Source: Bradymonadia bacterium (GTDB lineage Bacteria; Myxococcota_A; Bradymonadia; UBA7976; UBA1532). Taken from it: a stretch of DNA of 64,000 bases. Made by a program: the position numbers and the translations under genes. A model generated the notes under the pieces. It saw only the letters and a program-made list of their open reading frames with translations, ran no database searches and was not told the DNA's origin. The stretch covers positions 32,001-96,000 of the forward strand of contig JBKAGE010000037.1 of NCBI GenBank assembly GCA_046290225.1, given 5' to 3'. Position 1 is the first letter of the stretch. Each line of letters begins with the position of its first letter. Shown one piece after another: positions 1-64,000 of this stretch.

Positions 1-2
1 TC

Positions 3-566
3 GAGGCCTACAGCAAGGGGCTGTTTCCCTGGGAAGGGCGGCACCCGCTGCCATGGTGCAGCCCGGACCCTCGAGCCATCTTGATTCCCGGTGAGTTTCG
101 CGCCTCCCGCTCCTTGAAAAAGCTCGCTCGGCAGGGCCGATACGCCATCACCTTCAACACCGCCTTCACCGCAGTGATGAAAGCATGCGCCAGCATCGCC
201 CGACCTGGACAGAGCGGCACCTGGATCACGCCCCGCATGATCAAGGCCTACACTCGGCTACATCGCATGGGTGTCGCTCAAAGCGTCGAGGTCTGGCCCG
301 CCGACGAGGTGGGGCGCACCCTCGTCGGTGGCCTGTACGGCATCCGAATGGGGCAGGCCTTCTTCGGCGAGTCGATGTTCGCTCGAGCGCCCAACGTCAG
401 CAAGCTGGCGCTGCAGGCGTGGTGCGCTCGTCTCGACTCAGAGGGTGTGCAGTTGATCGACTGCCAGCAAGACACAGATCATCTGCGCTCGCTGGGCTCG
501 ATGACCATCTCCCGGCAGGCGTTCATCGAGCGGATTCGCGCAGCAGGTGTCGTGGAGCGACACTGA
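3..566 (+). CDS. aat: Leucyl/phenylalanyl-tRNA--protein transferase (5'-truncated by the window edge)
   Basis: Frame is open from base 3 (EAYSKGLFPW...WCSPDPRAIL); contains TWIT, GGLYG, FFGESMF and LIDCQ motifs typical of L/F-transferases. Confidence 0.93.
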   Translation, partial: EAYSKGLFPWEGRHPLPWCSPDPRAILIPGEFRASRSLKKLARQGRYAITFNTAFTAVMKACASIARPGQSGTWITPRMIKAYTRLHRMGVAQSVEVWPADEVGRTLVGGLYGIRMGQAFFGESMFARAPNVSKLALQAWCARLDSEGVQLIDCQQDTDHLRSLGSMTISRQAFIERIRAAGVVERH

Positions 567-641
567 GAGATGATCTGATTGTGGCTTGCTCCATCTCGCC
601 CCGGCCGTTAGTGTCACCAAAACACAAACAAAGGAACGGCC

Positions 642-1349
642 ATGTCGCTGTCGCTGAGAAATTTCGAGCGTATCTGCTTCTTCACCGGCGCTGGCCTCTC
701 GGCAGAGAGCGGCGTGCCCACCTATCGGGGCAAAGGGGGCATGTGGTCGCAGTACAACTACGAAGAGTACGCCTGCCAGGAAGCCTTCGACCGAAACCCT
801 GAGAAAGTCTGGGATTTTCACAATGCGCGGCGAGAGGTCGTGGCGGGGTGCGATCCCAACCGGGCGCATCGGCTGATCGCTGACATCAAACGCGAGAAAC
901 CCGGCACTTCGATCATCACGCAGAACATCGATGGCCTGCTTCAACGGGCGGGGGCCACCGACGTCATCGAGCTGCACGGCAGCCTCTGGCGGGTGAGATG
1001 CCCCTGCGACGGCTCCAAGGTGGAGAACTTCGATGTACCCTTTGTGGCATCTAAATGTTCTTGTGGTGATGATTGGCGTCCGGACATCGTCTGGTTTGGT
1101 GACATGCTCGACGAAGGCACCATGCTCAGAGCCCAGGAAGCCCTGGCGGAGTGTGACTGCATCGTGAGCATCGGCACCTCGGGTGTGGTCTACCCTGCTG
1201 CCGTTTTGCCGCAGATCGCAGTGCAGATCGGCGCGACGAGCATCGAGATCAACCCTGAGGAGACTGCGGTGTCCCAGCTGTACGAGCATTGTCTCCGGGG
1301 GCCTGCCTCGGAGATGTTGGAGCGCTTGTGGAACGACTCATCTGCCTGA
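642..1349 (+). CDS. cobB: NAD-dependent protein deacylase (sirtuin, Sir2/CobB family)
   Basis: Motifs TGAGLSAESGVPTYRG, ITQNIDGL, ELHGS, RPDIVWFG, GTSGVVYPAA and EINP. Confidence 0.93.
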   Translation: MSLSLRNFERICFFTGAGLSAESGVPTYRGKGGMWSQYNYEEYACQEAFDRNPEKVWDFHNARREVVAGCDPNRAHRLIADIKREKPGTSIITQNIDGLLQRAGATDVIELHGSLWRVRCPCDGSKVENFDVPFVASKCSCGDDWRPDIVWFGDMLDEGTMLRAQEALAECDCIVSIGTSGVVYPAAVLPQIAVQIGATSIEINPEETAVSQLYEHCLRGPASEMLERLWNDSSA

Positions 1350-2626
1350 TCGTCATCGCATCGAGCGGGGCCGCCCTCGCCGCCCCTGCTGATCCACTCC
1401 CCCCACCTGAGCCTGCCGCTGAGGTCACCGCCGAGGTGGCCTCGCCCGTGACCCCTGCCCCACCTGCCCTGCCACAGCTGACGGTCCGCAGCCGCCCAGA
1501 AGAGGCCCAGGTCTATGCAGGGCTGACCCCTCTCGGTCTCACCCCGCTCACCGTGGGCCTGCCAGAGGGCCGCTATCCATTGGCGGTGTACCGGCCCGGC
1601 GCAGTGCCCAACAAGCGCCCGGTGCGTCTCGAGTCGGAGGGCAAGACCTGGACGCCGGCCATCCGCAAGGCATGGCCGCCGACGCCGTGGGGCTGGCCCG
1701 ACGACGCCCCGCCATGGGCCACCAAGAATGGCTGCCGAGGGATCCACCGATGCGGCCTGGGTGCCGCTCGAGGCTTCAGCCCGGTGCTCACCGACACCAC
1801 GGCCCTCGCCCGGGCCATCGTCGAGGTGGCCCGGGATCAACAAACGACTGTGGGCCGCCTGGAGAAGGTGTACGTCGAGTCGTGGGGACACACCCAAGCC
1901 ACAGTGCTCCGGCAAACCACGCGGTGGCGGGTGCGGCCCGCCCGGTTCGATCACTGGACGGCCCCCGACGGCCTGGCAGGCTGGCGGATCTTCGGCGGCC
2001 GAGGTGGGGGTCAGCTGGGCTGGCCCGCCCTCGGCGCAGGCGACGCCCTGGCCATGGACGACGAAATCGCTCAGATGGCTCGAGCGGAGATCGGCGCAAT
2101 CCTCTCGGCGATCCGCTGGCAGATGGCCGCTCGCAAAGGCGTCATGGTGCAAGCCCGTCAGGGCACCTTCATCGATGGGGATCGAGATCGGCTGCTCTTC
2201 GAAGACGAGGCGACGCTGACCTTCAAGGGCACACTGCAGGGGGCCAATACCCGGATCGAGTTGAGAGGCCGCCTCTCTGATCTGCAAGCGATCACGCAGA
2301 AGCATGATGTGCCCGTAGGCACCGAGTATCAGACCACAGACATGATCCAAGTCACCCTCACGACCCCGACCGACAAAGGCCCCCGGGTGATCCGGTTCGG
2401 TGTGGAGGCGGGGGTGACCCGCCTGATCGAGAGCGACAGTGACATCACCCCCGCAGGTGCCCTGAAGCAGCTCAAGAAGGGGCTGAAAGCGGTGGGCTTG
2501 CGCATAGAGCAGCGCGCGCTGATCGGCGAGGTGAACGGGGTGCCCGTTGTCCGGGTGGTCGTGGGTCCGGGGGGGAAGGCGCCTGCGAGAGAGATGCGTA
2601 AGGCAGCGCAGAAGAAGCGCAGCTGA
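1289..2626 (+). CDS. PEGA-domain secreted protein (true start probably slightly downstream)
   Basis: Signal-like N-terminus, Pro-rich linker, then a PEGA-like segment LTVRSRPEEAQVY...LGLTPLTV.LPEGRY. Confidence 0.6.
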   Translation: MSPGACLGDVGALVERLICLIVIASSGAALAAPADPLPPPEPAAEVTAEVASPVTPAPPALPQLTVRSRPEEAQVYAGLTPLGLTPLTVGLPEGRYPLAVYRPGAVPNKRPVRLESEGKTWTPAIRKAWPPTPWGWPDDAPPWATKNGCRGIHRCGLGAARGFSPVLTDTTALARAIVEVARDQQTTVGRLEKVYVESWGHTQATVLRQTTRWRVRPARFDHWTAPDGLAGWRIFGGRGGGQLGWPALGAGDALAMDDEIAQMARAEIGAILSAIRWQMAARKGVMVQARQGTFIDGDRDRLLFEDEATLTFKGTLQGANTRIELRGRLSDLQAITQKHDVPVGTEYQTTDMIQVTLTTPTDKGPRVIRFGVEAGVTRLIESDSDITPAGALKQLKKGLKAVGLRIEQRALIGEVNGVPVVRVVVGPGGKAPAREMRKAAQKKRS

Positions 2627-2632
2627 AGGGGT

Positions 2633-3499
2633 TTACTCCGCCGCTGCGTCAGCAGCTTCCTGCTCTTTGATCAAGCTCTCGTAGAGCGCATCCGTCAGCA
2701 CTGCGGTCCCATGACGCTGGGAGCCGTTGCCGTGGATGAAGAACTGCCCCAGGCGCTGCTCGCCATAGGGCCCCGCCTTCAACGTGTACTCGCCAGCGGG
2801 CACATCTTTGAACTCCACCACGCCGTCTACGTCGGTGACCGCCTCGACTTCGCCCAGGCTCAGCTCGAGGCCAGAGGCTGCCTGACCGTAGGCGGTGACG
2901 ATGGTCAGCCGCAGATCTCCAGGGGTACGCGCCTCGAGATCGCCCTTCGAGCTGAGGGTCATCTCGTACGCGGCGCTGTCTTCATAGGCAGCAGGCGTGG
3001 CCAGGACCACCACCATGTACTGTCCGGGCTCGTAGATGTCGTACTGAGCCACGCTCGAATCCCACCGCTTGATCAAATCCCACTGTTCGAAGGGGGAGTT
3101 TGCAGGGGCTTTTTCATCATAGCGGAACAACAACGTCGAGCTTTGGTAGGCGCGGGGGCGGCCAAAGGCGATGTTGGCCGCATCCCACAGCAGCTCTTCC
3201 CACCCCCAGCTCAGCTCTGCCACCAACGTCTGAGCCGACTCAACCTCGAAGGTGTAGGCGACATACTCTTCTTCGAAGAAGTTGCCCTCTCGCGTCGAGC
3301 CATCAAGCTCAACCTCAGAGGGCTTGAGGACGCGCTTGAAGTTGAGGCCGTCGGCCTTGCCTCCAGGCTCGGTGAGCACCGGACGCTCACCACTCTCGGC
3401 AGCCTCTTCAGCAGGCGCCTGCACCTCGTCGTTCATCTGCTCGCCACAGGCGACGAGGGCGGTGGAAGCGAGCAGAGCAAGGCAGAGTCGGTACAACAT
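2633..3499 (-). CDS. Lipoprotein with a GKADG motif and a C-terminal carboxypeptidase-regulatory-like Ig domain
   Basis: Lipobox LVAC after MLYRLCLALL; PGGKADG; TDVDGVVEFKDVPAGEYTLKA. Confidence 0.7.
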   Translation of the reverse strand: MLYRLCLALLASTALVACGEQMNDEVQAPAEEAAESGERPVLTEPGGKADGLNFKRVLKPSEVELDGSTREGNFFEEEYVAYTFEVESAQTLVAELSWGWEELLWDAANIAFGRPRAYQSSTLLFRYDEKAPANSPFEQWDLIKRWDSSVAQYDIYEPGQYMVVVLATPAAYEDSAAYEMTLSSKGDLEARTPGDLRLTIVTAYGQAASGLELSLGEVEAVTDVDGVVEFKDVPAGEYTLKAGPYGEQRLGQFFIHGNGSQRHGTAVLTDALYESLIKEQEAADAAAE

Positions 3500-3535
3500 G
3501 GTGAAGACCTTTGTGGGGGTGTTGCCACAGAGTAG

Positions 3536-3551
3536 AGCAAACACAGTGCCA
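3536..3551 (-). promoter_or_regulatory. Sigma54 (-24/-12) promoter of the 2633-3499 lipoprotein gene
   Basis: Minus strand reads TGGCAC-TGTGT-TTGCT, a match to TGGCAC-N5-TTGCW, about 36 bp upstream of the ATG. Confidence 0.75.
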
Positions 3552-3709
3552 CATATCATCTGCGCCGCAAATGAGGAGATACGTGGCCAACTCAGATGAT
3601 ATTGGGGTGTAGAGACCGGAAGCTGCTCTCGCCAGTGGTCATCGAACGCAGGGCCTCAGCCCCCAGCTGTCGAACCCCACTGTCGGGCCCATCTGCCAAC
3701 ACCTTCCGT

Positions 3710-4696
3710 TCAGCGCCCTTCCGGGCCCGGACCACCGATGATCGACGGCATGCGAGGGATGCCCACCACTGCCCCTCGCCGCGTCACGGCATACGCGCCG
3801 ATCTCACAAGCAAAGTTCAGATGATCCTGAATGCGGGCCTGAGGCACCTCGGCAAGGGGCCCAGACTCTTGAGACAAGCGCACCAGCAACGCCGCCATGA
3901 AAGCATCACCGGCGCCGGTGGTGTCCACCACCTGCACCCTCGGCGTCTGCACATAGCCTGAGTCGTTGGCTCGGGCCCAATACGCGCCCTCGGGGCCCAG
4001 AGTGACCACCGCCAGCGTGGCGCCACGCTCGAGCAGCCGCTGCGCGGCCTCTTCGTGGAACCGCACCCCGGTGAGCCACTCGGTCTCGTCCTCGGCGCAT
4101 TTGATGACGTCGCAGCGAGAGAGCATGCGCTGGAGGCGCGCCTCGATCATCGCCGGATCACCCCAGCTTGGCGGCGCCTTGCCCGGATCACAGCACACCA
4201 GACCTGTGGCGTGCTCGATGAGGGCTTCGACGGCGGCTTCCCCACCTGCCTTACGCAGCGAGCTCACGGAGAAAAAGCACACCTTCGCAGCAGCCGCAAA
4301 AGTCGGATCGACATCTTCAGCGTTCAGCAACGCCGCAGCATCACCACCCCGATGGGTGAAACTGCGCTCGCGGTTGTCGTCGAGGGTGATGAAGCACAGC
4401 CCCGTGATGTCTTCGTGGGTGAGACGCAGGCATCGGGTGTCCACGCGCTCTCGCTCGAAGTTGGCCTTGAGGAACAGCCCGAAGGCGTCGTCGCCCACCA
4501 CCCCTGCAAAGCCCGAGCGACCACCAAGGCGGGCGCTCACCACGGCGACATTGCCCGGGGCTCCACCGCTGTGCATTTCGAAGGTCGTGGCTGTGCTCAA
4601 CGCGCCGTAGTGCAAGGGCACGAAGTCTACCAGGGCATCACCGAGGATGAAGATCTCTGGTAACGGGGCGGTCTGATCGGAGGGTCCGGTCGTCAT
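3710..4696 (-). CDS. PfkB-family carbohydrate kinase (fructokinase-like)
   Basis: Motifs GGAPGNVA, GVVGDDAFG, VTLGPEGA and VVDTTGAGDAF. Confidence 0.9.
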   Translation of the reverse strand: MTTGPSDQTAPLPEIFILGDALVDFVPLHYGALSTATTFEMHSGGAPGNVAVVSARLGGRSGFAGVVGDDAFGLFLKANFERERVDTRCLRLTHEDITGLCFITLDDNRERSFTHRGGDAAALLNAEDVDPTFAAAAKVCFFSVSSLRKAGGEAAVEALIEHATGLVCCDPGKAPPSWGDPAMIEARLQRMLSRCDVIKCAEDETEWLTGVRFHEEAAQRLLERGATLAVVTLGPEGAYWARANDSGYVQTPRVQVVDTTGAGDAFMAALLVRLSQESGPLAEVPQARIQDHLNFACEIGAYAVTRRGAVVGIPRMPSIIGGPGPEGR

Positions 4697-4746
4697 GGGG
4701 CGCACCATATCAAACCCTGGGGCCACGGGGGAGAGCGTTCGGCGCT

Positions 4747-5619
4747 CTAAATTACGCCCTGCCAGTCTCTGCCTCTGGCGAGGAAACGACTCTGAATGAT
4801 CGCCAGCACATCTGCAGGCAGAGGCCCACGCTCGAGGGCCTCCACAGCGGCCTTCAAGTTGGCCAGACGCCGCGAGCCCACAAGGCATGTGTGCACCCCA
4901 GGGGCAAAGGCAGTGAAGCGCACCATCAGCTCCGGCCAGGGCAGCGCCGGTGTGAGATCCAGAGCCTGCCCCCGCCGCCAGTAAGTGGCCACGTCAGGAG
5001 CATCAGGGCAGCGGGTATGGCGCCAGAACGCATTGCCCAGGGCACGCTTGGCCAGCACCCCGCAGCGCGTGTTGACTGGCAGCACAGCGTTCATGCTGTG
5101 TTGATCGACCACGCTCACCGAGGTCTGAACCGCGCCAAAGGCCGGATGGCTCAAGGCGAACGCCAGCGCCTCGTTCTCTCCAGAGTAACCCGCCACCCGG
5201 ACCAGGCCCTCATCGACCACATCTTCCACCGCCCGCAGCACATCATCACGTCGCAACACCTCGAGCGGGCAGGAATGTAGAAAGAAGAGGTCGAGATGAT
5301 CTGTCTGCAGGCGTTTCAGCGCCAGGCGCACGCCCTGGCGGATCGCGTCGCCCGTCCAGTCGGGGACTCCTGGGACCCCATACCCGCCTTTGGTCGACAA
5401 CAGATATGTCTCTCGAGGGCGTCGGAGCAGGCGGCCGATGCGGGCCTCGGCCTCACCATAGCTCGGCGCCGTGTCGATGAGGCTCAGCCCCAAATCGATG
5501 GCGCCATGGAGCACGGCGTCGACTTCGGCGTCCTCGAGATCCGGACCGCCGAGGCTGCCGGCACCAAGGGCCAGAGCCGGCGTCTGCAGACCAGTCTGGC
5601 CAAAGGCTCTCAGAAGCAC
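4747..5619 (-). CDS. Aldo/keto reductase
   Basis: Motifs IDTAPSYGEAE, LSTKGG and LKRLQTDHLDLFFLH. Confidence 0.9.
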   Translation of the reverse strand: MLLRAFGQTGLQTPALALGAGSLGGPDLEDAEVDAVLHGAIDLGLSLIDTAPSYGEAEARIGRLLRRPRETYLLSTKGGYGVPGVPDWTGDAIRQGVRLALKRLQTDHLDLFFLHSCPLEVLRRDDVLRAVEDVVDEGLVRVAGYSGENEALAFALSHPAFGAVQTSVSVVDQHSMNAVLPVNTRCGVLAKRALGNAFWRHTRCPDAPDVATYWRRGQALDLTPALPWPELMVRFTAFAPGVHTCLVGSRRLANLKAAVEALERGPLPADVLAIIQSRFLARGRDWQGVI

Positions 5620-7055
5620 ATGTTCACGCAGTTGTCGGGGTTATTCCGGAACCGGATGCACAGCTCCCCTTCACTGGCCAGGGCGGGGTTGGTCCAGCCA
5701 TCGCCGGGCTCGAAGAGCCACACATCGTTCACCGCGCCACAGTCGGTCTTGCCACCGAAGGCGATCGAGCGGCCACACGCTTCGGAGTAGACCCAACTGT
5801 GGGCGTTGCGACGCTCCGGCGTACCCGGGGCAGCGATGACGAAGTCCGGGGGAAAATCACAGAAGCCGTTGGCGGGCTTGTTGAAGCGATCGAAGTCGGC
5901 GAGAGGGCTCCACTGGCCGTCCTCGGGGTCGAAGGCCCAGATGTCGTTGCGGTTGCCCAGATCAGTGGCGTCGTGGCCCGCGAACATCACATAGGCGTCC
6001 AGGGCGGTGTCGTGGACGATGTAGGACCAGAAACGGCTGTCGGGCACCTCGGCAGAGTCGCCATCGATGCGCTCCCAGGTGTCCACATCGGGGTAGAAGG
6101 CCCACAGATCATCGTAATAGTTCGCCGCGAAGAAGGCGGTCTCGTCACCGCCGCCATACATCAACATCTGATCTCGTGCAGTGTCGAAGGTGGCGGCGTG
6201 CCAGATGCGGCCCTCTGGAGGAATGCCCGTGGGCATGATCTCAGACCAGCTGTTGGTGGCGATGTCGTAGCGCCACATATCCTCGAGGACCACAGGGTTG
6301 GCGCCGCTCGAGCTGCTGTTGCCCCCGAGCAGGAGCAGCTGATCCCGGTTGGCGTCGTACGCCAGGGTGTGGTTGTAGCGCCCCTCGGGCACCGGGCCGT
6401 CGGTCATGATCTCCGCCCAGGTGCGCGTCTCCGGATCGAACCGCCAGAGATCGCCGAGGACCTGATAGGGCCCCGAAGAGGCCTGCCGGGTGCGCCCGCC
6501 GAACATCCACATGGCACCATCGCCGAACACGGCGGCATGACGACCACGGGCCGAAGGGCCCTCGCTGCCCAGGTTCACCCAACGACCACAGCCCTCGGCA
6601 GGGGTGTAGTCGTAGTAGAGCCAGGTGGTGTCCTGGAACTGATAGGCGGGAAAACCACAGTTCTCCGGCACGGCGGTGTTGCCCCCGAAGATGATCATCG
6701 TCTTGCGCGCGTCATCGTAAGTCGCGACGTGCTCGTTCAACCGCGGTGGGCCCTCGTCCTGGCCATCACAGGCAGCCTCTGGAGGCGCCGGGCAGGCCTC
6801 GTCCACCACGCCACCAGCACCGCCAGCCATTTCGCCACCAGCACCGCCTGCAACCTCACCACCAGCCCCCCCCTCTGCACCAGCACCACCAGCGCCGCCG
6901 GCCACTTCGCCACCGGCGCCGCCCATGGCCGCGCCTCCGGCACCAACAGCGGCGTCAGGGGTGTTGTCGGGATCACTGCTGCTGTCGTCATCGCAGGCCG
7001 CGAGGGCCAACATCAGCAGAGGAGCGGTGAGCATCAGGGGGTTTCGAATGAGCAT
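5610..7055 (-). CDS. Kelch-repeat (beta-propeller) lipoprotein
   Basis: Lipobox LAAC, GGAGG low-complexity linker, and repeated R..H....FGG.....DLW.F.P...W kelch units. Confidence 0.82.
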   Translation of the reverse strand: MLIRNPLMLTAPLLMLALAACDDDSSSDPDNTPDAAVGAGGAAMGGAGGEVAGGAGGAGAEGGAGGEVAGGAGGEMAGGAGGVVDEACPAPPEAACDGQDEGPPRLNEHVATYDDARKTMIIFGGNTAVPENCGFPAYQFQDTTWLYYDYTPAEGCGRWVNLGSEGPSARGRHAAVFGDGAMWMFGGRTRQASSGPYQVLGDLWRFDPETRTWAEIMTDGPVPEGRYNHTLAYDANRDQLLLLGGNSSSSGANPVVLEDMWRYDIATNSWSEIMPTGIPPEGRIWHAATFDTARDQMLMYGGGDETAFFAANYYDDLWAFYPDVDTWERIDGDSAEVPDSRFWSYIVHDTALDAYVMFAGHDATDLGNRNDIWAFDPEDGQWSPLADFDRFNKPANGFCDFPPDFVIAAPGTPERRNAHSWVYSEACGRSIAFGGKTDCGAVNDVWLFEPGDGWTNPALASEGELCIRFRNNPDNCVNMCF

Positions 7056-8637
7056 CGTGGGCACCAGACAGTCTCTGAATCGGTGCCGCATCGTAGCGGG
7101 GCGTGTCGCCTCGGGCCACCCCCCATGAAATCGCCGCACCGATGGCGCCCATCAGCCCACCGATGAGCAATGCCACGCGCCACGACAGGCCCTGCTCCTG
7201 GGGCTTCGCCTGTCGTTGGGTGATCAGGCGCGTGCCCTGAGGGCCACGCCGTTGAGGACGCATGTACGGCGCGGTGTCGGGACCCGAGCCCACAGGACGA
7301 TCGCCGTTCTGCGGGCCATGGACCGCCACCTGCTTTGCGGGGCCTTGAGCGCCGACGAGCACCGATCGCTCCGGGCGTTGAGGGGTCGGGTGATCCATGT
7401 TCGGCGAAGCGGCATCTTTGCCAGGGGGCGAGATGGGCGGCAGATCCATCATGGTGCCGCCGAGGGCCTTCTTGGGCTGCGCGGACGCCTCCCCTTCAGA
7501 CTGGAGAGTGCCTTTGAGGGCTTCGGCGAGCAGCTCCGCTGTCTGCAAGCGGCCCTCTGGGCGTTTGGTCAATGCTCGCCGTACCTCTGCACGCAGCGCT
7601 GTGGAGATGCTCAGTTGCTCTGGCAACTCGGGAATCGGCGCCTCCACATGGGCGCGGAGCACCTCTTGAGCCTTCTCTCCGGTGAAGGGCAGCTCTCCGG
7701 CGAGCATCTCGAAGATCATCACCCCCATGGAGTAGAGATCGCTCGTCGGCGCGGCATCGTGACCCAGCACCCGCTCAGGTGCAGCATATGCAGTGGTGCC
7801 CACGATGAAGCCTCTGCGGGTGTGGATCGACGAGACCCGTATGGCATCGTCGGCCTTGAGCACCTTGGAGATACCGAAGTCCACCACCCTAATCCGGGGC
7901 TCGCCCGGCGGGTTGGGCTCAAGGATGATGTTCTCGGGCTTGAGATCCCGGTGCACGATGCCGCGTCGGTGTGCCTCGCCGAGGGCGTCGAGGACCTCGG
8001 CGGCGATGGGCACCGCCCGCTCTGGTCGCAGAGGGCCTTCCTCTTGGATGATCTCCTTGAGGGTGGGCCCGGCGATGTACTCCATGGCGATGTAGATCCA
8101 GGGTGGGCGGCCCCCTGATCTCGGCGATTCACCCGCGGAGACCAGCTTCACCGTCGCTGGATGCCTCAATGCGCCGATGGCCCTCGCTTCTTGAAAGAAA
8201 CGCGCCGCCCCTGACGGATCACGCCGGGCGCTCTCTTTGAGCACCTTCACCGCCACCACTCGGCCCACGGGCGCCTGCACCGCCCGATACACCACCCCGA
8301 AGCCGCCTTCACCGATGCGACCCACCAACAGGAACTGATCGCCAATACGCCGGCCCAGAAGCGGATCATTCGGGAAGGCCTTCAGATCATCTGCAAGGAC
8401 GAAGACAGACTCGTCATGAGGACACAGCCACTGATCTGCCTCGGGTATCTGGGTTTGATGTCCGCAGAGACGACAGGTGTAGAGGGGGGCTTCGGGATCT
8501 TTGATCGTCGCAGGCGCAGGACGCCGGGACCCTCGACGAGGGCGCTCACGCTCAGCAGGTTGACCTCGGGTGCGAGGTCGAGCGGTCCGGCGGGTGGACA
8601 AGAAAGCCTCCTGGCACATTGAGGTGCACTGCGACAT
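6988..8637 (-). CDS. Eukaryotic-like Ser/Thr protein kinase with an N-terminal Zn-ribbon and a C-terminal TM helix
   Basis: Motifs IGEGGFGVVY, VAVK, HRDLKPEN, DFG, GTTAYAAPE and SDLYSMG; CRLC...CPHD; hydrophobic helix near the C-terminus. Confidence 0.92.
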   Translation of the reverse strand: MSQCTSMCQEAFLSTRRTARPRTRGQPAERERPRRGSRRPAPATIKDPEAPLYTCRLCGHQTQIPEADQWLCPHDESVFVLADDLKAFPNDPLLGRRIGDQFLLVGRIGEGGFGVVYRAVQAPVGRVVAVKVLKESARRDPSGAARFFQEARAIGALRHPATVKLVSAGESPRSGGRPPWIYIAMEYIAGPTLKEIIQEEGPLRPERAVPIAAEVLDALGEAHRRGIVHRDLKPENIILEPNPPGEPRIRVVDFGISKVLKADDAIRVSSIHTRRGFIVGTTAYAAPERVLGHDAAPTSDLYSMGVMIFEMLAGELPFTGEKAQEVLRAHVEAPIPELPEQLSISTALRAEVRRALTKRPEGRLQTAELLAEALKGTLQSEGEASAQPKKALGGTMMDLPPISPPGKDAASPNMDHPTPQRPERSVLVGAQGPAKQVAVHGPQNGDRPVGSGPDTAPYMRPQRRGPQGTRLITQRQAKPQEQGLSWRVALLIGGLMGAIGAAISWGVARGDTPRYDAAPIQRLSGAHDAHSKPPDAHRSSADVGPRGLR

Positions 8638-8665
8638 GCACTGTGGCAGCTGAGGCGCAGCGTGA

Positions 8666-11443
8666 TCAGGGCTGCTCGAGCGCCACGCTCAGAATGTACG
8701 CCCCTTGCCACCCCTGGTTGAAGCCCACATCGAAATATCCATCAACAAAGATGAACACGGGCACACCAGCGGAGAGCTCGATCGTGGCGGCGCTGCGCAG
8801 ATCATCCTGACTGAGGTTGTCATTGCACGCCAGTTCCACCTCAGGCCCTTCGAAGGCACACAAACTACGTACGTACAGCACCGGATCAGCAAAGACATCG
8901 GGGCTGGACACCTCGATCCGCCACTGACCATCTTCTGGTGGCGTAAAGGTGTACACATCAGCACCGGCCCCACCACCACACAGACCCTGTGTCAGCGCTG
9001 GCTGCCCTGTCGTGTCGCCATTGACGCGCCAGTCGCCCCAATCCATGAATGGGGTCAGATCTGTAACCTCCCAAGCCTCGGGGCAGGCAGGCTCGGGCAG
9101 CACGCATCGAGGTGGCTCATCCGTCAGGCAAAGCTCGGGCGCAGGGCAGAGGCTCAATGCCCCGAGGGGATCGCACGCATCACCGGACATCAACAGTCTG
9201 GGGGACTGAATGGGCTGGATCACCGGCTCGCTGAAAACACCGCTCTGATCGAAGAAACGCACACGGGCCAGCTCGGCAGAGGCCAGCGCAGGATCTGGAG
9301 GCCACAACACCCTCACCTCTCCCGTCAGTCGGTTCTGAGGATCCATGACGAGGCGATCAAAGCCCACGCCTACCAGCGGCCCGTCTTCGAGGTGCAGGAG
9401 ATCACCCTCTGTATCGAGGGGGACCACTTCAAAGCCTGCAAGGGGGTTGAGCGCCCGAGCCTCAAAGATCATGCCGAGGGCCAGCGTCTCGCCGTTCAGA
9501 TAGACCTCGAGCAGCTCGATCTCCGGCCGTGGTGGGGGCACACAGCGCCCCTGACCTTCTTCATCAACCTCACAACGACTCTGAAAACGGCAGCGACTCT
9601 CGAGCCACAGCGGATCACATGGCTCGCCGTCTTCCGCCACAGGCTGTGGTCTCACAGGCACATTGAGGGGGTCGCTCGTGAGCCCGAACTGATCGTAGAG
9701 CTGCAACTGCACCGCCGCAGGTGTCTGTACCCCACCGAGCCTGATCGAAGTCACCGCCCTGAAGGCCCGTTGGCCGACGATGGGGCTGAAGGGTTCCAGG
9801 GCGACCTCCACTGGCTGCGGCTCGCCCATGACGTCCGGCCACATGATGGGCATCCCCCGGTCATCGAAGAAGCTCACCATCAGCCCCTCAGCATCGAGGG
9901 TGTCGTCAAAGCCTTCAGCGAGGATCACCAGCACCCCCGAGCCGTCGAGGGCATCACCTTCCACCAGCACAGGCGCCGTGGCCAGCACGCACACCGCGCC
10001 ATCAGGGTTTGCCTCGCAGAATGCATCTGAGGTGCAGCGATCATCCACCTCGTTCAGATCACATGGGGCACCGATCTCGCTGACCGGTTGAGGCTCGAGG
10101 GGGATCAGCAGCGGAGGGCTCATGTTGCCTCTGGCGTCGAGCAAGCTGACCTGCACGTGCAGCCCCAGTTGAGCGATCTCCGGCGCCACCCAGAGTGACC
10201 ATCTCAGGAAGATGTCCACCTCACCGAGGGTGACAGCGCTCACGTCGATCAGCGCGCTGAGGCGGTCGTCGAGGGGGTAGATTCGGATGGGGATCCCAAC
10301 ATCGTCGAGCACGCTCACCTCGAACGCCACCACGTCCGCGCCGGGATCAGTGCCCTCGAGCCGCATCGCCAGCCGCTCTCCGTCGAGGGTGGCGAACCCA
10401 TCTTCGATGATGGGGCTCACATCGAGCACACAGCGCCCTTGCCCCGGCGGCGCGTTGCCCTGCATCAACACCCGAGACTGACAGTAGTGACCGTCAGTAC
10501 ACCGATTCTCCACCCCCTCCACATCACAGAGCTCGCCGGGCTCGACTTCTGGCAAGCGGCTCACGATGAGGGTGAACTCTCCGCCACCCGGCACCTCGGA
10601 ATCTACGAAGAGATACACCGTCTGTTCCGCCTCCAGGAACAGGCTGAGCGCGCTCTGAAGACCCCGCGCGTTGTCATTGCACCCGAGCATCACCCCATCA
10701 GTGCACTGATCTTCCACATAGAGCACCGTGTCGTGCCGAGTGCCTGGGTCGACGGTGCTGATACGCCAAAGGCCAGCGACAGGTGGCGTAAATCGAAAGC
10801 TGCTCTCTGGCCCGGTGCCGCCACACACCCCCTCGTGCACTGAGGGCCCGGGCAGCGTCTCGCTGGCATACCGAAGGCCCCAGCCTTCGAGAGGTTGGGC
10901 GATGTCCACGAGCTCTGGGAACCGCTCTGGCTCACAGAGCGACATGCCCGGATCGTCCGCGTCGGGCGCCTCAGCGTCAGACAGCTCCAACTCAGCGTCC
11001 AGCTCGACCAGCCCTACGTCCACCATGCCCGCGTCAGATACAGCCATGGCATCGATGATGCTCACATCGGCATCAACCACTTCGGGCATACTGGCATCGG
11101 ACACACTCGTCTCAGTCTCGTCAACAGAGGCATCCTGTACCGCGGCATCACGTGAAGCCCCGTCAGAGACAACGCTCTCAGCATCTTCGTGCTCTGCGTC
11201 TGTTTGCCCGAACACATCAGCATCCATGTGTTCAGCATCATAAGAGGAGGCATCAGGTGAGTGAACCGGGCTCGCGTCGTTTCGGGAAAGCGAGGTATCA
11301 GCTGGGGTCTCGGGGGCACAGCCCCAGGCCAGCATCAACCCTATGCATCCCCAGAAGAACGTCTTGATGACAGTCACTCTCTTGGTCCCGAATGGCGACT
11401 GGACGAGTGTGCGCCTTTCATCGCATCTCTGCAAAGGGCACAT
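8666..11443 (-). CDS. Large acidic lipoprotein with PPC-like domains and Cys-rich internal repeats (start uncertain)
   Basis: LAWGC lipobox, DA-rich linker, two C.G....D/S..F.PP..G.WRI...D.VLYV...C...CNDN modules, and repeated CD.....C motifs. Confidence 0.7.
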   Translation of the reverse strand: MCPLQRCDERRTLVQSPFGTKRVTVIKTFFWGCIGLMLAWGCAPETPADTSLSRNDASPVHSPDASSYDAEHMDADVFGQTDAEHEDAESVVSDGASRDAAVQDASVDETETSVSDASMPEVVDADVSIIDAMAVSDAGMVDVGLVELDAELELSDAEAPDADDPGMSLCEPERFPELVDIAQPLEGWGLRYASETLPGPSVHEGVCGGTGPESSFRFTPPVAGLWRISTVDPGTRHDTVLYVEDQCTDGVMLGCNDNARGLQSALSLFLEAEQTVYLFVDSEVPGGGEFTLIVSRLPEVEPGELCDVEGVENRCTDGHYCQSRVLMQGNAPPGQGRCVLDVSPIIEDGFATLDGERLAMRLEGTDPGADVVAFEVSVLDDVGIPIRIYPLDDRLSALIDVSAVTLGEVDIFLRWSLWVAPEIAQLGLHVQVSLLDARGNMSPPLLIPLEPQPVSEIGAPCDLNEVDDRCTSDAFCEANPDGAVCVLATAPVLVEGDALDGSGVLVILAEGFDDTLDAEGLMVSFFDDRGMPIMWPDVMGEPQPVEVALEPFSPIVGQRAFRAVTSIRLGGVQTPAAVQLQLYDQFGLTSDPLNVPVRPQPVAEDGEPCDPLWLESRCRFQSRCEVDEEGQGRCVPPPRPEIELLEVYLNGETLALGMIFEARALNPLAGFEVVPLDTEGDLLHLEDGPLVGVGFDRLVMDPQNRLTGEVRVLWPPDPALASAELARVRFFDQSGVFSEPVIQPIQSPRLLMSGDACDPLGALSLCPAPELCLTDEPPRCVLPEPACPEAWEVTDLTPFMDWGDWRVNGDTTGQPALTQGLCGGGAGADVYTFTPPEDGQWRIEVSSPDVFADPVLYVRSLCAFEGPEVELACNDNLSQDDLRSAATIELSAGVPVFIFVDGYFDVGFNQGWQGAYILSVALEQP

Positions 11444-11497
11444 CAGCCATTGACCAGAGTCTTCGGCATTTTGGGGGGGTCAACCGTAGAAAAGCGG

Positions 11498-13069
11498 TCA
11501 CTCCGTTGGTGCTGCCCACACCGTTATACGGCGGATCGACATGCGGCCGCTCCAGACATACGCCCCCACTCGATCGCGCTCTGCGCCACCACCGGGGCCA
11601 GGATCGATGATGCTGACCCGGTATTGGCCGTCCCAGCCGATGCGGGCGAAGTTGTCGGTCCGCCAGGCCCTCACCGTGTAGAGCACGCCCGTCTCCGGCG
11701 CCAGGCCTTCTTCGAGGCCCGCCCGGGTGTCGTCGACGTTGATGGCCGTCCGGGCGCGCTCGTTGGTCCCAAAGCCGAAGTAGTAACCCTGCAAGACCGG
11801 ATCATCCGAGGTGCTGTTGACCAGCAGGGACAGCTCGTTGTCCCCCTCTGCTTCGATCTCCACCAGCACCCGACCCGGCACGCTCACTGGCGCCAGGAGG
11901 AAGCCCTCAGTGCCTTCTTCGGCCGTGCCCACCAACACGCCGTTCTCGACCACCCAGTCACCGCTGGCGATCTCCCAGGCGGAGAGGTCTGCGTTGCGCT
12001 CGAAGGTCTGGTGAAACACCGGCTCCCAGGCCAGCATGCTGTCTTCCATCACCCGATCGCCGAGGCCACCGTCGTCACGTGCCGGCGCCAGGGCGTGGTA
12101 CTCCACGTACTTGTAGAAGTCGATCCACGCCTCGGTGATCGCGAGGAATGCATCCTCAGAGGGGTAGCGCCCGTTGGGCAGATCGAGATCGAGCATGGCT
12201 CGATCGGCCACCACTTGGCCCAAATCGAAGAGCGGGATCTGATTCTGCTCCGCCAGCAGGCGAATGATGGCGTTCGCCGAGTCCACCAGCTGAAAATCAC
12301 CGGGGTTCGGCTGCAAGATCGGCGGCAGGGTCATGAGCATGGGCATCGTGCCCTGAGCGAGGCAGGCGTCGATGATCGTCTGTAGATCGGTCTGGTAAGC
12401 CTCGTCGGTGTAGGTGCCGTTGATGATGTCGTTGGTGCCGAAGAGGATCGTGGCCAGCTCGGCCTGCGCCTCCGGAATCACCACCGGCGCCTGCATGGCG
12501 CCCCACCCGGAGCCGCGTCCGAATGCCGCGCCGACGCTCTTCTCGAAGTGAATGTACCCTTCACCCTCAGAGATACCGCTGCCCTCGTAAGGGGCAGTAC
12601 GGTGCGTCCTCAAGAAGGCGCCGCTCGCCGAGATGCCATCACCCAGGGCGAGGATCGACTTGGCGGTGTTCTCGGGGTTGTAGCGGCCGATGTTCGTCGC
12701 GTACCAGTCTTCGGGGAACAGGCCGTAAATCGAAGGGTTGGGCTCGGGCAACATCTCGCCCCCCTCCCAGAATGGGTCGGACCAGGGCATGAGCTCTGGG
12801 GGGGTGTCCTCCACCATACCCCCAGCACCAGCCTCGCCGCCGGCACCACCGACATCACCACCTGTGGCGCCTTCACCACCAGCGCCGCCTTCGCCGACTC
12901 CACCAGCACCGGCCATGCCACCTGAGCCGCCATCGACGCCGCCCATATCTCCAGCATCGGCCTCATTGCCACCTGAGACAGTCGCGTCGTCGTCACACCC
13001 CGCCTGGGCGAGGCACAAAATCATCAGGGCCGAGAGCACACTCGATCCGGACAGCGCACCACGTTTCAT
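11498..13069 (-). CDS. Lipoprotein with an SGNH/GDSL-like domain and a C-terminal concanavalin-like domain
   Basis: QAGC lipobox; ILALGDGIS and ILFGTND blocks; C-terminal beta-rich domain (W.V.NG.L.G). Confidence 0.65.
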   Translation of the reverse strand: MKRGALSGSSVLSALMILCLAQAGCDDDATVSGGNEADAGDMGGVDGGSGGMAGAGGVGEGGAGGEGATGGDVGGAGGEAGAGGMVEDTPPELMPWSDPFWEGGEMLPEPNPSIYGLFPEDWYATNIGRYNPENTAKSILALGDGISASGAFLRTHRTAPYEGSGISEGEGYIHFEKSVGAAFGRGSGWGAMQAPVVIPEAQAELATILFGTNDIINGTYTDEAYQTDLQTIIDACLAQGTMPMLMTLPPILQPNPGDFQLVDSANAIIRLLAEQNQIPLFDLGQVVADRAMLDLDLPNGRYPSEDAFLAITEAWIDFYKYVEYHALAPARDDGGLGDRVMEDSMLAWEPVFHQTFERNADLSAWEIASGDWVVENGVLVGTAEEGTEGFLLAPVSVPGRVLVEIEAEGDNELSLLVNSTSDDPVLQGYYFGFGTNERARTAINVDDTRAGLEEGLAPETGVLYTVRAWRTDNFARIGWDGQYRVSIIDPGPGGGAERDRVGAYVWSGRMSIRRITVWAAPTE

Positions 13070-13170
13070 ACCTGAGCTCCCTCTATACTCTGCTCGGAGC
13101 GGCATGATAGCGGAGAAGACGGGTCTTACATAGACCTACCTAGCACCACAAACGACATCTCATTGAAATT

Positions 13171-13881
13171 TCAAGACTCTTTTACGAGTTCAGGCACACG
13201 AACGACAGCGCTCCATTCGGTGACCCCCACGCCGAGATTCTTCGCCGCGCGACCTGCAGTGCGCAACAACCGCACAGCTTGAACCGCCTCGACGCAGTAG
13301 CGACCACGGCAGTAGGCCACGATCTCCCTGCCCTCGAGCAGCTCGTCCAGGCGTGTTTCGAGCTCGCTCAGCGGCACCGACATCGCCCCAGGAATGTGCC
13401 CATCGGCGAACTCGTCCTTGGAGCGCACGTCGAGAAGCACCACCTCGTTCTTGCGCACACGCTCCAACAGCGCTTTGGCATCGAGGGCATCGACATGCTC
13501 TGGGCTCTCGTAGAACGATTGCACCATGGCGCTGAAGACCGGATCGCTCTCTGCTGCCCGATCCTGCATCTTCAACCAGAAGGTCCTCATCCCTTCATCG
13601 GCGATGCGATAGAGCACCTGACGACCAGAGCGCCGATAACGAACGATGTTGGCGTTGTGCAGAATCTTGAGCTGCGCGCTCGTGTTCGCCCGACTCTGGC
13701 CGACCCGGTTGGCCAACCCGTCTACAGACTGCTCCTCCACCTGCATGAGGCAGGCGACGAGTTGAATGCGTACAGGGTTCGTAAAGGCGGCGGCGAGACG
13801 TGCGATCGCTTCGAATCGGGCCCGCTGCACCTCATCCTTGAGCGCAGAGAGGGTGTTGGGATGGGTCATTTCATGGGTCAA
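13171..13881 (-). CDS. ArsR/SmtB regulator fused to a rhodanese domain
   Basis: N-terminal wHTH (NPVRIQL...SRANTSAQLKIL); LLDVRS..EF..GHIPGA and AYCRGRYC. Confidence 0.92.
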   Translation of the reverse strand: MTHEMTHPNTLSALKDEVQRARFEAIARLAAAFTNPVRIQLVACLMQVEEQSVDGLANRVGQSRANTSAQLKILHNANIVRYRRSGRQVLYRIADEGMRTFWLKMQDRAAESDPVFSAMVQSFYESPEHVDALDAKALLERVRKNEVVLLDVRSKDEFADGHIPGAMSVPLSELETRLDELLEGREIVAYCRGRYCVEAVQAVRLLRTAGRAAKNLGVGVTEWSAVVRVPELVKES

Positions 13882-14249
13882 GGGTCAGACCTGACGACTT
13901 GGTGCTCGCTTGGATGGGTGAGCACGCAATTAAGGTGTATGTGCAATCCCTCATATTTCGCCCGAAGTTCTGTGGAATCGCAACATCATCTGTCTCACTC
14001 TGTCCCCCGATGTTGCGACACTGTTTTGATGATTTGAACGTAACGCCATGTGTCTTGATGCGTTTCACCTCTGTGAAACCCGCATATGTGCAGATCGTGC
14101 AGGGTCGGCACGCACAATGCAAACCCCACTCGTCACTGCACGGTGACACGTCATGACCGGGCCGAGACCCACTGAATTTGAGTTGAAGCTTCACCACACC
14201 GTATTTCGTTTAACGCCAAAAACCCCATATCCCCCATGAGGCAGAACCC

Positions 14250-14756
14250 ATGTACCCCTTTTCCCGCATGCTTGCCTGGTCCTGCCTGCTCTCGACCATG
14301 ACGTGGGCCCACACAGCTTTTGCTGGCGGTGAGCACGTCGTCTCCACCAAATTCGTTCACCTGTCGACCCACTCCGCCGACCAGGCCGATCACACGTTCT
14401 ATGGTGCGGGGTTGATGTACGAGTTCCCTCTCGTGCACCACGTCGTGGAGATGGAATTCGCTGTAGAAGGCCTCGTGGCCGACGGGGTCTACGCCACACC
14501 TGTGGACGTACGCCTCAAGGTGCCCTTCCACCTGAACCGGAACACGGATCTGTATGTGGGCGCAGGTGCGGTGGCCGACACGGTCTACGACCATGGAGAC
14601 ACACGGGTCTACCCGGGCATGGTCTCCACGGTAGGGGCCTATTTGTGGAGCGCAGACACGCTCGGCGTGGTCCTCGAGGTGGATTACCTCGTGATCTCCG
14701 AAGAGCGTACAGTGCACGAAATCGAGAGCGGCATCGGTGTCGCCTACCGCTACTGA
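14250..14756 (+). CDS. Small secreted beta-barrel (outer-membrane) protein
   Basis: Signal peptide ending AFA; alternating beta strands; C-terminal GVAYRY. Confidence 0.6.
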   Translation: MYPFSRMLAWSCLLSTMTWAHTAFAGGEHVVSTKFVHLSTHSADQADHTFYGAGLMYEFPLVHHVVEMEFAVEGLVADGVYATPVDVRLKVPFHLNRNTDLYVGAGAVADTVYDHGDTRVYPGMVSTVGAYLWSADTLGVVLEVDYLVISEERTVHEIESGIGVAYRY

Positions 14757-14888
14757 CGACACCGCAGAGCACGCCCTCACTGAAACCTGCCTCTTCAAAG
14801 CGCAATCGCCTTGATTCGACCCGGCCCTCAATGGAAGATCGGCGGCCAGTGTGACCGAAAAGCACACACCGTTGGTGGAGGTGAGACA

Positions 14889-17069
14889 GTGAGAACCCGG
14901 GGAACCCTCCTGGCCGGTTTGGCGGCCCTCTTGAGCGTGGGGGTGGCGAGCCCACCCCAGGCCCACGCCCAGAACTGTGAATATCCTGGCATTCTGGTGG
15001 TGTTGGACCGCTCGATCAGCATGTACAGCGGCCGCATCGGTGGCACACGCAAGTGGGACATTGCCCGTGACGCCACAGCCTCGATGCTCAACGCCCACGG
15101 TGATGCGGCCCACTTCGGCCTGATGCTCTACCCCGGCCCGTCAGGGAACGGTGCTCAGGGTGTCGAAGGTGCTGTGGGCGCGTGCAACTACAACCGGCAA
15201 GATGCCGGCTGCACCCCCCTGGCCCCCCGCTGCACCACCGGCGAGGTGGTGGTGGACATCGGCGCCAACACCCGCAATGCCATCATCGGCCAGCTCGACT
15301 GGCCTGACGGGCTGAGCAACTCGTACACCCCCACCTGGCAATCTCTCGAGGCAGCTCGGCGCTACCCTCAGCTCACGCTGCAGAACCGCCGCAACTTCGT
15401 GATCCTGGTCACAGACGGCTACCAGTGCTGTGGCCTCATCAGCGAGAACGGCAACCTCAGCTGCGAGCCCGAGAACTCCAACCTGATCCCCGACAAGGTG
15501 GAGGCCCTCACCGACGCCGGCATCACCACCTACGTGGTGGGCTTCGGCAGCTCCACCGACGTGCGCACGCTGCATCGCGCAGCGATCCGCGCGGGGACCA
15601 CCCGCCCGGGCTGCAACGTCAACGTGGACAACCCCGGCGCTGGCCAGGAATGCTACTACCAGGCCAGCGACGCCCAGTCGCTCAACCGTTTCCTCGACGA
15701 CATCGTCCGCGACATCTCGGAAGAGGTCTGTGACGGCCAGGACAACGACTGTGACGGGGTCACCGATGAGCGCCTGAGCCGGGCCTGCAACGGCGCCTGT
15801 GGCGCCGGTGTCGAGGAATGCTTCAACGGCCGCTGGGGCAACTGCGACGCCCCAGGTGCTGATCCCGAGGTCTGCAACGGCCGCGACGACGACTGCGACA
15901 ACAACGCCGACGAGGGCCTCTTCCGTGACTGCGCCACAAACTGTGGTCAAGGGGTCGAGAGCTGCGTGAACGGCAACTGGGGCGCCTGTGACGCCCCTGA
16001 TCCGGAGCCGGAGCGCTGCGACGGCGTCGACAACAACTGCAACGGTGTGGTCGATGAAGGCTGTGACTGCCGCTCTGGCGACGAGCGCCCCTGTGGTCAG
16101 GACCAGGGCGCGTGTCAGTCGGGCACTCAGATCTGCCAGAACGACGGCACCTGGAGCGACTGCCAGGGCGCCGTGGGTCCGAGCCCCGAGGTCTGTGACG
16201 GCGTCGACAACGACTGCGACGGCATCATCGACCGCCTGGAGCGCACCTGCTCCACGGCCTGTGGCAACGGCACCGAGCTGTGCGAGCGCGGCGAGTGGGT
16301 GGGCTGCGACGCCCCAGACCTGCGCGCCGAGGTGTGCAACGGCGAAGATGACGACTGCGATGGCCGCTTCGACGAGGGCGTGAGCCGCCCCTGCAGCAGC
16401 ATCTGCGGCGATGGCGTCGAGGAGTGCATCAACGGGCAGTTCTCCAACTGCACCGCGCCCAACCCCATCGAAGAGATCTGCAACAACGGCCGCGACGACA
16501 ACTGCAACGGCCAGGTGGACGAGATGTGCGAGTGCCAGAACGGGCAGCAGCAGCCCTGCGGCAGCGATCTCGGCACCTGCCAGCTCGGGGTGCAAACCTG
16601 CGTGAACAACCAGTGGAGCGACTGTGTGGGGGCCATCGCCCCGGGCACGGAGAGCTGCAATGGTCTGGACGATGACTGTGACGGCATCACCGACGAAGGT
16701 GATCTTTGCGCTGCAGGCCAGGCCTGTGGCTGCGGCGCCTGTGTGGACGCCTGCATCAACAACGAGTGCGACGGCGACGGCGTCTGCACCCGAGGCTTCT
16801 GCATCGAAGACAACTGCCCGGACGGCCTCGTCTGTGAGATGGGCAACTGCGTGCCCGGTGAGGGCGAGGGCAACGGCGGCTCCGGGGGCAGCTTCGGCAC
16901 CCTCCGGGACATGGGCGCTGGTGGCGCTGGCGGTGAGGGGGCCGACAACGGCCCCGTGACCGGCGACAACGGCTGCAACTGCGACGCCACGGGCCGGACC
17001 CGTGGGGGCGAGCTGTGGCTGCTGGCCCTGCTGGGCCTCGGCGCCATCCGTCGTCGCCGAGCCCGTTGA
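14889..17069 (+). CDS. VWA-domain surface protein with 7 CxGxDxDCDG (MopE-like metal-binding) repeats and a MYXO-CTERM-like tail
   Basis: GTG start after GGAGG; MIDAS motif DRSIS...TPT...VTDG; C-terminus GCNCDAT...LWLLALLGLGAIRRRR. Confidence 0.85.
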   Translation: MRTRGTLLAGLAALLSVGVASPPQAHAQNCEYPGILVVLDRSISMYSGRIGGTRKWDIARDATASMLNAHGDAAHFGLMLYPGPSGNGAQGVEGAVGACNYNRQDAGCTPLAPRCTTGEVVVDIGANTRNAIIGQLDWPDGLSNSYTPTWQSLEAARRYPQLTLQNRRNFVILVTDGYQCCGLISENGNLSCEPENSNLIPDKVEALTDAGITTYVVGFGSSTDVRTLHRAAIRAGTTRPGCNVNVDNPGAGQECYYQASDAQSLNRFLDDIVRDISEEVCDGQDNDCDGVTDERLSRACNGACGAGVEECFNGRWGNCDAPGADPEVCNGRDDDCDNNADEGLFRDCATNCGQGVESCVNGNWGACDAPDPEPERCDGVDNNCNGVVDEGCDCRSGDERPCGQDQGACQSGTQICQNDGTWSDCQGAVGPSPEVCDGVDNDCDGIIDRLERTCSTACGNGTELCERGEWVGCDAPDLRAEVCNGEDDDCDGRFDEGVSRPCSSICGDGVEECINGQFSNCTAPNPIEEICNNGRDDNCNGQVDEMCECQNGQQQPCGSDLGTCQLGVQTCVNNQWSDCVGAIAPGTESCNGLDDDCDGITDEGDLCAAGQACGCGACVDACINNECDGDGVCTRGFCIEDNCPDGLVCEMGNCVPGEGEGNGGSGGSFGTLRDMGAGGAGGEGADNGPVTGDNGCNCDATGRTRGGELWLLALLGLGAIRRRRAR

Positions 17070-17539
17070 TCGAGGGCATCCTCCGACCGCCCACCTTCGA
17101 AGAGCTGCCTACTCTGGATCAGCTCTGTTTCCGCTCGAAAGCCAGCTGGGGCTACGACGCCGCGTTCATGGCGCGGTGTCGGCCTGCATTGTGTGTCGAT
17201 CGCACCCTCGCCTCTGCGGGGCTGGTCCAGGTGGCCATGCACGCCCGAGAGATCATGGGCGTGGCCCAGGTGAGCCTTCGCCGCACCGCCGGCGACGTGC
17301 GTGTGGCAGAGCTCGATCTGATGTTCGTGGATCCACCCGCTCACGGTTTGGGTCTGGGGCGGGCGCTGATGGGATGGGCCGTGGAGGTCGCCCGGGAGCG
17401 GCAGGCGCACCGACTGGAGATCTTGTCGGATCCCGGCGCCAAGGGGTTCTACCTGCGCTGTGGAGCGGTGTTGGTGGGCGACGCCCCCTCAGATGTGGTC
17501 CCCGGGCGTCGCCTGCCCTTGCTGCACGTCGAGTTGTGA
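17066..17539 (+). CDS. GNAT N-acetyltransferase
   Basis: RSKASWGYD, MFVDP..HGLGLGRAL and DPGAKGFY motifs; TTG start overlaps the upstream stop. Confidence 0.85.
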   Translation: MIEGILRPPTFEELPTLDQLCFRSKASWGYDAAFMARCRPALCVDRTLASAGLVQVAMHAREIMGVAQVSLRRTAGDVRVAELDLMFVDPPAHGLGLGRALMGWAVEVARERQAHRLEILSDPGAKGFYLRCGAVLVGDAPSDVVPGRRLPLLHVEL

Positions 17540-20467
17540 TCAAGGCGCGTCGAGGAAACCCTCGAAACGCACATCACCTCCCTCAGACCACAACACGGGG
17601 AAGGGCATTTCATCAGGATTGTCGAGATCGACGAGTGCCACACCGGAGCCCAACCCAATCGGGGTGGCAATCGCGAGCCAGCGACCGTCCGAAGAGAGCC
17701 CCACGGGCCAGACCGAGCGACCATCGGCGGGTGTCAGCAGTTGGGGGGAGCCACCCTCTAGATCGAGGGCATAAACATCGAGTTCGGGCGCGCCCGCCAC
17801 AGCAAACAACCGGCTGCCTTCATCGCTGCGCAAGAGCGGCGTGGCGACAGTGGTTGCTTCAGGCAGATTCAGAGAGACCAGCTCCAGCCCATCATCGGTG
17901 AGCATCCCCACAGACTGCGCGCTCAACACCTCACTGTAGGCACCTCTGCGATCGAGGTCGGCGACGAGCACATGCTCTTCCGGGGTGATGTGCGTCCAGA
18001 GCGAGCGGGGGTGTGCGTCGTCCATGCGCTCACCGCTGAAGAGGCGCGTGGTGTCGTCGGTGTCGAGGCTATATGTGTGAAACGAAAGCTCACCATCTGC
18101 CTGGGGAGACATCAACACCATCTGGCCGGCGAGCACACCCTGGAACGCATATCCCTGAGCACCATCGAGCACGGCCGACTCCACTCCAGTCTCCAGATCG
18201 ACCACGTGGATGGGCCAGTACACTTCGTTGTCGTTGTTGGACCAGCGGCTGAAGACGAGCTGTGATTCGTCGAGAAAGCCCAGAGGCACATCGGTCGCCT
18301 CAGGGGAGGGCCCAGCGTGCTGCCACATGCGCCCTGTCCGCAGATCCATCACGTAGATGACCTGCCCACTCTCCACGGACTCGGCCCATGCCACCCGCCA
18401 ACCACTCGGCGAGGCCACATGCGAGTCATAGGGCAGCCGCTCGATCACATGCACGATGGGCGCACGGTCGTCGAAGTACCTCACCTCCACCCTGGTGGAT
18501 TCCATAAGGAACACACCCGAGCCATCAGGGAGCATCCGCATGGCCTGCCGGTAAGGTGTGGGCCCCACAGGGCCGAGCAACTGTCGCGCGTCGGTGTGGT
18601 GGTCCCACCGGATCAACTCGCCGTCCGTCTCTCGCCGGAACACCGTCTGGGCACCATCGGTGAGCACTCCGAAGCGCTCGGCGGAGACGGCGCCGGTGCC
18701 GTACCACCCATCCACGGCGCTGGCGAGATAGTTGGACGTGACCCCTTCTGTACCAGGGAGGTCACGTTGAACGCCGCCCTCGCTCACGACGAGGTGTGCT
18801 CTTTGATCGATGGACACCGGCATACCCAGGATCACCCCCTCGGCAGTGGCCATGCAAAAACCCAATCGCTCACCTGTCGGTGCATTGTTCGACCCAACTC
18901 GTTCCATGTTGCGTGGCTGGCGCCCTTCTATGACCGTCTTCGACGGCGCCGTGCCATCGAGAGGTACCCGGGTCAGCTCGAAGTGCTCCCCGTCTCTCGT
19001 GGGCGCCGAGAACCAGAACGCTCCGTCTTTCTCACTGAGGCCACAGAGCTGATGTTGGGAAGTTTGAGTCCGATCCGCGGGCACATCGACGATGGTGGTG
19101 GGCTCCGGCGCGTCGAGAGGCAACACAGACACAGCATTCCCTGCGCCGAACCAGAGCAGCCTCTGAGTCTCGGAGAGGTGCAGGATCGTGTCCGGGGAGT
19201 AATATGCCCCCATCGCCAGGATCGATGGCTCACCGAGGTCGTCCCGGGTCAGGTCGAACCGCACCACGTGCCGGTAACGCTCGATGGCGACCACAGCAGA
19301 GCCGTCATCGAAAAACGCCGCATCGTTCCATGGTCCCCTGGGCCTCAAGACGCGCATGGCCTCTTCTCCGAGGCTGAGCAGGAGAGCTTCTTCCTCACCA
19401 TAGACGATGGCCCACCCCGCCTCGGCGTCGACGCTGACACGGTGCACGCGCTCGGTCTCGAAAGGGATCTCCACAGTGGGCCGCATACCCTGAAGGTCGA
19501 CCACTACGGCATGCACGGCCGTCTCGATGTGCGTGGTGTACACCAGCCAGCGCCCCTGCATCGCCACGGTGTGGCGATGCATGTCGTGCGGTGGGCCGTC
19601 GAGTCGTCTGCCGGGACCATCGTCGAAGAGCGAAGCGACCCAGGGGCCCTCGTGATTCACCCACGCGATGTTCTGGCCATCGTGTGCCATCGTCCCATTG
19701 CCTGCCTGCCCTGCCAAAGGTCGCCGTACCACGTGATGACCCGCAGGATCGATCCGGAGCCAGGGGCCGGCCCCTACGAGCCATTGGCCATCTTCGAGGA
19801 CTTGCGACTTGCCGAAGCTGGTGTGCGGCACGTGGGCCCACAAGGGCTCTGGCGATCCGCCGAAGTCTACCTGGGTCAAAATGGGGTGAGGCATGTGGGG
19901 CACCTGGCGCCGGCCCACGATGCCGCCACCCTTCACGGTCCACCACTGCCCCTGTGGCGCCATCTGGCCTGGGGACACCGACATCACCCCATTGGCCGAA
20001 CTGACGTGTCTGATTTCGATGGGCTGCGAGCCGCCGTACGGCATCCGATGCGCCCAATGTGTCCCCACCACGTCGGGCAGCACACGGCCCCCCTCACACA
20101 CCCCTTCGACACATCGATCCCCCATGGTCTCCGGGTCGGAATCATCACAGGGCGTACCATCGACTCGGGGCCGCACGACACACTGCCCATCGATACACTG
20201 ACCCACCTGACATGGCGCATTTTCGAACTCAGGGCATGTGCAAGGGACCTCAGCGTCAGGCACCACAGCATCAACTTCGAGTGGAGGCCCAGCATCTGAG
20301 AGATCTGCATCTGTGAGCGCAGCATCAGGTGTGATGTCGGTGCCGACATCCGGTGACAACGCACCATCGGCGTTGTCGGGCTGGTCCGGCTCTCGGGTCC
20401 GCACATCGTCGCCGCAGCCCCACAAGGCCAACGATACGGCAAAGATCACTCGACTCGCCTTGCGCAT
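17540..20467 (-). CDS. Large lipoprotein with beta-propeller/TolB-like repeats
   Basis: LWGC lipobox, DA-rich linker, Cys-rich DGTPCDD motif, and repeated beta-blade units (SSDGRWLA). Confidence 0.65.
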   Translation of the reverse strand: MRKASRVIFAVSLALWGCGDDVRTREPDQPDNADGALSPDVGTDITPDAALTDADLSDAGPPLEVDAVVPDAEVPCTCPEFENAPCQVGQCIDGQCVVRPRVDGTPCDDSDPETMGDRCVEGVCEGGRVLPDVVGTHWAHRMPYGGSQPIEIRHVSSANGVMSVSPGQMAPQGQWWTVKGGGIVGRRQVPHMPHPILTQVDFGGSPEPLWAHVPHTSFGKSQVLEDGQWLVGAGPWLRIDPAGHHVVRRPLAGQAGNGTMAHDGQNIAWVNHEGPWVASLFDDGPGRRLDGPPHDMHRHTVAMQGRWLVYTTHIETAVHAVVVDLQGMRPTVEIPFETERVHRVSVDAEAGWAIVYGEEEALLLSLGEEAMRVLRPRGPWNDAAFFDDGSAVVAIERYRHVVRFDLTRDDLGEPSILAMGAYYSPDTILHLSETQRLLWFGAGNAVSVLPLDAPEPTTIVDVPADRTQTSQHQLCGLSEKDGAFWFSAPTRDGEHFELTRVPLDGTAPSKTVIEGRQPRNMERVGSNNAPTGERLGFCMATAEGVILGMPVSIDQRAHLVVSEGGVQRDLPGTEGVTSNYLASAVDGWYGTGAVSAERFGVLTDGAQTVFRRETDGELIRWDHHTDARQLLGPVGPTPYRQAMRMLPDGSGVFLMESTRVEVRYFDDRAPIVHVIERLPYDSHVASPSGWRVAWAESVESGQVIYVMDLRTGRMWQHAGPSPEATDVPLGFLDESQLVFSRWSNNDNEVYWPIHVVDLETGVESAVLDGAQGYAFQGVLAGQMVLMSPQADGELSFHTYSLDTDDTTRLFSGERMDDAHPRSLWTHITPEEHVLVADLDRRGAYSEVLSAQSVGMLTDDGLELVSLNLPEATTVATPLLRSDEGSRLFAVAGAPELDVYALDLEGGSPQLLTPADGRSVWPVGLSSDGRWLAIATPIGLGSGVALVDLDNPDEMPFPVLWSEGGDVRFEGFLDAP

Positions 20468-21013
20468 GCTCAATGCCCCCATCACATACATCTCTGGGTG
20501 TACGAGATGTGTGTATGCAGGCCTCCCAGCTCGAAACGCTCGGCCCGCCACATAGACTTATCGCAATCTACGCGTTCAGTGCAGCGCCGATGTGCGTGGG
20601 GCATACACGGAGGAAGAGCGGCCCGCTCACGAGACCCTCTGGGCTGCGCTCGACCACAGCATCTCTGCTGGGGGCCACTTCAGCGTCTGACAGCTCCAGG
20701 TGAACGTCTGTGACGAATACGCCGGCGTCCTGACCCGCATCTTCACCAAATGCCTGCACCTCAGAGCCGATGTTACGGGCGCGCTCAGCCTCACAGCCCA
20801 GCATGCTCCACACGGCCATCCACCACACAGACATCTTGAAATTGCGCACACCACACCCCCTGCCAATGCACATCAGCAGTGTGCGTATCAGGGTCAGGCA
20901 GCGCAATGCAGCGCTTGAAGCTCAATCTACAATTGAGAACAAAACAACACGAATCCGATACTTGCCTCAGGCTCGATGCCAGAGTGATGCGTAATTTGGC
21001 TCTGCGGTCACCC

Positions 21014-21029
21014 TGGCACCCTCCTTGCT
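21014..21029 (+). promoter_or_regulatory. Sigma54 promoter upstream of the alpha-2-macroglobulin gene
   Basis: TGGCAC-CCTCC-TTGCT, about 90 bp before the ATG. Confidence 0.8.
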
Positions 21030-21117
21030 GAACCTGAGGGCCGGAGTCCGCCCCCTACGTGGGGGCTCAGCGTAAACAGTCACTTCTGTTGTGCATCACA
21101 TCAAGGAGGCAGGACCC

Positions 21118-24100
21118 ATGCGTCCATCCATCTCTCGAGATGGCGACGGCCACGTACGCGCTCATCGGCGCGCCGTCGCCATCGCCCGTCGCTCGCCCAT
21201 CAGCGAAACCTCGGCACGGTGGGGTCTCGCGGGCCTGCTCGCTGTCGCCGCCATGGTCTCGGTCACCGCCGTCAGCGTCGCCCGGGCCGCCCCTGCTCAG
21301 GCAGAAGCCCGGCCGGTCACCGTCTACCACAACGGCTGCTACGCCCCACAATGCCCCGTGCGGTTCACCTTCAGCGCCCCCATGGTGAAGGTGCCCAAAA
21401 AGGGGAAGCTCGAGGGCACCGGCCCCGTGGAGATCAGCTTCAAGCCCGCCATCGCCGGCACCTACCACTGGCCCGACGATCGCAACCTCGTCTTCACCCC
21501 CGCGAAGGGGGCCATGAATCATGGCACCGAGGCCGAGATTCACATCACCCGGGCCATCCCGCTCAGCGGCCCCACTCAGCAACTCGCCAAAGCCTGGAAG
21601 GGCTGGGTCATGGCCCCGAACTATGCCGCCGCGGGCAAGGTGGCGTGGTGGCCCGTGAAGGACGGCCGGCCCCGGTTCGTGGCCTTCTTGAACGATCACA
21701 GCCGGCAGATCGGCAAGGGGCCGCTCTTCTTGCTCTACGATCAGCCCGTCGACCCGAGGGCCCTCAAGGGCATGATGAGCGCCCGTGACGAAGCGGGCCG
21801 GCCGCTGCCCATCAGCGTCACCCGCCCTCGGAGCATCAAGTCGGTGTGGTCCGAAGCGGGCGTCGACCTGAAGCACGTGGTGGCCCTCACGCTGCGACGG
21901 CGCCCCAAAGCGGAGAGCAAGGTGCACCTGTCGCTGCCCACGTGGGACAAAGACGGGCCCACCTTCAGCACCCCCACCCTCGAAGCGACCAGCGATTTCG
22001 AGGCCGAGGCCTTCAGCCTCGAAGGCGAAGACAACCCTGATCGCGTACCCCTCGGCGCCCGCCTCGAGCTGCGGTTCGATCGGCCCGTGCGCACCGAGGT
22101 CGTGCGCAAGCACCTGAAGATCACCCCCGAGCCCCGCTCGGTGGAGATGTGGTCCTGGGATCACACCGTGGTGGCCTACCTCAACATGGCCCCAGGCACC
22201 CGCTACACCGTGAAGCTGAAGAAGGGCATGCCCGATCTGCTGGGCAACCACCTGAAGACGTCGGAGACGATCTCGTTCCGCACCGCTGATCTGCCCCCTC
22301 GCCTCGTGGTCTCTCAGCAGGAGTTGCTGCTGGAGCCCGGCCTCGCCGAGGTGCATGTAGGTGCCCGGAACCTCGAAGGCCTCGTGGTCACCGCCCACAC
22401 CGTGGAATCACCGGAAGCCTTCATCGCTGGCCTGAAGCAGGGCTCAGCGGAGCAGTGTGGTGACTACCCTGGCGTCGACGCCGTGGGCCACCCCCTGAAG
22501 CTGCCCCGCACGCTCCATCGTGGCGCCCCCCTCAACGACGAGGGACAGGCAAAGTTGCCCCTCGGCGGCCTGAGCGGGCTCTACTGCCTGAACTTCACTG
22601 CGGGCACCCGAGGCACTGAAGCCAAGGCCCAGACCCCCAAGGGCGACGCCACCCTCACCCGGACCAGCCTGGTGCAGATCGCCGATCTCGCCGCCACGGT
22701 GAAGGTGGGCGAGGACGAGAGCCTCACCTGGCTCACGGGCCTGCGGGACGGCGCCCCCATCACCGGCGCTCAGGTGCAGCTCATCGACGCCGAGGGCAAC
22801 CTGCGGGCTGGTGGTTTCACCGACGCCCACGGTGTGGCGCGTCTGCCCACCCCCGGGGCCCTGGAGCAGGGTCGTCTGATGATGCCGATGTACCTGATGG
22901 CCCGTCACGACGGCGACTCGGTGCTCACCTTGCTCGACAACGAGCACCTGTCTCAGCCCTGGCAGTTCGGTTTGCCTGGCCCGGTGAGCGGTCACGAGCC
23001 CTTCGAGGCCGCGGCCTTCACCGAGCGCGGCGTATACCGCCCTGGTGAGACTGTGCATGCCCAGGTGGTGGCCCCCAAGCACAAAGTGTCTGCTGGCGAG
23101 AGCGCTCCCGAGGTGGATCTCACCGTGGTAGACGCCCGAGGCCGCACAGTGGCCGAGGAAAGCATCGAGCTCGACGGCTTTGGCGTCGGCGCCCTGGAGA
23201 TTCCGCTCAAGGCCACCGCCTCTACGGGGACCTACACCCTCAAGGTGGAGCACGCCGGCGAGCTGCTCACCCGGCGGTTCCTCGTGGAAGAGTACCGCGT
23301 GCCCACCTTCGAGGTGGGGGTGAGCGAGGCTGGCAAGAAGACCCCCTGGCGCCCCGGCGCCACGGTGAACGCCCGCATCAAGGCCAGCTACCTGCACGGC
23401 GGCAAGCTCGCCGGCCGCTCGGTGAAGTACACCGTCGATCGGGTGCCTGTGGCGGTGACCTCCAAGGCCTTCCCCAAGTTCACCTTCGGGGGCGATCCCG
23501 GCGCACGGTCGGTGAGTCTAAACCCTCGCGTCACCGAGGGAGAAGGTATGCTCGACGACGCCGGCGCCCTGAAGGTGGCCTTCCCCATCTCCCGCAACAA
23601 GAGCCCCAGCCCTCACCGCTACGTGCTCTGGGCCGAGGTCACCGACGTCGATCGTCAGGCCTACGCCGGCCGTCTGGGCAAGGTGGTGCACCCCACTGAT
23701 CTCTACCTGGGTACGCAGCGCCCCGCGGGCTACACGATCAAGGCCGGGCGCACCCTCGAGGTGCCTGTGGTGGCCGTCGATGCGAAGGGTCGCCCCCATG
23801 CTGGCATCCGGGCCAAGGTCTCCCTGGAGCAGGTGGAGTACCGCAGTGTGCGTCGGCTCACCCGCACCGGCGAGGTCCGCTGGGTGAACCACACCAAGGT
23901 GCGCACGGTGAAGACCTGCCGCCTGCGCACTGCCGAGACCGCCCGTCGCTGTGATCTGAAGGTGGCCAAAGCCGGCCGCTACCGCGTGCGCGTCACCGGC
24001 AAGGATCGCAAGGGCCGCCGCATCAGCACCGGCTACGAGATCACCGCCAGCGGCTACGAGCCCTCGACCTGGCCTCGCTTCGATCAGGACCAGATCACCG

Positions 24101-27027
24101 TGGTGAGCGACAAGGCGAGCTACCAGCCCGGCGACACGGCGAAGCTGGTGGTGGAGTCGCCCTTCGAGGCCGCCTGGGCCCTGGCCACCCTCGAGGGTGA
24201 CGGCGTGCGCTGGCACAAGGCCTTCCCCATCAAGGGCGACACCCCCTCCATCGAGATCCCCCTCGAAGGCATCGACGCCCCCGAGGTCTACGCCGGCGTC
24301 ACCCTGATCCGCGGTCGCGTGCACCGCCTCACCGACGGCGCGGGCCTCGAGACCGGTGGCCCCACCTTCAAGATCGGCTACGCCCGGCTGAAGGTGGATC
24401 CCGCTCATCAGCGCCTCGCGGTGCAGGTGACCCCCAACGCCACCACCACGGCCCCCGGCAGCGAGGCGGTGGTCGACCTCGAGATCAACGGCCCCGACGG
24501 CACGCCTTCGAACGGTCAGGCCGTGGTCATGGCCGTGGACGAGGCGGTGCTGGGCCTCACGGCGTACCGCACCCCGAACCCCGTGGCAGAGCTCTTCGCC
24601 CGACAGCCTCTCAACGTGCGCACCGGCGAAGGCCGTCTGGAGTTGCCTCAGGCCCGCATGCGTCGATACGCCATCTCCCCCGCGGGCGATGGTGGCGACG
24701 CAGGCAACGAGATGAAGGTGGATCCCACTCAGGACAACCTGCGCAACCTGTTCAAGACCACGGCCTTCCTCGACCCCCGGGTGAAGGTGATCAACGGCCG
24801 GGCTCGGGTGCGCTTCGATCTGCCCGACAACCTGACCACCTACCGCGTGATGGCGGTGGTGGTCGACGGCGAGGGCCGCACGGGCTCTGCAGAGAGCAAG
24901 ATCACCCTGCGCAAGCCCCTGATGGTGCAGGCGGTGGTACCCCGCTTCGTGTACCCCGACGATCGCCTCGCCGTAGAGGCCCTGGTCTACAACGCCACCG
25001 AGTCTGACGGTGAGGTGGCGGTGAGCGCCCGTTTCATCGGCATGACCCCGGTCCGTGGCGCAGTGCCGGCGAGCATCGAACGCAGCGGTCGGCCTGATCG
25101 CCTCGGTGTCGTGAAGTCCGAGAACACTGGCAGCTTCAGCTTCCCGGTGAAGGTGCAGGTGCCCGCCCCTGTGGACGGCCTGCTGACGCACCCCGAGGTG
25201 AAGATCGAGTTCACCGCTCGCATGGGCGATCTGGTGGATCGCGTGCAGGTGGCGGTGCCGGTCCTCGATCCCGGCTCGGCACGGGCCGAGGTAGCCAACG
25301 CCATGATCCAGGGCAAGGGGGCCGAGAGCATCGCCCTCACCCTGCCGGGGCAGCGCCGCCCGGGCACGGGTCAGATCGAACTGAACGTGAGCACCACCAG
25401 CCTCACCCGCCTCGCCGGCGCCGTGGAATACCTGATGGGCTACCCCAACGGCTGCATCGAGCAGACCACCAGCCGGGCCTACCCTCTGGTGATGCTCGAG
25501 GACCTGCTCCCCGAGATGGGCGTGAAGGTGGACCCGGTGAAGCTCAAGGAGTACGCCACCGCGGGTGTGAAGCGGCTGCTGAGCTTCCAGACCCCGGAGG
25601 GTGGCCTGAGCTACTGGCCTGGCAGCGACACCCCCCACGCCTTCGGCACGGCCTTCGGCCTCACGGCCCTCCTCGAGGCCAAGAAGCGTGGCTACGACGT
25701 GCCCGACGTGGCCCTGAGCCGTATGGCCGATTACCTGGAGCGCCAGCTGCGCAAGGGCACGATCTCCCAGGAGATGCCCCACGGCAGCATGGCCGACGCC
25801 GACACCCGAGCCCTCTTCGTGATGACCTTGGGCCGTCTGGGCCGCACCCAGGTGGAGTACATCCAGCGCCTCTGGCAGCAGAAAGAGGCCCTCACCCCCT
25901 TCGGCTTGTCATTCCTGGCCACTTCCGTGGTGGAGGCTCAGGCCAAGGGCGAGGACAAGGGCACCGGCGGCCTGCTGGACGAGATCCTGGTGGCCATCCA
26001 GGAGAAGGCCCAGCAAGATCCCGATGAGGCCTGGTACGGCGGCAAGGCGAAGAAGGGCTGGTCCTTCGACAGCAGCCTGCGCACCCACGCCTCGGCCCTG
26101 CTGGCCTTCTCCAGCGTGCCCGCCAGCGTGATGCAGCGCCCAGAAATGCAGGGCATGAGCGGCAAGCTGCTCAACGGCCTGCTCAACCGCCAGAAGTACG
26201 GCCTCTGGGGGAACACGCAGGAGAACGTCTTCGGCGTGATGGGCGTGGCCCGCTACGTGGGCGCTGGCAGCAAGCAGGCTGGCGACGGCGACGCCCCGAC
26301 CTTCAACCTGAAGATCGACGGTCAGCTGATCCCCGCCGACGCCCTGCAGATCGAGAAGCTCGGCGGCCGCACCCACCGAGTGGTGATGTCCGAGGCTCGC
26401 TTGTTGGAGATTCTGGACGAGGCGGGCAAGCCCGTGGGCGGCCAGAGCGGTGATCTGGCCCCGGCCTTCACCATCGAGAACCCCGGCGGCAAGCCCCTGA
26501 CCCTCACGGGCCGTGCGGACTACCGCGTGGAGTTGAAGCCTGAAGACAGCAAGCCCGTGGCCAAGGGCCTGGCGGTCCGCCGCAGCTACACCACCCTCGA
26601 CGGCCAGACCATCGCCGCGGGCGATGTGATCCCCCTGGGCAGCGTGGTCCGGGTCCGGGTGGAGGTGGACGCTGACGATCTCACTCACTACGTGGCCATC
26701 GACGACAAGCTGCCCGCAGGCCTGGAGCCGATGAACGCGGCCTTCGCCACGAGCGCCCCGACTCAGGTCTTCGGCTCTGGTGGGCCCGACGCCCGCATCA
26801 CCTCGGGACTGCGGGTGCTCAGCCACCACGAGATCCGCGACGAGCGGGTGGCCTTCTACGTGGACGAGATGCCCAAGGGGAAGTTCGCCTTCACGTACCT
26901 GGCCCGGGCGACGATGGCAGGTGCATTCCGCCGTCCGGCGGCCCGCGCCGAGGCGATGTACGATCCGGAGACGATCGGGTTGACGGCCATCGACACGGTC
27001 ATCGTGGCACCGAACGAAGAGGGGTGA
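21118..27027 (+). CDS. Bacterial alpha-2-macroglobulin (YfhM-like)
   Basis: About 1970 aa; FTERGVYRPGE, VEEYRVPTFEV, thioester motif YPNGCIEQ, IDDKLPAGLE and AEAMYDPE; followed by pbpC. Confidence 0.95.
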   Translation: MRPSISRDGDGHVRAHRRAVAIARRSPISETSARWGLAGLLAVAAMVSVTAVSVARAAPAQAEARPVTVYHNGCYAPQCPVRFTFSAPMVKVPKKGKLEGTGPVEISFKPAIAGTYHWPDDRNLVFTPAKGAMNHGTEAEIHITRAIPLSGPTQQLAKAWKGWVMAPNYAAAGKVAWWPVKDGRPRFVAFLNDHSRQIGKGPLFLLYDQPVDPRALKGMMSARDEAGRPLPISVTRPRSIKSVWSEAGVDLKHVVALTLRRRPKAESKVHLSLPTWDKDGPTFSTPTLEATSDFEAEAFSLEGEDNPDRVPLGARLELRFDRPVRTEVVRKHLKITPEPRSVEMWSWDHTVVAYLNMAPGTRYTVKLKKGMPDLLGNHLKTSETISFRTADLPPRLVVSQQELLLEPGLAEVHVGARNLEGLVVTAHTVESPEAFIAGLKQGSAEQCGDYPGVDAVGHPLKLPRTLHRGAPLNDEGQAKLPLGGLSGLYCLNFTAGTRGTEAKAQTPKGDATLTRTSLVQIADLAATVKVGEDESLTWLTGLRDGAPITGAQVQLIDAEGNLRAGGFTDAHGVARLPTPGALEQGRLMMPMYLMARHDGDSVLTLLDNEHLSQPWQFGLPGPVSGHEPFEAAAFTERGVYRPGETVHAQVVAPKHKVSAGESAPEVDLTVVDARGRTVAEESIELDGFGVGALEIPLKATASTGTYTLKVEHAGELLTRRFLVEEYRVPTFEVGVSEAGKKTPWRPGATVNARIKASYLHGGKLAGRSVKYTVDRVPVAVTSKAFPKFTFGGDPGARSVSLNPRVTEGEGMLDDAGALKVAFPISRNKSPSPHRYVLWAEVTDVDRQAYAGRLGKVVHPTDLYLGTQRPAGYTIKAGRTLEVPVVAVDAKGRPHAGIRAKVSLEQVEYRSVRRLTRTGEVRWVNHTKVRTVKTCRLRTAETARRCDLKVAKAGRYRVRVTGKDRKGRRISTGYEITASGYEPSTWPRFDQDQITVVSDKASYQPGDTAKLVVESPFEAAWALATLEGDGVRWHKAFPIKGDTPSIEIPLEGIDAPEVYAGVTLIRGRVHRLTDGAGLETGGPTFKIGYARLKVDPAHQRLAVQVTPNATTTAPGSEAVVDLEINGPDGTPSNGQAVVMAVDEAVLGLTAYRTPNPVAELFARQPLNVRTGEGRLELPQARMRRYAISPAGDGGDAGNEMKVDPTQDNLRNLFKTTAFLDPRVKVINGRARVRFDLPDNLTTYRVMAVVVDGEGRTGSAESKITLRKPLMVQAVVPRFVYPDDRLAVEALVYNATESDGEVAVSARFIGMTPVRGAVPASIERSGRPDRLGVVKSENTGSFSFPVKVQVPAPVDGLLTHPEVKIEFTARMGDLVDRVQVAVPVLDPGSARAEVANAMIQGKGAESIALTLPGQRRPGTGQIELNVSTTSLTRLAGAVEYLMGYPNGCIEQTTSRAYPLVMLEDLLPEMGVKVDPVKLKEYATAGVKRLLSFQTPEGGLSYWPGSDTPHAFGTAFGLTALLEAKKRGYDVPDVALSRMADYLERQLRKGTISQEMPHGSMADADTRALFVMTLGRLGRTQVEYIQRLWQQKEALTPFGLSFLATSVVEAQAKGEDKGTGGLLDEILVAIQEKAQQDPDEAWYGGKAKKGWSFDSSLRTHASALLAFSSVPASVMQRPEMQGMSGKLLNGLLNRQKYGLWGNTQENVFGVMGVARYVGAGSKQAGDGDAPTFNLKIDGQLIPADALQIEKLGGRTHRVVMSEARLLEILDEAGKPVGGQSGDLAPAFTIENPGGKPLTLTGRADYRVELKPEDSKPVAKGLAVRRSYTTLDGQTIAAGDVIPLGSVVRVRVEVDADDLTHYVAIDDKLPAGLEPMNAAFATSAPTQVFGSGGPDARITSGLRVLSHHEIRDERVAFYVDEMPKGKFAFTYLARATMAGAFRRPAARAEAMYDPETIGLTAIDTVIVAPNEEG

Positions 27028-27361
27028 GCTCCGGCTTCGCCGGTAAGAGAGTTTCGGGCACGGGCACGGGCACGGGCACGGGCACGAGTTGATACATATG
27101 TGGACCCGTGGCCTCGTATGACTCCGCTCGTAGGCTTGTGGTGATGGAGGCTCTGCTCGGCCCCATGCTCCCGTCAGTAGAAGCTCTGAGCTTCAGCCCC
27201 CCAAGACCTGAACTCTCAGGCCATTCCCATACGTATCTTCTCAGCTCCCATGACAACCTTCGCCCTGAATCCAGGAAGGGCCACGGGTCAGAGTATGTAT
27301 CAACTCGTGCCCGTGCCCGTGCCCGTGCCCGTGCCCGAAAAACTCTCTTTGCGAGCGGAGC
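27028..27361. repeat. MITE-like element with ~85-bp imperfect inverted arms, each carrying 5 x GGGCAC
   Basis: The left arm AAGAGAGTTTC(GGGCAC)5GAGTTGATACATA..GACCCGTGGCC is mirrored on the opposite strand at about 27278-27361. Confidence 0.85.
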
Positions 27362-27469
27362 GAGCCCCCCTTTGAAAGAGCCACCCAGAATTTTCTAAAT
27401 CCAATCATCAACTCTACAGATCAAAGACAACACACGACCCTTGCCCACCAAAAACAGCCACTCCAGCGC

Positions 27470-27485
27470 TGGCACTCTCTTTGCG
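27470..27485 (+). promoter_or_regulatory. Sigma54 promoter upstream of pbpC
   Basis: TGGCAC-TCTCT-TTGCG, about 44 bp before the ATG at 27529. Confidence 0.75.
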
Positions 27486-27528
27486 ATGACCCTCCACGAC
27501 TACACTCCATCGTGCAGAGGGCCCACCC

Positions 27529-29988
27529 ATGATCATCGCAGTGAACCCCAAGCTGAAACGCATCACCCGCACGCTCGGCAAGCTCACCCTCTGGACCCTG
27601 GCGCTGCTCATGATCGTCTGGGGTGGCCTCGAAATCACCGTAAGACTCTTCCCCTACGATCGCGCCGCCCTCAACCCCGGGTTCCCTGAGTCATTGCGCA
27701 TCCGAGATCGACACGGCCAGCTGCTGCGCGAGGCCGTGAACGCCGACGGGCACCGAGCGCGCTGGACCCCGCTCAACGAGATCTCACCGTTGGCGATCCA
27801 GGCCACCATCGCCGTCGAGGATCATCGCTTTTACGCACATGACGGCGTCGACCCCTCTGCCGTGATCCGCGCCATCAAACAGAACGTGAGCGAGGGCCGT
27901 ATCGTCTCCGGGGCCAGCACCCTCACCATGCAGCTCGCCCGCCTCGTGAAGCCCCACCCGCGCAGCTTCTGGAACAAGATGGTCGAGGCGTTTCACGCCC
28001 GACGCATCGAGCAGACCCTCGGCAAAGACGAGATCTTGGAGCAGTACCTCAACCGGGCGCCGTACGGCTCGGGGGCCATCGGCATCGAGGCCGCCAGCCT
28101 GCGCTACTTCGGCAAGCCCAGCATGCACCTGAGCCTCGCCGAGGCCGCCCTCGTCGCCGGGCTGCCCCAGGGGCCCGGCTATCTGAACCCCCTCAGGCAC
28201 CCCGAGCGGGCCAAGAATCGTCAGCTCACAGTGCTTCGGCGCATGCTCGAAGAAGGCCTCGTCTCCCAGCAGAGTCACGATCGCGCCCTGAACACGCCCT
28301 TACGCTATGTGCAGGCTCCCACCCAGCCCATGGCGCTGCACTTCACCGACGCGGTCATCGAGCAACATCGGGCTTTGATGCGTGACGGCGGCGACTTCGA
28401 CACCACCCTCGATCTCGCGCTGCAGCGCGATGTCGAGGCCATGGTGCGCGATCATGTGGCTCACCTGAAGGATCGCGGCCTCACCAACGCCGCCGTGGTG
28501 GTGCTCGACAACGATCAATGCGAGGTGCTCGCCATGGTGGGCAGCGCCGACTACTGGGGCAGCGACGACGGCGCGGTGAACGGGGCCATGGCGCTGAGGC
28601 AGCCTGGGAGCACGCTCAAGCCCTTCACCTATGCTCTGGCCTTCGAGCAGGGATACAGCCCTGCCTCCATCGTGCCCGACGTGGAGACCTGGTACGAAGA
28701 CCCCACAGGGCAGCGCTACAGCCCGCAGAACTATCACAAGACCTATCTGGGTCCGGTGATGATGGGCGAGGCCCTCGCCCGCAGCCTCAACGTCACCGCC
28801 ATCCGCACGGCCCAGCTCGTGGGGGCAGAGCGACTGCTCGATCGTTTGAAGGCCGCGGGCTTCGACAGCCTGAACGAGAGCATCGATCACTACGGCCTGG
28901 GCATTACCCTCGGCAACGGCGAGGTCACCTTGCTGGAGCTCGCCCGAGCGTATGCCATGTTCCCCCGGGGCGGCCACGCCTGCACCCCGAGGATGCTCAA
29001 GCATGCCGCCGGCGGCGAAGCCACCCAGCAGGTCTTCGATCCGGTGGTCTCGGCCTTGATCACCGACGTGCTCGCCGACGAGCGGCTTCGGGCCCTGGCC
29101 TTCGGCACCAACAACGCGCTGATGCTCGGGTTCCCTGTGGCGGTGAAGACCGGCACCACGGAGAACTGGCGCGACAGCTGGGCTGTGGGCTTCACGGGGC
29201 AATACACCGTGGCGGTCTGGGGCGGCGACTTCGAGAACCGACCGATGCACAGCCTCGCGGGCATGGCCGGGGCGGGGCCGCTGTTCCACCGCGTGATGAA
29301 GCGGGTCGCCGGCTCTACTGGGGAGCGGGGCCTGCCTCTGGGCCGCTTTGCAGGTCCTGGTAGCCGTAAGCAGAACGGTGACGATCCCCAACAGCGGGTG
29401 GCCGACACGCTGCGGGAGGTCGTCATCTGCCCCACCTCGGGCAAGGCCCCCACGGCCCATTGCCCCGGCACGCGGCTGGTGCGGACTCAGGTGAGGCCCG
29501 GCACCCCGAGCGCCGAGGTCCTCGAAGCGGATGACTGGATGCAGCCTGTGGCCCTCGATGCCCGTAACGGACTGCGCGCTGGACCCCACTGCCCCAAGCG
29601 CTTCGTAAAGCACACAGCCTTCGCCCACCTGCCTGCGGAGTACGCCGAATGGCAAGTGACCTCGCAAGACCTGCCCCCAGCGCCAGTGCAGTATTCGCCG
29701 CTCTGCCCTGCTGAGGGGCCCATCCCCGATGCGCTGGTGATCACGCACCCCGCCCCTGGCGATGTCTTCGTGGTGGATCCGGGCATGGCCGGCGAAGCTC
29801 AACGCATCGCCCTCAAGGGCATGGTGGATCCGCCTTCTCCTTCGGTGGAGTGGCGCCTCGATGGCCGCAAGGTGGCGAAGTCAGAGTGGCCCTACACTGC
29901 GGAGTGGGCGCTGGCTCGGGGTGAGCACACGCTCGAATTGGTGGGGTCTGGAGGGAAGAGCGATCCAGTGGTGTTCGAGGTGAGGTGA
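27529..29988 (+). CDS. pbpC: Penicillin-binding protein 1C
   Basis: Transglycosylase motifs EDHRFYAHDGVD and GASTLTMQLAR; transpeptidase motifs STLK, SLN and KTGT; PBP1C C-terminal domain; adjacent to alpha-2-macroglobulin. Confidence 0.93.
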   Translation: MIIAVNPKLKRITRTLGKLTLWTLALLMIVWGGLEITVRLFPYDRAALNPGFPESLRIRDRHGQLLREAVNADGHRARWTPLNEISPLAIQATIAVEDHRFYAHDGVDPSAVIRAIKQNVSEGRIVSGASTLTMQLARLVKPHPRSFWNKMVEAFHARRIEQTLGKDEILEQYLNRAPYGSGAIGIEAASLRYFGKPSMHLSLAEAALVAGLPQGPGYLNPLRHPERAKNRQLTVLRRMLEEGLVSQQSHDRALNTPLRYVQAPTQPMALHFTDAVIEQHRALMRDGGDFDTTLDLALQRDVEAMVRDHVAHLKDRGLTNAAVVVLDNDQCEVLAMVGSADYWGSDDGAVNGAMALRQPGSTLKPFTYALAFEQGYSPASIVPDVETWYEDPTGQRYSPQNYHKTYLGPVMMGEALARSLNVTAIRTAQLVGAERLLDRLKAAGFDSLNESIDHYGLGITLGNGEVTLLELARAYAMFPRGGHACTPRMLKHAAGGEATQQVFDPVVSALITDVLADERLRALAFGTNNALMLGFPVAVKTGTTENWRDSWAVGFTGQYTVAVWGGDFENRPMHSLAGMAGAGPLFHRVMKRVAGSTGERGLPLGRFAGPGSRKQNGDDPQQRVADTLREVVICPTSGKAPTAHCPGTRLVRTQVRPGTPSAEVLEADDWMQPVALDARNGLRAGPHCPKRFVKHTAFAHLPAEYAEWQVTSQDLPPAPVQYSPLCPAEGPIPDALVITHPAPGDVFVVDPGMAGEAQRIALKGMVDPPSPSVEWRLDGRKVAKSEWPYTAEWALARGEHTLELVGSGGKSDPVVFEVR

Positions 29989-29992
29989 CGCC

Positions 29993-31738
29993 TCACTTCC
30001 ACAACATCTTCGGCGTGCGGCCTTCAGTGACCAGCGCGATGGCCTCCTTCGCCTGTTGCACCACCACCCGCTCCCGCGAAGCCGACGTCAGCCAGTGCAT
30101 CACCCCACGGATCGGCCAGGGGCTCTTCAAACGGCGGGCGAGGCGGCAGGCGGCGATGGGCGTCTTCACGTGGTGGGCCAGGAAGATGGCTCGGGCTACA
30201 TGATCCCCCATGATCGTGTGGTGGATGATCTGCTGCTCGATCACGTCGATCTGCCCGTTGGCCATCAGCGCCTCCGCCGAGGCCAGCACCCCCTCTCGAT
30301 CACCACCCTTCAGTGACGCCCAGAGCAACTCCGCGTCCCCAGCAGGCGTAGGGGGCTGCCACTCTGGCGCATCTGAAGCGCGACCGCCCACCACGAAGCG
30401 GGCGGCGAGGCACACGAGGCGTAGCGCCGCTCGTCGATCTCCCACGTGGGGCAGCGCCACCAGCAACGCCTCGGCGTGGGTGAGCAGGTGAGTGGCGAAG
30501 AGCCAAGTATCTTGCACGTCGAGGCGGCGATCGATCTCAGGATCAAAGCGCGCCAGACGGCGGCTCGCCGCCAGGGCCACCGCCTCGGCGCACGTCACCA
30601 GCGAGGCTCCGTCCACGACCGCGTCGAGGATCACGTCAACAGCCCCTGAGGTCGGCGCCTCCAGCAGACGCTCGGCGAGCTGCCCCCGGGCGATGGGATC
30701 CCCCTCACCCTCGAGGCCTTCCACATGGGGCAGCACAGCCTCCAAGCGCTCGGCCATGCGCGCGTTGAAGCTGCGCCAGGCAGGCAGCGTATCTTCCCGG
30801 GTGCCGTTCACGAGGCTCGTGAGCACCCCGGGCAAGATCTCGGAGGCCAGCGGCCAGCCCACGGACTCGAGCAGTTCAAACGCCTTCACCACATAGATGA
30901 GCCCGTGGCCGAAGCTGAGCAGGTGAGCGGCGTTCACCCGAATCAACCAGGGCATCACTTCTTCCACCGAGGCCCCGGTGTCGAGCATGCCCCGCAACAG
31001 CCCTTCCGCTCGGGGCAAGTCTTCCTTCTCTACCGACTCGAGCAGCGCCTCACCCCAACCTTCGTCTACGGCGAGGGCGGGATACATCGGTCGTCGTGGA
31101 CGGCGGACCAGGAACAGCGCGTTCATCTCCAGGGCCTGGGTCAACGCCACCACTCGGGCCTCGAGCGGGTCCACACGGCCATCGGCGATCAGCAGCTCGA
31201 TCACCCGGAATGTATCGGCAGCCACTGGCAGGCCATGATCATTCCCATACTGGCCGCGCTGGCAGTCTTCCGCGGCGGCGTACGCCAGAATCTCAGCGCT
31301 CATCTCGTGATCGTCGCCGGTCTGGAGCAGGCGCACCACATCCCGCGCGAGCTGCCCTGGTCGGCGCTCGTACAGCGCCCCAGCGAGGCTCTCGAAGATG
31401 GCCGGGCGCAACGTCGCCGGATCCGGCTCGGTGAGGTCAACCTCGATCACGCCCTCTCGACGACGCACCGGCCAGGACTTCACCGCCTCCTCTCCTTTGA
31501 GGCAGGCGCCGTCACGCAGGTCGAACTTGAAGTTGTGCCAGCTGCAGGTGAGCGTGCAACCGTCCAGTACCCCCTGGGCCAGAGGGTAGCCCTCGTGAGG
31601 GCAGCGGTTGTCCACGGCGAAGATCTCACCGTCGTCGAGGTGGAACACGGCGATTTGATGGTGAGCGTGCTTGAAGACTTTGCGGCTCCCCCGAGGCAGC
31701 TCGTCTTCAGTGAAGGTACGGGTCCAGTGCGTGCTCAT
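29993..31738 (-). CDS. Rieske [2Fe-2S] ferredoxin domain fused to a long helical domain
   Basis: NRCPHEGYPL...TCSWHNFKFDL; helical C-terminal region with conserved His residues (FGHGLIY, THLLTHA). Confidence 0.82.
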   Translation of the reverse strand: MSTHWTRTFTEDELPRGSRKVFKHAHHQIAVFHLDDGEIFAVDNRCPHEGYPLAQGVLDGCTLTCSWHNFKFDLRDGACLKGEEAVKSWPVRRREGVIEVDLTEPDPATLRPAIFESLAGALYERRPGQLARDVVRLLQTGDDHEMSAEILAYAAAEDCQRGQYGNDHGLPVAADTFRVIELLIADGRVDPLEARVVALTQALEMNALFLVRRPRRPMYPALAVDEGWGEALLESVEKEDLPRAEGLLRGMLDTGASVEEVMPWLIRVNAAHLLSFGHGLIYVVKAFELLESVGWPLASEILPGVLTSLVNGTREDTLPAWRSFNARMAERLEAVLPHVEGLEGEGDPIARGQLAERLLEAPTSGAVDVILDAVVDGASLVTCAEAVALAASRRLARFDPEIDRRLDVQDTWLFATHLLTHAEALLVALPHVGDRRAALRLVCLAARFVVGGRASDAPEWQPPTPAGDAELLWASLKGGDREGVLASAEALMANGQIDVIEQQIIHHTIMGDHVARAIFLAHHVKTPIAACRLARRLKSPWPIRGVMHWLTSASRERVVVQQAKEAIALVTEGRTPKMLWK

Positions 31739-31879
31739 CACACACTCCTCGATAAATCCACATATCGAGAAGTTTGAGTCAGCACACCTGCTCTGGGTTT
31801 CCTCGGCAACGCACAAATCTGATGCCGGAAGTTCAACAAGCTGTGTGGTTGCGGTGGAGCGCTGGTCGCAGTTCCGCAC

Positions 31880-32758
31880 TCAGGGGCAGGGCTCGAAGGT
31901 CTCGACCGGCCGTGCGGGGCGGCCGTTGACCGAGACCAGCACCACGCCGGTCTCGGGGGTCTCGGCGGTGAAGGTCATGGTGGTCTCCAAGCGGCCGAGG
32001 GTGTAGCTCACCGAGCCTGCGGTGGGCAGACACACAAGAGGCTCGAAGAGCAGCATGTCGAGGGTGAAGCCAGTCTCGATCTCCGGAGTGGCGATGGTGC
32101 CCATGCCATCGAAGGTCACGCCAGTCTCGGGCACCCGGGCGATGGCCACGTCTTCGAGGGTGAGATCGATGGACAGCTGGTCCGAGGTGTAGCTCAAATC
32201 CGAGTTCACGATGAAGCTGGGCTCTTCGCCCCCCTGGAGGCTCAAGGCAACGTTGCCGTTGAAGCTCTGCGCGTTGACGTCGAAATCCTCGAGGCCCAGG
32301 TTGAAGGTCACCGACTCCCCTTCAGTGGAGGCGCCGAGACTCACCGTGCCATCGACGTTGACCTCCTGGGCGCCGAGCACACAGCTGTCGAGTTCGAGGC
32401 TGAGCGTGGCGTCGCCCCAACTCAATGACGCGCAGCCCACATTCACCTCTTGCGCCTCGATGATGGCGCGCACGTGCTCACGCAGGGCCTGCAGCCTCTC
32501 CCGAATGGGTCGGTCATCCGCCCCGCGCATTCTGTCTGCGCTCTGTGCGTCGACGAGGCTGCTCGCAGCGTTCTGCGCGCTCAAGCCGTCGATCATCCCC
32601 CGCATCATGGCGGACTCTTGAGTGCTGATGGCGATCTCCTCACCGGGCGCGCTCGCCTCCGGCGCTTCGGTGGGATCAGAGGTGGTGTCTTCGCCGCAGC
32701 CAGTCAGGGCGAAGGGCAACACACAGCTCAGCATCAGGGTCTTGTAGGTGAAGTTCAT
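31880..32758 (-). CDS. Hypothetical lipoprotein
   Basis: LTGC lipobox; beta-rich acidic body. Confidence 0.65.
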   Translation of the reverse strand: MNFTYKTLMLSCVLPFALTGCGEDTTSDPTEAPEASAPGEEIAISTQESAMMRGMIDGLSAQNAASSLVDAQSADRMRGADDRPIRERLQALREHVRAIIEAQEVNVGCASLSWGDATLSLELDSCVLGAQEVNVDGTVSLGASTEGESVTFNLGLEDFDVNAQSFNGNVALSLQGGEEPSFIVNSDLSYTSDQLSIDLTLEDVAIARVPETGVTFDGMGTIATPEIETGFTLDMLLFEPLVCLPTAGSVSYTLGRLETTMTFTAETPETGVVLVSVNGRPARPVETFEPCP

Positions 32759-32882
32759 CGTACGTCTCTCCGTGGCCGTGGTCTCAGTCGGTTCTGAAAT
32801 CACGGTAGAGGACGTAGCTTACGGTTCTCTTAAGGGGGGTGACTTGGCGTGTCGAGCGCCTCGACAAAGAGGCATCGACCTT

Positions 32883-33209
32883 TCACGGCAAGGCGACCTG
32901 AAGCTCCACGTGGGTCACGCACTTCGGCGGCGGGTTGCCCTCCGTGGGCACTGTGCACCACGGATCGTCGATGGGCGAAACTTCAGCGATCTCTCCGAGG
33001 CGCATACAGCGCCACGCGCCCCCTTCGGGCAGGCCACTGTGACTGCCGCCGCCGAACTGGAACACCAGCACGTGGGGCTCGTCGTCGACGTTGCGGCCGA
33101 GAATGTGTGGCGCGCACAGGCGCTCGAGGCCCTGATACACCATGCGCACTGAGGTGCGCCCCTTGATGGCGTCGGCGAGTGTCGCCCGAATCGAAGTATC
33201 TGCAGACAT
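32883..33209 (-). CDS. Stand-alone WYL-like domain protein
   Basis: AIK.R..V.M.Y.G.ER..APH.LG...WR.MRL..I pattern resembles the WYL SH3-like fold. Confidence 0.6.
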   Translation of the reverse strand: MSADTSIRATLADAIKGRTSVRMVYQGLERLCAPHILGRNVDDEPHVLVFQFGGGSHSGLPEGGAWRCMRLGEIAEVSPIDDPWCTVPTEGNPPPKCVTHVELQVALP

Positions 33210-33242
33210 CGTCCACCTCCAGTTTCAGCAATCTCTACCGCA

Positions 33243-34163
33243 TCAACGGGCGCTGGCGCCCTCGACGAAGGGGTTGGTGTTCCCCTGAACCGCTCGAACC
33301 TTCGCCGCCCAGGCCCGCTCGGCCCGGGTCGGCGGATCTTTCTTGTGCCACGACAGCATCATGCGTCGGGTCGAGGCGTCGAGGATACCCCGGTTCGGAT
33401 ATGCCCAGTCCATGTACAGATAGGTTCGGGCGATGTCACCGCGGATCGACGCCTTGGGCTCGACCTGCTTGTTGTCGATCTCCACGTCGCAGCGGCCGTA
33501 CTCCCGCTTCTCACCGGGGATCTCGGCCATGACATAGTTCGAGCGGTTCCCGTTCACCTCGCCGATGGCCGGCCGCAGGTTGTAGAGGTCGGCCTCCATA
33601 CGCTGGAACAGACCGCTGACCTCGCCGACACACTTCCTGCCCTTGAACTTCTTGCGGCGCTTGTAACAACGCTCGTGGCCCTCGGTCCACGCTTTGAACG
33701 TACGCCCGAAGGCCGAGGCGGGCACCACGTGCTCCCACTCGATGCGGGCTGCGCGCTCGGGATCTTTGCGCACCGTGTAGCCACACGAGGCGTGGTCCAC
33801 CTTCTTGCCGGTGTAGGTGCAGCCACAATAGAAGGTCTTCTCGGCGCCCTTGAAGATGTTCGGCAGCTTCTTCTTGGCGGCGCCGAAGGTGCGCACAGTG
33901 TTGTTGCCCCGTTTGGGGTACTCGAGCTTGGGCAGGGTGAACTGACCCATACCTGCGGCCTTCGCCGGATCAGGGCCCGTGAGGGCGTCGTTGGTGGTGG
34001 CTGCGGCCACAGGAGCTTTGGGCGGAGCCTTCGAGCCCCCCTTCTTCTGCTCGGTGTACTTTTGCCAGATCAAGAAGCCGGCGACGGCGATGATGATGAG
34101 GGCCTGAATCCACTTCTGGTTCAAGGTGACCTGCTCCTGCGCACGTGATGTCGCCCGTATCAT
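33243..34163 (-). CDS. Endonuclease I (EndA/Dns family), membrane-anchored
   Basis: Motifs FYCGC, RIEWEHVVPA, ADLYNLRPAIGEVN, RGDIARTYLYM and QGNTNPFV; N-terminal TM helix. Confidence 0.92.
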   Translation of the reverse strand: MIRATSRAQEQVTLNQKWIQALIIIAVAGFLIWQKYTEQKKGGSKAPPKAPVAAATTNDALTGPDPAKAAGMGQFTLPKLEYPKRGNNTVRTFGAAKKKLPNIFKGAEKTFYCGCTYTGKKVDHASCGYTVRKDPERAARIEWEHVVPASAFGRTFKAWTEGHERCYKRRKKFKGRKCVGEVSGLFQRMEADLYNLRPAIGEVNGNRSNYVMAEIPGEKREYGRCDVEIDNKQVEPKASIRGDIARTYLYMDWAYPNRGILDASTRRMMLSWHKKDPPTRAERAWAAKVRAVQGNTNPFVEGASAR

Positions 34164-34221
34164 ATGCGACTTTTCGCCCCTCGACGCCGCAGACTGCCCT
34201 TTGATTTGATACAACCCTCAC

Positions 34222-35256
34222 ATGACCGATCGCGCCGCCCACATCCTCGAGCGCAAGGTGCGCTATCACCGCACCGATTTGAGCGCATCTGGCATGGAGT
34301 CCCGCCTGCGTCGCGAGCGTCGGCTGCTCAATGGCCACATCGACACGCTCAGAGATCTTCAGGGGCAGAACGCCGAGGTGCAGCACGCCCTCGACGAAGA
34401 GATGTCGCGGCTGAAGAGCCTCTCCACCCAGGTCGCCGAGATCGGCGATCGCGCCCAGGAGAGCTTCTGGAGCCGGTTCAGGGAGACGCTCTCTTTTCTA
34501 CCTGGCCTCGAAGCCCCCAGCGAAGAGCTGCGATCCGTCGAGGCGATGCTGCGCGAGCAGTACGCTCACAGCCTGCGCCGGTTGAGAGAGGCGGCGGACT
34601 TCGCCGATCGGCTCGAAGCGGGAGAGCAGGATCTCTACGACGAGATCGAGCGCCTCGGTCAGGAGATCATCAAGGCCTCTGAAGATGCCGAGCAGGCTCA
34701 AGGCCAGGTCGCCGAGCTCGATGTCTTGATCGACGAGCTGACGGCGCGGCTGTCCGACTGCTCACCCGGCAGTCGCGACGCGCGTCTGATCGAAGCGCGC
34801 ATCGATCGCGCCCGCCGTCAGAGTACCGAACACGAGGGCCGCCGTCGGCTCTATCAGAGCACTGGCGCGCGCCTGGCCACGATGAAGCGCACCACCACGG
34901 GACTCGCCGACACGCTTGGCCAGCTGCGCAGCGACATCAGCACCTATGTGCATCACGCCAGCGTACGCCTCGACACGGTGGCGAATCAGATCAACGCCAT
35001 CGGCGCCGCCGCCGACGCCGGCGTCGTGGTGCAGGATCTCGTGCGGGCCCTCGACGGCATGAACGCCGCTCTCCACGAGGCCACGGCCTTTGTCATTCAA
35101 ACCCAGCAGTACTTTCGCGCCCACGTCGACACGCTGGTGGCCGATCTCGACGCCAAGGCCCACGAGGAGCAGGCGCTGCTCGCTCAAGCGGCGGCCTACA
35201 ACCAGGCCATGGACGAGATCAGGGAGATCGAGCACCGCAAGGGGCGCACCCTGTGA
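34222..35256 (+). CDS. Coiled-coil hypothetical protein
   Basis: Long heptad-rich alpha-helical ORF with typical codon usage. Confidence 0.65.
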   Translation: MTDRAAHILERKVRYHRTDLSASGMESRLRRERRLLNGHIDTLRDLQGQNAEVQHALDEEMSRLKSLSTQVAEIGDRAQESFWSRFRETLSFLPGLEAPSEELRSVEAMLREQYAHSLRRLREAADFADRLEAGEQDLYDEIERLGQEIIKASEDAEQAQGQVAELDVLIDELTARLSDCSPGSRDARLIEARIDRARRQSTEHEGRRRLYQSTGARLATMKRTTTGLADTLGQLRSDISTYVHHASVRLDTVANQINAIGAAADAGVVVQDLVRALDGMNAALHEATAFVIQTQQYFRAHVDTLVADLDAKAHEEQALLAQAAAYNQAMDEIREIEHRKGRTL

Positions 35257-35280
35257 GCGCCACATCGTGAGCATCCCATC

Positions 35281-36243
35281 GTGAAGACCATCGATCTCGA
35301 CGTATCCCGACAGCGTGATTACCTGGCCCTGGCCACCGCCCTGGTGAAGGGGGGACGCGTGAGCCTGCAGTGGCCTCCGCTGCGGCCCATCGCCAACGCC
35401 CTCGCCGCCATGGGGCCTGACCTGCATCACGGGGCCTACCCCACCCTGCAGGTCGATCTGAACACTGGCCTGCCCACATGGCGGGAGTGGCAGCGAGTGA
35501 GCACCGACCATGAGATGGCCGCTGAGACACTCGCCGGGCTCGGTGATCCCGCAGAGCTCGAGCGCCGTGGTCACGGCGCGGCAGAAGGCTCGGTGCATCA
35601 TCGACGATGGAACCGCTATCGCTATCTGAAGGCCCTGAGCACAGCCCCAGCGCCCCCCAGCGATCGCCTCGATGTTCAGCTGAGGCGCATCGAAGGCGAA
35701 GCCACCTCGGTGGCGCTGCAGATGGACAAGTTCGATGCAGGGGGTCTCTTCGTGCGCATGTCGGTCGAGCTGCGAGAGATCTCGGGCACCGAGCACATCA
35801 TCCGCGAGGGCGAAGAAGTGATGCTCTCCGAGCAGCTGCGCAGCATGCTCTATCGCGCCTCGGGCCTCACCGCAGAGACCACCCACCTGCTGCTCTCCGC
35901 TCAGGGTGACCTGCACGTGGAGCGCGTAGTCCGAGCGGTGGTGGGGCCGCTCTCGCTGCCTGATCTGAACGATTCAGGTGCGCAGCTCGACTCAGGGCAC
36001 CTGGCGCTGAGCCTCGACATGACCGCCTTCGACTTGTCGGCAGATCGCCACAACGATCCCGAGCGGGTGGACGAGCAGCTCGACGATGATCGCCGAGGGG
36101 CGCGACGCCGCTTGGGCTACCGTGTCTTCACTGACCGACGCTTCGTCGCCACCGCGGACGCCGCCACTGCGGTGAAGACCCGCTGCGCCGAGGCGGGCAC
36201 TCGGAACACAGTGCGGACCATCCGCCTGAGGAAAACTTTGTGA
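35281..36243 (+). CDS. Hypothetical protein (probably co-transcribed with the upstream coiled-coil gene)
   Basis: 320-aa ORF starting 24 bp after the upstream stop. Confidence 0.6.
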   Translation: MKTIDLDVSRQRDYLALATALVKGGRVSLQWPPLRPIANALAAMGPDLHHGAYPTLQVDLNTGLPTWREWQRVSTDHEMAAETLAGLGDPAELERRGHGAAEGSVHHRRWNRYRYLKALSTAPAPPSDRLDVQLRRIEGEATSVALQMDKFDAGGLFVRMSVELREISGTEHIIREGEEVMLSEQLRSMLYRASGLTAETTHLLLSAQGDLHVERVVRAVVGPLSLPDLNDSGAQLDSGHLALSLDMTAFDLSADRHNDPERVDEQLDDDRRGARRRLGYRVFTDRRFVATADAATAVKTRCAEAGTRNTVRTIRLRKTL

Positions 36244-36281
36244 GGCACACACCGTGAAGATGAGTCTGCCGCAGACTCTGA

Positions 36282-37274
36282 TCACTTGCCCAACTTCTGC
36301 CGCGCCTCTGCCCGCATGGGATCGTGGTAGGTGCGCTGGTAGTAGAAGAAGCTGGTGACGCTGGCATCGCCGATGGCGAAGGTGAACTGCTCGCGAGCGC
36401 CACCGGCCCAGCCTTCGTAGTCGATGGGCAACATGTCGACCACAGTGGAGACAGAGTAGCCCGGTGCGATGCGCGCCGGGTTGGCGTCCGCAGGCATGCC
36501 TTTGGCATTGGGCATGGCATGGGCCTGCCCAAGGTGCACATAGAGCAAGCTCTCGTCCCACAAGATCTCGCCGCCCTTCTCCAACAGCGCCGGCACCGTC
36601 ACGATCTCCTTGGAGGTGTTGGTCACGGTGATCTTGAACTTGCCGTCGCCGAAGGGGTTGCTCCACTTCACATCTTGCTCTGGGGCCACCTGCTCCACGT
36701 CGATCTGCACATGGGGCCCGACCCGCAGTGAACGGCGTCCGACGATGGGGGCCTTCACCGAGCCATCTTTGAGCACCCAGCCCACAGGCTCTGCGCTGGC
36801 TCGGGTGGCGCGGGCGACGTTCTCCTTCGTGGGTTGGGCGATGCCCCTGATGGACCAGCTCACTGGGGGCGCGTTGTGCTCTTTGAGCTTGAGGGTCTGC
36901 ACGTTCCGGTTGATGCCCAGCAACACCGAGTCGCCCACCCTGGGGATCTCGGCTTCGAAGATGGTGTGCAGATAGACCGGCTCGGTGGCGCCTGGGTGCC
37001 GACCCTTAATGTGCTGTGTCACGTCGATGTTGAGGGCCACGACGTGCTGCGCCGGGTAGCTCTCCAACACGTCGTGGGTGACGATCTTGGCGATCCTGGC
37101 CACCACAACGGTGTCCGACTGATTCATGGCCTGTGTGGTGACATATTCGACTGGAGGTGGGCTGTGCTCCAGTGCCCCTGCGACACGCTCGGGGTTTCGC
37201 TGGGCCTGGGCGCTGGCGCTCAGAGCGGCGAGGAGAGTGAGGGCGCAGGCGATCGAGTTGAGAGGCTTGGACAT
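36282..37274 (-). CDS. Secreted hypothetical protein
   Basis: Signal peptide ending AQA; normal codon usage. Confidence 0.6.
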   Translation of the reverse strand: MSKPLNSIACALTLLAALSASAQAQRNPERVAGALEHSPPPVEYVTTQAMNQSDTVVVARIAKIVTHDVLESYPAQHVVALNIDVTQHIKGRHPGATEPVYLHTIFEAEIPRVGDSVLLGINRNVQTLKLKEHNAPPVSWSIRGIAQPTKENVARATRASAEPVGWVLKDGSVKAPIVGRRSLRVGPHVQIDVEQVAPEQDVKWSNPFGDGKFKITVTNTSKEIVTVPALLEKGGEILWDESLLYVHLGQAHAMPNAKGMPADANPARIAPGYSVSTVVDMLPIDYEGWAGGAREQFTFAIGDASVTSFFYYQRTYHDPMRAEARQKLGK

Positions 37275-37421
37275 TTCGGGGATGCTCCGCATTCATTTCG
37301 TGTGCAGGTTGGCTGACGAAGGCTGTCACGTGCGCCTCCAGGAAAAGTTCTGACAAAAATCCTGGAAAACGCTCGGCCACACCGGACACCTGCGGTTTTC
37401 TTCTACGTACAGGGGCGACTC

Positions 37422-38228
37422 ATGACCACGCCTGGGCCACAGAGCCTCGTCGACATCGGCGCCAACCTCACCCACGAGAGCTTCAAGAGCGACCTCGACC
37501 AGGTCCTCGCCGAGGCAGAGGCTGCCGGTGTCCGGCGCCTCATCGTCACCGGCACCACGGTGGCCGACAGCGTCGAAGCTGCAGATCTCGCAGCACAGCA
37601 CCCTGGTCGGCTCTTCAGCACCGCCGGCGTGCACCCGCACTACGCCAAGGGCTGCGACGACCACACGCTCGGCCACCTGCGTACGCTCGCAGCGCGGCCC
37701 GAGGTGGTGGCCTTGGGTGAGGCGGGGCTCGACTACAACCGCGACTTCTCTCCACGACCCGTGCAACGACACTGGTGTGCGGCGCAGCTGCAGCTCGCCA
37801 CCGAGCTGAAGATGCCTGTCTTCTTGCACAGCCGGGACGCACACGCCGACATGCTCGCCCTCGTCTCCGAGCACCGTGATGGTCTCGTCGACGGTGTGGT
37901 GCACTGCTTCACGGGCACCGCCGAAGAGGCCAGGGACTGGCTCGATCTCGGCCTGCACATCGGCATCACCGGATGGATCTGCGACGAGCGTCGAGGCACC
38001 CATTTGAGAGAGGTGGTGAAGACGATCCCCCTCGATCGCCTGATGGTGGAGACGGACTGCCCCTACCTGATGCCCCGCACTCTGAGACCACGGCCCAAGA
38101 CCCGGCGCAATGTGCCGGCCCACCTGCCCCACGTCACCGAGATCCTCGCAGAGTGCATGGGGCTGCCCATAGACGAAGTTGCTCAGGGCACCACAGCCAC
38201 GGCGGAGCGTTTCTTCAGATTGGTCTGA
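37422..38228 (+). CDS. tatD: TatD-family DNase
   Basis: Motifs DIGANL, TAGVHPH, GEAGLDY, FLHSR, HCFTG and ETDCPYL. Confidence 0.93.
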   Translation: MTTPGPQSLVDIGANLTHESFKSDLDQVLAEAEAAGVRRLIVTGTTVADSVEAADLAAQHPGRLFSTAGVHPHYAKGCDDHTLGHLRTLAARPEVVALGEAGLDYNRDFSPRPVQRHWCAAQLQLATELKMPVFLHSRDAHADMLALVSEHRDGLVDGVVHCFTGTAEEARDWLDLGLHIGITGWICDERRGTHLREVVKTIPLDRLMVETDCPYLMPRTLRPRPKTRRNVPAHLPHVTEILAECMGLPIDEVAQGTTATAERFFRLV

Positions 38229-39599
38229 TCAGACAGCCAGACCAGGGAGAGGACCACCGGTGCCGTGCACGCCGAACTCGTTGACGTCGTCGAGGCCCAT
38301 GGCGTGCATGATCGACACCAGCACGTCGTTGTGTGGCTTGTCGAAGGTCTGCACGAACCGGCCCGTGTCGAAGTAACCACCCCCCTTACCAGCAATGACA
38401 TAGGGCATGTCGTTGTGGTTGTGGATGTGGCCGTCGCTGAGCTCGTTCGTCCAGATGAGGGTGGTGTTGTCGAGCAGGGTGCCCGTGCCTTCGGGGATCT
38501 TCTTCAGCTCGGTGATCAAGTACGCGAACTGCTCGGCATACCAGCGGTTGATGGCCACCAGAGCCCGCTCCTCCACAGTCTCCTCCGGCGCGGTGCCGTC
38601 GAAGAGGGTGTGGGAGATGGAGTGGTGCGACTGGAACACGGGCTGGGGCAAGAAGGTGAAGGGCAGATCGTTCGAGCCCTCCTGCCACATCAGCGAGGTC
38701 ACCCGGGTGATGTCGCAGGCGAGGGCCATGACGATGAGATCCATGTGCATGCGACCCACGGCGCCAAAACGATCAGGGTTGCCGTCAACGGTGAGGGCGT
38801 CGAAGTCGGCGACGTCGGGGATCTCACAGGCGCCGCCCACCGGGGGCAGTGGGATCTTCAGACGATCTTCCAGGCTCCTGATCTGCTCCAGGTGAGCCTC
38901 GAGCTTGATGCGATCACCCGCTGACAGCTGAGTCTTGATGCGATCGTAGTCCGCCTTCACCGAGTCGAGGATGGTGGCATCTCGAGGGTTGAGCCCTTCG
39001 ACGTCGCGCACGTCGAAGTCTCGAGTGAAGTCGGAGAAGAGCCGGGTCCAGGCTTGCCGGGGGTTCTGCTCGGGGGGCACGGGCAGATCGGCCCCTCGGT
39101 AGCTGATGCGGCCGAGGGGCGACGGGATGGTCTCCACGGCGAGCTCGAGAGAGGGCAGCCGTGTGGTGCGCCCCACCCGCTGAGCGATGAACTGATCGAC
39201 GCTGATGCCCCCAGCCCACTCTTTGGTCATGAGAGCGGCGGTGAGGGCCGTGGTCGTGCCCGCGGCGTGGCCGTTGTTGGTGATGCCCATCTCCATCGCC
39301 TCTCGGGCGGCCACCATGTCGGGGCCCTTGAGCACGATGAGATCTTGTTTGTGGGCCTCAAGTGGTGCCAGCACCGTCGACATCTGAAAATCGGCCCCCT
39401 CACCTGTGGGGGTCCACAAGCGCATGGGTTGCCCATTGGCGGTGTGGAAGACGATCAGACGCCTGGGGAACAGGTCTGTCTGGCCCCATGCCTTTCGCGG
39501 CAGGAGAGAGGGCAGAAAGGGCAGCCCGAGGGTCACCCCACCGAGTCCGCGGAGGAACTGACGGCGAGAAGGCATGATGGGTTTGGCGCGTCGTCTCAT
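38229..39599 (-). CDS. DUF1552-family Tat-exported protein
   Basis: SRRQFLRGLGGVTLGLPFLPSL, SVDQFIA, ALACDITRV and GTLLDNT motifs. Confidence 0.85.
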   Translation of the reverse strand: MRRRAKPIMPSRRQFLRGLGGVTLGLPFLPSLLPRKAWGQTDLFPRRLIVFHTANGQPMRLWTPTGEGADFQMSTVLAPLEAHKQDLIVLKGPDMVAAREAMEMGITNNGHAAGTTTALTAALMTKEWAGGISVDQFIAQRVGRTTRLPSLELAVETIPSPLGRISYRGADLPVPPEQNPRQAWTRLFSDFTRDFDVRDVEGLNPRDATILDSVKADYDRIKTQLSAGDRIKLEAHLEQIRSLEDRLKIPLPPVGGACEIPDVADFDALTVDGNPDRFGAVGRMHMDLIVMALACDITRVTSLMWQEGSNDLPFTFLPQPVFQSHHSISHTLFDGTAPEETVEERALVAINRWYAEQFAYLITELKKIPEGTGTLLDNTTLIWTNELSDGHIHNHNDMPYVIAGKGGGYFDTGRFVQTFDKPHNDVLVSIMHAMGLDDVNEFGVHGTGGPLPGLAV

Positions 39600-39653
39600 G
39601 GCGGAGAGAAGGGTAGCGAATTCCCCGCCTCGACACCACGATTGTTGCCTACA

Positions 39654-40349
39654 TCAACTGACGGGTGGGTCACCCACAGGCCAGTCTTGCGACGGCTGCA
39701 ACAACAACGCACGCTGCAGTGCCTCGGAGAATCGGCGCCGTGGCCACTCTTGAGCACCGAAGCGAGCCAGATGGTCGGTGTGCACCTGACAATCGATCAG
39801 CTTGAAGCCGAAGGCCGCGAGCTGCGGCACCAACGTGGCGAAGGTGATCTTCGAAGCGTCAGGGGCCAGAGCGAACATCGACTCGCCGAAGAACACGCCC
39901 CCGAGAGTGACCCCGTAGAGGCCGCCGACCAGCCGCTCGCCCTGCCACGCCTCGGCGCTGTGGGCATACCCCGCGTGGTGCAAGGCCATATAGGCATTCA
40001 GCATGTCGTCGGTGATCCAGGTGCCCTCCTGCATCGGCCGGGGCACATCGGCGCAGGCGGTGATCACCTCGGCGAAGGCGGTGTCGTACTTGATCTCGTA
40101 CGGGGCCCGCTTGATGGCCTTGCGCAGGCTCCGACCCACATACAACTGCTCAGGCTCGAGGACCATGCGGTCAGGGGGCGCGTGCCAGATGATCGGATCC
40201 CCAGGGTTGAACCAGGGAAAAATCCCCACGCTGTAGCCTCGCAGCAGCCGCTCCACCGACAAATCACCACCGATGGCGATGACCCCGCTGGGATCAGCGA
40301 GCTCCGGATCGGGAAATCGCATCGAGTCGTCGAGCAAGAAGATGGGCAT
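39654..40349 (-). CDS. aat: Leucyl/phenylalanyl-tRNA--protein transferase (second copy)
   Basis: GGDLS.ERLL..Y..GIFPW, TWIT, GGLYG, FFGESMF and LIDCQ motifs. Confidence 0.95.
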   Translation of the reverse strand: MPIFLLDDSMRFPDPELADPSGVIAIGGDLSVERLLRGYSVGIFPWFNPGDPIIWHAPPDRMVLEPEQLYVGRSLRKAIKRAPYEIKYDTAFAEVITACADVPRPMQEGTWITDDMLNAYMALHHAGYAHSAEAWQGERLVGGLYGVTLGGVFFGESMFALAPDASKITFATLVPQLAAFGFKLIDCQVHTDHLARFGAQEWPRRRFSEALQRALLLQPSQDWPVGDPPVS

Positions 40350-40355
40350 GAGGCG

Positions 40356-40955
40356 TTACCCTCCTCTGCCGTGGGCCAGCTGAGGCCGAGACCACTCCTC
40401 GGCGGTGATGGCATAAATTTCGTGATCCGCCCACTCGCCATCGATGAAGAGGAACCGCGCCGCGAGCCCTTCACGGCGCAGACCACACCGCCGGGCCAGA
40501 GCGAGGCTGGCCACGTTGTGGGGTCGTATGGCCGCTTGGGCCCGGTGCAGCCCCATAGATCCGAAGGCCACTCCCAGGGCCAGACTCAAGGCCTCCGACA
40601 TGAGCCCGCGCCCGGCGTACTCCACATCGATCCAGTACCCCAACGCGGCGTTCTGGAACACGCTGCGCACCACCTCGGTGAACGTGACCCTGCCGATGAA
40701 GCGATCTGTTCGTCGATCAGCCACCACCAGCGCGTAGGCCTGATCGTTGCGCCACTGGTTGCGCTGGTGCCTGATTTGGGCTTTACAGCCCCGCAGGTGA
40801 TCGTCCTCCGGTGCCATCATCGGGATCCACGGGCCCAGGAACTCGCGGGATCTGTGCCGTACGGCGAGCACGTCGCCGGCGTCGGTGACTCGGGGGGCCC
40901 GCAGGGTGATGCGATCGCCGTGCAGACAGAATGTGAGGGGCAGACGGTTCTTCAC
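40356..40955 (-). CDS. RimJ/RimL-family GNAT acetyltransferase
   Basis: LGYWID...GRGLMSEAL, LHRAQAAIRPHN.AS and IDGEWADH motifs. Confidence 0.88.
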   Translation of the reverse strand: MKNRLPLTFCLHGDRITLRAPRVTDAGDVLAVRHRSREFLGPWIPMMAPEDDHLRGCKAQIRHQRNQWRNDQAYALVVADRRTDRFIGRVTFTEVVRSVFQNAALGYWIDVEYAGRGLMSEALSLALGVAFGSMGLHRAQAAIRPHNVASLALARRCGLRREGLAARFLFIDGEWADHEIYAITAEEWSRPQLAHGRGG

Positions 40956-41013
40956 GGGGAGATTATGCGGTGGGCAGCGACCGGGAATCTACGTTCCTCA
41001 TCTTGAAGCGGTC

Positions 41014-41886
41014 ATGATCGACGCCACAGACATCTTGTACGGGGCCCTGCCAGCGGCCGCATTCGCCGGTGTGGTGGCCGTGGGGGTCACCGTCGCCATC
41101 GAGCGATTCGGCGGCCGGGTGGGCGGTTTGCTGGGCACGCTGCCCACCACGATCGTCCCCGCGAGCGTGGGCATCTTCAGCGAGGCCCAGAGCGCTGAGG
41201 CCTTCGTGAGGGCCATGGACGCGGTGCCTGCAGGTATGTGGCTCAACGCGATGTTCTTGTGGCTCTGGCGCGTGGTCCCCCAACGGCTGCCCGACGGTGC
41301 CCTGGGCACGCGCCTCGCCTGGATGTCGGCCATCTCCCTCGGCGCCTGGCTCACCGCTGCGGTGGCGCTGGTGTACGGCAGCGGCGCCCTCGTGGATGCC
41401 GGGATCGACACACTGTGGCTCAGTCTCGGTGGCTTCGGGTTGCTCGTCGGCGTGGGCCTGGCGGCCTGTCGCGGGCTCAAGCCCACCCCCAAGGGCAGCC
41501 GCCCGGTGCCCATCACCGCACTGATCCTGCGGGGGCTCTTCGCCGCCAGCAGCATTGGGGCCGCGGTCTGGGTGGCAGCAGTGGGGGGCGAGGTCGCCGC
41601 AGGGGTGGTCTCAGTGTTCCCCGCCATCTTCCTCACCACGATGGTGGCCCTGTGGCTGGCCCAGGGTGAGGCCGTTCCTGCTGGAGCCGTGGGCCCCATG
41701 ATGCTCGGCGCCTCAAGCGTCGCCGGGTTCGCCCTCTATGCGCGGTGGCTGATCCCCGAGCTGGGCCCCTGGGGCGGCACGCCCATCGCCTGGGTGCTCG
41801 CCGCCCTCACCACCACATTGCCCGCCAGCGCCTGGCTCGCTCGACAGGCCCGCCGCAGCCTCGACGCAGCCGAGGCTGTGCACTGA
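41014..41886 (+). CDS. Multi-pass membrane protein with two internal repeats
   Basis: About 9-10 hydrophobic helices; GG.VGGLLGTLP and GG.VAAGVVSVFP repeat halves. Confidence 0.7.
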   Translation: MIDATDILYGALPAAAFAGVVAVGVTVAIERFGGRVGGLLGTLPTTIVPASVGIFSEAQSAEAFVRAMDAVPAGMWLNAMFLWLWRVVPQRLPDGALGTRLAWMSAISLGAWLTAAVALVYGSGALVDAGIDTLWLSLGGFGLLVGVGLAACRGLKPTPKGSRPVPITALILRGLFAASSIGAAVWVAAVGGEVAAGVVSVFPAIFLTTMVALWLAQGEAVPAGAVGPMMLGASSVAGFALYARWLIPELGPWGGTPIAWVLAALTTTLPASAWLARQARRSLDAAEAVH

Positions 41887-43107
41887 GAAGGCGCCGCCGC
41901 CGGCCCAACCGGTGACCTCGGTTACCCCGGTTGAGTCCTCGCCCGCCACGATCCCGCTCAGCCGGGGCAGGATGTGCGTCTCCCATTGCGGCCCCTGCTC
42001 CATGATCACCCAACGTCGGCCCATCTTGTGGGCCACCGCCGCCGTGGTGCCCGAGCCACCAAAGGCGTCGAGCACCCAGTCACCTGGGGCTGTCGCCAGC
42101 TCCAGCAGAGACATCAAGAGGCGCTCGGGCTTCTTCCCTGCTCTGAACGGCACACCACCCTCATGACGGCAGTTGCCGAAGGCCCGGGCCATGTCGATCA
42201 AGTTCGATACGGGCCGTACACGCCCCACGTGCTCACCCTGCTCGAGGGCATGGCGGACCGCCTCGGGCACCCCCTGAAAATAGCGCCCTCGCACAGCCCC
42301 TTGCCGTCGAGGCCCCGCGAAGACTCGCCACGGCAGCCCGTCCTCCCCGATGCCCTCTACACGGTAGACAGCACCCAGACCGTCGAGCGCCACCCGGCCC
42401 ATGAGGTGATCGCGAAAGAACCGCCCTGACGAGTTGCCGTCGAGCACGGCCCCCGACGCCCAAACCTCTTTCAGGCCATCGATCCCCGGCGGTCCTCGGC
42501 GAGCGTGGTGATCTTCAGGACGAAAGATCTGCACCCGCCGCCCGCCGAGCTCGATCTCTGCCGAGGGGGCCGACCACTCGAAGCGCCAGACGAACCGAGA
42601 CAGATCATAGGGCTCTTGAGGGCGATAGAGGCGGGGGCTCTGCACCCCATACCCGTGCACGTGCTCGATCAGATTGTGGAAAGGCCGGTCTTCAGTGAGG
42701 GTCTTCTGTGGTGATCTCACCTGCACATAGAGCGTGACGAGGTGATGCTGACGGCCGAACACCTCGTCCATCAGCACCTTGAGGTAGGCGCTCTCGGCGT
42801 CGTCGATGTGGGCCCACACGACTGCATCAGGGGCCAGCAACGGCACCAATGCCTCGAGGCAGTCCCGCATCTCCGCCCGCCAGACCTCCGAGTCGAGATC
42901 GTCATCGTAGTGTGCTCGCCGAACTCTGCCGTTGTACGGCGGATCGAGATAGGCACACTTCACCCGACCTGCCAGAGGCCCACGGGCGAGGGCCCGCATG
43001 CTCGCCACGCAGTCCCCCACCATCAGCCGGCCTGTGGGCGCCCCCTCGCCCACCTGCGCCACCGATGGCCCCCAGCCTGCATCTTCAGTGCTCGCGTCCA
43101 TGCCCAC
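41713..43107 (-). CDS. Beta-class adenine DNA methyltransferase (type III Mod-like), orphan
   Basis: YLDPPYN precedes KKPE.L...LDAFGGSGTT.AVAHKMGRRW and W.GGG.F; no Res subunit nearby. Confidence 0.85.
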   Translation of the reverse strand: MGMDASTEDAGWGPSVAQVGEGAPTGRLMVGDCVASMRALARGPLAGRVKCAYLDPPYNGRVRRAHYDDDLDSEVWRAEMRDCLEALVPLLAPDAVVWAHIDDAESAYLKVLMDEVFGRQHHLVTLYVQVRSPQKTLTEDRPFHNLIEHVHGYGVQSPRLYRPQEPYDLSRFVWRFEWSAPSAEIELGGRRVQIFRPEDHHARRGPPGIDGLKEVWASGAVLDGNSSGRFFRDHLMGRVALDGLGAVYRVEGIGEDGLPWRVFAGPRRQGAVRGRYFQGVPEAVRHALEQGEHVGRVRPVSNLIDMARAFGNCRHEGGVPFRAGKKPERLLMSLLELATAPGDWVLDAFGGSGTTAAVAHKMGRRWVIMEQGPQWETHILPRLSGIVAGEDSTGVTEVTGWAGGGAFSVHSLGCVEAAAGLSSEPGAGGQCGGEGGEHPGDGRAAPGAQLGDQPPRIEGEPGDA

Positions 43108-43193
43108 ACGATGGTACAGGCTCAGCGAGCAAGCCAGTTCTCACCTCTGGAGCCCCAGTCAGGCTCACAGTTGGCGTCACAGTTGGAGTCACA

Positions 43194-43850
43194 GTGAAGC
43201 GCGCCGAAAAAGCGAACCGCATCATCAGCATCCTCGATGAGCTCTTCCCCGAGACCCCCATCCCTCTCGATCACGACGATCCGTACACCTTGTTGGTGGC
43301 GGTGCTGCTCAGCGCTCAGAGCACCGACAAGAAGGTGAACGAGATCACCCCAGCCCTCTTCGCTCGAGCGCGTACCCCCGCAGAGATGGCCGCCCTCGAC
43401 ACCGACGAGATCATCGAGCTGATCAGACAGATCGGTCTGGCACCGACCAAAGGCAAGAACATCAAAGCGCTCAGCGAGATGCTCCTCGAGCGACACGACG
43501 GCGAGGTCCCTCAGAGTCTGGAGGCGCTCGAGGCCCTGCCCGGCGTGGGGCACAAGACCGCCTCGGTGGTGATGAGTCAGGCCTTCGGGGTGCCTGCCTT
43601 CCCAGTGGACACCCACATCCACCGTCTCGCTGCCCGCTGGGGGCTCTCGAACGGCAGCAACGTGGTAAAGACCGAGGCCGACCTCAAGAAGCTGTTTCCC
43701 AAAGCGCGCTGGAACAGCCTTCACCTGCAAATCATCTTCTTCGGCAGGGCCCATTGCCCCGCTCGCGGGCACAACTTGTTGGAATGCCCCATCTGCAGCT
43801 GGGCCGCGACGAAGAAGAGGATCCGCCAGGAGATGGGCCCCGTGATTTGA
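43194..43850 (+). CDS. nth: Endonuclease III
   Basis: LLVAVLLSAQSTD, HhH motif LPGVGHKTASVV, and VDTHIHRL. Confidence 0.93.
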   Translation: MKRAEKANRIISILDELFPETPIPLDHDDPYTLLVAVLLSAQSTDKKVNEITPALFARARTPAEMAALDTDEIIELIRQIGLAPTKGKNIKALSEMLLERHDGEVPQSLEALEALPGVGHKTASVVMSQAFGVPAFPVDTHIHRLAARWGLSNGSNVVKTEADLKKLFPKARWNSLHLQIIFFGRAHCPARGHNLLECPICSWAATKKRIRQEMGPVI

Positions 43851-43915
43851 TTCCGCGCTATAACAAGCGTCGGCACACGCCATTGTTCAACTCACAACGG
43901 CACTCAAAGGCAGAC

Positions 43916-44740
43916 ATGACCGTGACACAACGGCTGATCTCCCCACTTCTCCTCGGCGCACTCGCGCTTCTCCCTGCGTGCAAGGGCGACGCGCCCACGC
44001 CACCCGCTGGCGCTCAGAAGAGCGCCAAGGGTGCTCAGAAGGGCACCCCGGCGGTGCCCAACCTGGGCAAGCCCGGTGACGGCTTCGACCTGCCCAAGAT
44101 GCGGTCCAGCCTCGACGGCACCTGGATCATCAACCCCCAGTGGGGTCAGCGCATCGACGTGTGGCACCTCGACGGCAGCAAGGCGAAGCTGCTGCGTGGG
44201 GCTCTGGAGCGCGAGGTGGACGCGCTGGTCGACCTGCACGCCCCCTGTCGGATCCGCTTCACCACCAAGGGGGTCAAAGGCGGACCAGACTTCAGCTGGA
44301 CACGTAACTTCGTGCTCGAAGAGGGCAAATTGTTCGCAGGCCAGGCAGCTACGGGCTTGATCCAGGGCGATCGCACCATCGTCTGCGGGCGCCAGGGCAC
44401 CTTCATCAAGCAAGGCGATCAATGCGCCTATCACCCGATGCTCAAGCCCGGGGCCAAAAAGAACGCCAAGGTCCCTGCACCTGTGGCCGCGAAGTGCAGC
44501 CTCGAGGGTCAGTCCTTCGAGGCCCAGGCAGGCAAGGTGAAGGCGAAGCTCACCCGCCGCGGCGAGATCCTGGTGGCAGACGCGGTCCGACCTCTGGAGA
44601 AGATGCCGAGCTTCGAGGCTGCGAAGACGCGCTTCAGGCAAGCAAGCATGCGCCGACCCGGTGAAGCCCTGGAGCCGATCAAGGGCAGGGTGGAAGACAT
44701 GAAGCCGCCGACCCCCGCACCGAGCAGTCAACCGCAATGA
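43916..44740 (+). CDS. Hypothetical lipoprotein
   Basis: LPAC lipobox; Lys/Pro-rich linker. Confidence 0.65.
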   Translation: MTVTQRLISPLLLGALALLPACKGDAPTPPAGAQKSAKGAQKGTPAVPNLGKPGDGFDLPKMRSSLDGTWIINPQWGQRIDVWHLDGSKAKLLRGALEREVDALVDLHAPCRIRFTTKGVKGGPDFSWTRNFVLEEGKLFAGQAATGLIQGDRTIVCGRQGTFIKQGDQCAYHPMLKPGAKKNAKVPAPVAAKCSLEGQSFEAQAGKVKAKLTRRGEILVADAVRPLEKMPSFEAAKTRFRQASMRRPGEALEPIKGRVEDMKPPTPAPSSQPQ

Positions 44741-44892
44741 CGGCCATTCTTCGGGCCATCTGAGCACCCCCGATACATCGTCAGTTGCAGGTGCCCTTCC
44801 GCCGAATCGTCGGAGCACATCTAAAAAAGCTGACAGCGCCCTTCGTGTCCACTAGACACATACTATCGTTCACACACGAAGAGAGCATCCTC

Positions 44893-45249
44893 ATGCGCAT
44901 CCTCGTCGCTGGCGCTGTCGGTTGGACTGATCGCGAAGTCATTCATCGTGAGCTGAGTTGTTGCCCTGAGGCCACCCACATCATCACGGGTGATGCTCCG
45001 GGGGCTGACGCCCTCGCCGAAGAGGTGGGGCAAGGCCTCGGCTTCAGCGTGCAGCGGATGCACAAAAACAAGAAGGATTATGAGCGGTATGGCCGCGGCG
45101 CATGGAAAGGGCTCAATGAGCGCATGCTGGCTCAAGGGCCTGATCGAGTGCTCATTTTCCACCCGGCCATCGAGAAGAGCCGCGGCAGCAAGCACATGGG
45201 CAAGATCGCAGAAGCAGCGGGGGTAGAGGTGCAGGTGTTCAGCGGCTGA
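44893..45249 (+). CDS. SLOG-superfamily protein (YspA/DUF2493-like)
   Basis: MRILVAG, IITGDAPGADALA, YGRGA...NERML and SRGSKHM pattern. Confidence 0.75.
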   Translation: MRILVAGAVGWTDREVIHRELSCCPEATHIITGDAPGADALAEEVGQGLGFSVQRMHKNKKDYERYGRGAWKGLNERMLAQGPDRVLIFHPAIEKSRGSKHMGKIAEAAGVEVQVFSG

Positions 45250-45265
45250 TCACCTGCACCTCTAC
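45223..45265. terminator. Perfect 15-bp hairpin at the convergence of the SLOG gene and the tRNA array
   Basis: GTAGAGGTGCAGGTG (45223-45237) pairs with CACCTGCACCTCTAC (45251-45265); no U-tract. Confidence 0.55.
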
Positions 45266-45269
45266 GTCG

Positions 45270-45353
45270 TACCGGAGGTCGGAGTCGAACCGACAAGGCC
45301 ATCACAGCCAACCTGGTTTGAGCAGGCCGCGTTTACCATTTCGCCACTCCGGC
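45270..45353 (-). tRNA. tRNA-Leu(CAA), long variable arm
   Basis: GCCGGAG...GCCTG-CT-CAA-AC-CAGGT...GTCGG-TTCGACT-CCGAC-CTCCGGT-A; no encoded CCA. Confidence 0.9.
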
Positions 45354-45471
45354 AAAAGACACCTCGCCTCTCTGAGAGAGACGAGGCGCCCCGCCCCTGA
45401 TCGTGCACGCCATGGATGAGGCTCGAACTGACACAGCCAGATCGTGCTCTGCACTCGCCACGGCGCATATG

Positions 45472-45558
45472 CGGAAGAGGAGGGAGTCGAACCCCCAAGG
45501 CTTTTCACAGCTCGACCGGGTTCAAACCGGCTGCCGTCACCTGTCGGCTTGCTCTTCC
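45472..45558 (-). tRNA. tRNA-Ser(TGA), atypical D-arm
   Basis: GGAAGAG...GCCGG-TT-TGA-AC-CCGGT...GGGGG-TTCGACT-CCCTC-CTCTTCC-G. Confidence 0.88.
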
Positions 45559-45585
45559 AGTTGGGCTACGGTGCTCCGGCTTTTG

Positions 45586-45752
45586 GCTCCGGTGCTCCGG
45601 CCTCATCGCCCGCCATCAGGGCGGCGATCTGGCGCCCAGATGCGGCGCTCCGATCCTCGACGTAGCCTCTGGCTACGCCTGCGGTCGGAACACCACATCT
45701 GAACACCACCTCACCACCCTGCTGACGAGCGCTGCGACCTCCGCACCTCCGC
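45586..45752 (-). repeat. Long-hairpin repeat, copy A
   Basis: Minus strand: GCGGAGGTGCGGAGG...CAGATGTGGTG...CGCAGGCGTAGCCAGAGGCTACGTCGAG...GCCGGAGCACCGGAGC. Confidence 0.75.
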
Positions 45753-45832
45753 GTGCCCGGCCTGATGTTGGCTCCAGTTTTGTGTTGCTGGAGCCCACGT
45801 TAATCTGGGCCCGTGGACCCTTTGGCTTGTCG

Positions 45833-45917
45833 TGGATGGGGAGGGAATCGAACCCCCGGGGTGCGTACGCACGGCGGGACTACAAGCCGCCCCGGCCCCC
45901 TACCGGTCTACCCATCC
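45833..45917 (-). tRNA. tRNA-Tyr(GTA), degenerate (C31-C39 mismatch, G37); possibly a pseudo-tRNA
   Basis: GGATGGG...GCGGC-TT-GTA-GT-CCCGC-C-GTGCGTACGCAC...GGTTCGATTCC...CCCATCC-A. Confidence 0.7.
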
Positions 45918-46016
45918 AAAAATGTTCGCCCACAGGGGCTCGGCAGCTCGTCGATGGGTGAGCACCGCGCATGTGCACTCGATCACCAACCAGACGCTGA
46001 GCCCCTGGGCAAAATG

Positions 46017-46101
46017 TGGACAGGGAGGGAGTCGAACCCACGGGGTGCGTACGCACAGCGGATTTACAGTCCGCTCCGGCCCCCCACCGGACTACCTGTC
46101 C
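46017..46101 (-). tRNA. tRNA-Tyr(GTA), atypical D-arm
   Basis: GGACAGG...GCGGA-CT-GTA-AA-TCCGC-T-GTGCGTACGCAC...GGGTTCGACTCCC...CCTGTCC-A. Confidence 0.85.
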
Positions 46102-46153
46102 AAAAGGCGCTCATTCACAGGGGTCGAATGACCCCACTCGAACCCAAAGCACA

Positions 46154-46326
46154 TATGTACTTGCCCCGCGGAGGCTCTGGGGCTCGGTGGCTGGCCGGTG
46201 AGTGAGTGTGCAGTCGTGGTGGCAAAAGCGCAGGCGTGGCCGGAGGCCCCGTCGAGCATTTTGACGCCGCGAAAGTACGCTCAATCGCCGGCCAGACGCC
46301 GGGCCCCAGAGCCGGAGCGCCGGAGC
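46154..46326 (+). repeat. Long-hairpin repeat, copy B
   Basis: TATGTACTTGCCCCGCGGAGG...AAAGCGCAGGCG...CGTCGAGCATTT...GCCGGAGCGCCGGAG; folds by eye into a ~140-nt hairpin with many G-T pairs on the plus strand. Confidence 0.78.
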
Positions 46327-46334
46327 AAAAAGTG

Positions 46335-46422
46335 CGGAGGCGGAGGGATTCGAACCCCCACGACCCTTGCGGGCCCTACCAAGGTAGCAACCTGGCCTCT
46401 TCACCAATTTGAGTACGCCTCC
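46335..46422 (-). tRNA. tRNA-Ser(GCT)
   Basis: GGAGGCG...CCAGG-TT-GCT-AC-CTTGG...GGGGG-TTCGAAT-CCCTC-CGCCTCC-G. Confidence 0.9.
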
Positions 46423-46449
46423 ACACAAGGCTGAGCTGTCACGCATCAG

Positions 46450-46534
46450 TGCCGCGAGCCGGATTCGAACCGGCACGACCAAAGGCGGTCCCCGGGCTCT
46501 CAACCCGGTGTGTCTTCCGTTCCACCACCACGGC
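46450..46534 (-). tRNA. tRNA-Leu(GAG)
   Basis: GCCGTGG...CCGGG-TT-GAG-AG-CCCGG...GCCGG-TTCGAAT-CCGGC-TCGCGGC-A. Confidence 0.9.
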
Positions 46535-46543
46535 AAAAATCAG

Positions 46544-46630
46544 CGGAAGAGGAGGGAGTCGAACCCCCAAGGCCCTTTCGAGCTCACCCGTATTCGAAAC
46601 GGGCGCCATCACCCATTGGCTTGCTCTTCC
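46544..46630 (-). tRNA. tRNA-Ser(CGA), atypical D-arm
   Basis: GGAAGAG...CCCGT-TT-CGA-AT-ACGGG...GGGGG-TTCGACT-CCCTC-CTCTTCC-G. Confidence 0.88.
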
Positions 46631-46663
46631 GTATGGCTCCAGAGCTTCAGCCATGGAGCACTG

Positions 46664-46748
46664 TGGACAAGGAGAGAGTCGAACTCCCGAGGTGCGTACG
46701 CACGACGCGTTTACAGCGCGCTCCGGTCCCCTACCGGCCTACCTGTCC
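46664..46748 (-). tRNA. tRNA-Tyr(GTA), atypical D-arm
   Basis: GGACAGG...GCGCG-CT-GTA-AA-CGCGT-C-GTGCGTACGCAC...GGGAG-TTCGACT-CTCTC-CTTGTCC-A. Confidence 0.85.
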
Positions 46749-46756
46749 TCAAAATG

Positions 46757-46845
46757 CGGAAGCGGCGGGAGTCGAACCCGCAGTGCCTTTCACGGCACAC
46801 CTGTTTTCCGGACAGGCGCGGCGAACCGATATCCGCCTCGCTTCC
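46757..46845 (-). tRNA. tRNA-Ser(GGA), atypical (A8, C33)
   Basis: GGAAGCG...CCTGT-CC-GGA-AA-ACAGG...GCGGG-TTCGACT-CCCGC-CGCTTCC-G. Confidence 0.85.
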
Positions 46846-46983
46846 AAACATCACACACATGTATCCCACCAGCATGCCGACGCAATACAACCATCTCATC
46901 AACACGCAACATGAAGACGCGATACACACGTGTATCAAACGGCACGCACCTACCATCGCCGCCAGAGATCAGAAGTCAGGAAG

Positions 46984-47067
46984 TGCCCGGGGTGAGATTC
47001 GAACTCACACGTCCTCACGGACACCGGCTTCTGAGGCCGGCGCGTCTACCAGTTCCGCCACCCGGGC
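46984..47067 (-). tRNA. tRNA-Leu(CAG)
   Basis: GCCCGGGTGGCGGAACTGGTAGACGCG-CCGGC-CT-CAG-AA-GCCGG...GTGAG-TTCGAAT-CTCAC-CCCGGGC-A. Confidence 0.93.
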
Positions 47068-47174
47068 ATATGGATCCCCAGCGACGATGGCAGGCACGGC
47101 ACATCGTGAGCACACACCCACAATGCTTTTATTTTCTAAGGCTTATGTGCCCTCACGAGCATCAACCGAGGCAC

Positions 47175-47209
47175 AAAAAAAGCCCCTCGGCAGATGCCTG
47201 AGGGGCTTT
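47175..47209 (-). terminator. Intrinsic terminator (attenuator) between the leader peptide and the tRNA array
   Basis: Minus strand AAAGCCCCTC-AGGCATCTGCC-GAGGGGC-TTTTTTT: GC-rich stem followed by 7 U. Confidence 0.9.
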
Positions 47210-47229
47210 CGTGCGAAGACCGGCAGGCC

Positions 47230-47337
47230 TCAGCTCGAACTCCCCTCGAGGGCACTCAGAAGCAACGACGCGCAATAAGACAGGCGCAAGTCGAGGCTTG
47301 AGAGGCGAGAGTTGGAGGTGTTCGAGATGAAGTGCAT
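47230..47337 (-). CDS. Putative attenuator leader peptide MHFISNTSNSRLSSLDLRLSYCASLLLSALEGSSS (35 aa; 11 Ser, 8 Leu, 1 Tyr)
   Basis: AAGGGA Shine-Dalgarno (47346-47351) 8 nt before the ATG; the stop lies ~20 nt before the terminator; too short for the ORF track. Confidence 0.82.
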   Translation of the reverse strand: MHFISNTSNSRLSSLDLRLSYCASLLLSALEGSSS

Positions 47338-47365
47338 GAGAACTATCCCTTGTTGAGTGACTCGA

Positions 47366-47394
47366 AAGGTAGCGGCATAGTCTGACTGTGTCAA
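47366..47394 (-). promoter_or_regulatory. Sigma70-type promoter of the leader-tRNA transcript
   Basis: Minus strand TTGACA (47394-47389), 17-nt spacer, TACCTT (47371-47366); AT-rich upstream segment. Confidence 0.82.
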
Positions 47395-47477
47395 AGACAT
47401 TTTTCACATGACAGTCATTTTTCTATTTCGGCCCACTCTGAGCACACCGACAGTCAGCCACTCGGGCTGTAGTATCC

Positions 47478-47996
47478 TCAGGGGACCCATATCTCCTCCC
47501 GGATCGCCCAGCGCTCGTGATCACGCCATGCACCATCCAAAAAGAGGTAGCTCTTGGAGTAGCCCTCACGCTCGAAGCCCACCCGCTTCACGAGCTGAAT
47601 CGATCGCATGTTCTCGGGCCGGATGTTGGCCTCAAGACGGTGCAAGCCGATGCGAGAAAACGCCCACTCCAGACAGCTGTGCATCCCCTCCTCCATCTTC
47701 CCTGAACCCGCATGGGGCAAGAAGGCGCCGTAACCCATGTACGCGCTGCGGAACAGGCCCATGGAGATCTGGCTGAGGTTGAACACCCCCGCGGGCTCCC
47801 CTGAGGCCTGATCGATCAACACAAGAGTGCGAAAGGCATCGCTCTGCCGATCGATGAGCAGCTGGAACGCCTCTACCGTACGCGCCGTAGAAAACCAGGG
47901 CCCGTGCAGGGAGACACTGGCCTGCGCCGCCGCGATGAACGCCATCTCGTCTTCAGGCACCAATGGTCGGAGTAGAGTTCTTGCGCTCGAGATCAA
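47478..47996 (-). CDS. RimJ/RimL-family GNAT acetyltransferase (second copy)
   Basis: GAGGAGG SD then TTG start; SAYMGY, LHRLEANIRPEN.RS, GFEREG.S..YL.LDG.WRDHERWA. Confidence 0.88.
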   Translation of the reverse strand: MISSARTLLRPLVPEDEMAFIAAAQASVSLHGPWFSTARTVEAFQLLIDRQSDAFRTLVLIDQASGEPAGVFNLSQISMGLFRSAYMGYGAFLPHAGSGKMEEGMHSCLEWAFSRIGLHRLEANIRPENMRSIQLVKRVGFEREGYSKSYLFLDGAWRDHERWAIREEIWVP

Positions 47997-48118
47997 ATCT
48001 GCACCTCCTCGTGCGGTGTTCGCGACATATTCTATGCGCAATTGCGATGTCCTCCCCTTGCTCTTGATGCACGCCTGAGGCACAACCGTTCTCTTGAACA
48101 TCGCCCCCAGGAGCCCCC

Positions 48119-49141
48119 ATGAACGCCCCCGAGATTCGACATGACTGGACCCGTGGCGAGATCAGGGCCCTCTTCGATCTGCCCTTCAACGATCTGCTCT
48201 TTCGGGCTCAGAGCGCCCACCGGCGCCACTTCGATCCCAACCGGGTACAGCTGAGCACCCTGCTCAGCATCAAGACCGGCTCTTGCCCCGAAGACTGCGC
48301 CTACTGCCCTCAGAGCGCGCGGTACGACACCGGCCTCGAGTCCGAGCGGCTGATGCCTCTCGAAGAGGTGCTCCAGCGGGCCCAGGCGGCCAAGGATGCA
48401 GGGGCCACGCGGTTCTGCATGGGGGCCGCCTGGCGCAACCCCAAGGATCGAGACCTCGACAAGGTCTGCGACATGGTCGTCGGTGTGCGTAAGCTCGGGC
48501 TCGAGACCTGCGTCACTCTGGGCATGCTCAAAGAGACACAGGCGAGACGCCTCAAAGAGGCAGGCCTGGACTACTACAACCACAACATCGACACCGATCC
48601 CGAGATGTACGGTGACATCATCACCACCCGCACCTTTCAGGATCGACTCGACACCCTTGAGCACGTGCGCGAAGCGGGCATGAAGGTGTGTTGCGGCGGC
48701 ATCGTGGGTATGGGCGAGAGCCGCGATCAGCGCGCGGGCATGCTGCTCACCCTGGCCAACATGCCCAGCCACCCCGAGAGCGTGCCCATCAACATGCTGG
48801 TTCAGGTCGAGGGCACTCCGCTGCACGGATCCGACAGCCTCGATCCACTGGAGTTCATCCGCACCATCGCCGTGGCGCGTATCCTGATGCCTCGATCGAG
48901 GGTCCGGCTCTCCGCTGGCCGTCGCCAGATGGACGACAGCACTCAGGCCTTGTGCTTCTTCGCCGGCGCAAACTCCATCTTCTATGGCGATCAGCTGCTC
49001 ACCACGGGCAACCCCGACGTGATCCGTGATCAGACCCTCCTCACCCGCCTGGGCATCGAAGCCGACGGCATGCCCACCGATGATGTAGAGCCGCCCACCT
49101 CAGTACACCCCGGCCACTGCCCCATCGAGGACCTGCCTTGA
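48119..49141 (+). CDS. bioB: Biotin synthase
   Basis: Radical SAM motif [28 protein letters not shown] and RLSAGR. Confidence 0.97.
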
Positions 49142-50412
49142 GCGATGGCTCGAGCTGGCTCGACGGCCCCGGCCGTCATCTCTGGCGCCCTTACACGCAG
49201 ATGCTCACCGAGTTGGCCCCCTTGAAGGCCGTGGCCACCGAGGGCGTGTACATCGAGCTCGAAGACGGGCGCCGACTCGTCGACGGGACCTCGTCGTGGT
49301 GGACGGCCTGTCACGGCTACAACCACCCCTACATCCGTGAGCGCGTCATCGAGCAGCTGCACGCGATGCCTCACGTGATGTTCGGTGGGCTCTACCACGC
49401 CCCCGCCCTCGAGCTGGCCACACGCCTCGCACAGCTGCTCCCCGGAGATCTCGCCCACGCGTTCTTTGCCGAGTCAGGCTCGGTCTCGGTGGAAGTGGCC
49501 ATGAAGATGGCGGCGCAGTTCTGGCTCAACCAGGGTCAGCGTCGTACGCGCTTCGTGAGCTTCCTCGGGGGCTATCACGGCGACACCCTGGCCACCATGA
49601 GCGTGTGTGATCCCGAAGAAGGCATGCACGGCATGTTCAAAGGGCTGCTCGCAGATCAGCTCGTGATCCCGTTGCCTGTGGATGACGCCTCTCGAGCTGA
49701 CTTCGTCGGCACGCTTAAGCGTCACCGACACGAGGTGGCTGCGGTCATCATGGAGCCCCTGATGCAGGGCGCCGGTGGCATGCGATTGCACAGCCCGGAG
49801 ACACTCGCCTTCATCCGAGAGGCCTGCACCGCCCACGATGTGCTCTTGATCCTCGACGAGATCGCCACGGGCTTCGGCCGCACGGGCACTCTCTTCGCCT
49901 GCGAGCAGGCTGATGTGATCCCCGACATCATCACCCTCTCCAAGGCGCTCACCGGCGGCACCCTGCCCCTCTCGGCGGCGGTGGCCTCCACCCGCATCTT
50001 CGAGGGCTTCCTCAGCGAGGATCCGCTCAAAGCGCTGATGCACGGCCCCACCTATATGGCCAACCCCATGGGCTGCACCGCAGCTCTGGCCAGCCTCGAT
50101 CTGTTCGAGCGCGAGCCCCGCATCGCCCAGGTGAAAGCCATCGAGTCCCAGCTCGCCTCTGGCCTCACCTCCCTCGCCGATCTCGATCACGTCGTCGATG
50201 TCCGGGTGCTCGGCGCGATGGGCGCGGTCCAGCTCAAAAAGGGCCCCAAAGGCCTGCCCCTCGACGCCATGCGCCAGGCCTTCGCCGATCGCGGTGTGTG
50301 GGTGAGGCCCTTCGGCGACGTGGTCTACCTGATGCCCCCCTTCATCATCGAAACACCACAACTCGAGCTCCTCATCGAGGCCGTAAAAGACGTCGTCACC
50401 ACCTTCAGATAA
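49138..50412 (+). CDS. bioA: Adenosylmethionine--8-amino-7-oxononanoate aminotransferase
   Basis: [40 protein letters not shown] and HGPTYMANP motifs. Confidence 0.96.
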
Positions 50413-50478
50413 GAAGCCCTAAAAAGACCCCTCTCCCTCACCCACAAAGCCAAAAGCCCCACAAAGCCATAACCCACC

Positions 50479-50669
50479 TATGCACGTGCCCCACGGAGGC
50501 GCGGAGGTGGCGGCAGTCGTCGTGAGCGTGGTGAGTTCGCGTGCAGATGTGGTGGGGAAAGCGCAGGCGCAGCGAAGGCTTCTGCCAGCGCTGCGTCGAG
50601 CATTTACCCGCCGCAGCTGTGCGTGAAATCGCCGCGCTCACGACGGCTGACGCCGCCGGAGCGCCGGAG
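50479..50669 (+). repeat. Long-hairpin repeat, copy C
   Basis: TATGCACGTGCCCCACGGAGGCGCGGAGG...CAGATGTGGTGG..AAAGCGCAGGCG...CGTCGAGCATTT...GCCGGAGCGCCGGAG, lying between convergent genes. Confidence 0.78.
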
Positions 50670-50670
50670 T

Positions 50671-52797
50671 TCAGGGTGCCCCGTCGCGCTCGTCGGCATC
50701 CTCGGGGGAGTCACAGCCGGGATCGTTGGGGAAGTCGATCAGACCATCGCGATCGTTGTCGTCACCATCGTCACAGGGGGGCAGCACCTCGGTGAACTCC
50801 ATGGTGAACGTGTAGTTGCCCCCCTCGCCGAAGCGGGTGTCGAGGTAGATGAAGTAGCCTCCCGGCTCGAGGCGGCGCAGAGACACGCGGCCGCGCTCGG
50901 TCATGCCCGAGTCACCGCGATCGCACTGCAGCTCGCTCGCCACGCTCGTGCACTCCGAGCGGACGTACACCACCGTGCTGATCTCCGTCTCGGGGTGATC
51001 AGTGTCGATGATGATCTCCGACTGGTAGCGCACATCGTTCTCGAAGTAGTACACCCGCTCTGGGGCATTCACCCCACCGCAGCTGCCTCGGAAGTCGTTC
51101 GACGCCCCTTCCTCTTCGAGCGTGGTGCCGCTCACCGTCAGGATGTTGCTGTTGCGGGGCAGGAAGAGCTGCTCCACCTGCACGTCGGCACCGCACACAT
51201 CCGTCTCATCGCTGTCAGCGGCGTTGAAGCAGCCCACATCGTCAGGGTAGTCCGTCAGGCCGTCTTCGTCGTCGTCCATCCCGTTGCCGCAGATGGGGGC
51301 CGGATCAGGCGTCGTCTCGTCGCGATCAGAGGGCTGCTCACAGCCCGGATCGTTCGGGTAATCAGCGAGACCATCCTCGTCGTCGTCCACCCCGTTGAGG
51401 CACTGAGCGAGAGGCGTCTCGTCCACCCGGAGCTCCACCGGACCACCGGCACCAGCGACACCGTCGATGTAGACGAGCAGCTCACCCTGAGGGGGATCGG
51501 GGATCGTCAGCGTGTTGCCGATGGCCACCGCGTTCTGGTTCTCGCGCACACAGGCGATCTCCGCCAGGGGCTCGAGACAGTTCGTCAGGCGCACGTAAAT
51601 CGTCGTGGGCACCAGCGTACCCGGGTTGTCCGTGGTGATCGTCAGGGCCTCAACCGGATGATCGAGGAGGTAGGACACCACCAGCTCGGGGCTGCCGTTG
51701 CCGCCGCACGTGCCTTGCGACTCGAAGAGACCGCGGCTCGTGTCGATGGTCACCGTCTCGCCGTCATCGAGGCGGGGCGGATCGTAGAAGTCACCGCAGC
51801 TGCCGCGCTCGCTCGTGTCGCCAGAAGACGTGCAGCCCTCATCGTCGGGGTAGTCGACGCGGCCGTCGACGTCGTTGTCGCGGCCATCAGAGCACTCAGT
51901 GGGACGACTGGGATCAGCCTCGTCGCGATCACCCACGCCAGCACAGCCTGGATCGTTCGGGTAATCGACGAAGCCATCACCGTCATCGTCCATCCCGTTG
52001 CCACAGGCAGGGGGTGACGCCGGATCATCCTCGTCGTCGTCACCGGCGGCAGCGCAGCCCGGCTCCGCGGGGAAGTCGATCACCCCATCGCCGTCATTGT
52101 CGATGACGTCGTTGCATGCCGGCCGCTCATCAGGATCAGCCTCGGTCATGTCGGCAGGGTTGGTGCAGCCCGGATCCTCGAGATCGATACGACCATCAGA
52201 GTCGTTGTCGAGGGTGTCGGTGCACTGAGGCTGCTGGAGCTCGTTCTCCTCAGTCTCGTCCTGCCGGGAGCTGCAGCCGGGATCGTTGGGGAAGTCGGTG
52301 AGACCATCGAGATCGTTGTCGAGGCCGTCATCACACGCCGGGGGAGGCGGCGGATCGAACTCGTCCGGATCCCCCTCGCTGCTGCAGCCGGGATCCTCAA
52401 GATCGACCAGACCGTCACCGTCGTTGTCTTCGCCGTCGTTGCAGGCCACCTCGACGGGCATGCCACCGCCAGCGCCGGCCTCGCCGCCGCCAGCGCCCGC
52501 CTGACCACCGCCAGCGCCCGCCTGACCACCACCGGCACCGGCCTGACCACCGCCAGCCCCGCCGATCATGCGGCCCATGTCGGGCTCACCGCCGCTCGAG
52601 TCCTCGCTGTCACAGGCAGCGAGCCACCCGGTGGCAGCCATCAAGACCAGCAGGCGACGCAGTCGTCGACCCTTTGCCAAATGTCCCGCCTTCGAATGCC
52701 CCGTTTCCGAATACTCTGACACGTACCACTCCCATACTTGAGGCCGTCTGGCCTTATACAACTGACACCAGGACGTTACCAGCATGTCGGGGTTCAT
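50671..52797 (-). CDS. Lipoprotein with 9 CxDGxDNDxDGxxDxPxDPGC Ca-binding-like repeats and two PPC-like domains (true start likely downstream)
   Basis: WLAAC lipobox, GAGGGQA tandem linker, and nine DxDxDG repeats. Confidence 0.8.
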   Translation of the reverse strand: MNPDMLVTSWCQLYKARRPQVWEWYVSEYSETGHSKAGHLAKGRRLRRLLVLMAATGWLAACDSEDSSGGEPDMGRMIGGAGGGQAGAGGGQAGAGGGQAGAGGGEAGAGGGMPVEVACNDGEDNDGDGLVDLEDPGCSSEGDPDEFDPPPPPACDDGLDNDLDGLTDFPNDPGCSSRQDETEENELQQPQCTDTLDNDSDGRIDLEDPGCTNPADMTEADPDERPACNDVIDNDGDGVIDFPAEPGCAAAGDDDEDDPASPPACGNGMDDDGDGFVDYPNDPGCAGVGDRDEADPSRPTECSDGRDNDVDGRVDYPDDEGCTSSGDTSERGSCGDFYDPPRLDDGETVTIDTSRGLFESQGTCGGNGSPELVVSYLLDHPVEALTITTDNPGTLVPTTIYVRLTNCLEPLAEIACVRENQNAVAIGNTLTIPDPPQGELLVYIDGVAGAGGPVELRVDETPLAQCLNGVDDDEDGLADYPNDPGCEQPSDRDETTPDPAPICGNGMDDDEDGLTDYPDDVGCFNAADSDETDVCGADVQVEQLFLPRNSNILTVSGTTLEEEGASNDFRGSCGGVNAPERVYYFENDVRYQSEIIIDTDHPETEISTVVYVRSECTSVASELQCDRGDSGMTERGRVSLRRLEPGGYFIYLDTRFGEGGNYTFTMEFTEVLPPCDDGDDNDRDGLIDFPNDPGCDSPEDADERDGAP

Positions 52798-52871
52798 CGC
52801 ACCCGGTCACAGGGCAATCGCACGTAGATGTGCCTTGCGTCATATCGCGAATCAGGTGTCTGATTCAGCCC

Positions 52872-53291
52872 ATGTCACCCTGGACCTCCACAACGTCTGC
52901 ACGTATGTGGTGTGCCCTCTGGCTCCTGGCCGGCGTAGGGCTGCCCGCATGTGAGAGCACCGCCTTCGACCTGTCCGAGAGCACGTCGACCAACTTGACG
53001 TTCTCACCCGCCTTCATGGAAGGCCCCAATCAGGAGATCGAGGTCGAGGCCACCTTCGACGGGGTGGCTGATCCGGAGAGCGTAGAAGGTGATCTGCCCA
53101 CGTGGTCGCTCGACGCCACCACCCATCCCGACCTCACAGTGCTCTCGTGGTCTTTCGTCTCCAACTTCAAGGTGAAGCTCAGGCTCAGTCGCAGCGCTGG
53201 CATTTCTCCCGGCGGTCACCCCATCACCTTGAAGATCGAGAACCATTTCGGCACCTTCGTCGCTCAAGGCGAGTTCTTCGTGTTTCCGTAG
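52872..53291 (+). CDS. Small lipoprotein with an Ig-like domain
   Basis: LPAC lipobox; beta-rich sequence. Confidence 0.6.
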   Translation: MSPWTSTTSARMWCALWLLAGVGLPACESTAFDLSESTSTNLTFSPAFMEGPNQEIEVEATFDGVADPESVEGDLPTWSLDATTHPDLTVLSWSFVSNFKVKLRLSRSAGISPGGHPITLKIENHFGTFVAQGEFFVFP

Positions 53292-53298
53292 GTGCTGG

Positions 53299-54156
53299 TT
53301 GTTTTGTCGCGCGCTGATCTGTGGTGGCTTGTGGGCCACGTCGCTCCATGCCTCTCCGGCGGTAGCTGAAACGTCTGCGCTCACGGAGGCACGGGCCTGT
53401 TACGATCAGCTCGACTACCAATGCGCCGAAGCCCGACTCGCTGAAGCCCTCGGGGGCCAGTTGAAGGCAGCCGCTCGCCTCGAAGCGCTCAACCTCCAGG
53501 CCCTGGTCTACACAGCATATCGCGATGACGTGAGCGCTCGCCGCGCCGTCCGGGCCATCTATGCCCTCGCCCCGGACCATGTACCCGCCGACGATCTCCC
53601 GCCCAGCCTGCTCGCCCTTTTCGAAGAGCTCCGCCCGCCTCCACCTGCGCCTGTAGAGCCACCTCCACCCCCTACCCCCCCGACTGTGCATCTACAAGGG
53701 GGCGGCAACACCGTGTTGCTCACCGGGCGGGACGCAGCACGGTGGAGTCGCGGACTCGGAGGTGAATTGGAGGCGGGGGCCTTCTGGCCCGATCTCGACA
53801 CGAGCCTCAGCATCAGCTTCGGGGTGAGCGATCACCTACCCCGTCAGCTCGTCGACGAGGGCATGGTCTGGCTCTATGGTGGGATCACGCTGAAACGTCA
53901 CGTGCACATCGGCAACTTCGAAGTGAGCGGCGGCCTCACAGTGGGCGCAGGCCGGGTGAGCATCAACGGCGCGCTCCAGGATGATCAGTATTGGGGTGGG
54001 CTGGTGTTGCTGCCGCTCACAGCGAAGAGCCCTCGATGGATGGGTGTGGGGCTCTATGTGCGCACTGCGCCAGGGCTGTTCACCACGCCGGACGGCGGGC
54101 GCCTTGCGGGCTCGTGGTTGCTGCCCTTCTCTGCCGGTCTCGACTACCGCCTGTGA
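53299..54156 (+). CDS. Secreted protein with a TPR-like N-domain, Pro linker and beta-barrel-like C-domain
   Basis: Signal peptide, helical repeat, poly-Pro stretch, and C-terminal GLDYRL. Confidence 0.6.
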   Translation: MFCRALICGGLWATSLHASPAVAETSALTEARACYDQLDYQCAEARLAEALGGQLKAAARLEALNLQALVYTAYRDDVSARRAVRAIYALAPDHVPADDLPPSLLALFEELRPPPPAPVEPPPPPTPPTVHLQGGGNTVLLTGRDAARWSRGLGGELEAGAFWPDLDTSLSISFGVSDHLPRQLVDEGMVWLYGGITLKRHVHIGNFEVSGGLTVGAGRVSINGALQDDQYWGGLVLLPLTAKSPRWMGVGLYVRTAPGLFTTPDGGRLAGSWLLPFSAGLDYRL

Positions 54157-54169
54157 AGGAGACCGGCAT

Positions 54170-56641
54170 CTACAGGTGCTCTGCGCTCGCCGGCTGACTC
54201 CGCATCACGTGATGGGCTTCACGATATACGGTCTGTGTATCGGTGAGGCGCGTAATGAGCTGGGTGAGGCGGTTGGCCACTTCGGCGACCTCTTGTGAGG
54301 TCATCATGACCTCCTGGGCCTGCTCGAGGTTCTGACGGGCCACGCTCTCTACATGCTCGATGTCGTTCATGACGCCGAGGGCATCATGGGCAGCAGAGAG
54401 TGCCTGCTCAGAAGACTGGGCGACATCGGTGCTGACGGTGCGAATCTGATTGGCCACGGCGTTGGTCTCGTCGTTGGCCTGATTGATCTGCGAGACCACA
54501 GTGGACGCTGATTGGCTCTGAGCCTCCACGGAGTCGGCGATCTGAGCCACAGCGGAGCCCATCTGCTCGGTGGTGTGGGTGATGGCCTCGATGATGGTCA
54601 CCGTATGGTTCGCCTCGTCGACCACACCCGAGACCTTGTCTCGAATGTCTTCCACCGCATTGGCGGTTTGATCAGCAAGCTCCTTGACCTCTTCCGCCAC
54701 CACAGCGAAGCCCTTCCCTGCGTCACCGGCCCGTGCGGCCTCGATGGTGGCGTTGAGGGCGAGCATGCGGGTCTTGTTGGAGACCTGCTCGATCATGGTG
54801 AGGATGCCAGAGATGGAGTCGATGGCAGAGCTGAGCTGACTGACGTTGGTCTTGGCAGCGGTGCTCTGGTCGAGGGCCTCTTCGATGACGCTTCTGACCT
54901 GAGCGGTGGTGTCCTGGATGCTGTGAATCTCGTGCTCGATGGTCTGCACCCCGCTCGTCGCCTGATGCACCGCACCCGCCAGGCTCCCCGAACGCTCTGC
55001 GATCAATGTCGCACTGTGCTTCGCCGAATCCAGAGAGCCTGCAGCCTGGCCTGAAGCCTCGTTTGCTGAAGACGCTCGTCCCTTCGCACGGCTCGCTTCG
55101 TTCACCGCCGCTTCGGATTGCTCCGACAGGCTCTGAGAGACCCGAGACATTTTTTCTGCTGATGCGCTGAGCAATTGCCCTTCTCGAGCCACAGTGCGGA
55201 CGAGGTGCTCGATGTTGTCCATGACGCGGTTGAAGACAAAGCCCAGCTCGCCGGCTTCGTCGTTGCTGTCCTCCGACAAGCGCGTGCTGATGTCGCCCTG
55301 GCCGTAGGAGAGCTCGGTCATGCGCTTGAGCAGGTGACCCGTACCCAGCGTCGCCCCGTGCTCCACTTGGTTGAGACCGGCGAGCTCGTCCTCCGTGGAC
55401 ACGCGCATCCGCTCCACGAAGACGTCGAAGGCCTTGAACACCACATACCCGAGACCGAAAGCCCACACGAAGGCCAACAGAGCCCCACCAGCCTGCACAG
55501 CGATCTGCTCGAAGCGACCGCCGGCTGCGAGCTGATCAGCGGGGGCGAAGATGCCCACGGCGATGGTGCCCCAGAGGCCACCCATACCGTGTACGGGCAC
55601 AGCACCCACAGCGTCGTCGAGCTTGAACTTACGCTCGAGCAACTCAGCCCCGTAGTACGCCACCAGGCCGCCCACAGTACCGATCACCATGGCAGAGGGG
55701 ATCGACACCACGTTGCACCCGGCGGTGATGCCCACGAGGCCGCCGAGCAGTCCGTTGATCGATCGGTCCGGTCGGTAGTGCCCGTCCTCGAACCGGCCGA
55801 GGATCATGCACACAGAGCCACCAAAGGCACCGGCGATGAGGGTGTTGGCCACGATGGGCGAGAAGCTGCCGTCGCCGACAGTCGTAGAGCCGCCGTTGAA
55901 GCCGATCCAGCCGATCCAGAGGATGAGGGCACCCATGGTGGCGAGGACGGAGCTGTGGCCGTGAATGCGCACGGGGTTGCCCTCTTCGTCGAAGCGACCA
56001 ACACGAGGGCCGAGGATGACAACCATGGCGAGGGCGACCCAGCCACCGACGCTGTGCACCACCGTGGAGCCTGCGAAGTCGAGGAAGCCGATGTCAGCCA
56101 GCCAGGCCGTGTTGTTGCTGTCGAGCAGGTTGCCCCACGCCCAGTGGCCAAAAAGCGGATAGATGAGCACCGAGACCACCACCGAGACCACCAGGTAGCC
56201 ACCGAACTTCATGCGCTCTGCCACAGCACCTGACACGATGGTTGCTGCAGTTCCGCAGAACACTGCCTGGAACATGAAGAATGTGAAGCCCCACTCATCC
56301 ATACCATCGAGGGCGAAGAACTTGCCTTCGATGCCCAGGATGCCGCCGGCGCTGCTGCCGAACATGAACATGAAGCCCACGAGACAGAACATGACCACCG
56401 ACAACAACATGTCGGCGATGTTCTTCTGCGCCACGTTGATGGCGTTCTTCGACCGCACCATCCCTGCTTCGATGAACAGGAACCCGCACTGCATCAGGAA
56501 CACCAGCGCTGCGGACACCATCGTCCACACGTGATTGAGGTTTGTTTGTACTGTCTCTACGCTCGTCCCTTCAGCCATTGCGGGCGAGGCAAGCCCCACA
56601 CCCACCAATGTCAGGACGACTGTACTCCACCACTTCCCCAT
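54170..56641 (-). CDS. amt: Ammonium transporter (Amt) fused to HAMP and methyl-accepting chemotaxis signalling domains
   Basis: [25 protein letters not shown] and [11 protein letters not shown] motifs; then [30 protein letters not shown]. Confidence 0.93.
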
Positions 56642-56895
56642 GGCTTTGCTCCTCGAAGATCAAGCCGGACACACACCGATGATTGCCCTGTCCTTCGGCA
56701 CGATCTGTGACACAAACAAGCCATCGGGCAGGCACAGCTCAACATTCAAAAAGCATTAAAGATATAGAACCAACCCCCGGGTCGTCAGATACCCCCCTCC
56801 ACTCAAACGTGCACGGGGGCATCGCGTCGCTGACTCTGACATGCAAGCAAATGTACTCTGGGGCGGGATCTCGAAGATGAGGCAGCTGGGACTCG

Positions 56896-57141
56896 CTATC
56901 GACCCTGATTCAGCCTGCGCTCGAACTTCAAGCGCTCTGCGAGGACAGAGACGATCACTGCCCGTACCCCGCGAGTGTCGAGGCCCCTCAACGCGTTGAG
57001 CAAAGGGCCATCAGTGTACTGCAATCCCAACGCGGCGATGCCTGCAGGACCCACAGGGCACGGCAGCTGATCGTGATGTAAGGCTTTGAGCACTGTCTTC
57101 AAGGCTTCGGTGCTGACCTCGGTGAGCCCCTGGTTGACCAT
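56896..57141 (-). CDS. Small hypothetical protein
   Basis: 81 aa, AAGGA SD before the ATG, follows the permease gene in the same orientation. Confidence 0.55.
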   Translation of the reverse strand: MVNQGLTEVSTEALKTVLKALHHDQLPCPVGPAGIAALGLQYTDGPLLNALRGLDTRGVRAVIVSVLAERLKFERRLNQGR

Positions 57142-57179
57142 GATGCGTCCTTTCGTGTGATGCAGGTGAAGCCACCTGC

Positions 57180-58559
57180 TCAGAAGCTGCCTGTCATGCT
57201 CCCCAGGGCCACCACCACTGCAGTGGCGACAAAGGGGAACGCCACCGCCACCATGAAGATGTCGAGGTAGGATTTACGGTGGGTGAGCCCGCAGATGGCC
57301 AGCAGAGTCACCACGGCGCCGTTGTGTGGCAGCGTGTCGAGGCCACCACAGGCAAGGGTGGCCACGCGGTGGAGCAACTCAGGTGACAGGTCGGTGGCCT
57401 GAGCCATCTGCAAGTAGGTGCTGCCGAGGGCTTCGAGGGCGATGCTCAGCCCACCCGAGGCAGAGCCCGTGACACCGGCGAGCAGGTTCACGGAAATGGC
57501 CTCGGAGATGAGCGGGTTGCCTGGGGCGATGCCCATGACGGTCTCTTTGATGAGCGCAAAAGAGGCCAGCGTGGCGATGGTCTTGCCAAAGCCCACCTCA
57601 GAGGCTGTGTTCAAGATGGGCAGAAGGCTGTCCTTGGTGCCCTGGTTCAAAGAAAACGTGGGCTTCTCGAGCCAGCGCCACACCAGCACGAAGAGCAACG
57701 CCGTCGACACTGCCATGGCACCGATGAGGGCCCAGAGGCCCTTCACCTTGTCCAGGGAAGTGGCGCCGTACATGGCCTCGCCCAAATAGCTGGCATCCAT
57801 CTCGGGCAGAATCACCCTGCTGAGCACGTAGTTGAGGACCACGACGACGATGAGCGGGGCCACGGCGAGGACCATGGGCGGCCTCGGGGCCTCGCTGGAC
57901 TCGAGCAGCTCGGCATCACCATACCCTTCACCGGCAGCCTGAGCCTTACGGGCCCGGCTCTTGAGCCACCACAGCCCTGCCCCGAGCATGATCACGCCAG
58001 CGATGAGGCCCAGGCCTGGCGCGGCGAAGGCGTCGGTGCCGAAGTAGGGCATGGGAATGGTGTTCTGAATCGCCGGCGTGCCTGGGAGAGCGGTCATGGT
58101 GAAGGTGAACGAGCCCAGGGCGATGGACCCGGGGATCAAACGTTTGGGCACCTGAGCGCTCTGAAACAACGACACGGCGATGGGGTAGATGGCGAAGGCC
58201 ACGACGAAGAGGCTGACCCCACCATAGGTGAGCAATCCGCAGGCGAGCACCACAGCGGTGATGGCGTTGTTGGGGCCAAGCAGCTTCGCCAGCTTGAGCC
58301 CGATGGTGGTGGCGGCCCCCGAGTCGGCCATGACCTTGCCGAAGATGGCGCCGAGCATGAACACGGGGAAGTACTTGAGCAGATAGCCGCCGAGGGCAGG
58401 CATGAACACCTGAGTGTACGTGGCCAGGAGCGGCACGCCCTCGTGAAACAGGCATGCGAGCAAGGCGAGTGCCGGAGCGAGCACCAGGACGTTGATGCCC
58501 CGATAGGCGAGGTACATCAGCAACGTCAACGCCAACAGCGTGCCGACGAGTCCGAGCAT
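57180..58559 (-). CDS. GntP-family permease (organic-acid/hydroxybutyrate type)
   Basis: LTYGGVSLFVV, ALPGTPAIQN.IP, GSASGGL and DTLPHNGAV motifs. Confidence 0.9.
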   Translation of the reverse strand: MLGLVGTLLALTLLMYLAYRGINVLVLAPALALLACLFHEGVPLLATYTQVFMPALGGYLLKYFPVFMLGAIFGKVMADSGAATTIGLKLAKLLGPNNAITAVVLACGLLTYGGVSLFVVAFAIYPIAVSLFQSAQVPKRLIPGSIALGSFTFTMTALPGTPAIQNTIPMPYFGTDAFAAPGLGLIAGVIMLGAGLWWLKSRARKAQAAGEGYGDAELLESSEAPRPPMVLAVAPLIVVVVLNYVLSRVILPEMDASYLGEAMYGATSLDKVKGLWALIGAMAVSTALLFVLVWRWLEKPTFSLNQGTKDSLLPILNTASEVGFGKTIATLASFALIKETVMGIAPGNPLISEAISVNLLAGVTGSASGGLSIALEALGSTYLQMAQATDLSPELLHRVATLACGGLDTLPHNGAVVTLLAICGLTHRKSYLDIFMVAVAFPFVATAVVVALGSMTGSF

Positions 58560-58656
58560 GGGCCACTCCACAGTGGAGATGAGAGAGGCCCTTCCTTCTC
58601 ACATTTTCTGTTCGGTGGGCAACGGGACCCTCAGCGAGCCATGGACAAGACCATGC

Positions 58657-61221
<2,565 letters not shown>

Positions 61222-61368
61222 GAACTGTCTCGGCCTTCACCTGCCGTAGCCCCAGGGGCGGGTCGAAAAAACCACCCCTCGGAGAGCACGCCCTGGGGGC
61301 CCTACAAACCTGTCACGATGTTTGCTGAGAGGTCTGCTCAGGTACAGCTCTACACATGAGGAGATCCC

Positions 61369-61707
61369 ATGAGCGCCACAGAGACATATTCAGAACTGTC
61401 GGGCCACGGTAACGCCGCCCACCCCAGCTCGATCCCGGGCAGTGACGTCCGCACCTCGAACATGGATCTCAAGATTCAGTGGGGCCACCCCAAAGTCTGG
61501 GGGCCCATCGCCACTTCGTCTCTGATCTTGTTCCTCTGTATCAGCATCACCATGCATCTGATGGATCTGACCCGCTCGGGCTTCGGCTACCAGCTGCTGT
61601 TCATCTTGAGCAGCGCCTTCGTGGTGCCCAGCTTTGTGTGCACCGTCGGTGGGGCCATGATGCTGAAGAAGGAAAAGCGCAACGCCCTCGCCGACGTGCC
61701 TCACTGA
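61369..61707 (+). CDS. Small two-TM membrane protein
   Basis: GAGGAG SD; two hydrophobic helices. Confidence 0.55.
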   Translation: MSATETYSELSGHGNAAHPSSIPGSDVRTSNMDLKIQWGHPKVWGPIATSSLILFLCISITMHLMDLTRSGFGYQLLFILSSAFVVPSFVCTVGGAMMLKKEKRNALADVPH

Positions 61708-61712
61708 CCAGA

Positions 61713-61749
61713 CTCACAGCTCGGGCTCACAGCTCGGGCTCACAGCTCA
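61713..61749 (+). repeat. 13-bp tandem repeat CTCACAGCTCGGG x ~3
   Basis: Seen directly in the gap between convergent genes. Confidence 0.7.
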
Positions 61750-61756
61750 GGGCCTG

Positions 61757-63610
61757 TCACTGGTAGCCTTCTGCTTGCAGGGTGAACAGCCGGGCGTAGG
61801 TGCCGCCGACCTGCATCAACTGCACATGATCACCCTGCTCGAGCACCCGGCCTTGATCGAGCACCACGATGTGATCCGCCATCCTCACCGTGGAGAAACG
61901 GTGGGAGATCAAAATGGCCATCTTGTCGGTGGCATGTTGCCGCAGATGCTCGAACAAGCGAGATTCAGCCTCGGCATCCATGGCGCTCGTAGGCTCGTCG
62001 AGCACGAGGATGTCGGCCTCGGTGCGCATGAAGGCCCGTGACAACGCGATCTTCTGCCACTGACCCCCAGAGAGCTCCCGACCACCCTTAAACCACCTGC
62101 CCAGCTGGGTGTCGAAGCCTTCGGGCAAAGTCTCGATGAAGGGCGTGGCCTGACCACGCTCGGCGGCCTCGGCCCACCCCTCGGCATCGTCGAAACGACG
62201 CTCATCTCCGGCACCGATGTTCTCGCCTACGGTGAACTGGTAGCGCATGAAATCCTGGAACACTACGGCGACACGGTGTCTGAGGGCATCGACGCGCCAG
62301 TCTTCGATGGGCAGGCCGTCGACGAGGATCCGGCCCGAGGTCGGGGTGTAGAGCCGGGTGAGCAGTTTGATGAGGGTGGTTTTGCCCGAGCCGTTCTCAC
62401 CCACCAGCGCCAGCTTCTGGCCGGGCTTGAGGTGCAAGTTGATGTCGCTCAAGGCCCGCTCGGTGGCCCCCGGGTAGATGAAACTCACCCCCTCGAAGCG
62501 CACACCGTCACCGGGCGACGGCCCTTCAGTGAGGCCCGCCTCTTCGGTCCCGGCGGGTGCATCCTCTTCAGCGTGGTTCAGGTAGGTATAAAGCTCCGAC
62601 AGATAGAGATTGTCTTCGTACATGCCCCCCACGGCGGCGAGCAGCGCAGTGAAGGCGTTCTGACCCTGCCGAAAGACCACGAGATACATGGTCATGGCCC
62701 CGAGGGTGATGGCCCCGGCCATGGCGGTCCACGCGATCCAGGTGTAGGCCCCATAGAACGCCAGGGTACTCACCAGCCCCAGGGTGTACCCCCAGAAACT
62801 CCTGCGCAGGGTCAACGCTCGATCTTCGGCATAGAGCGACTCGAAGATGGCCCGATATCGATCGAGCAACCGGCGCCCCAGGCCATAGATCTTCACCTCT
62901 TTGGCGTAGTCCTCTCGGGCGATGACTGTCTCGAGGTAGGCCTGCTGTCGGGTCTCTGGCGCGCGCCAGCTGAAGAGCCGGAAGGCCCGACCGGCGAAGC
63001 GCGCCTCGGCGATGAAGGCCGGCAAGGCAGCGACGGCCACGATGAGCACGGCCCACCCGGAGAAGGTAAGCAGAAGCCCCGCATAGCCCACGAGGGAGAT
63101 GATGTGCTTGCCCACGTCGAGGGTCCGCCGCACCAGGCTCAACGGGCGAGACGATGCCTGGCGCCGGGCCCGGGTGAGCCGATCGTAGAACTCGGCGTCC
63201 TCGAACCGGGAGAGTTCGAGCGTGAGCGCCTTCTCGAGGATCATGACGTTGACTCGGTGGCCGAGCTGGGCCTTGAGCAAGGCATCGCACAGCCGCAACC
63301 CCCGCTGGATGCCCCGCAACACCACCACCAGACCACCCTCGAGAGCCACCCACCAAAGGGCCGCCTCGCGATCTGCAGTGAGCTGGCTCTTGGTGGCGAC
63401 GATCACCCCGTCGACGATGAGCTGCCCCACATAGGCGATGGCTGCTGGCAACAACCCTGCAGCAAAGGTGAGGGCCACCAGCACCAATGTGAGGCTGCGG
63501 TTGGTGGTCCAAACCAGAGACATGGCTCGGGCGCTGTACTGGAACACGCCAAGGGCGTGCTTCAACCCGGCGTCGGTGCCTTCTCGAGTCTGGGGCGGGT
63601 TTGGTGACAT
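61757..63610 (-). CDS. ABC transporter permease/ATP-binding protein (exporter)
   Basis: TM domain plus GENGSGKTT, LSGGQWQK, LDEPT and SHRFST. Confidence 0.93.
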   Translation of the reverse strand: MSPNPPQTREGTDAGLKHALGVFQYSARAMSLVWTTNRSLTLVLVALTFAAGLLPAAIAYVGQLIVDGVIVATKSQLTADREAALWWVALEGGLVVVLRGIQRGLRLCDALLKAQLGHRVNVMILEKALTLELSRFEDAEFYDRLTRARRQASSRPLSLVRRTLDVGKHIISLVGYAGLLLTFSGWAVLIVAVAALPAFIAEARFAGRAFRLFSWRAPETRQQAYLETVIAREDYAKEVKIYGLGRRLLDRYRAIFESLYAEDRALTLRRSFWGYTLGLVSTLAFYGAYTWIAWTAMAGAITLGAMTMYLVVFRQGQNAFTALLAAVGGMYEDNLYLSELYTYLNHAEEDAPAGTEEAGLTEGPSPGDGVRFEGVSFIYPGATERALSDINLHLKPGQKLALVGENGSGKTTLIKLLTRLYTPTSGRILVDGLPIEDWRVDALRHRVAVVFQDFMRYQFTVGENIGAGDERRFDDAEGWAEAAERGQATPFIETLPEGFDTQLGRWFKGGRELSGGQWQKIALSRAFMRTEADILVLDEPTSAMDAEAESRLFEHLRQHATDKMAILISHRFSTVRMADHIVVLDQGRVLEQGDHVQLMQVGGTYARLFTLQAEGYQ

Positions 63611-63678
63611 TGCTCGGGAAAGATGCCCGAGGCCTTGCCGAGGGTGCGCCTGCTCGGCTCAGACGATGGCGGATGTGC

Positions 63679-63999
63679 TCAGGGACACTCGAACGTGCCC
63701 AGACGCAGGAACAGCCCCCCTTGCCCCGGATCCGATTCTGTCCACACCACTCTCAGCAGGTCGCTGCCCGCCCCACCTGAGGGGCTGTCTGTCACGATAC
63801 GACCCACGAAAGGCGCGTTGGGGAGGGCGCTCACGATCGGCCGCTGACCCACGCTGCGCATATTGTCACCGAGCCAGCGCAAGGTCAGGAAACGCATGCC
63901 GTTCTCCAACCGTGTGAAGGCCTGGAGATCACTCGAGGCGGTTCCGAAGTGGAAGGTGGGCAGCTCCACCTCACCCGGGTTCAGGCGAGAGGTGGTGAA
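63679..63999 (-). CDS. Hypothetical protein, C-terminal part (runs off the window end)
   Basis: Frame stays open to the window edge (FTTSRLNPGEVELPTF...). Confidence 0.45.
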   Translation of the reverse strand, partial: FTTSRLNPGEVELPTFHFGTASSDLQAFTRLENGMRFLTLRWLGDNMRSVGQRPIVSALPNAPFVGRIVTDSPSGGAGSDLLRVVWTESDPGQGGLFLRLGTFECP

Positions 64000-64000
64000 C

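What the first reader, a model, noticed from the sequence alone, without database searches (positions are those of the whole stretch)
45270..47394. Leader-peptide attenuator that appears to switch on a back-up operon of class II tRNAs
Seen on the minus strand, in order: TTGACA-N17-TACCTT promoter, AAGGGA SD, 35-codon ORF (47337-47230), GC-stem/U7 terminator (47209-47175), then ten tRNA genes. The leader has 11 Ser, 8 Leu and 1 Tyr codons (20/35), the same three amino acids the downstream tRNAs decode. It uses all six Ser codons (TCG, TCC, TCT, TCA, AGC, AGT) and CTC/CTG/CTT/TTG, matching the anticodons supplied (Ser CGA/GGA/TGA/GCT; Leu CAG/GAG/CAA; Tyr GTA). It has no CTA or TTA codons, and the array has no Leu TAG or TAA tRNA. 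Established: this architecture is the his/trp/leu-type ribosome-mediated attenuator, which normally controls amino-acid biosynthesis or synthetase genes. The best-known inducible tRNA array (the cyanobacterial trn operon) is controlled by a repressor, TrcR. Inference: Ser, Leu and Tyr share no biosynthetic pathway but do share the long-variable-arm tRNA shape. The signal is therefore probably loss or damage of class II tRNAs (for example by a toxin or nuclease), and the output is replacement tRNAs, a self-sensing tRNA rescue circuit. I do not know of a description of this arrangement.
Basis: partly seen in the sequence, partly recalled or inferred. Interest (0 to 1): 0.95.

Follow-up and report, generated by a model that had tools for sequence, protein, structure and literature searches.

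The report
Leader-peptide attenuators gating spare tRNA arrays
A short translated test gene rich in serine, leucine and tyrosine codons, followed by a transcription stop signal, sits in front of ten spare Ser/Leu/Tyr tRNA genes, and four sister units in the same genome do the same for other amino-acid groups, so the cell probably makes spare tRNAs only when ribosomes read those codons slowly.

Summary
In detail: promoter, SD, a 35-codon ORF (11 Ser, 8 Leu, 1 Tyr), a hairpin with a T7 run, then ten class II tRNA genes.

It is one of five such units in this genome. The others head Val/Arg/Lys/Ile, Gln/Glu/Asp/Phe, Thr/Gly/Ala and Trp tRNA genes, and each leader is enriched in its own array's amino acids. 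That removes the idea that class II shape is what is sensed.

The 35 array tRNAs are a diverged second set, 47-84% identical to same-anticodon copies elsewhere in the genome. None of the 27 other family genomes has comparable tRNA numbers.

One relative, G023, has homologous units that co-vary with their arrays:
- Its Gln/Glu/Asp/Phe array gained two Arg tRNAs, and its orthologous leader gained six Arg codons.
- Its Leu-only array has a leader with 7 Leu in 8 codons.

Best reading (about 0.78): ribosome-mediated attenuation forms an autoregulatory loop that senses decoding speed. The structural modelling is only moderate support. The codon-level matches are not significant. No expression data exist.

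Six literature searches found no description of this control. Earlier notes of this scan report the same logic in one other bacterium and in several phages.

The parts
47395..47428 (-). A/T-rich stretch just upstream of the -35, UP-element-like
   Evidence: Read. Comparable A/T runs precede the -35 of all 8 units examined. UP function is inferred, not tested.
47366..47394 (-). Sigma-70-type promoter: -35 at 47394-47389, 17-nt spacer, -10 at 47371-47366
   Evidence: Read. The same -35 type, 16-17 nt spacing and a TA-starting -10 occur in the 7 other units. The consensus scan did not list it.
47346..47351 (-). Shine-Dalgarno-like purine stretch, 8 nt before the ATG
   Evidence: Read.
47230..47337 (-). 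Leader ORF: 35 codons plus stop, with 11 Ser, 8 Leu and 1 Tyr
   Evidence: The enrichment is matched by 4 of 57,716 null ORFs.
47309..47325 (-). Segment 1 (about codons 5-10 of the leader). It pairs with segment 2 in the full-length minimum-energy fold.
   Evidence: Fold. Masking this region with a modelled ribosome lowers terminator probability.
47236..47252 (-). Segment 2: G-rich stretch in codons 29-34. It is the candidate 5' strand of the antiterminator.
   Evidence: It is the best partner of the terminator's 5' arm once the 3' arm is left out (-19.5 kcal/mol). In all 8 units the best partner ends from 14 nt before the stop codon to 4 nt past its first base.
47175..47207 (-). Intrinsic terminator: 8+3 bp G+C-rich hairpin followed by seven T
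   Evidence: The hairpin energy is about -23.5 kcal/mol.
46983..47067 (-). tRNA-Leu(CAG), first gene of the array, 107 nt after the T run
46756..46845 (-). tRNA-Ser(GGA)
46663..46748 (-). tRNA-Tyr(GTA), copy 1
46543..46630 (-). tRNA-Ser(CGA)
46449..46534 (-). tRNA-Leu(GAG)
46334..46422 (-). tRNA-Ser(GCT)
46016..46101 (-). tRNA-Tyr(GTA), copy 2
45832..45917 (-). Tyr-like tRNA with an aberrant anticodon loop. ARAGORN calls it Thr-TGT; I read the anticodon as GTA.
   Evidence: 29.4 bits, the weakest of the ten. Whether it is functional is unknown.
45471..45558 (-). tRNA-Ser(TGA)
45269..45353 (-). tRNA-Leu(CAA), last gene of the array
45223..45265 (-). 15-bp perfect hairpin directly after the last tRNA, overlapping the 3' end of the convergent gene. 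It is the likely end of the transcription unit.
   Evidence: Read. It has no T run, and function is inferred.

Best explanation
The window holds one unit of a genome-wide system in which a diverged second set of tRNA genes is split into arrays by amino-acid group. Each array is transcribed from a strong stable-RNA-type promoter through a ribosome-mediated (leader-peptide) attenuator.

How it would work in this unit:
1. The leader ORF is written mostly in Ser, Leu and Tyr codons, which are the codons the ten downstream tRNAs read.
2. If ribosomes translate the leader quickly and reach the stop codon, they cover a G-rich stretch in the last codons. The C-rich 5' arm of the terminator then pairs with its 3' arm, and transcription stops about 107 nt before the first tRNA.
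3. If a ribosome lags on the cognate codons early in the ORF, the G-rich stretch is freed from an upstream partner. It pairs with the terminator's 5' arm as an antiterminator, and RNA polymerase reads into the array.
4. The products then speed up decoding of the same codons, which closes a negative feedback loop.

Shown here: the anatomy; five units in this genome; composition matching; homology among the units; and co-variation of leader and array in a second genome.

Inferred: translation of the leader; the switch itself; and that the physiological signal is a shortage of usable (intact, charged) tRNA of that group rather than class II shape.
For: 1. Anatomy in the window is confirmed.

2. 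Internal replication in the same genome. Four more units exist, each with promoter, SD, short ORF, terminator and tRNA genes:
- C20, plus probably C24: Val/Arg/Lys/Ile
- C42: Gln/Glu/Asp/Phe
- C79: Thr/Gly/Ala
- C77: Trp

3. Leader composition tracks the array.
- The leader-versus-array matrix is diagonal: 0.59, 0.59, 0.55 and 0.41 on the diagonal against at most 0.19 off it among the four large units.
- Null short ORFs reaching the observed share: 4, 2 and 1 of 57,716 for three units, and 1,624 of 57,716 for the Thr/Gly/Ala unit.
- The Trp leader has two adjacent Trp codons.
- No other tRNA cluster of the genome has such a leader, apart from one alternative-frame ORF noted under Tried and rejected.

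4. The units are homologous. They share an SD context, a G-rich stretch at the ORF end, a small hairpin after the stop and a terminator. Eight of 23 pairs in the consensus structure show compensatory changes.

5. Co-variation in a second genome, found with a covariance model of the core.
- The search covered 113 genomes of the class.
- The only hit outside this genome lying directly upstream of a tRNA array (one other hit overlaps a single tRNA-Leu gene) was in G023, a different genus of the same family.
- Its 32-codon leader is orthologous to the C42 leader: 79 of 99 nt identical, with the same length, start and stop.
- Of 13 amino-acid differences, 6 are changes to Arg (P about 0.0003-0.01). 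Its array holds Arg-GCG and Arg-CCG, which the C42 array lacks. It lacks Gln-CTG, and three of the CAG codons are among those replaced.
- Its first tRNA, Asp, is 91% identical to the first tRNA of C42 and at most 66% identical to any non-array tRNA.

6. A second G023 unit heads four tRNA-Leu genes only. Its leader has 7 Leu in 8 consecutive codons, which 1 of 69,864 null ORFs reaches.

7. Position of the antiterminator partner. In all 8 units the best upstream partner of the terminator's 5' arm lies in the last codons of the ORF, where a terminating ribosome would cover it.

8. Modelled switch for the window's unit.
- Equilibrium terminator probability is 0.97 without a ribosome, 0.32 with a ribosome at codons 5-17, and 1.00 with one at the stop.
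- 0 of 70 codon-order shuffles gave as large a switch.

9. The arrays are an extra set.
- 35 of 96 tRNA genes lie in arrays.
- This genome has 89 Rfam tRNA matches against 20-57 in the 27 other genomes of the family.
Against: - Translation of the leader, termination and read-through are untested by any experiment.
- The promoter and terminator were not picked up by the simple consensus scan. Promoters inside the array cannot be excluded, since spacers of 118-274 nt exist.
- Antiterminator duplex energies are not clearly better than with shuffled upstream sequence. The number of 200 shuffles reaching the observed energy was 133, 130, 43, 18, 15, 9, 11 and 121 for the 8 units. The arm was defined automatically and was too long in two units.
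- In the equilibrium ribosome-masking model only 5 of 8 units behave as a three-state switch.
- The sensitive positions in that model are only partly cognate codons.
- The profile of the window's unit also changes with the chosen 5' boundary.
- Some enrichments are weak. The Thr/Gly/Ala leader gives P = 0.028. Adjacent Trp codons occur in 3.8% of null ORFs. The candidate Pro unit of G023 has only 4 Pro in 28 codons.
- Codon-level matching is not significant.
- The G023 ortholog's terminator has almost no T run.
- There is a logical gap. If stalling is caused by amino-acid starvation, more tRNA does not help.
- Homologs were found in only 2 genomes. Both are draft assemblies.
Confidence: 0.78

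Rival explanations
1. The unit senses loss or damage of class II (long-variable-arm) tRNAs as a structural class, for example by a nuclease that recognises that shape, and replaces them.
For: The ten genes are all class II tRNAs, and the leader mixes exactly their three amino acids, which share no biosynthetic pathway. The array copies are only 47-81% identical to the same-anticodon copies elsewhere, as expected if they had to escape a sequence-specific enzyme.
Against: Four sister units of the same build serve class I tRNAs. The related unit in G023 serves Leu only and has a Leu-run leader without Ser or Tyr enrichment. Shape is therefore not needed to explain the grouping. Growth of arrays by local duplication of similar tRNAs would give the same grouping.
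Confidence: 0.06
2. The same attenuator hardware, but the signal is amino-acid supply (uncharged tRNA), as in his, leu, thr and ilv leaders. The extra tRNA would serve another end during starvation, such as buffering or signalling, rather than correcting a tRNA shortage.
For: A ribosome cannot tell a missing tRNA from an uncharged one, so any leader of this type must also respond to starvation. This follows from established knowledge of enterobacterial attenuators, whose modelling is treated in PMC1183508 (abstract seen). Multi-amino-acid leaders are known for the ilv and thr operons (recalled).
Against: More tRNA does not relieve amino-acid shortage, so selection for matching each leader to its own array would be hard to explain. 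The Arg gain in both leader and array of G023 links the leader to tRNA content, not to a pathway. The amino-acid groups share no biosynthetic route.
Confidence: 0.1
3. A general translation-stress sensor. Any slowing of ribosomes (antibiotics, cold, ribosome damage) on the leader induces the spare tRNA sets. This is the condition that induces the cyanobacterial trn operon, and the amino-acid bias is secondary.
For: The Anabaena trn operon is silent and is induced when translation is impaired (PMC8421152, passages read; PMC10272220, listing and abstract start). Leader-ORF attenuators that sense antibiotics are common (listings). All units share one design, so a global slow-down would open all of them.
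Against: A general sensor would not need five leaders with five different compositions that track their arrays, nor the co-variation seen in G023.
Confidence: 0.05
4. There is no regulatory coupling. The ORF is untranslated. The hairpin is a leaky or decorative terminator, or a processing site, and the tRNAs are made constitutively from this or internal promoters. The composition match is a by-product of shared ancestry of the units.
For: No expression evidence exists. The consensus scans did not flag the promoter or terminator. Antiterminator energies are unremarkable against shuffles. The units are homologous, so they are not fully independent observations.
Against: Shared ancestry would make the leaders alike, not different in exactly the way their arrays differ. 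Start, stop and length are kept between genera at 80% nt identity while six codons turned to Arg together with the array's content. Enrichments reach about 1 in 10,000 or rarer for four leaders.
Confidence: 0.08

Closest known systems
Leader-peptide (ribosome-mediated) transcription attenuators of amino-acid operons: trp, his, leu and pheA, and the multivalent thr and ilv leaders (recalled; general model in PMC1183508, abstract seen)
   Same: Promoter-proximal short ORF with an SD; regulatory codons cognate to the operon's product; an intrinsic terminator before the first gene; a candidate antiterminator overlapping the ORF end; several amino acids in one leader, as in ilv and thr.
   Different: The controlled genes are tRNA genes, not biosynthetic, transport or synthetase genes. 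The product therefore acts directly on decoding of the leader, giving a direct autoregulatory loop. Five units partition a whole second tRNA set by amino-acid group.
Anabaena sp. PCC 7120 trn operon (L-array) under the repressor TrcR (PMC8421152, passages read; PMC10272220, listing and abstract start)
   Same: A conditionally expressed, redundant second set of tRNA genes arranged as an array alongside housekeeping copies.
   Different: There, one operon of 26 genes lies on a megaplasmid and is controlled at initiation by a repressor binding direct repeats over the -10 and the start site. The words 'leader', 'attenuat' and 'terminator' occur 0 times in PMC8421152. Here there are five chromosomal units of 1-11 genes, each behind a leader ORF and a terminator.
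T-box riboswitches (recalled)
   Same: A 5' leader with a terminator/antiterminator that reports on the state of a specific tRNA.
   Different: T-boxes bind tRNA directly, without translation, and control synthetase and amino-acid genes. No T-box or other cis-regulatory Rfam family matched the leader at E up to 1.
tRNA array units of prokaryotes (PMC4758250 and PMC5966550, abstracts seen)
   Same: Dense clusters of tRNA genes that are redundant with dispersed copies.
   Different: Those are defined as at least 20 genes at 2 or more per kb. They are described as to distribution and mobility, not as to attenuation. Here the arrays are smaller, sorted by amino acid, and lie among ordinary chromosomal genes.
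Earlier notes of this scan: leader-ORF attenuators before a Leu/Leu/Tyr/Ser array in another bacterium and before tRNA arrays of several phages
   Same: The same logic: promoter, short ORF written in the array's codons, terminator, tRNA genes.
   Different: They lie on other DNA, with no sequence likeness to this window. They are AI notes that I did not test. The present case adds five units in one genome and leader/array co-variation between two genomes.

Membership tests
Leader-peptide (ribosome-mediated) transcription attenuators | Short ORF with start codon and ribosome-binding site inside the 5' leader, downstream of the promoter | tested here: met
   ORF at 47337-47230 with an SD 8 nt upstream and a promoter 29 nt further up. 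Translation itself is not shown.
Leader-peptide (ribosome-mediated) transcription attenuators | Regulatory codons for the amino acid(s) that the controlled genes deal with | tested here: met
   20 of 34 codons are Ser, Leu or Tyr. 4 of 57,716 null ORFs reach this share. The matrix over the units is diagonal.
Leader-peptide (ribosome-mediated) transcription attenuators | Intrinsic terminator between the leader ORF and the first controlled gene | tested here: met
   G+C-rich hairpin plus seven T at 47207-47175, 107 nt before the first tRNA. Comparable hairpins occur in all 8 units, but T runs are short or missing in some.
Leader-peptide (ribosome-mediated) transcription attenuators | Alternative antiterminator, exclusive with the terminator, whose formation depends on where the ribosome sits | tested here: inconclusive
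   For: the partner of the terminator's 5' arm lies in the last ORF codons in 8 of 8 units. The window's unit switches 0.97 / 0.32 / 1.00 in the equilibrium model, and 0 of 70 shuffles do as well. Against: duplex energies are not better than shuffles in several units. Only 5 of 8 units switch, and the result depends on boundaries.
Leader-peptide (ribosome-mediated) transcription attenuators | Controlled genes are amino-acid biosynthesis, transport or aminoacyl-tRNA synthetase genes | tested here: not met
   The downstream genes are ten tRNA genes and no protein gene. On this point it works like the family but lies outside its described range.
Leader-peptide (ribosome-mediated) transcription attenuators | Read-through rises when the cognate charged tRNA is scarce | not testable with these tools
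   This needs Term-seq, reporters or in vitro transcription-translation.
T-box riboswitch | Stem I with specifier loop and the conserved T-box sequence (Rfam T-box model) | tested here: not met
   cmscan of 44500-48200 at E up to 1 gave only tRNA-clan matches and weak sRNA or plastid-UTR chance matches. No T-box was found.
tRNA array unit sensu PMC4758250 | At least 20 tRNA genes at 2 or more genes per kb | tested here: not met
   There are 10 genes in 1.8 kb. The density criterion is met and the number is not (definition from the abstract).
L-array / trn operon under TrcR | Long array (up to 43 genes) repressed through direct repeats overlapping the -10 and the start site | tested here: not met
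   The array length is not met. I did not search for TrcR-type repeats or for a TrcR homolog. The unit has instead a leader ORF and a terminator, which PMC8421152 does not mention.

The most novel reading that the evidence does not exclude
The five units together form a modular tRNA immune or repair reserve.

- It is a sequence-diverged second tRNA set, kept silent by its own leaders.
- Each amino-acid module switches on by itself when its housekeeping tRNAs are cleaved or inactivated, for example by anticodon nucleases of rival bacteria, toxin-antitoxin systems or phage-triggered defence.
- The spare copies differ enough (47-84% identity) to escape the enzyme.
- The same logic, noted by this scan in phages, would then be a general and undescribed way of sensing tRNA integrity through translation of a codon-matched test ORF.
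Probability: 0.2. Interest if true: 0.95.

Novelty: new variant of a known kind. Interest (0 to 1): 0.85.

Why it matters
Bacterial tRNA genes are textbook examples of growth-rate and stringent control at the promoter. A gene-specific feedback that measures how fast the cell decodes particular codons, and answers by making the tRNAs that read them, has not been described in the literature I could search.

If real, three things follow:
- Leader-peptide attenuation, known for 45 years as an amino-acid sensor, would also be used as a tRNA-supply sensor.
- It would explain how redundant tRNA arrays can be carried without upsetting the tRNA pool.
- It would offer a natural, portable device that reports decoding speed for chosen codons. 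Such a device would be useful for studying tRNA-targeting toxins, phage tRNA genes and codon-usage adaptation.

The co-evolution of leader composition and array content between two genomes makes the question directly testable with simple reporter constructs.

Tried and rejected
Searches for relatives
- Leader DNA has no match in 40 relatives. Only single housekeeping tRNA-Leu genes were hit.
- Exact-pattern scans gave nothing except G023's own contig. I used a Tyr-tRNA pattern shared by the three Tyr-like genes, and a leader pattern conserved between this genome and G023. Both were run on genome contigs, metagenome contigs and viral contigs.
- blastn of the whole unit against phage records gave only single-tRNA hits, none covering more than 4% of the query.
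- The covariance model found no further unit in a phylum sample of 151 genomes. Its 7 other weak hits in the class are not leaders: six have no tRNA gene nearby and one overlaps a single tRNA-Leu gene.
- An nhmmer profile found no sixth unit in this genome.

Expression
- No RNA holder is listed for this stretch. Three metagenome DNA runs hold 5-7% of its words. I did not lay reads.

Mobile origin
- The flanks of all units carry ordinary chromosomal genes: biotin synthase, aminotransferase, GNAT, lyase, peptidase, transporter. No integrase, phage or plasmid genes lie within about 5 kb.

Weak or rejected evidence
- Codon-level matching (all six Ser codons; no CTA or TTA) is rejected as evidence.
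- A possible Pro unit in G023 (L045) is too weak to count.
- An ORF upstream of the housekeeping Pro/Arg/His/Lys/Leu cluster reaches a 0.54 cognate share. It is an alternative frame of a protein gene and has no terminator, so I take it as a composition artefact.
- A column-wise covariation count for the antiterminator was not attempted, because the G runs align in different registers.

Literature
- Six full-text searches and passages of two papers turned up no leader-peptide control of tRNA genes.
- Subscription journals are not covered, and no supplements were consulted.

Full report
**1. Observation**

On the minus strand of the window, ARAGORN finds ten tRNA genes between 45269 and 47067, and Rfam matches all ten places. 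In order they are Leu-CAG, Ser-GGA, Tyr, Ser-CGA, Leu-GAG, Ser-GCT, Tyr, a gene called Thr-TGT, Ser-TGA and Leu-CAA.

The 'Thr' gene is 86 nt long and aligns with the two Tyr genes. Read with a 7-nt loop it has anticodon GTA, an unusual loop and a mismatched closing pair (my reading).

Upstream, one search shows:
- a -35/-10 pair with a 17-nt spacer at 47394-47366, preceded by an A/T-rich stretch
- a purine-rich SD at 47351-47346
- a 35-codon ORF at 47337-47230
- a hairpin at 47207-47181 ending in seven T

The first tRNA starts 107 nt after the T run. A 15-bp hairpin follows the last tRNA.

The ORF has 11 Ser, 8 Leu and 1 Tyr, and all 20 codons can be read by the array's anticodons. Only 4 of 57,716 short ORFs of the genome reach this Ser+Leu+Tyr share, the leader included.

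Using all six Ser codons in 11 draws has probability 0.12 under genomic codon usage. Lacking CTA and TTA in 8 Leu draws has probability 0.91.

The simple consensus scan listed neither promoter nor terminator.

**2. The unit is one of five**

The whole genome holds 96 tRNA genes by ARAGORN. Thirty-five lie in arrays on contigs C20, C24, C37 (the window), C42 and C79.

Upstream of the other arrays the same build appears: an A/T-rich stretch, a -35/-10 pair with a 16-17-nt spacer, an SD, a short ORF, a strong hairpin with a T run, then the tRNAs.

| Unit | tRNA genes served | Leader share of cognate residues |
|---|---|---|
| C37 (window) | Ser, Leu, Tyr | 59% |
| C20 | Val, Arg, Lys, Ile | 59% |
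| C42 | Gln, Glu, Asp, Phe | 55% |
| C79 | Thr, Gly, Ala | 41% |
| C77 | single, weakly scoring Trp | two adjacent Trp codons |

- C20 probably continues on C24 with two more Arg genes. The two contig ends carry the two arms of an inverted repeat.
- The C77 unit is described.
- Among the four large units, each leader's share of every other array's amino acids is at most 19%.
- Null ORFs reaching the observed share number 2, 1 and 1,624 of 57,716 for C20, C42 and C79. The Thr/Gly/Ala case is therefore weak on its own. So is the Trp pair, which occurs in 3.8% of null ORFs.
- No other tRNA cluster of the genome has such a leader. A profile of the conserved core finds exactly these five places.

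The system is not about the class II shape, because four of the five units serve ordinary class I tRNAs.

**3. A diverged, extra set**

- Array tRNAs are 47-84% identical to the same-anticodon genes elsewhere in the genome.
- Every anticodon of the window's array is also present outside it.
- Only Arg-GCG and Ile-GAT are array-only. Ile-GAT normally sits in rRNA operons, which this draft lacks.
- Rfam's tRNA model matches 89 places in this genome against 20-57 in the 27 other genomes of the family.
- The flanks of all units carry ordinary chromosomal genes and no integrase or phage genes.

**4. Homology and co-variation**

The cores of the C20, C42, C79 and C77 units align well, from the G-rich stretch at the ORF end through a small hairpin to the terminator. 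Eight of 23 consensus pairs show compensatory changes. The window's unit resembles the C77 type.

A covariance model of this core was run over the 113 genomes of the class. It found one hit outside this genome that lies directly upstream of a tRNA array (44.9 bits), in G023. G023 belongs to another genus of the family and has the second-highest tRNA count, 57.

The G023 unit on its contig C80:
- It has the same promoter type and a 32-codon leader orthologous to the C42 leader. Length, start and stop are the same, and 79 of 99 nt are identical.
- Of 13 amino-acid differences, six are changes to Arg.
- The G023 array contains Arg-GCG and Arg-CCG, which the C42 array lacks.
- It lacks Gln-CTG, and three of the C42 leader's CAG codons are among those replaced.
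- The chance of six or more changes to Arg among 13 is 0.0003-0.01 for Arg frequencies of 8-16%.
- The G023 leader's share of Asp, Glu, Phe, Gln and Arg is 68%, reached by 4 of 69,864 null ORFs.
- The first tRNA, Asp, is 91% identical between the two genomes and at most 66% identical to any non-array tRNA.
- The terminator stems differ by paired changes that keep the helix (my reading).

A second G023 unit (contig C39) has a terminator like the C77 and window type and heads four tRNA-Leu genes only. Its leader has 7 Leu in 8 consecutive codons and no Ser or Tyr bias. One of 69,864 null ORFs has such a run.

A third candidate in front of three Pro tRNAs is too weak to count.

Leader composition thus follows array content both among paralogs and between genomes. 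This is the strongest argument that the two are functionally coupled.

**5. Mechanism**

- In all 8 units the best upstream partner of the terminator's C-rich 5' arm is the G-rich stretch in the last codons of the ORF. It ends from 14 nt before the stop codon to 4 nt past its first base.
- The terminator starts 18-30 nt after the stop codon by the fold-defined hairpins. In one search the automatic hairpin definition extended to 0-4 nt after the stop in two units, the window's among them.
- A ribosome at the stop would therefore hide the antiterminator strand but not the terminator, as in the trp and his leaders.
- In the window's unit the full-length fold also pairs the G-rich stretch with codons 5-10. 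That gives the classical 1:2, 2:3, 3:4 layout.

An equilibrium model with a 30-nt ribosome footprint gives these terminator probabilities for the window's unit:

| Ribosome position | Terminator probability |
|---|---|
| none | 0.97 |
| codons 5-17 | 0.32 |
| stop codon | 1.00 |

None of 70 codon-order shuffles gave as large a switch.

The structural case is only moderate:
- Duplex energies of the antiterminator are not clearly better than with shuffled upstream sequence.
- Only 5 of 8 units behave as a switch in the model.
- The sensitive positions are only partly cognate codons.
- The profile shifts with the chosen 5' boundary.
- The G023 ortholog's terminator has almost no T run.
- Real attenuators work kinetically, which these tools cannot model.

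**6. What is sensed**

A lagging ribosome reports a lack of usable aminoacyl-tRNA, and the output is tRNA. The loop is therefore corrective only if the shortage lies in the tRNA itself: its amount, its integrity or its modification.

I take this as the likely signal. Amino-acid starvation and general translation stress would be unavoidable side inputs.

The strong divergence of the spare set would fit that idea.

**7. Comparison with what is known**

- **Amino-acid attenuators.** The hardware is that of the leader-peptide attenuators of amino-acid operons. The controlled genes are outside that family's described range.
- **T-box.** It is not a T-box.
- **tRNA array units.** It does not meet the 20-gene definition (abstract of PMC4758250).
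- **Anabaena trn operon.** That operon is a comparable conditional second tRNA set. It is one 26-gene operon repressed at its promoter by TrcR. PMC8421152 never uses the words leader, attenuation or terminator.
- **Literature.** Six full-text searches found no report of leader-peptide control of tRNA genes. Subscription journals are not covered.
- **Earlier notes of this scan.** They report the same logic in one other bacterium and in several phages. I did not test them, and they share no sequence with this window.

**8. Verdict**

- The attenuator reading is well supported by replication and co-variation, but it remains untested by experiment.
- The class II explanation is rejected.
- I rate it a new variant of a known kind of control, of high interest.

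Noticed in passing
Same genome, outside the window: G000 contig C34 about 374632-375090 (locus L050 833-1288, + strand): Three tandem tRNA-like genes (Rfam tRNA 47-52 bits, 107-116 nt) each carry a 35-42-nt insert with a conserved core in the anticodon loop. ARAGORN's default run missed them. With its intron option it reads two as Pro(TGG) with a non-canonical intron position. They lie just upstream of normal Pro(TGG) and Pro(CGG) genes. Short inserts of this kind are not what bacterial tRNA introns usually look like.
   Followed up: partly
G000 contig C34 about 374560-374590 and contig C44 about 41090-41130 (loci L050, L051): The Pro cluster and the Asn/His pair are not behind leader ORFs. 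They share an upstream motif that reads like a sigma-54 type -24/-12 promoter (my reading). Part of the duplicated tRNA complement may thus be under a different, activator-dependent control.
   Followed up: no
Window 46110-46330 and 45925-46010; G000 C20 after the terminator; ends of contigs C20 and C24; G023 locus L030 about 960-1290: Spacers inside the arrays hold inverted-repeat, MITE-like elements. Contigs C20 and C24 end in the two arms of one such repeat. In G023 an insert of about 200 nt appears to split a tRNA-Glu(CTC) in its D-arm. That is my reading, and Rfam did not detect it.
   Followed up: partly
Window 45832-45917 (-): The eighth gene of the array is a Tyr-like tRNA with an aberrant anticodon loop and a C-C mismatch closing the anticodon stem. 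ARAGORN calls it Thr(TGT), and its Rfam score is the lowest of the ten (29.4 bits). It could be a decaying copy or a tRNA with altered decoding.
   Followed up: partly
G000 C20:480-555 and G023 L030:874-949: tRNA-Arg with anticodon GCG occurs only in the arrays of both genomes. Bacteria normally read CGU and CGC with an ACG (inosine) tRNA.
   Followed up: no
G000 C42:92569-92641 and 93429-93501; G023 L030:1308-1381: The array's tRNA-Asp genes are called by ARAGORN but are missed or barely scored by Rfam's tRNA model. Yet the first one is 91% identical between the two genomes. It is an atypical but conserved tRNA.
   Followed up: partly
G023 locus L045 about 1650-1830: About a dozen copies of a 13-nt tandem repeat lie between a leader-like ORF with its terminator and three tRNA-Pro genes.
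   Followed up: no
G000 C14:27995-28067 and C75:162683-162772: ARAGORN calls a tRNA with anticodon CTA (labelled Pyl, that is, an amber-reading tRNA) and a tRNA-Sec.
   Followed up: no
G000 C34:375230-375440 and 375660 onward; C42:39800 onward: A repeated G+C-rich element of about 100 nt follows several tRNA-Pro genes.
   Followed up: no

Follow-up and report, generated by a model that had tools for sequence, protein, structure and literature searches.

Ten long-arm tRNA genes behind a predicted codon-matched attenuator form one of six spare-tRNA blocks in a Bradymonadia genome

The window, that is, the whole stretch of DNA analysed, comprises 64,000 nt of a Bradymonadia contig (GenBank JBKAGE010000037.1). 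On its minus strand, between positions 45269 and 47067, we identified with ARAGORN ten tRNA genes, each 85–90 nt long and with a long variable arm. In the order of transcription, these are tRNA-Leu(CAG) (46983..47067), tRNA-Ser(GGA) (46756..46845; with an unusual C at position 33), tRNA-Tyr(GTA) (46663..46748), tRNA-Ser(CGA) (46543..46630), tRNA-Leu(GAG) (46449..46534), tRNA-Ser(GCT) (46334..46422), a second tRNA-Tyr(GTA) (46016..46101), a third tRNA-Tyr(GTA) with a degenerate anticodon stem (45832..45917), tRNA-Ser(TGA) (45471..45558) and tRNA-Leu(CAA) (45269..45353). All but tRNA-Ser(GGA) and the first and third tRNA-Tyr pass the Rfam tRNA cut-off (seven of the ten), and in a permissive run all ten match the tRNA or tRNA-Sec models. 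The same order of class II genes, from Leu-CAG to Leu-CAA, had been given by a sequence-only reading of this DNA, as had the lack of class I tRNAs: none is found above threshold, and a relaxed run yielded class I candidates in the array only as sub-threshold overlapping calls. The sole mismatch with that list is 45832..45917, which ARAGORN calls Thr-TGT; it aligns base for base with the neighbouring Tyr genes (83% identity) with a GTA anticodon in register and a broken 31–39 pair, and “degenerate Tyr” is the correct name for it. In nine of the ten tRNAs, the cloverleaf is preserved and the discriminator base is the expected one. U-runs ahead of several of the genes, mentioned in the sequence-only reading, are apparent in the sequence. 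CCA is indeed encoded by none of the ten; this is not a special feature, since, leaving aside the leader-gated blocks described below, only 11 of the genome's 53 other tRNA genes encode it.

The spacers contain two copies, in opposite orientation, of a dispersed repeat of some 160 nt that is not a tRNA and has 69–81% identical copies on many contigs: one at 46167..46327 and another at 45582..45759. An inverted repeat directly 3′ of the last tRNA gene (45223..45265; found as a self-match), which overlaps the stop codon of a convergent SLOG-family gene, is likely the transcript end.

The array is supernumerary. A housekeeping role can be rejected because normal genes for all four Ser, five Leu and one Tyr tRNAs are located elsewhere in the genome; the array tRNAs share 57–80% identity with these counterparts. 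The genome yields 89 Rfam tRNA matches versus 20–57 in 27 genomes of the family, amongst which supernumerary tRNA genes are patchily distributed. The earlier remark that no integrase flanks the array was checked with the tyrosine integrase profile PF00589, which matches only on other contigs; eight flanking proteins gave generic PHROG matches only. With neither a tyrosine integrase nor phage structural genes nearby, the locus does not qualify as a prophage or integrative-element tRNA cluster.

Upstream of the array lies a control region that the sequence-only reading had missed, consisting (all on the minus strand) of a promoter-like site, an ORF, an antiterminator segment and a terminator. 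The sigma70-like promoter (47366..47394) combines a perfect −35 box (47394–47389), a 17-nt spacer and a weak −10 box (47371–47366; 3/6); the −35 boxes upstream of the other leaders are alike. A Shine–Dalgarno-like purine run (47346..47351) is located 8 nt before the ATG of a 35-codon leader ORF (47230..47337). In the last leader codons, a purine-rich segment (47240..47247), the predicted antiterminator, can pair with the 5′ arm of an intrinsic-terminator-like structure (47174..47209; hairpin 47209–47179, followed by a U tract), which lies 20 nt past the leader stop and 111 nt ahead of the first tRNA gene. The terminator fold (−24.3 kcal/mol, z −4.99) was not equalled by any of 200 shuffles, the fold of 47190–47260 (−35.8 kcal/mol, z −3.18) by one of 200, and the strength of the antiterminator pairing by seven of 2000 random 33-mers from the genome. 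A strict consensus scan lists neither the promoter nor the terminator of the array, the terminator scan being one for short loops.

The leader specifies 11 Ser, 8 Leu and 1 Tyr, that is, 20 of 34 codons where 5.7 are expected (p = 3.7e-8); nucleotide shuffles averaged 9.4 of 34 and never reached 20 (0/5000), and the other frames contain 7 and 10 such codons. Every Leu and Ser codon box served by the array tRNAs is used in the leader, while CTA and TTA, the Leu codons without an array tRNA, are absent.

Five further blocks of spare tRNA genes, for Val/Arg/Lys/Ile, Gln/Glu/Asp/Phe, Thr/Gly/Ala, Cys/Met/Pro and Trp, sit behind leaders that match their own amino acids. The six blocks, of 1–10 genes each, are spread over five contigs, sorted by amino acid, and cover nearly the whole code. 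The leader-to-block matrix is diagonal, with the true pairing ranking first of 720. In 5000 nucleotide shuffles of each of the six leaders, the observed count was reached 0, 0, 0, 2, 0 and 590 times; against these, the Trp leader fails to reach significance. The match of the Thr/Gly/Ala leader is modest (p = 0.011). At the 42 other tRNA loci in the genome, leader matching nowhere fell below p = 0.001 (best 0.0012). The Cys/Met/Pro block appears to be in decay: its U tract is short, its Met gene is sub-threshold, and it lacks a His gene even though the count for its leader included His codons; Cys and Pro alone account for 10 of 29 codons (p = 3e-5). In all six leaders, the hairpin begins 20–28 nt after the stop codon. 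Leader ends favour pairing with their own terminator arm over the arms of other elements. Permutations did as well in none of 100000 cases across 22 elements, in 72 of 40320 among the eight of this genome and in 40 of 40320 among eight AT-rich ones, with the cognate pairing ranked 15th or worse for four of the 22.

Similar leaders precede other genes. Away from the array, an HNH gene and an RNA ligase gene (the latter with a 19-amino-acid leader) are so equipped, and a divergent EF-Tu gene is preceded by a Leu/Ser-rich leader. A loosened genome-wide leader scan gave 497 matches, mostly spurious, and pointed to the HNH leader. The EF-Tu paralog is a member of a clade that comprises 15 sequences of this phylum, whose genes are sited either within tRNA arrays or downstream of short ORFs; across the phylum, the leaders of the paralog are Leu/Ser-biased (83 of 327 codons; 0/1000 shuffles) with no tRNA downstream. 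At the DNA level, the array leader and the EF-Tu leader are not significantly similar (score 29, against a shuffle maximum of 30), and a search with a fragment of the paralog returned mostly ordinary EF-Tu.

From the sequence and folding models, we consider it very probable that ribosome-stalling attenuators gate these backup tRNA operons, the trigger most likely being damage to, or depletion of, housekeeping tRNAs. The leader ORF would be translated, and a ribosome arriving at the last codons would cover the purine-rich segment, so that the terminator forms. Stalling at codons 5–26, which hold 14 of the 20 sensing codons, would leave the segment free to capture the 5′ arm of the terminator before its 3′ arm is synthesised, and read-through would supply the divergent backup tRNAs. 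Slow reading of Leu, Ser or Tyr codons, most likely for want of intact housekeeping tRNAs, would thus open transcription of the array. In the models of all six leaders, a ribosome placed on the sensing codons leaves the 5′ arm sequestered (0.6–0.9), and one near the stop mostly frees it. For the full-length array leader at equilibrium, the terminator is predicted to form at every ribosome position (0.7–1.0), and the switch must therefore be kinetic. Three Ser codons lie past the antiterminator segment; ribosomes stalled there would promote termination. Taken together, the six blocks would amount to a panel for the self-diagnosis of translation.

Leader-peptide transcription attenuators, textbook devices for matching enzyme synthesis to amino-acid supply, include trpL, hisL, leuL and pheL, the multivalent leaders of thr (thrL) and ilvGMEDA, and that of pheST. 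The array has in common with them a short ORF with a ribosome-binding site and enriched in cognate codons, an intrinsic terminator soon after its stop, and a mutually exclusive (predicted) antiterminator overlapping the leader end, a geometry shared with the genome's own trpE leader with its four Trp codons. What follows downstream is different: ten tRNA genes instead of an amino-acid synthesis or synthetase operon, and elsewhere an EF-Tu paralog and an RNA ligase, with the code divided among six leaders. Leader attenuation is known for amino-acid synthesis genes; for tRNA genes, we did not find it in the literature searched. The T-box riboswitch also switches between terminator and antiterminator depending on the state of a tRNA; unlike it, sensing here would pass through the translating ribosome, and neither the standard nor the permissive Rfam run gave a T-box match at the array. 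In Streptomyces, a divergent extra EF-Tu, EF-Tu3 (tuf3), is reportedly linked to translation stress and the WblC response; the paralog described here is likewise extra and divergent, but comes from a clade of its own phylum associated with arrays and short ORFs.

Long tRNA arrays (L-arrays) are likewise supernumerary and patchily distributed. According to passages of PMC8421152 and PMC10272220, they each form one mixed array, with as many as 43 genes, that is induced when translation is under stress and is linked to HNH and RNA-repair genes, and the trn operon of Anabaena is controlled by the TrcR repressor acting on promoter repeats; “attenuat” and “leader” are absent from the main text of both papers. 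In contrast to a single long mixed array, the sets here are split by amino acid, each with a codon-matched leader, and no HNH, RtcB or other RNA-repair gene adjoins the array. Extra, divergent tRNAs also serve phages against host defence: passages of PMC13096335 describe how tRNA-Tyr of T6 and T5 counters Septu and retron-Eco7 by replenishing tRNA that has been depleted, also where a class II tRNA is cleaved in its variable loop, with the tRNA dose raised by gene amplification or resistance. The present set differs in being chromosomal and in having a predicted feedback switch.

The sequence-only reading had proposed that the class II set was selected in response to a threat specific to the long variable arm. 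The grouping itself is unlikely to be due to chance, as Leu/Ser/Tyr-only arrays with matching leaders recur in one Lachnospiraceae genome and four distinct viral contigs; post hoc, the three would fall in one block of the partition with a probability of 0.002. A stand-alone answer to such a threat it is not, because the array is one of six blocks covering nearly the whole code and class I tRNAs are backed up too. The six blocks follow neither synthetase class nor biosynthetic family nor first codon letter. A shared tRNA scaffold is suggested by the identity between class I backups for different amino acids (0.61 within blocks versus 0.57 between; Thr/Gly up to 0.78), which is insufficient to account for the partition.

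An attacker recognising the long arm, with the attenuator as its alarm, is a possible, if doubtful, reason for the grouping, and is compatible with attenuation by stalled ribosomes. Leu/Ser/Tyr modules are located in L554, L409/L455, L422 and L646; the viral contig L636 splits the code among three leader-matched blocks, and across this genome, L636 and L310 the three amino acids stay together while the other blocks vary. In several viral modules, the backup Leu (74–77 nt) and once Tyr (70 nt) have shed the long arm yet remain with Ser, whereas the backups of our array retain theirs. Against an attacker, 12 small Leu+Ser viral clusters have Met as their third type in nine cases (near-copies) and Tyr in one, and none of 61 clusters from a Ser-only scan contains a Leu/Ser/Tyr-only block. 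Common descent or shared processing of long-arm tRNAs could also group them. The suggested co-occurrence of toxin or repair genes did not hold at the array, where no Schlafen-like, MenT/AbiEii or rtcB gene is found; there was no AbiEii match, and a single Schlafen/AlbA domain is encoded on a different contig. Moreover, two prokaryotic Schlafens are not class II specific, according to passages of PMC13056530 and PMC13462974. It is conceivable, though we would not favour it, that in this chromosomal ribosome-read panel of six backup sets, alternative EF-Tu and RNA ligase, the class II block, as the only one to recur unchanged from this genome to gut Lachnospiraceae and to phages and co-wired here with the Leu/Ser-sensing EF-Tu paralog, marks a widespread bacterial weapon or failure that disables long-variable-arm tRNAs as a class, a counterpart of SLFN11 selectivity.

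Classical leaders sense uncharged tRNA, and the attenuator could report amino-acid starvation or a general slowdown of translation (by antibiotics or EF-Tu inhibition), Leu and Ser codons merely being good stall reporters. The untranslated leader is predicted to adopt the antiterminator fold ahead of synthesis of the 3′ arm, so blocked initiation would open it too; the Leu/Ser bias of the EF-Tu paralog leaders without tRNA downstream, and the induction of the Anabaena array by translation inhibitors (in a passage of PMC8421152), point the same way. We nevertheless regard this as unlikely and argue for tRNA damage rather than starvation: extra tRNA would be no cure for a missing amino acid, a general signal needs no six tuned leaders where one all-amino-acid leader suffices in related arrays, and an RNA ligase under like control points to broken RNA. 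It is improbable that the blocks no longer work, having fallen silent as the decaying relics of an acquired element. The degeneration of the third Tyr, the non-standard bases found in several tRNAs, the spacer repeats, the Cys/Met/Pro block and the patchy occurrence in the family would suit such relics, yet at six unlinked sites, all surrounded by ordinary genes and on contigs without a PF00589 match, the leader keeps an open, in-frame coding sequence and matches its own terminator, and the array tRNAs are largely well kept. A chance frame in the pyrimidine-rich promoter region of a constitutive array is strongly disfavoured and hardly credible: C/T-rich DNA does readily yield Leu and Ser codons, but the shuffles fell short of the observed count and five other blocks match leaders with quite different amino acids.

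If gating by stalled ribosomes is true, cells would sense the loss of specific tRNAs directly and replace only those lost, which would explain the purpose of “cryptic” supernumerary tRNA arrays as well as the means of their activation outside cyanobacteria. The leaders would record, in readable form, which groups of tRNAs fail jointly in nature, and could serve as reporters in the search for tRNA-targeting toxins, including a class II-selective one. Among tRNase toxins, SitA3 cleaves tRNA-Ala (PMC5562445).

No close homologue of the array locus was found: BLAST in 40 relatives gave single-tRNA matches only, and 400 genomes of the phylum gave 20 matches, two of them within mixed arrays. A Ser-gene pattern had no match in the species genomes, and a Tyr-arm pattern had two chance matches, without tRNAs, in metagenomes. 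Mixed arrays occur in Myxococcus eversor, M. llanfairpwll. and two other genomes, behind leaders with 19–20 amino-acid types; a search with the Myxococcus leader returned at least one already known locus among the matches listed. The panel was probably derived from such a mixed L-array with one all-amino-acid leader, as in these related genomes, and the cultured Myxococcus strains with the single-leader version make the idea testable at the bench.

ARAGORN calls ten tRNA genes on the minus strand of the window (45269–47067), every one with a long variable arm, which bears out the array composition given by the sequence-only reading; its Thr-TGT call was rejected, the gene being the array's third for Tyr, its anticodon stem damaged. 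None of the ten encodes CCA, as had been stated, but this is common genome-wide, CCA being encoded in 11 of 53 other tRNA genes. The genome (8.58 Mb; 96 ARAGORN tRNA calls) has Leu, Ser and Tyr genes elsewhere too (five, four and one, respectively), so that the array genes, 57–80% identical to their nearest housekeeping counterparts, are extras. Rfam tRNA matches number 89, versus 20–57 in 27 same-family genomes of varying completeness. The tmRNA tag and the protein matches of the genome suggest that the species is myxobacterium-like. A dispersed repeat of ~160 nt, with many genome copies, sits in spacers of the array in opposite orientations (window 45582–45759 and 46167–46327); the family is also found at the end of contig C20.

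The window array is one of six blocks of spare tRNA genes, and the other spare genes are likewise sorted by amino acid. The Val/Arg/Lys/Ile block (nine genes) runs to the end of C20, with a possible continuation in two Arg genes that open C24. Contig C42 holds a Gln/Glu/Asp/Phe block (seven genes) and a block in which Cys, Pro and a Met below threshold surround a nucleoside-hydrolase-like gene; C79 holds a Thr/Gly/Ala block (seven genes) and C77 a Trp block. No leader-gated Asn gene was found in the genome. Genes flanking the blocks are ordinary, and the integrase-free surroundings first noted in the window extend to all block contigs, from which PF00589 integrase is absent. The backup tRNA-Arg at L023:480–555 (C20) has a GCG anticodon missing from the housekeeping set; the mixed arrays L255 and L256 open with the same anticodon. 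The inosine-uridine nucleoside-hydrolase-like gene (L021:1652–2569) also lies within or just before tRNA arrays in two Myxococcus species (L038 and L041, 3001–3867), a setting found at 2 of 80 homologue loci.

The window array is preceded by a −35/−10 pair and a purine run, then by a 35-codon ORF (47337–47230) whose stop is followed after 20 nt by a hairpin, and by a U tract. Neither the promoter (weak −10) nor the terminator (long loop) came up in consensus scans. Leu, Ser and Tyr account for 20 of the 34 codons of this leader, versus 5.7 expected. Own-amino-acid codons likewise make up 20/34 in the Val/Arg/Lys/Ile leader, 17/31 in the Gln/Glu/Asp/Phe leader, 24/58 in the Thr/Gly/Ala leader, 2/25 in the Trp leader and 19/36 in the Cys/Met/Pro leader, with His counted in on the strength of that leader alone; scored on Cys and Pro only, the last reaches 10/29 (p = 3e-5). 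Nucleotide shuffles matching the observed counts numbered 0, 0, 0, 2, 0 and 590 per 5000 (window first, Trp last), so that all leaders except that for Trp are significant. The 6 × 6 leader-to-block matrix is diagonal, the true assignment ranking best among 720, and one rule applied to 48 tRNA loci found no matched leader (p < 0.001) at the other 42.

The window terminator fold has a z of −4.99. Before its 3′ arm is made, the 5′ arm is predicted to pair with the purine run in the last codons of the leader (z −3.18). With a modelled ribosome on codons 1–26, the 5′ arm is 80% sequestered, and once the ribosome reaches the last codon and the stop this drops to 0%; the same pattern holds for the other leaders, though three show it less cleanly. 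Two points count against the switch: the completed RNA is predicted to favour the terminator at every ribosome position, so that the choice must fall during transcription, and three Ser codons of the window leader sit beyond the antiterminator. Among 22 leader–terminator pairs, picked by us from the loci collected, leader ends pair better with their own terminator arm than with others' (0/100000 permutations; 72/40320 for eight elements of this genome, 40/40320 for eight AT-rich elements), with cognate pairing ranking poorly in four pairs. As a positive control, this genome's trpE is preceded by a leader that contains four Trp codons and shares this geometry.

In the most likely reading, housekeeping Leu, Ser and Tyr tRNAs would run short, a ribosome would stall within the leader ORF, the antiterminator would form and the backup tRNAs would be produced; leader translation, termination, read-through and trigger are all inferred. 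The mechanism is classical attenuation; tRNA genes are not a classical target of it. A title-level search of the open literature turned up no report of tRNA genes controlled by leader peptides, and leaders are not mentioned in the available text of the Anabaena tRNA-array papers (PMC8421152, PMC10272220) nor, by term counts, in that of a Mycobacterium one.

The grouping of Leu, Ser and Tyr was first taken to point to a threat or defect specific to the long variable arm. Such an attacker is plausible: Septu cuts tRNA-Tyr in its variable loop (PMC13096335, available part), and MenT3 prefers tRNA-Ser. However, toxin and Schlafen-type searches found no attacker encoded near the array, the backup tRNAs retain their long arms, and the prokaryotic Schlafens covered in the accessible portions of PMC13056530 and PMC13462974 are not class II specific. 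As to the trigger, tRNA damage is favoured over starvation, since extra tRNA supplies no amino acid and an RNA ligase has the same leader design; tRNase toxins are exchanged among myxobacteria, according to the available part of PMC5562445.

This DRB0094-family ligase (C34:30995–29904, minus strand; L379) stands behind a leader with 19 amino-acid types and a terminator. An HNH endonuclease gene in C36 (L380:2032–1517, minus strand) follows a 51-codon ORF, also with 19 types, and a weak terminator, whose hairpin has only a poor U tract. Two strict scans of the genome gave 16 matches each; five of the six tRNA leaders are among them, as is the ligase leader, and several further matches are probably chance. 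Another match is the leader, with 38 codons of which 10 are Leu, 7 Ser and 1 Tyr, of an EF-Tu paralog (C57:44210–43014, minus strand; L143) that is 56% identical to the main EF-Tu. The paralog's clade (support 100/100, midpoint root) comprises 15 of the best 30 matches from 300 phylum genomes, two within mixed tRNA arrays and 13 stand-alone. By a fixed rule, 11 of the 13 have an upstream short ORF (one wrong pick, retained); pooled, these hold 83 Leu/Ser codons in 327, versus 58.5 in shuffles (0/1000 as high), and a clear U-tract terminator is visible at only about half of the stand-alone genes. Fixed differences from canonical EF-Tu include Gln in place of Glu at residue 260 of the paralog, which we take to lie in the amino-acid pocket, and Gly in place of Arg at 334, presumably a pulvomycin-resistance site. 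Elsewhere in C34 (~374600–375660; L027:1133–2158), a sigma54-like promoter precedes three tRNA-like elements, which are 107–116 nt long and carry a repeated insert in their anticodon arm, then two Pro tRNAs and a TROVE gene; an Asn/His tRNA pair in C44 has a sigma54-like promoter too.

Mixed arrays in Myxococcus eversor (L038), M. llanfairpwll. (L041/L135) and two further genomes (G176, G406) have leaders with 19–20 amino-acid types and a hairpin, which suggests that the six blocks descend from a mixed array with an all-amino-acid leader; those in G206 and G178 have hairpins and ORFs with 17 types. Some mixed arrays hold an Rsr/TROVE, rtcB-like or EF-Tu paralog gene. Array Leu tRNAs in L038, L133 and L134 have a short variable loop, unlike housekeeping Leu tRNAs, and Leu tRNAs lacking the long arm also occur in the viral Leu/Ser/Tyr modules L409, L422, L636 and L646.

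Leu/Ser/Tyr-only arrays with matched leaders recur in other genomes. A Ser-then-Tyr adjacency scan (at least 240 loci, at least 66 clusters with both, selected by design) found them in a Lachnospiraceae MAG (L554, 11 genes) and in viral L409 (identical to L455) and L422. A Leu-then-Ser scan blind to Tyr (80 analysed of at least 120 loci, at least 38 clusters) found Leu/Ser/Tyr blocks in viral L646 and L636; L636 distributes the code over three blocks, and every one of them has a leader that matches it. The four viral cases may be mutually related. This grouping is no general rule: among the matches listed, small Leu + Ser clusters most often have Met as their partner, and a Ser-only scan gave no Leu/Ser/Tyr-only block among the 61 clusters listed and, among the matches listed, two matched leaders whose blocks are grouped otherwise (L310). 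In L554, a short ORF (~1950–2200), helix-turn-helix-regulator-like by eye, lies between terminator and tRNA genes, with transposase-like ORFs around. In L636, a tRNA with an amber-reading CTA anticodon (3377–3449) ends the Leu/Ser/Tyr block.

What the first reader, a model, noticed from the sequence alone, without database searches (positions are those of the whole stretch)
47175..47326. Mutually exclusive protector, antiterminator and terminator pairings in the leader RNA
Seen: leader codons 31-34, GAGGGG-AG-UUCG (47247-47236), can pair with the terminator 5' arm CGAA-AG-CCCCUC (47211-47200): 6 bp, a tandem A-G/G-A mismatch, then 4 bp. That would be an antiterminator. The same segment can instead pair with codons 4-8, CUCGAAC-A-CCUC (47326-47315), as a protector (7 bp plus 4 bp). 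Inference: a ribosome reaching the stop covers the antiterminator strand and allows termination. A ribosome stalled in the early or middle Ser/Leu run frees that strand and allows read-through. An untranslated leader would form the protector and terminate. This is the full 1:2 / 2:3 / 3:4 logic.
Basis: partly seen in the sequence, partly recalled or inferred. Interest (0 to 1): 0.85.

Follow-up and report, generated by a model that had tools for sequence, protein, structure and literature searches.

The report
Leader-peptide switch gating spare tRNAs
A tiny 'test' gene rich in serine and leucine codons is wired to a stop/go RNA switch in front of ten spare Ser/Leu/Tyr tRNA genes; this bacterium has six such switches, each matched to its own block of spare tRNAs, so it probably makes a block only when ribosomes run short of those tRNAs.

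Summary
The pairings are real. The antiterminator (GAGGGG-AG-UUCG with CGAA-AG-CCCCUC) is the base of a longer hairpin, -33.9 kcal/mol against -23.3±3.1 for shuffles. In folding it wins only when a ribosome sits at codons ~6-25 of the 35-codon leader; blocking GAGGGG restores the terminator. The protector is only partly right: its 7-bp helix forms (p 0.93-0.97), the 4-bp helix does not (0.01), and it is no better than codon shuffles. The switch precedes ten supernumerary Leu/Ser/Tyr tRNA genes. The genome has six such units covering 18 amino acids; each leader is enriched only in its own block's amino acids (here 20 of 34, p 3e-8). A relative has four; its orthologous Asp/Glu/Phe/Gln unit gained Arg in both leader and array. 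The same switch heads RNA-ligase genes. Best reading: a ribosome-stalling attenuator that releases reserve tRNAs when those tRNAs are depleted; no expression data. The mechanism is textbook; eight paper searches found no report of it on tRNA genes. This scan noted the design before on other DNA (phages; e1-2978539).

The parts
47366..47394 (-). sigma70-type promoter TTGACA-17-TACCTT; start of transcription inferred near 47359
   Evidence: matrix trained on 26 housekeeping tRNA promoters of this genome: score 12.9, p 0.001 against 1500 random windows; position; missed by the generic scan
47346..47351 (-). Shine-Dalgarno-like AAGGGA, 8 nt before the ATG
   Evidence: sequence
47230..47337 (-). 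leader ORF, 35 codons, MHFISNTSNSRLSSLDLRLSYCASLLLSALEGSSS; 11 Ser, 8 Leu, 1 Tyr; all six Ser codons, four Leu codons
   Evidence: 20 of 34 against 5.7 expected, p 3.4e-8; 11 distinct cognate codons against 8.5 expected, p 0.03
47320..47330 (-). protector 5' strand (UCA and CUCGAAC), pairing with 47240-47234 and 47232-47230
   Evidence: p 0.93-0.97 in untranslated RNA; not above codon-shuffle chance
47252..47306 (-). rod hairpin of the untranslated leader (codons 11-29)
   Evidence: pairs above 0.9
47236..47247 (-). antiterminator 5' strand (codons 31-34, E-G-S-S)
   Evidence: (p 0.007)
47213..47234 (-). apical part of the antiterminator hairpin, holding the stop codon
   Evidence: a stop-containing inner helix is seen in the paralogues
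47200..47211 (-). shared segment: antiterminator 3' strand and terminator 5' arm
47175..47210 (-). intrinsic terminator hairpin with seven U
   Evidence: -24.3 kcal/mol; region z-score -3.25
45269..47067 (-). array of ten long-arm tRNA genes: Leu CAG, Ser GGA, Tyr, Ser CGA, Leu GAG, Ser GCT, Tyr, Tyr-like (called Thr TGT), Ser TGA, Leu CAA
   Evidence: the 'Thr' gene (45832-45917) is 71 of 86 identical to the Tyr gene beside it with GTA in register; a full housekeeping Leu/Ser/Tyr set lies elsewhere

Best explanation
A ribosome-mediated transcription attenuator that gates a reserve block of Ser/Leu/Tyr tRNA genes. RNA polymerase starts near 47359 and a ribosome translates the 35-codon leader. 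If Ser, Leu and Tyr codons are read fast, the ribosome passes codon 26 and covers GAGGGG; the terminator forms and the array stays silent. If it stalls at one of the 13 cognate codons between 5 and 25, the antiterminator hairpin forms before the terminator's 3' arm is made and the ten tRNA genes are transcribed, which feeds back on the signal. An untranslated leader probably folds into a rod plus the 7+3 bp protector and terminates. It is one of six amino-acid-sorted modules that together form a spare tRNA set. The likely trigger is loss of the tRNAs themselves (cleavage or damage) rather than amino-acid starvation, which more tRNA would not cure. SHOWN: sequence elements, leader-array match, predicted folds, recurrence in two genomes. 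INFERRED: translation of the leader, coupling, termination, read-through, function of the tRNAs, the trigger.
For: Six leaders against six arrays give a diagonal table: own-set p 3e-8, 1e-6, 2e-5, 0.01, 2e-6, 0.04; all 30 off-diagonal cells p 0.20 or more. In 10 of 10 leader-tRNA units the window -24..-6 from the stop pairs with the unit's own terminator arm at p 0.002-0.029, against 2 of 43 ordinary terminators at p 0.05 or less. Footprint walk and GAGGGG block behave as a switch. Relative G023: orthologous leader with 7 Arg instead of 1, and two tRNA-Arg in its array that G000's lacks; two both-side changes in that terminator stem. Promoters at p 0.001 or better ahead of 8 of 9 tRNA units scored. 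Housekeeping tRNA clusters of relatives show no cognate leader (best fraction 0.25). For the trigger: 22 of 33 array tRNAs differ from the housekeeping isoacceptor in the anticodon loop, and the same module heads RNA-ligase genes (PF09414) in both genomes.
Against: No RNA, ribosome or reporter data. Folding is equilibrium only; a competitive antiterminator is common in this GC-rich genome (rank 112 of 625; 5 of 43). The test window and arm limits were chosen after seeing the units. At the likely decision point the antiterminator is favoured by about 2 kcal/mol even without a ribosome. The protector is no better than shuffles in this unit (0.55 against 0.50). 7 of the 20 cognate codons lie past the sensing window. 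A weak promoter-like site lies behind the terminator (score 7.3, p 0.02, below all 26 training sites). The Cys/Met/Pro unit folds differently and has a poor U tract; the G023 Pro leader has only 4 Pro; a divergent G023 tRNA-Trp has no leader. Only two genomes carry the units among those searched, and no orthologue of this Ser/Leu/Tyr leader was found, so it has no covariation of its own. The array tRNAs are divergent (7 of 10 reach Rfam's cut-off).
Confidence: 0.77

Rival explanations
1. A general translation-stress sensor: any stall in the leader (antibiotics, ribosome damage) opens the switch, and the amino-acid match only tunes it.
For: The fold is indifferent to why the ribosome stops anywhere in codons 6-25. 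The same module heads RNA-ligase and HNH genes with mixed-residue leaders. The Anabaena reserve tRNA operon is induced by ribosome-targeting antibiotics (PMC8421152, section 27).
Against: Leaders match their own arrays and no other, and leader and array gained Arg together in G023; a general sensor would not need six tailored leaders.
Confidence: 0.12
2. Two-state switch only: terminator and antiterminator are functional, the protector is incidental, and an untranslated leader may read through. This qualifies the best reading rather than replacing it.
For: Protector not above chance in this unit; antiterminator about 2 kcal/mol ahead from 47200 to 47184 in untranslated RNA; significant sequestering only in the two Asp/Glu/Phe/Gln units and the HNH unit of 12 tested.
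Against: The protector forms first (p 0.97 at 47228), the estimated barrier to refold is up to 17 kcal/mol, and protector plus terminator wins by 3-5 kcal/mol at full length.
Confidence: 0.35
3. The hairpin is a plain terminator (of the upstream GNAT gene or of a small RNA), the ORF is chance, and the array is silent, decaying or has its own promoter.
For: Divergent tRNAs; weak internal promoter-like site; competitive alternative folds are common.
Against: The GNAT gene ends 270 nt before the hairpin with a promoter in between; leader composition p 3e-8; the design repeats in ten units.
Confidence: 0.06
4. A T-box or riboswitch-like RNA, or a small peptide acting in trans.
For: T-boxes also couple tRNA status to a terminator/antiterminator (PMC4052509, passages).
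Against: No Rfam match over the leader other than one at 20.8 bits against a cut-off of 54. The paralogous peptides share no sequence; the orthologous pair shows 13 non-synonymous and 1 synonymous change, which fits selection on codon identity and RNA, not on a peptide.
Confidence: 0.03

Closest known systems
Leader-peptide transcription attenuators of amino-acid operons (E. coli trpL, passages of PMC13178558; multivalent thrL and ilvGMEDA, and pheST, recalled)
   Same: Short leader with control codons, 2:3 antiterminator against 3:4 terminator, stall-dependent read-through. Two distant genomes of the same phylum carry a like module (leader ending ..TEG.., CCCCCUC arm) ahead of an acetolactate-synthase-like gene (gene name recalled from the sequence, not tested).
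   Different: The controlled genes are tRNAs, so the output is the sensed molecule itself; six parallel units divide 18 amino acids; no Rfam leader family matches.
Long tRNA arrays (L-arrays), Anabaena trn operon with repressor TrcR (PMC8421152 abstract, sections 18 and 27; PMC10272220 passages)
   Same: Supernumerary, divergent tRNA set beside a full housekeeping set; there co-regulated with an RNA ligase (rtcB) and HNH genes, as the module here heads RNA-ligase and HNH genes.
   Different: One long operon controlled at initiation by a repressor; 'attenuat' and 'leader' occur 0 times in both main texts. Here short blocks sorted by amino acid, each with its own leader.
T-box riboswitches (PMC4052509 passages)
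   Same: tRNA status decides terminator against antiterminator.
   Different: T-boxes bind uncharged tRNA directly; no T-box match here; sensing is through translation.
Phage tRNAs that evade anticodon nucleases (PMC10264068; title and start of abstract in the listing only)
   Same: Spare tRNAs with altered anticodon loops (22 of 33 here).
   Different: These are chromosomal genes of a cell; nuclease resistance was not tested.

Membership tests
Ribosome-mediated leader-peptide transcription attenuators | Short upstream ORF enriched in codons tied to the downstream genes | tested here: met
   20 of 34 Leu/Ser/Tyr, p 3.4e-8; promoter and SD-like site
Ribosome-mediated leader-peptide transcription attenuators | Intrinsic terminator between leader and genes | tested here: met
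   -24.3 kcal/mol hairpin with seven U, 23 nt after the stop
Ribosome-mediated leader-peptide transcription attenuators | Antiterminator exclusive with the terminator and covered by a ribosome near the stop | tested here: met
   (computed only)
Ribosome-mediated leader-peptide transcription attenuators | 1:2 protector that causes termination without translation | tested here: inconclusive
   predicted at p 0.93-0.97 but not above shuffles; kinetic only
Ribosome-mediated leader-peptide transcription attenuators | Leader translated; stalling gives read-through in vivo | not testable with these tools
   needs RNA or ribosome data; two synonymous differences in one low-depth contig are only a hint
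Catalogued amino-acid operon leaders (Rfam Trp/His/Leu/Thr/Phe leaders) | Match to the family model; biosynthetic or synthetase genes downstream | tested here: not met
   no match; tRNA genes downstream
L-arrays (Anabaena trn type) | Supernumerary tRNA genes beside a housekeeping set | tested here: met
   89 Rfam tRNA hits against 20-57 in 30 other genomes of the order; housekeeping set present
L-arrays (Anabaena trn type) | One long mixed array | tested here: not met
   six blocks of 1-10 genes sorted by amino acid
L-arrays (Anabaena trn type) | Repression at the promoter by TrcR direct repeats | not tested
   no search for a TrcR homologue or its repeats was run
L-arrays (Anabaena trn type) | Spread by horizontal transfer | tested here: inconclusive
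   patchy (2 genomes among those searched) but no integrase or phage family among 75 flanking ORFs
T-box riboswitch | T-box covariance match | tested here: not met

The most novel reading that the evidence does not exclude
A cellular 'tRNA-pool surveillance and resupply' system: a free-living bacterium keeps a near-complete second tRNA set split into six sensor-gated modules, each opened only when its own tRNA class is destroyed (for example by tRNA-cutting toxins of rivals, prey or phage defence), with altered anticodon loops that resist the cut and RNA ligases under the same switch; leader codons co-evolve with array content.
Probability: 0.4. Interest if true: 0.92.

Novelty: new variant of a known kind. 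Interest (0 to 1): 0.8.

Why it matters
How single bacterial tRNA genes are regulated is stated to be largely unknown (PMC8421152, section 27); the worked case there uses a repressor. This would be isoacceptor-specific feedback in which a tRNA controls its own reserve genes through translation speed. It offers a function for supernumerary tRNA arrays and a ready test: each 200-nt leader is a portable reporter for depletion of a defined tRNA class, and the grouping of amino acids may point to the threats that remove those tRNAs together.

Tried and rejected
No orthologue of this leader: DNA searches of 41, 31 and 113 genomes matched tRNA genes only, and one copy in the own genome. Asp/Glu/Phe/Gln leader: 1 of 146 candidate stretches in genome contigs (G023's own contig), 0 of 233 in metagenomes; of 113 class genomes only G023 gave a full-length match, and none of the 18 weak loci examined showed a leader-headed array. 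Array-type Tyr pattern: 0 in viral contigs, 1 chance hit in metagenomes. Switch pattern: 29 of 401 phylum genomes; of 30 loci read only the own one headed a tRNA array. Sequence-only model: strong hits only to its training units in 113 genomes, 38 candidates scored per genome, so low sensitivity; none of 17 weak loci headed an array. My leader detector missed G023's Asp/Glu/Arg unit (weak U tract, found by eye), so its negatives are soft. No RNA holder listed: no evidence either way. Folds begun at 47370 (parts) included promoter bases that compete with the protector; redone from 47360 and 47357. The walk used inconsistent terminator limits and is not used for numbers. Protector duplex test: p 0.12-0.90 against random sequence in all 12 units. 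Codon diversity significant in 1 of 6 leaders. Prophage origin not supported. 'tRNA-Thr' rejected as a Tyr paralogue. Lineage not established: the Atlas look-up and a viral scan with BioB gave nothing firm; Myxococcota is my inference.

Full report
Setting. On the minus strand a GNAT gene ends at 47478. Then come a promoter TTGACA-17-TACCTT (47394-47366; p 0.001 with a matrix trained on 26 housekeeping tRNA promoters), an SD-like AAGGGA, a 35-codon ORF (47337-47230), a terminator (47210-47175) and, 162 nt after the stop, ten long-arm tRNA genes (47067-45269). They are 3 Leu, 4 Ser and 3 Tyr; the gene called Thr is 71 of 86 identical to the adjacent Tyr gene. A full housekeeping Leu/Ser/Tyr set lies elsewhere, so the array is spare. 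The lineage is not established; Myxococcota is my inference. Pieces of the leader region occur nearly unchanged in two marine DNA runs (192 nt with 3 differences, 151 nt with none).

The observation. The antiterminator is longer than described: the 6+4 bp are the base of a hairpin whose top holds the stop codon. The 10 bp alone give -13.6, the whole -27.7 to -35.8 kcal/mol, the terminator -24.3; 0.25% of 2000 shuffles do as well. With a 13-nt footprint past the A site and RNA ending at 47180, antiterminator probability is 0.01 at codons 2-3, 0.34-0.47 at 4-5, 0.63-0.98 at 6-25 and at most 0.04 from 26; footprints of 9-15 nt shift this by a codon. Forbidding GAGGGG to pair raises terminator probability from 0.00-0.13 to 0.97-1.00 at three stall sites. 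Thirteen of the 20 Leu/Ser/Tyr codons lie in codons 5-25.

The protector. From 47200 to 47184 the antiterminator leads by 2-3 kcal/mol; at full length protector plus terminator leads by 3-5. The refolding barrier is at most 17 kcal/mol by a path heuristic. So it can work only kinetically. It is not above chance: 22% of 3000 codon shuffles give a helix of 7 bp or more, sequestering is 0.55 against 0.50. Of 12 units only the two Asp/Glu/Phe/Gln leaders and an HNH leader passed (fractions 0.05, 0.01, 0.01).

A caution on energies. Among 625 terminators of this genome the antiterminator margin ranks 112th, and 5th of 43 that follow long ORFs. A competitive fold alone proves little. Position does: in all 10 leader-tRNA units the 19 nt at -24..-6 from the stop pair with the unit's own arm at p 0.002-0.029, against 2 of 43 ordinary terminators at p 0.05 or less. 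I chose window and arms after seeing the units.

Six units in this genome. It has 96 tRNA genes by ARAGORN and 89 Rfam hits against 20-57 in 30 other genomes of its order. Upstream of the extra blocks lie matched leaders and hairpins: C20, Arg/Lys/Val/Ile x9 (cut by the contig end), MYVQNTIVNVRLKRRVKSVRRLRVIRVRREGGGTF; C42, Asp/Glu/Phe/Gln x7, MFCFFDTDVLECALFQQEQERFEQDIEGGNLA; C79, Ala/Gly/Thr x7, a 59-codon GTG leader; C42, Cys/Met/Pro (Met only at a relaxed threshold), a 37-codon GTG leader that also has 5 His; C77, Trp, with a WW pair; and this one. Each leader is enriched in its own set (20/34, 20/34, 17/31, 24/58, 14/36, 2/25; p 3e-8 to 0.04) and in none of the other five (30 cells, p 0.20 or more). 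Together they cover 18 amino acids. Stops lie 20-30 nt before the terminator arm; 9 of 10 units fold the same long antiterminator, the Cys/Met/Pro unit does not. No integrase or phage family was found among 75 flanking ORFs.

A relative. G023 (same family, other genus) has four units: Ser x3 behind SSSAVR repeats written in TCA/TCG/TCC (start cut off), Leu x4 behind a leader with LLRLLLLL, Pro x3 (weak, 4 Pro), and the orthologue of the Asp/Glu/Phe/Gln unit. That leader, MFRFFDSQRLDIALFRREQERFERDIEGRKPS, has 7 Arg against 1, and its array holds two tRNA-Arg that G000's lacks. The pair shows 18 identical, 1 synonymous and 13 non-synonymous codons; the terminator stem has 11 identical, 2 both-side and 1 broken pair. 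One event in two genomes is not a statistic, but it is the change the model predicts. Housekeeping clusters and single tRNAs of relatives had no cognate leader; a divergent G023 tRNA-Trp has none either. No further arrays turned up in the searches listed under Tried and rejected, which were of limited sensitivity.

The same module on protein genes. A sequence model of nine units also found it ahead of RNA-ligase genes in G000 (C34) and G023 (C77) and an HNH gene in G015, with mixed-residue leaders and promoters. These three were found with a model containing the G-rich strand, so their pairing scores are not independent.

Mechanism. Fast decoding carries the ribosome over GAGGGG and the terminator forms; a stall at codons about 6-25 lets the antiterminator form first and the tRNAs are made. 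All dynamic steps are inferred from folding and from established attenuation (trpL, passages of PMC13178558). More tRNA does not cure lack of amino acid, so the useful trigger is lack of tRNA. In line with this, 22 of 33 array tRNAs with a housekeeping isoacceptor differ in the anticodon loop (3 of 36 had none to compare; divergence alone could explain this), and RNA ligases share the switch. Leu, Ser and Tyr tRNAs are the long-arm class, a plausible joint target (inference).

Prior knowledge. The Anabaena trn operon is a reserve array induced by translational stress through the repressor TrcR, together with rtcB and HNH genes (PMC8421152: abstract, sections 18 and 27; PMC10272220: passages); neither main text contains 'attenuat' or 'leader'. 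Eight searches aimed at leader or attenuator control of tRNA genes or at attenuation itself showed no such report in their listings. The library lacks most subscription journals, and I read no supplements; the array lists in the supplements of PMC8421152 may include such genomes. This scan has noted the design before, mostly in phages and once for a Leu/Leu/Tyr/Ser array; these are unchecked AI notes, and my reading was set down before I saw them.

Verdict. Observation partly confirmed, interpretation supported for terminator and antiterminator, open for the protector. It works like a multivalent leader-peptide attenuator but belongs to no catalogued family and has a different target. New variant of a known kind; interest 0.8.

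Noticed in passing
G000:C34:374569-375660 (L078) and C44:41110-41500 (L079): Two further tRNA blocks (Pro with several tRNA-like units bearing odd inserts; Asn and His) follow a shared CTGGCACGCCCNCTGCTCTAG motif resembling a sigma54 promoter (label recalled) instead of a leader; six such motifs in the genome. Asn and His are the two amino acids missing from the leader-gated set.
   Followed up: partly
G000:C34:31136-31300 (L168); G023:C77:32024 (L166); G015:C73:8435 (L161): Same leader-terminator module ahead of RNA-ligase (PF09414) and HNH genes, with mixed-residue leaders.
   Followed up: partly
G000:C42:38538-39797 (L076): A nucleoside-hydrolase gene (PF01156) sits inside the Cys/Met/Pro unit; the leader has 5 His codons but no tRNA-His follows, perhaps lost.
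   Followed up: partly
G004:C225:400-1480 (L064): Promoter, two short ORFs overlapping at TGATG, a terminator, then two 133-nt tRNA-like genes around tRNA-Pro.
   Followed up: no
L117, L118 (G167, G147): Leaders ending SLLLITEG.. with the same CCCCCUC arm ahead of an acetolactate-synthase-like gene (name recalled): classical attenuators with the same 3' module.
   Followed up: no
G000:C20:480-555; L053: tRNA-Arg with the uncommon anticodon GCG in the spare arrays of both genomes.
   Followed up: no
window 46756-46845: Array tRNA-Ser(GGA) has C at the usually invariant U33 (loop CCGGAAA).
   Followed up: no
G000:C14:27995-28067 and C24:180-334: A tRNA called Pyl (anticodon CTA) behind two small ORFs; an Arg pair at the start of C24 that may continue the cut C20 array.
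   Followed up: no
G000 C51, C8, C54; G023 C18, C50, C97, C4: Three RtcB matches in G000 and five in G023, a rich RNA-repair complement.
   Followed up: no
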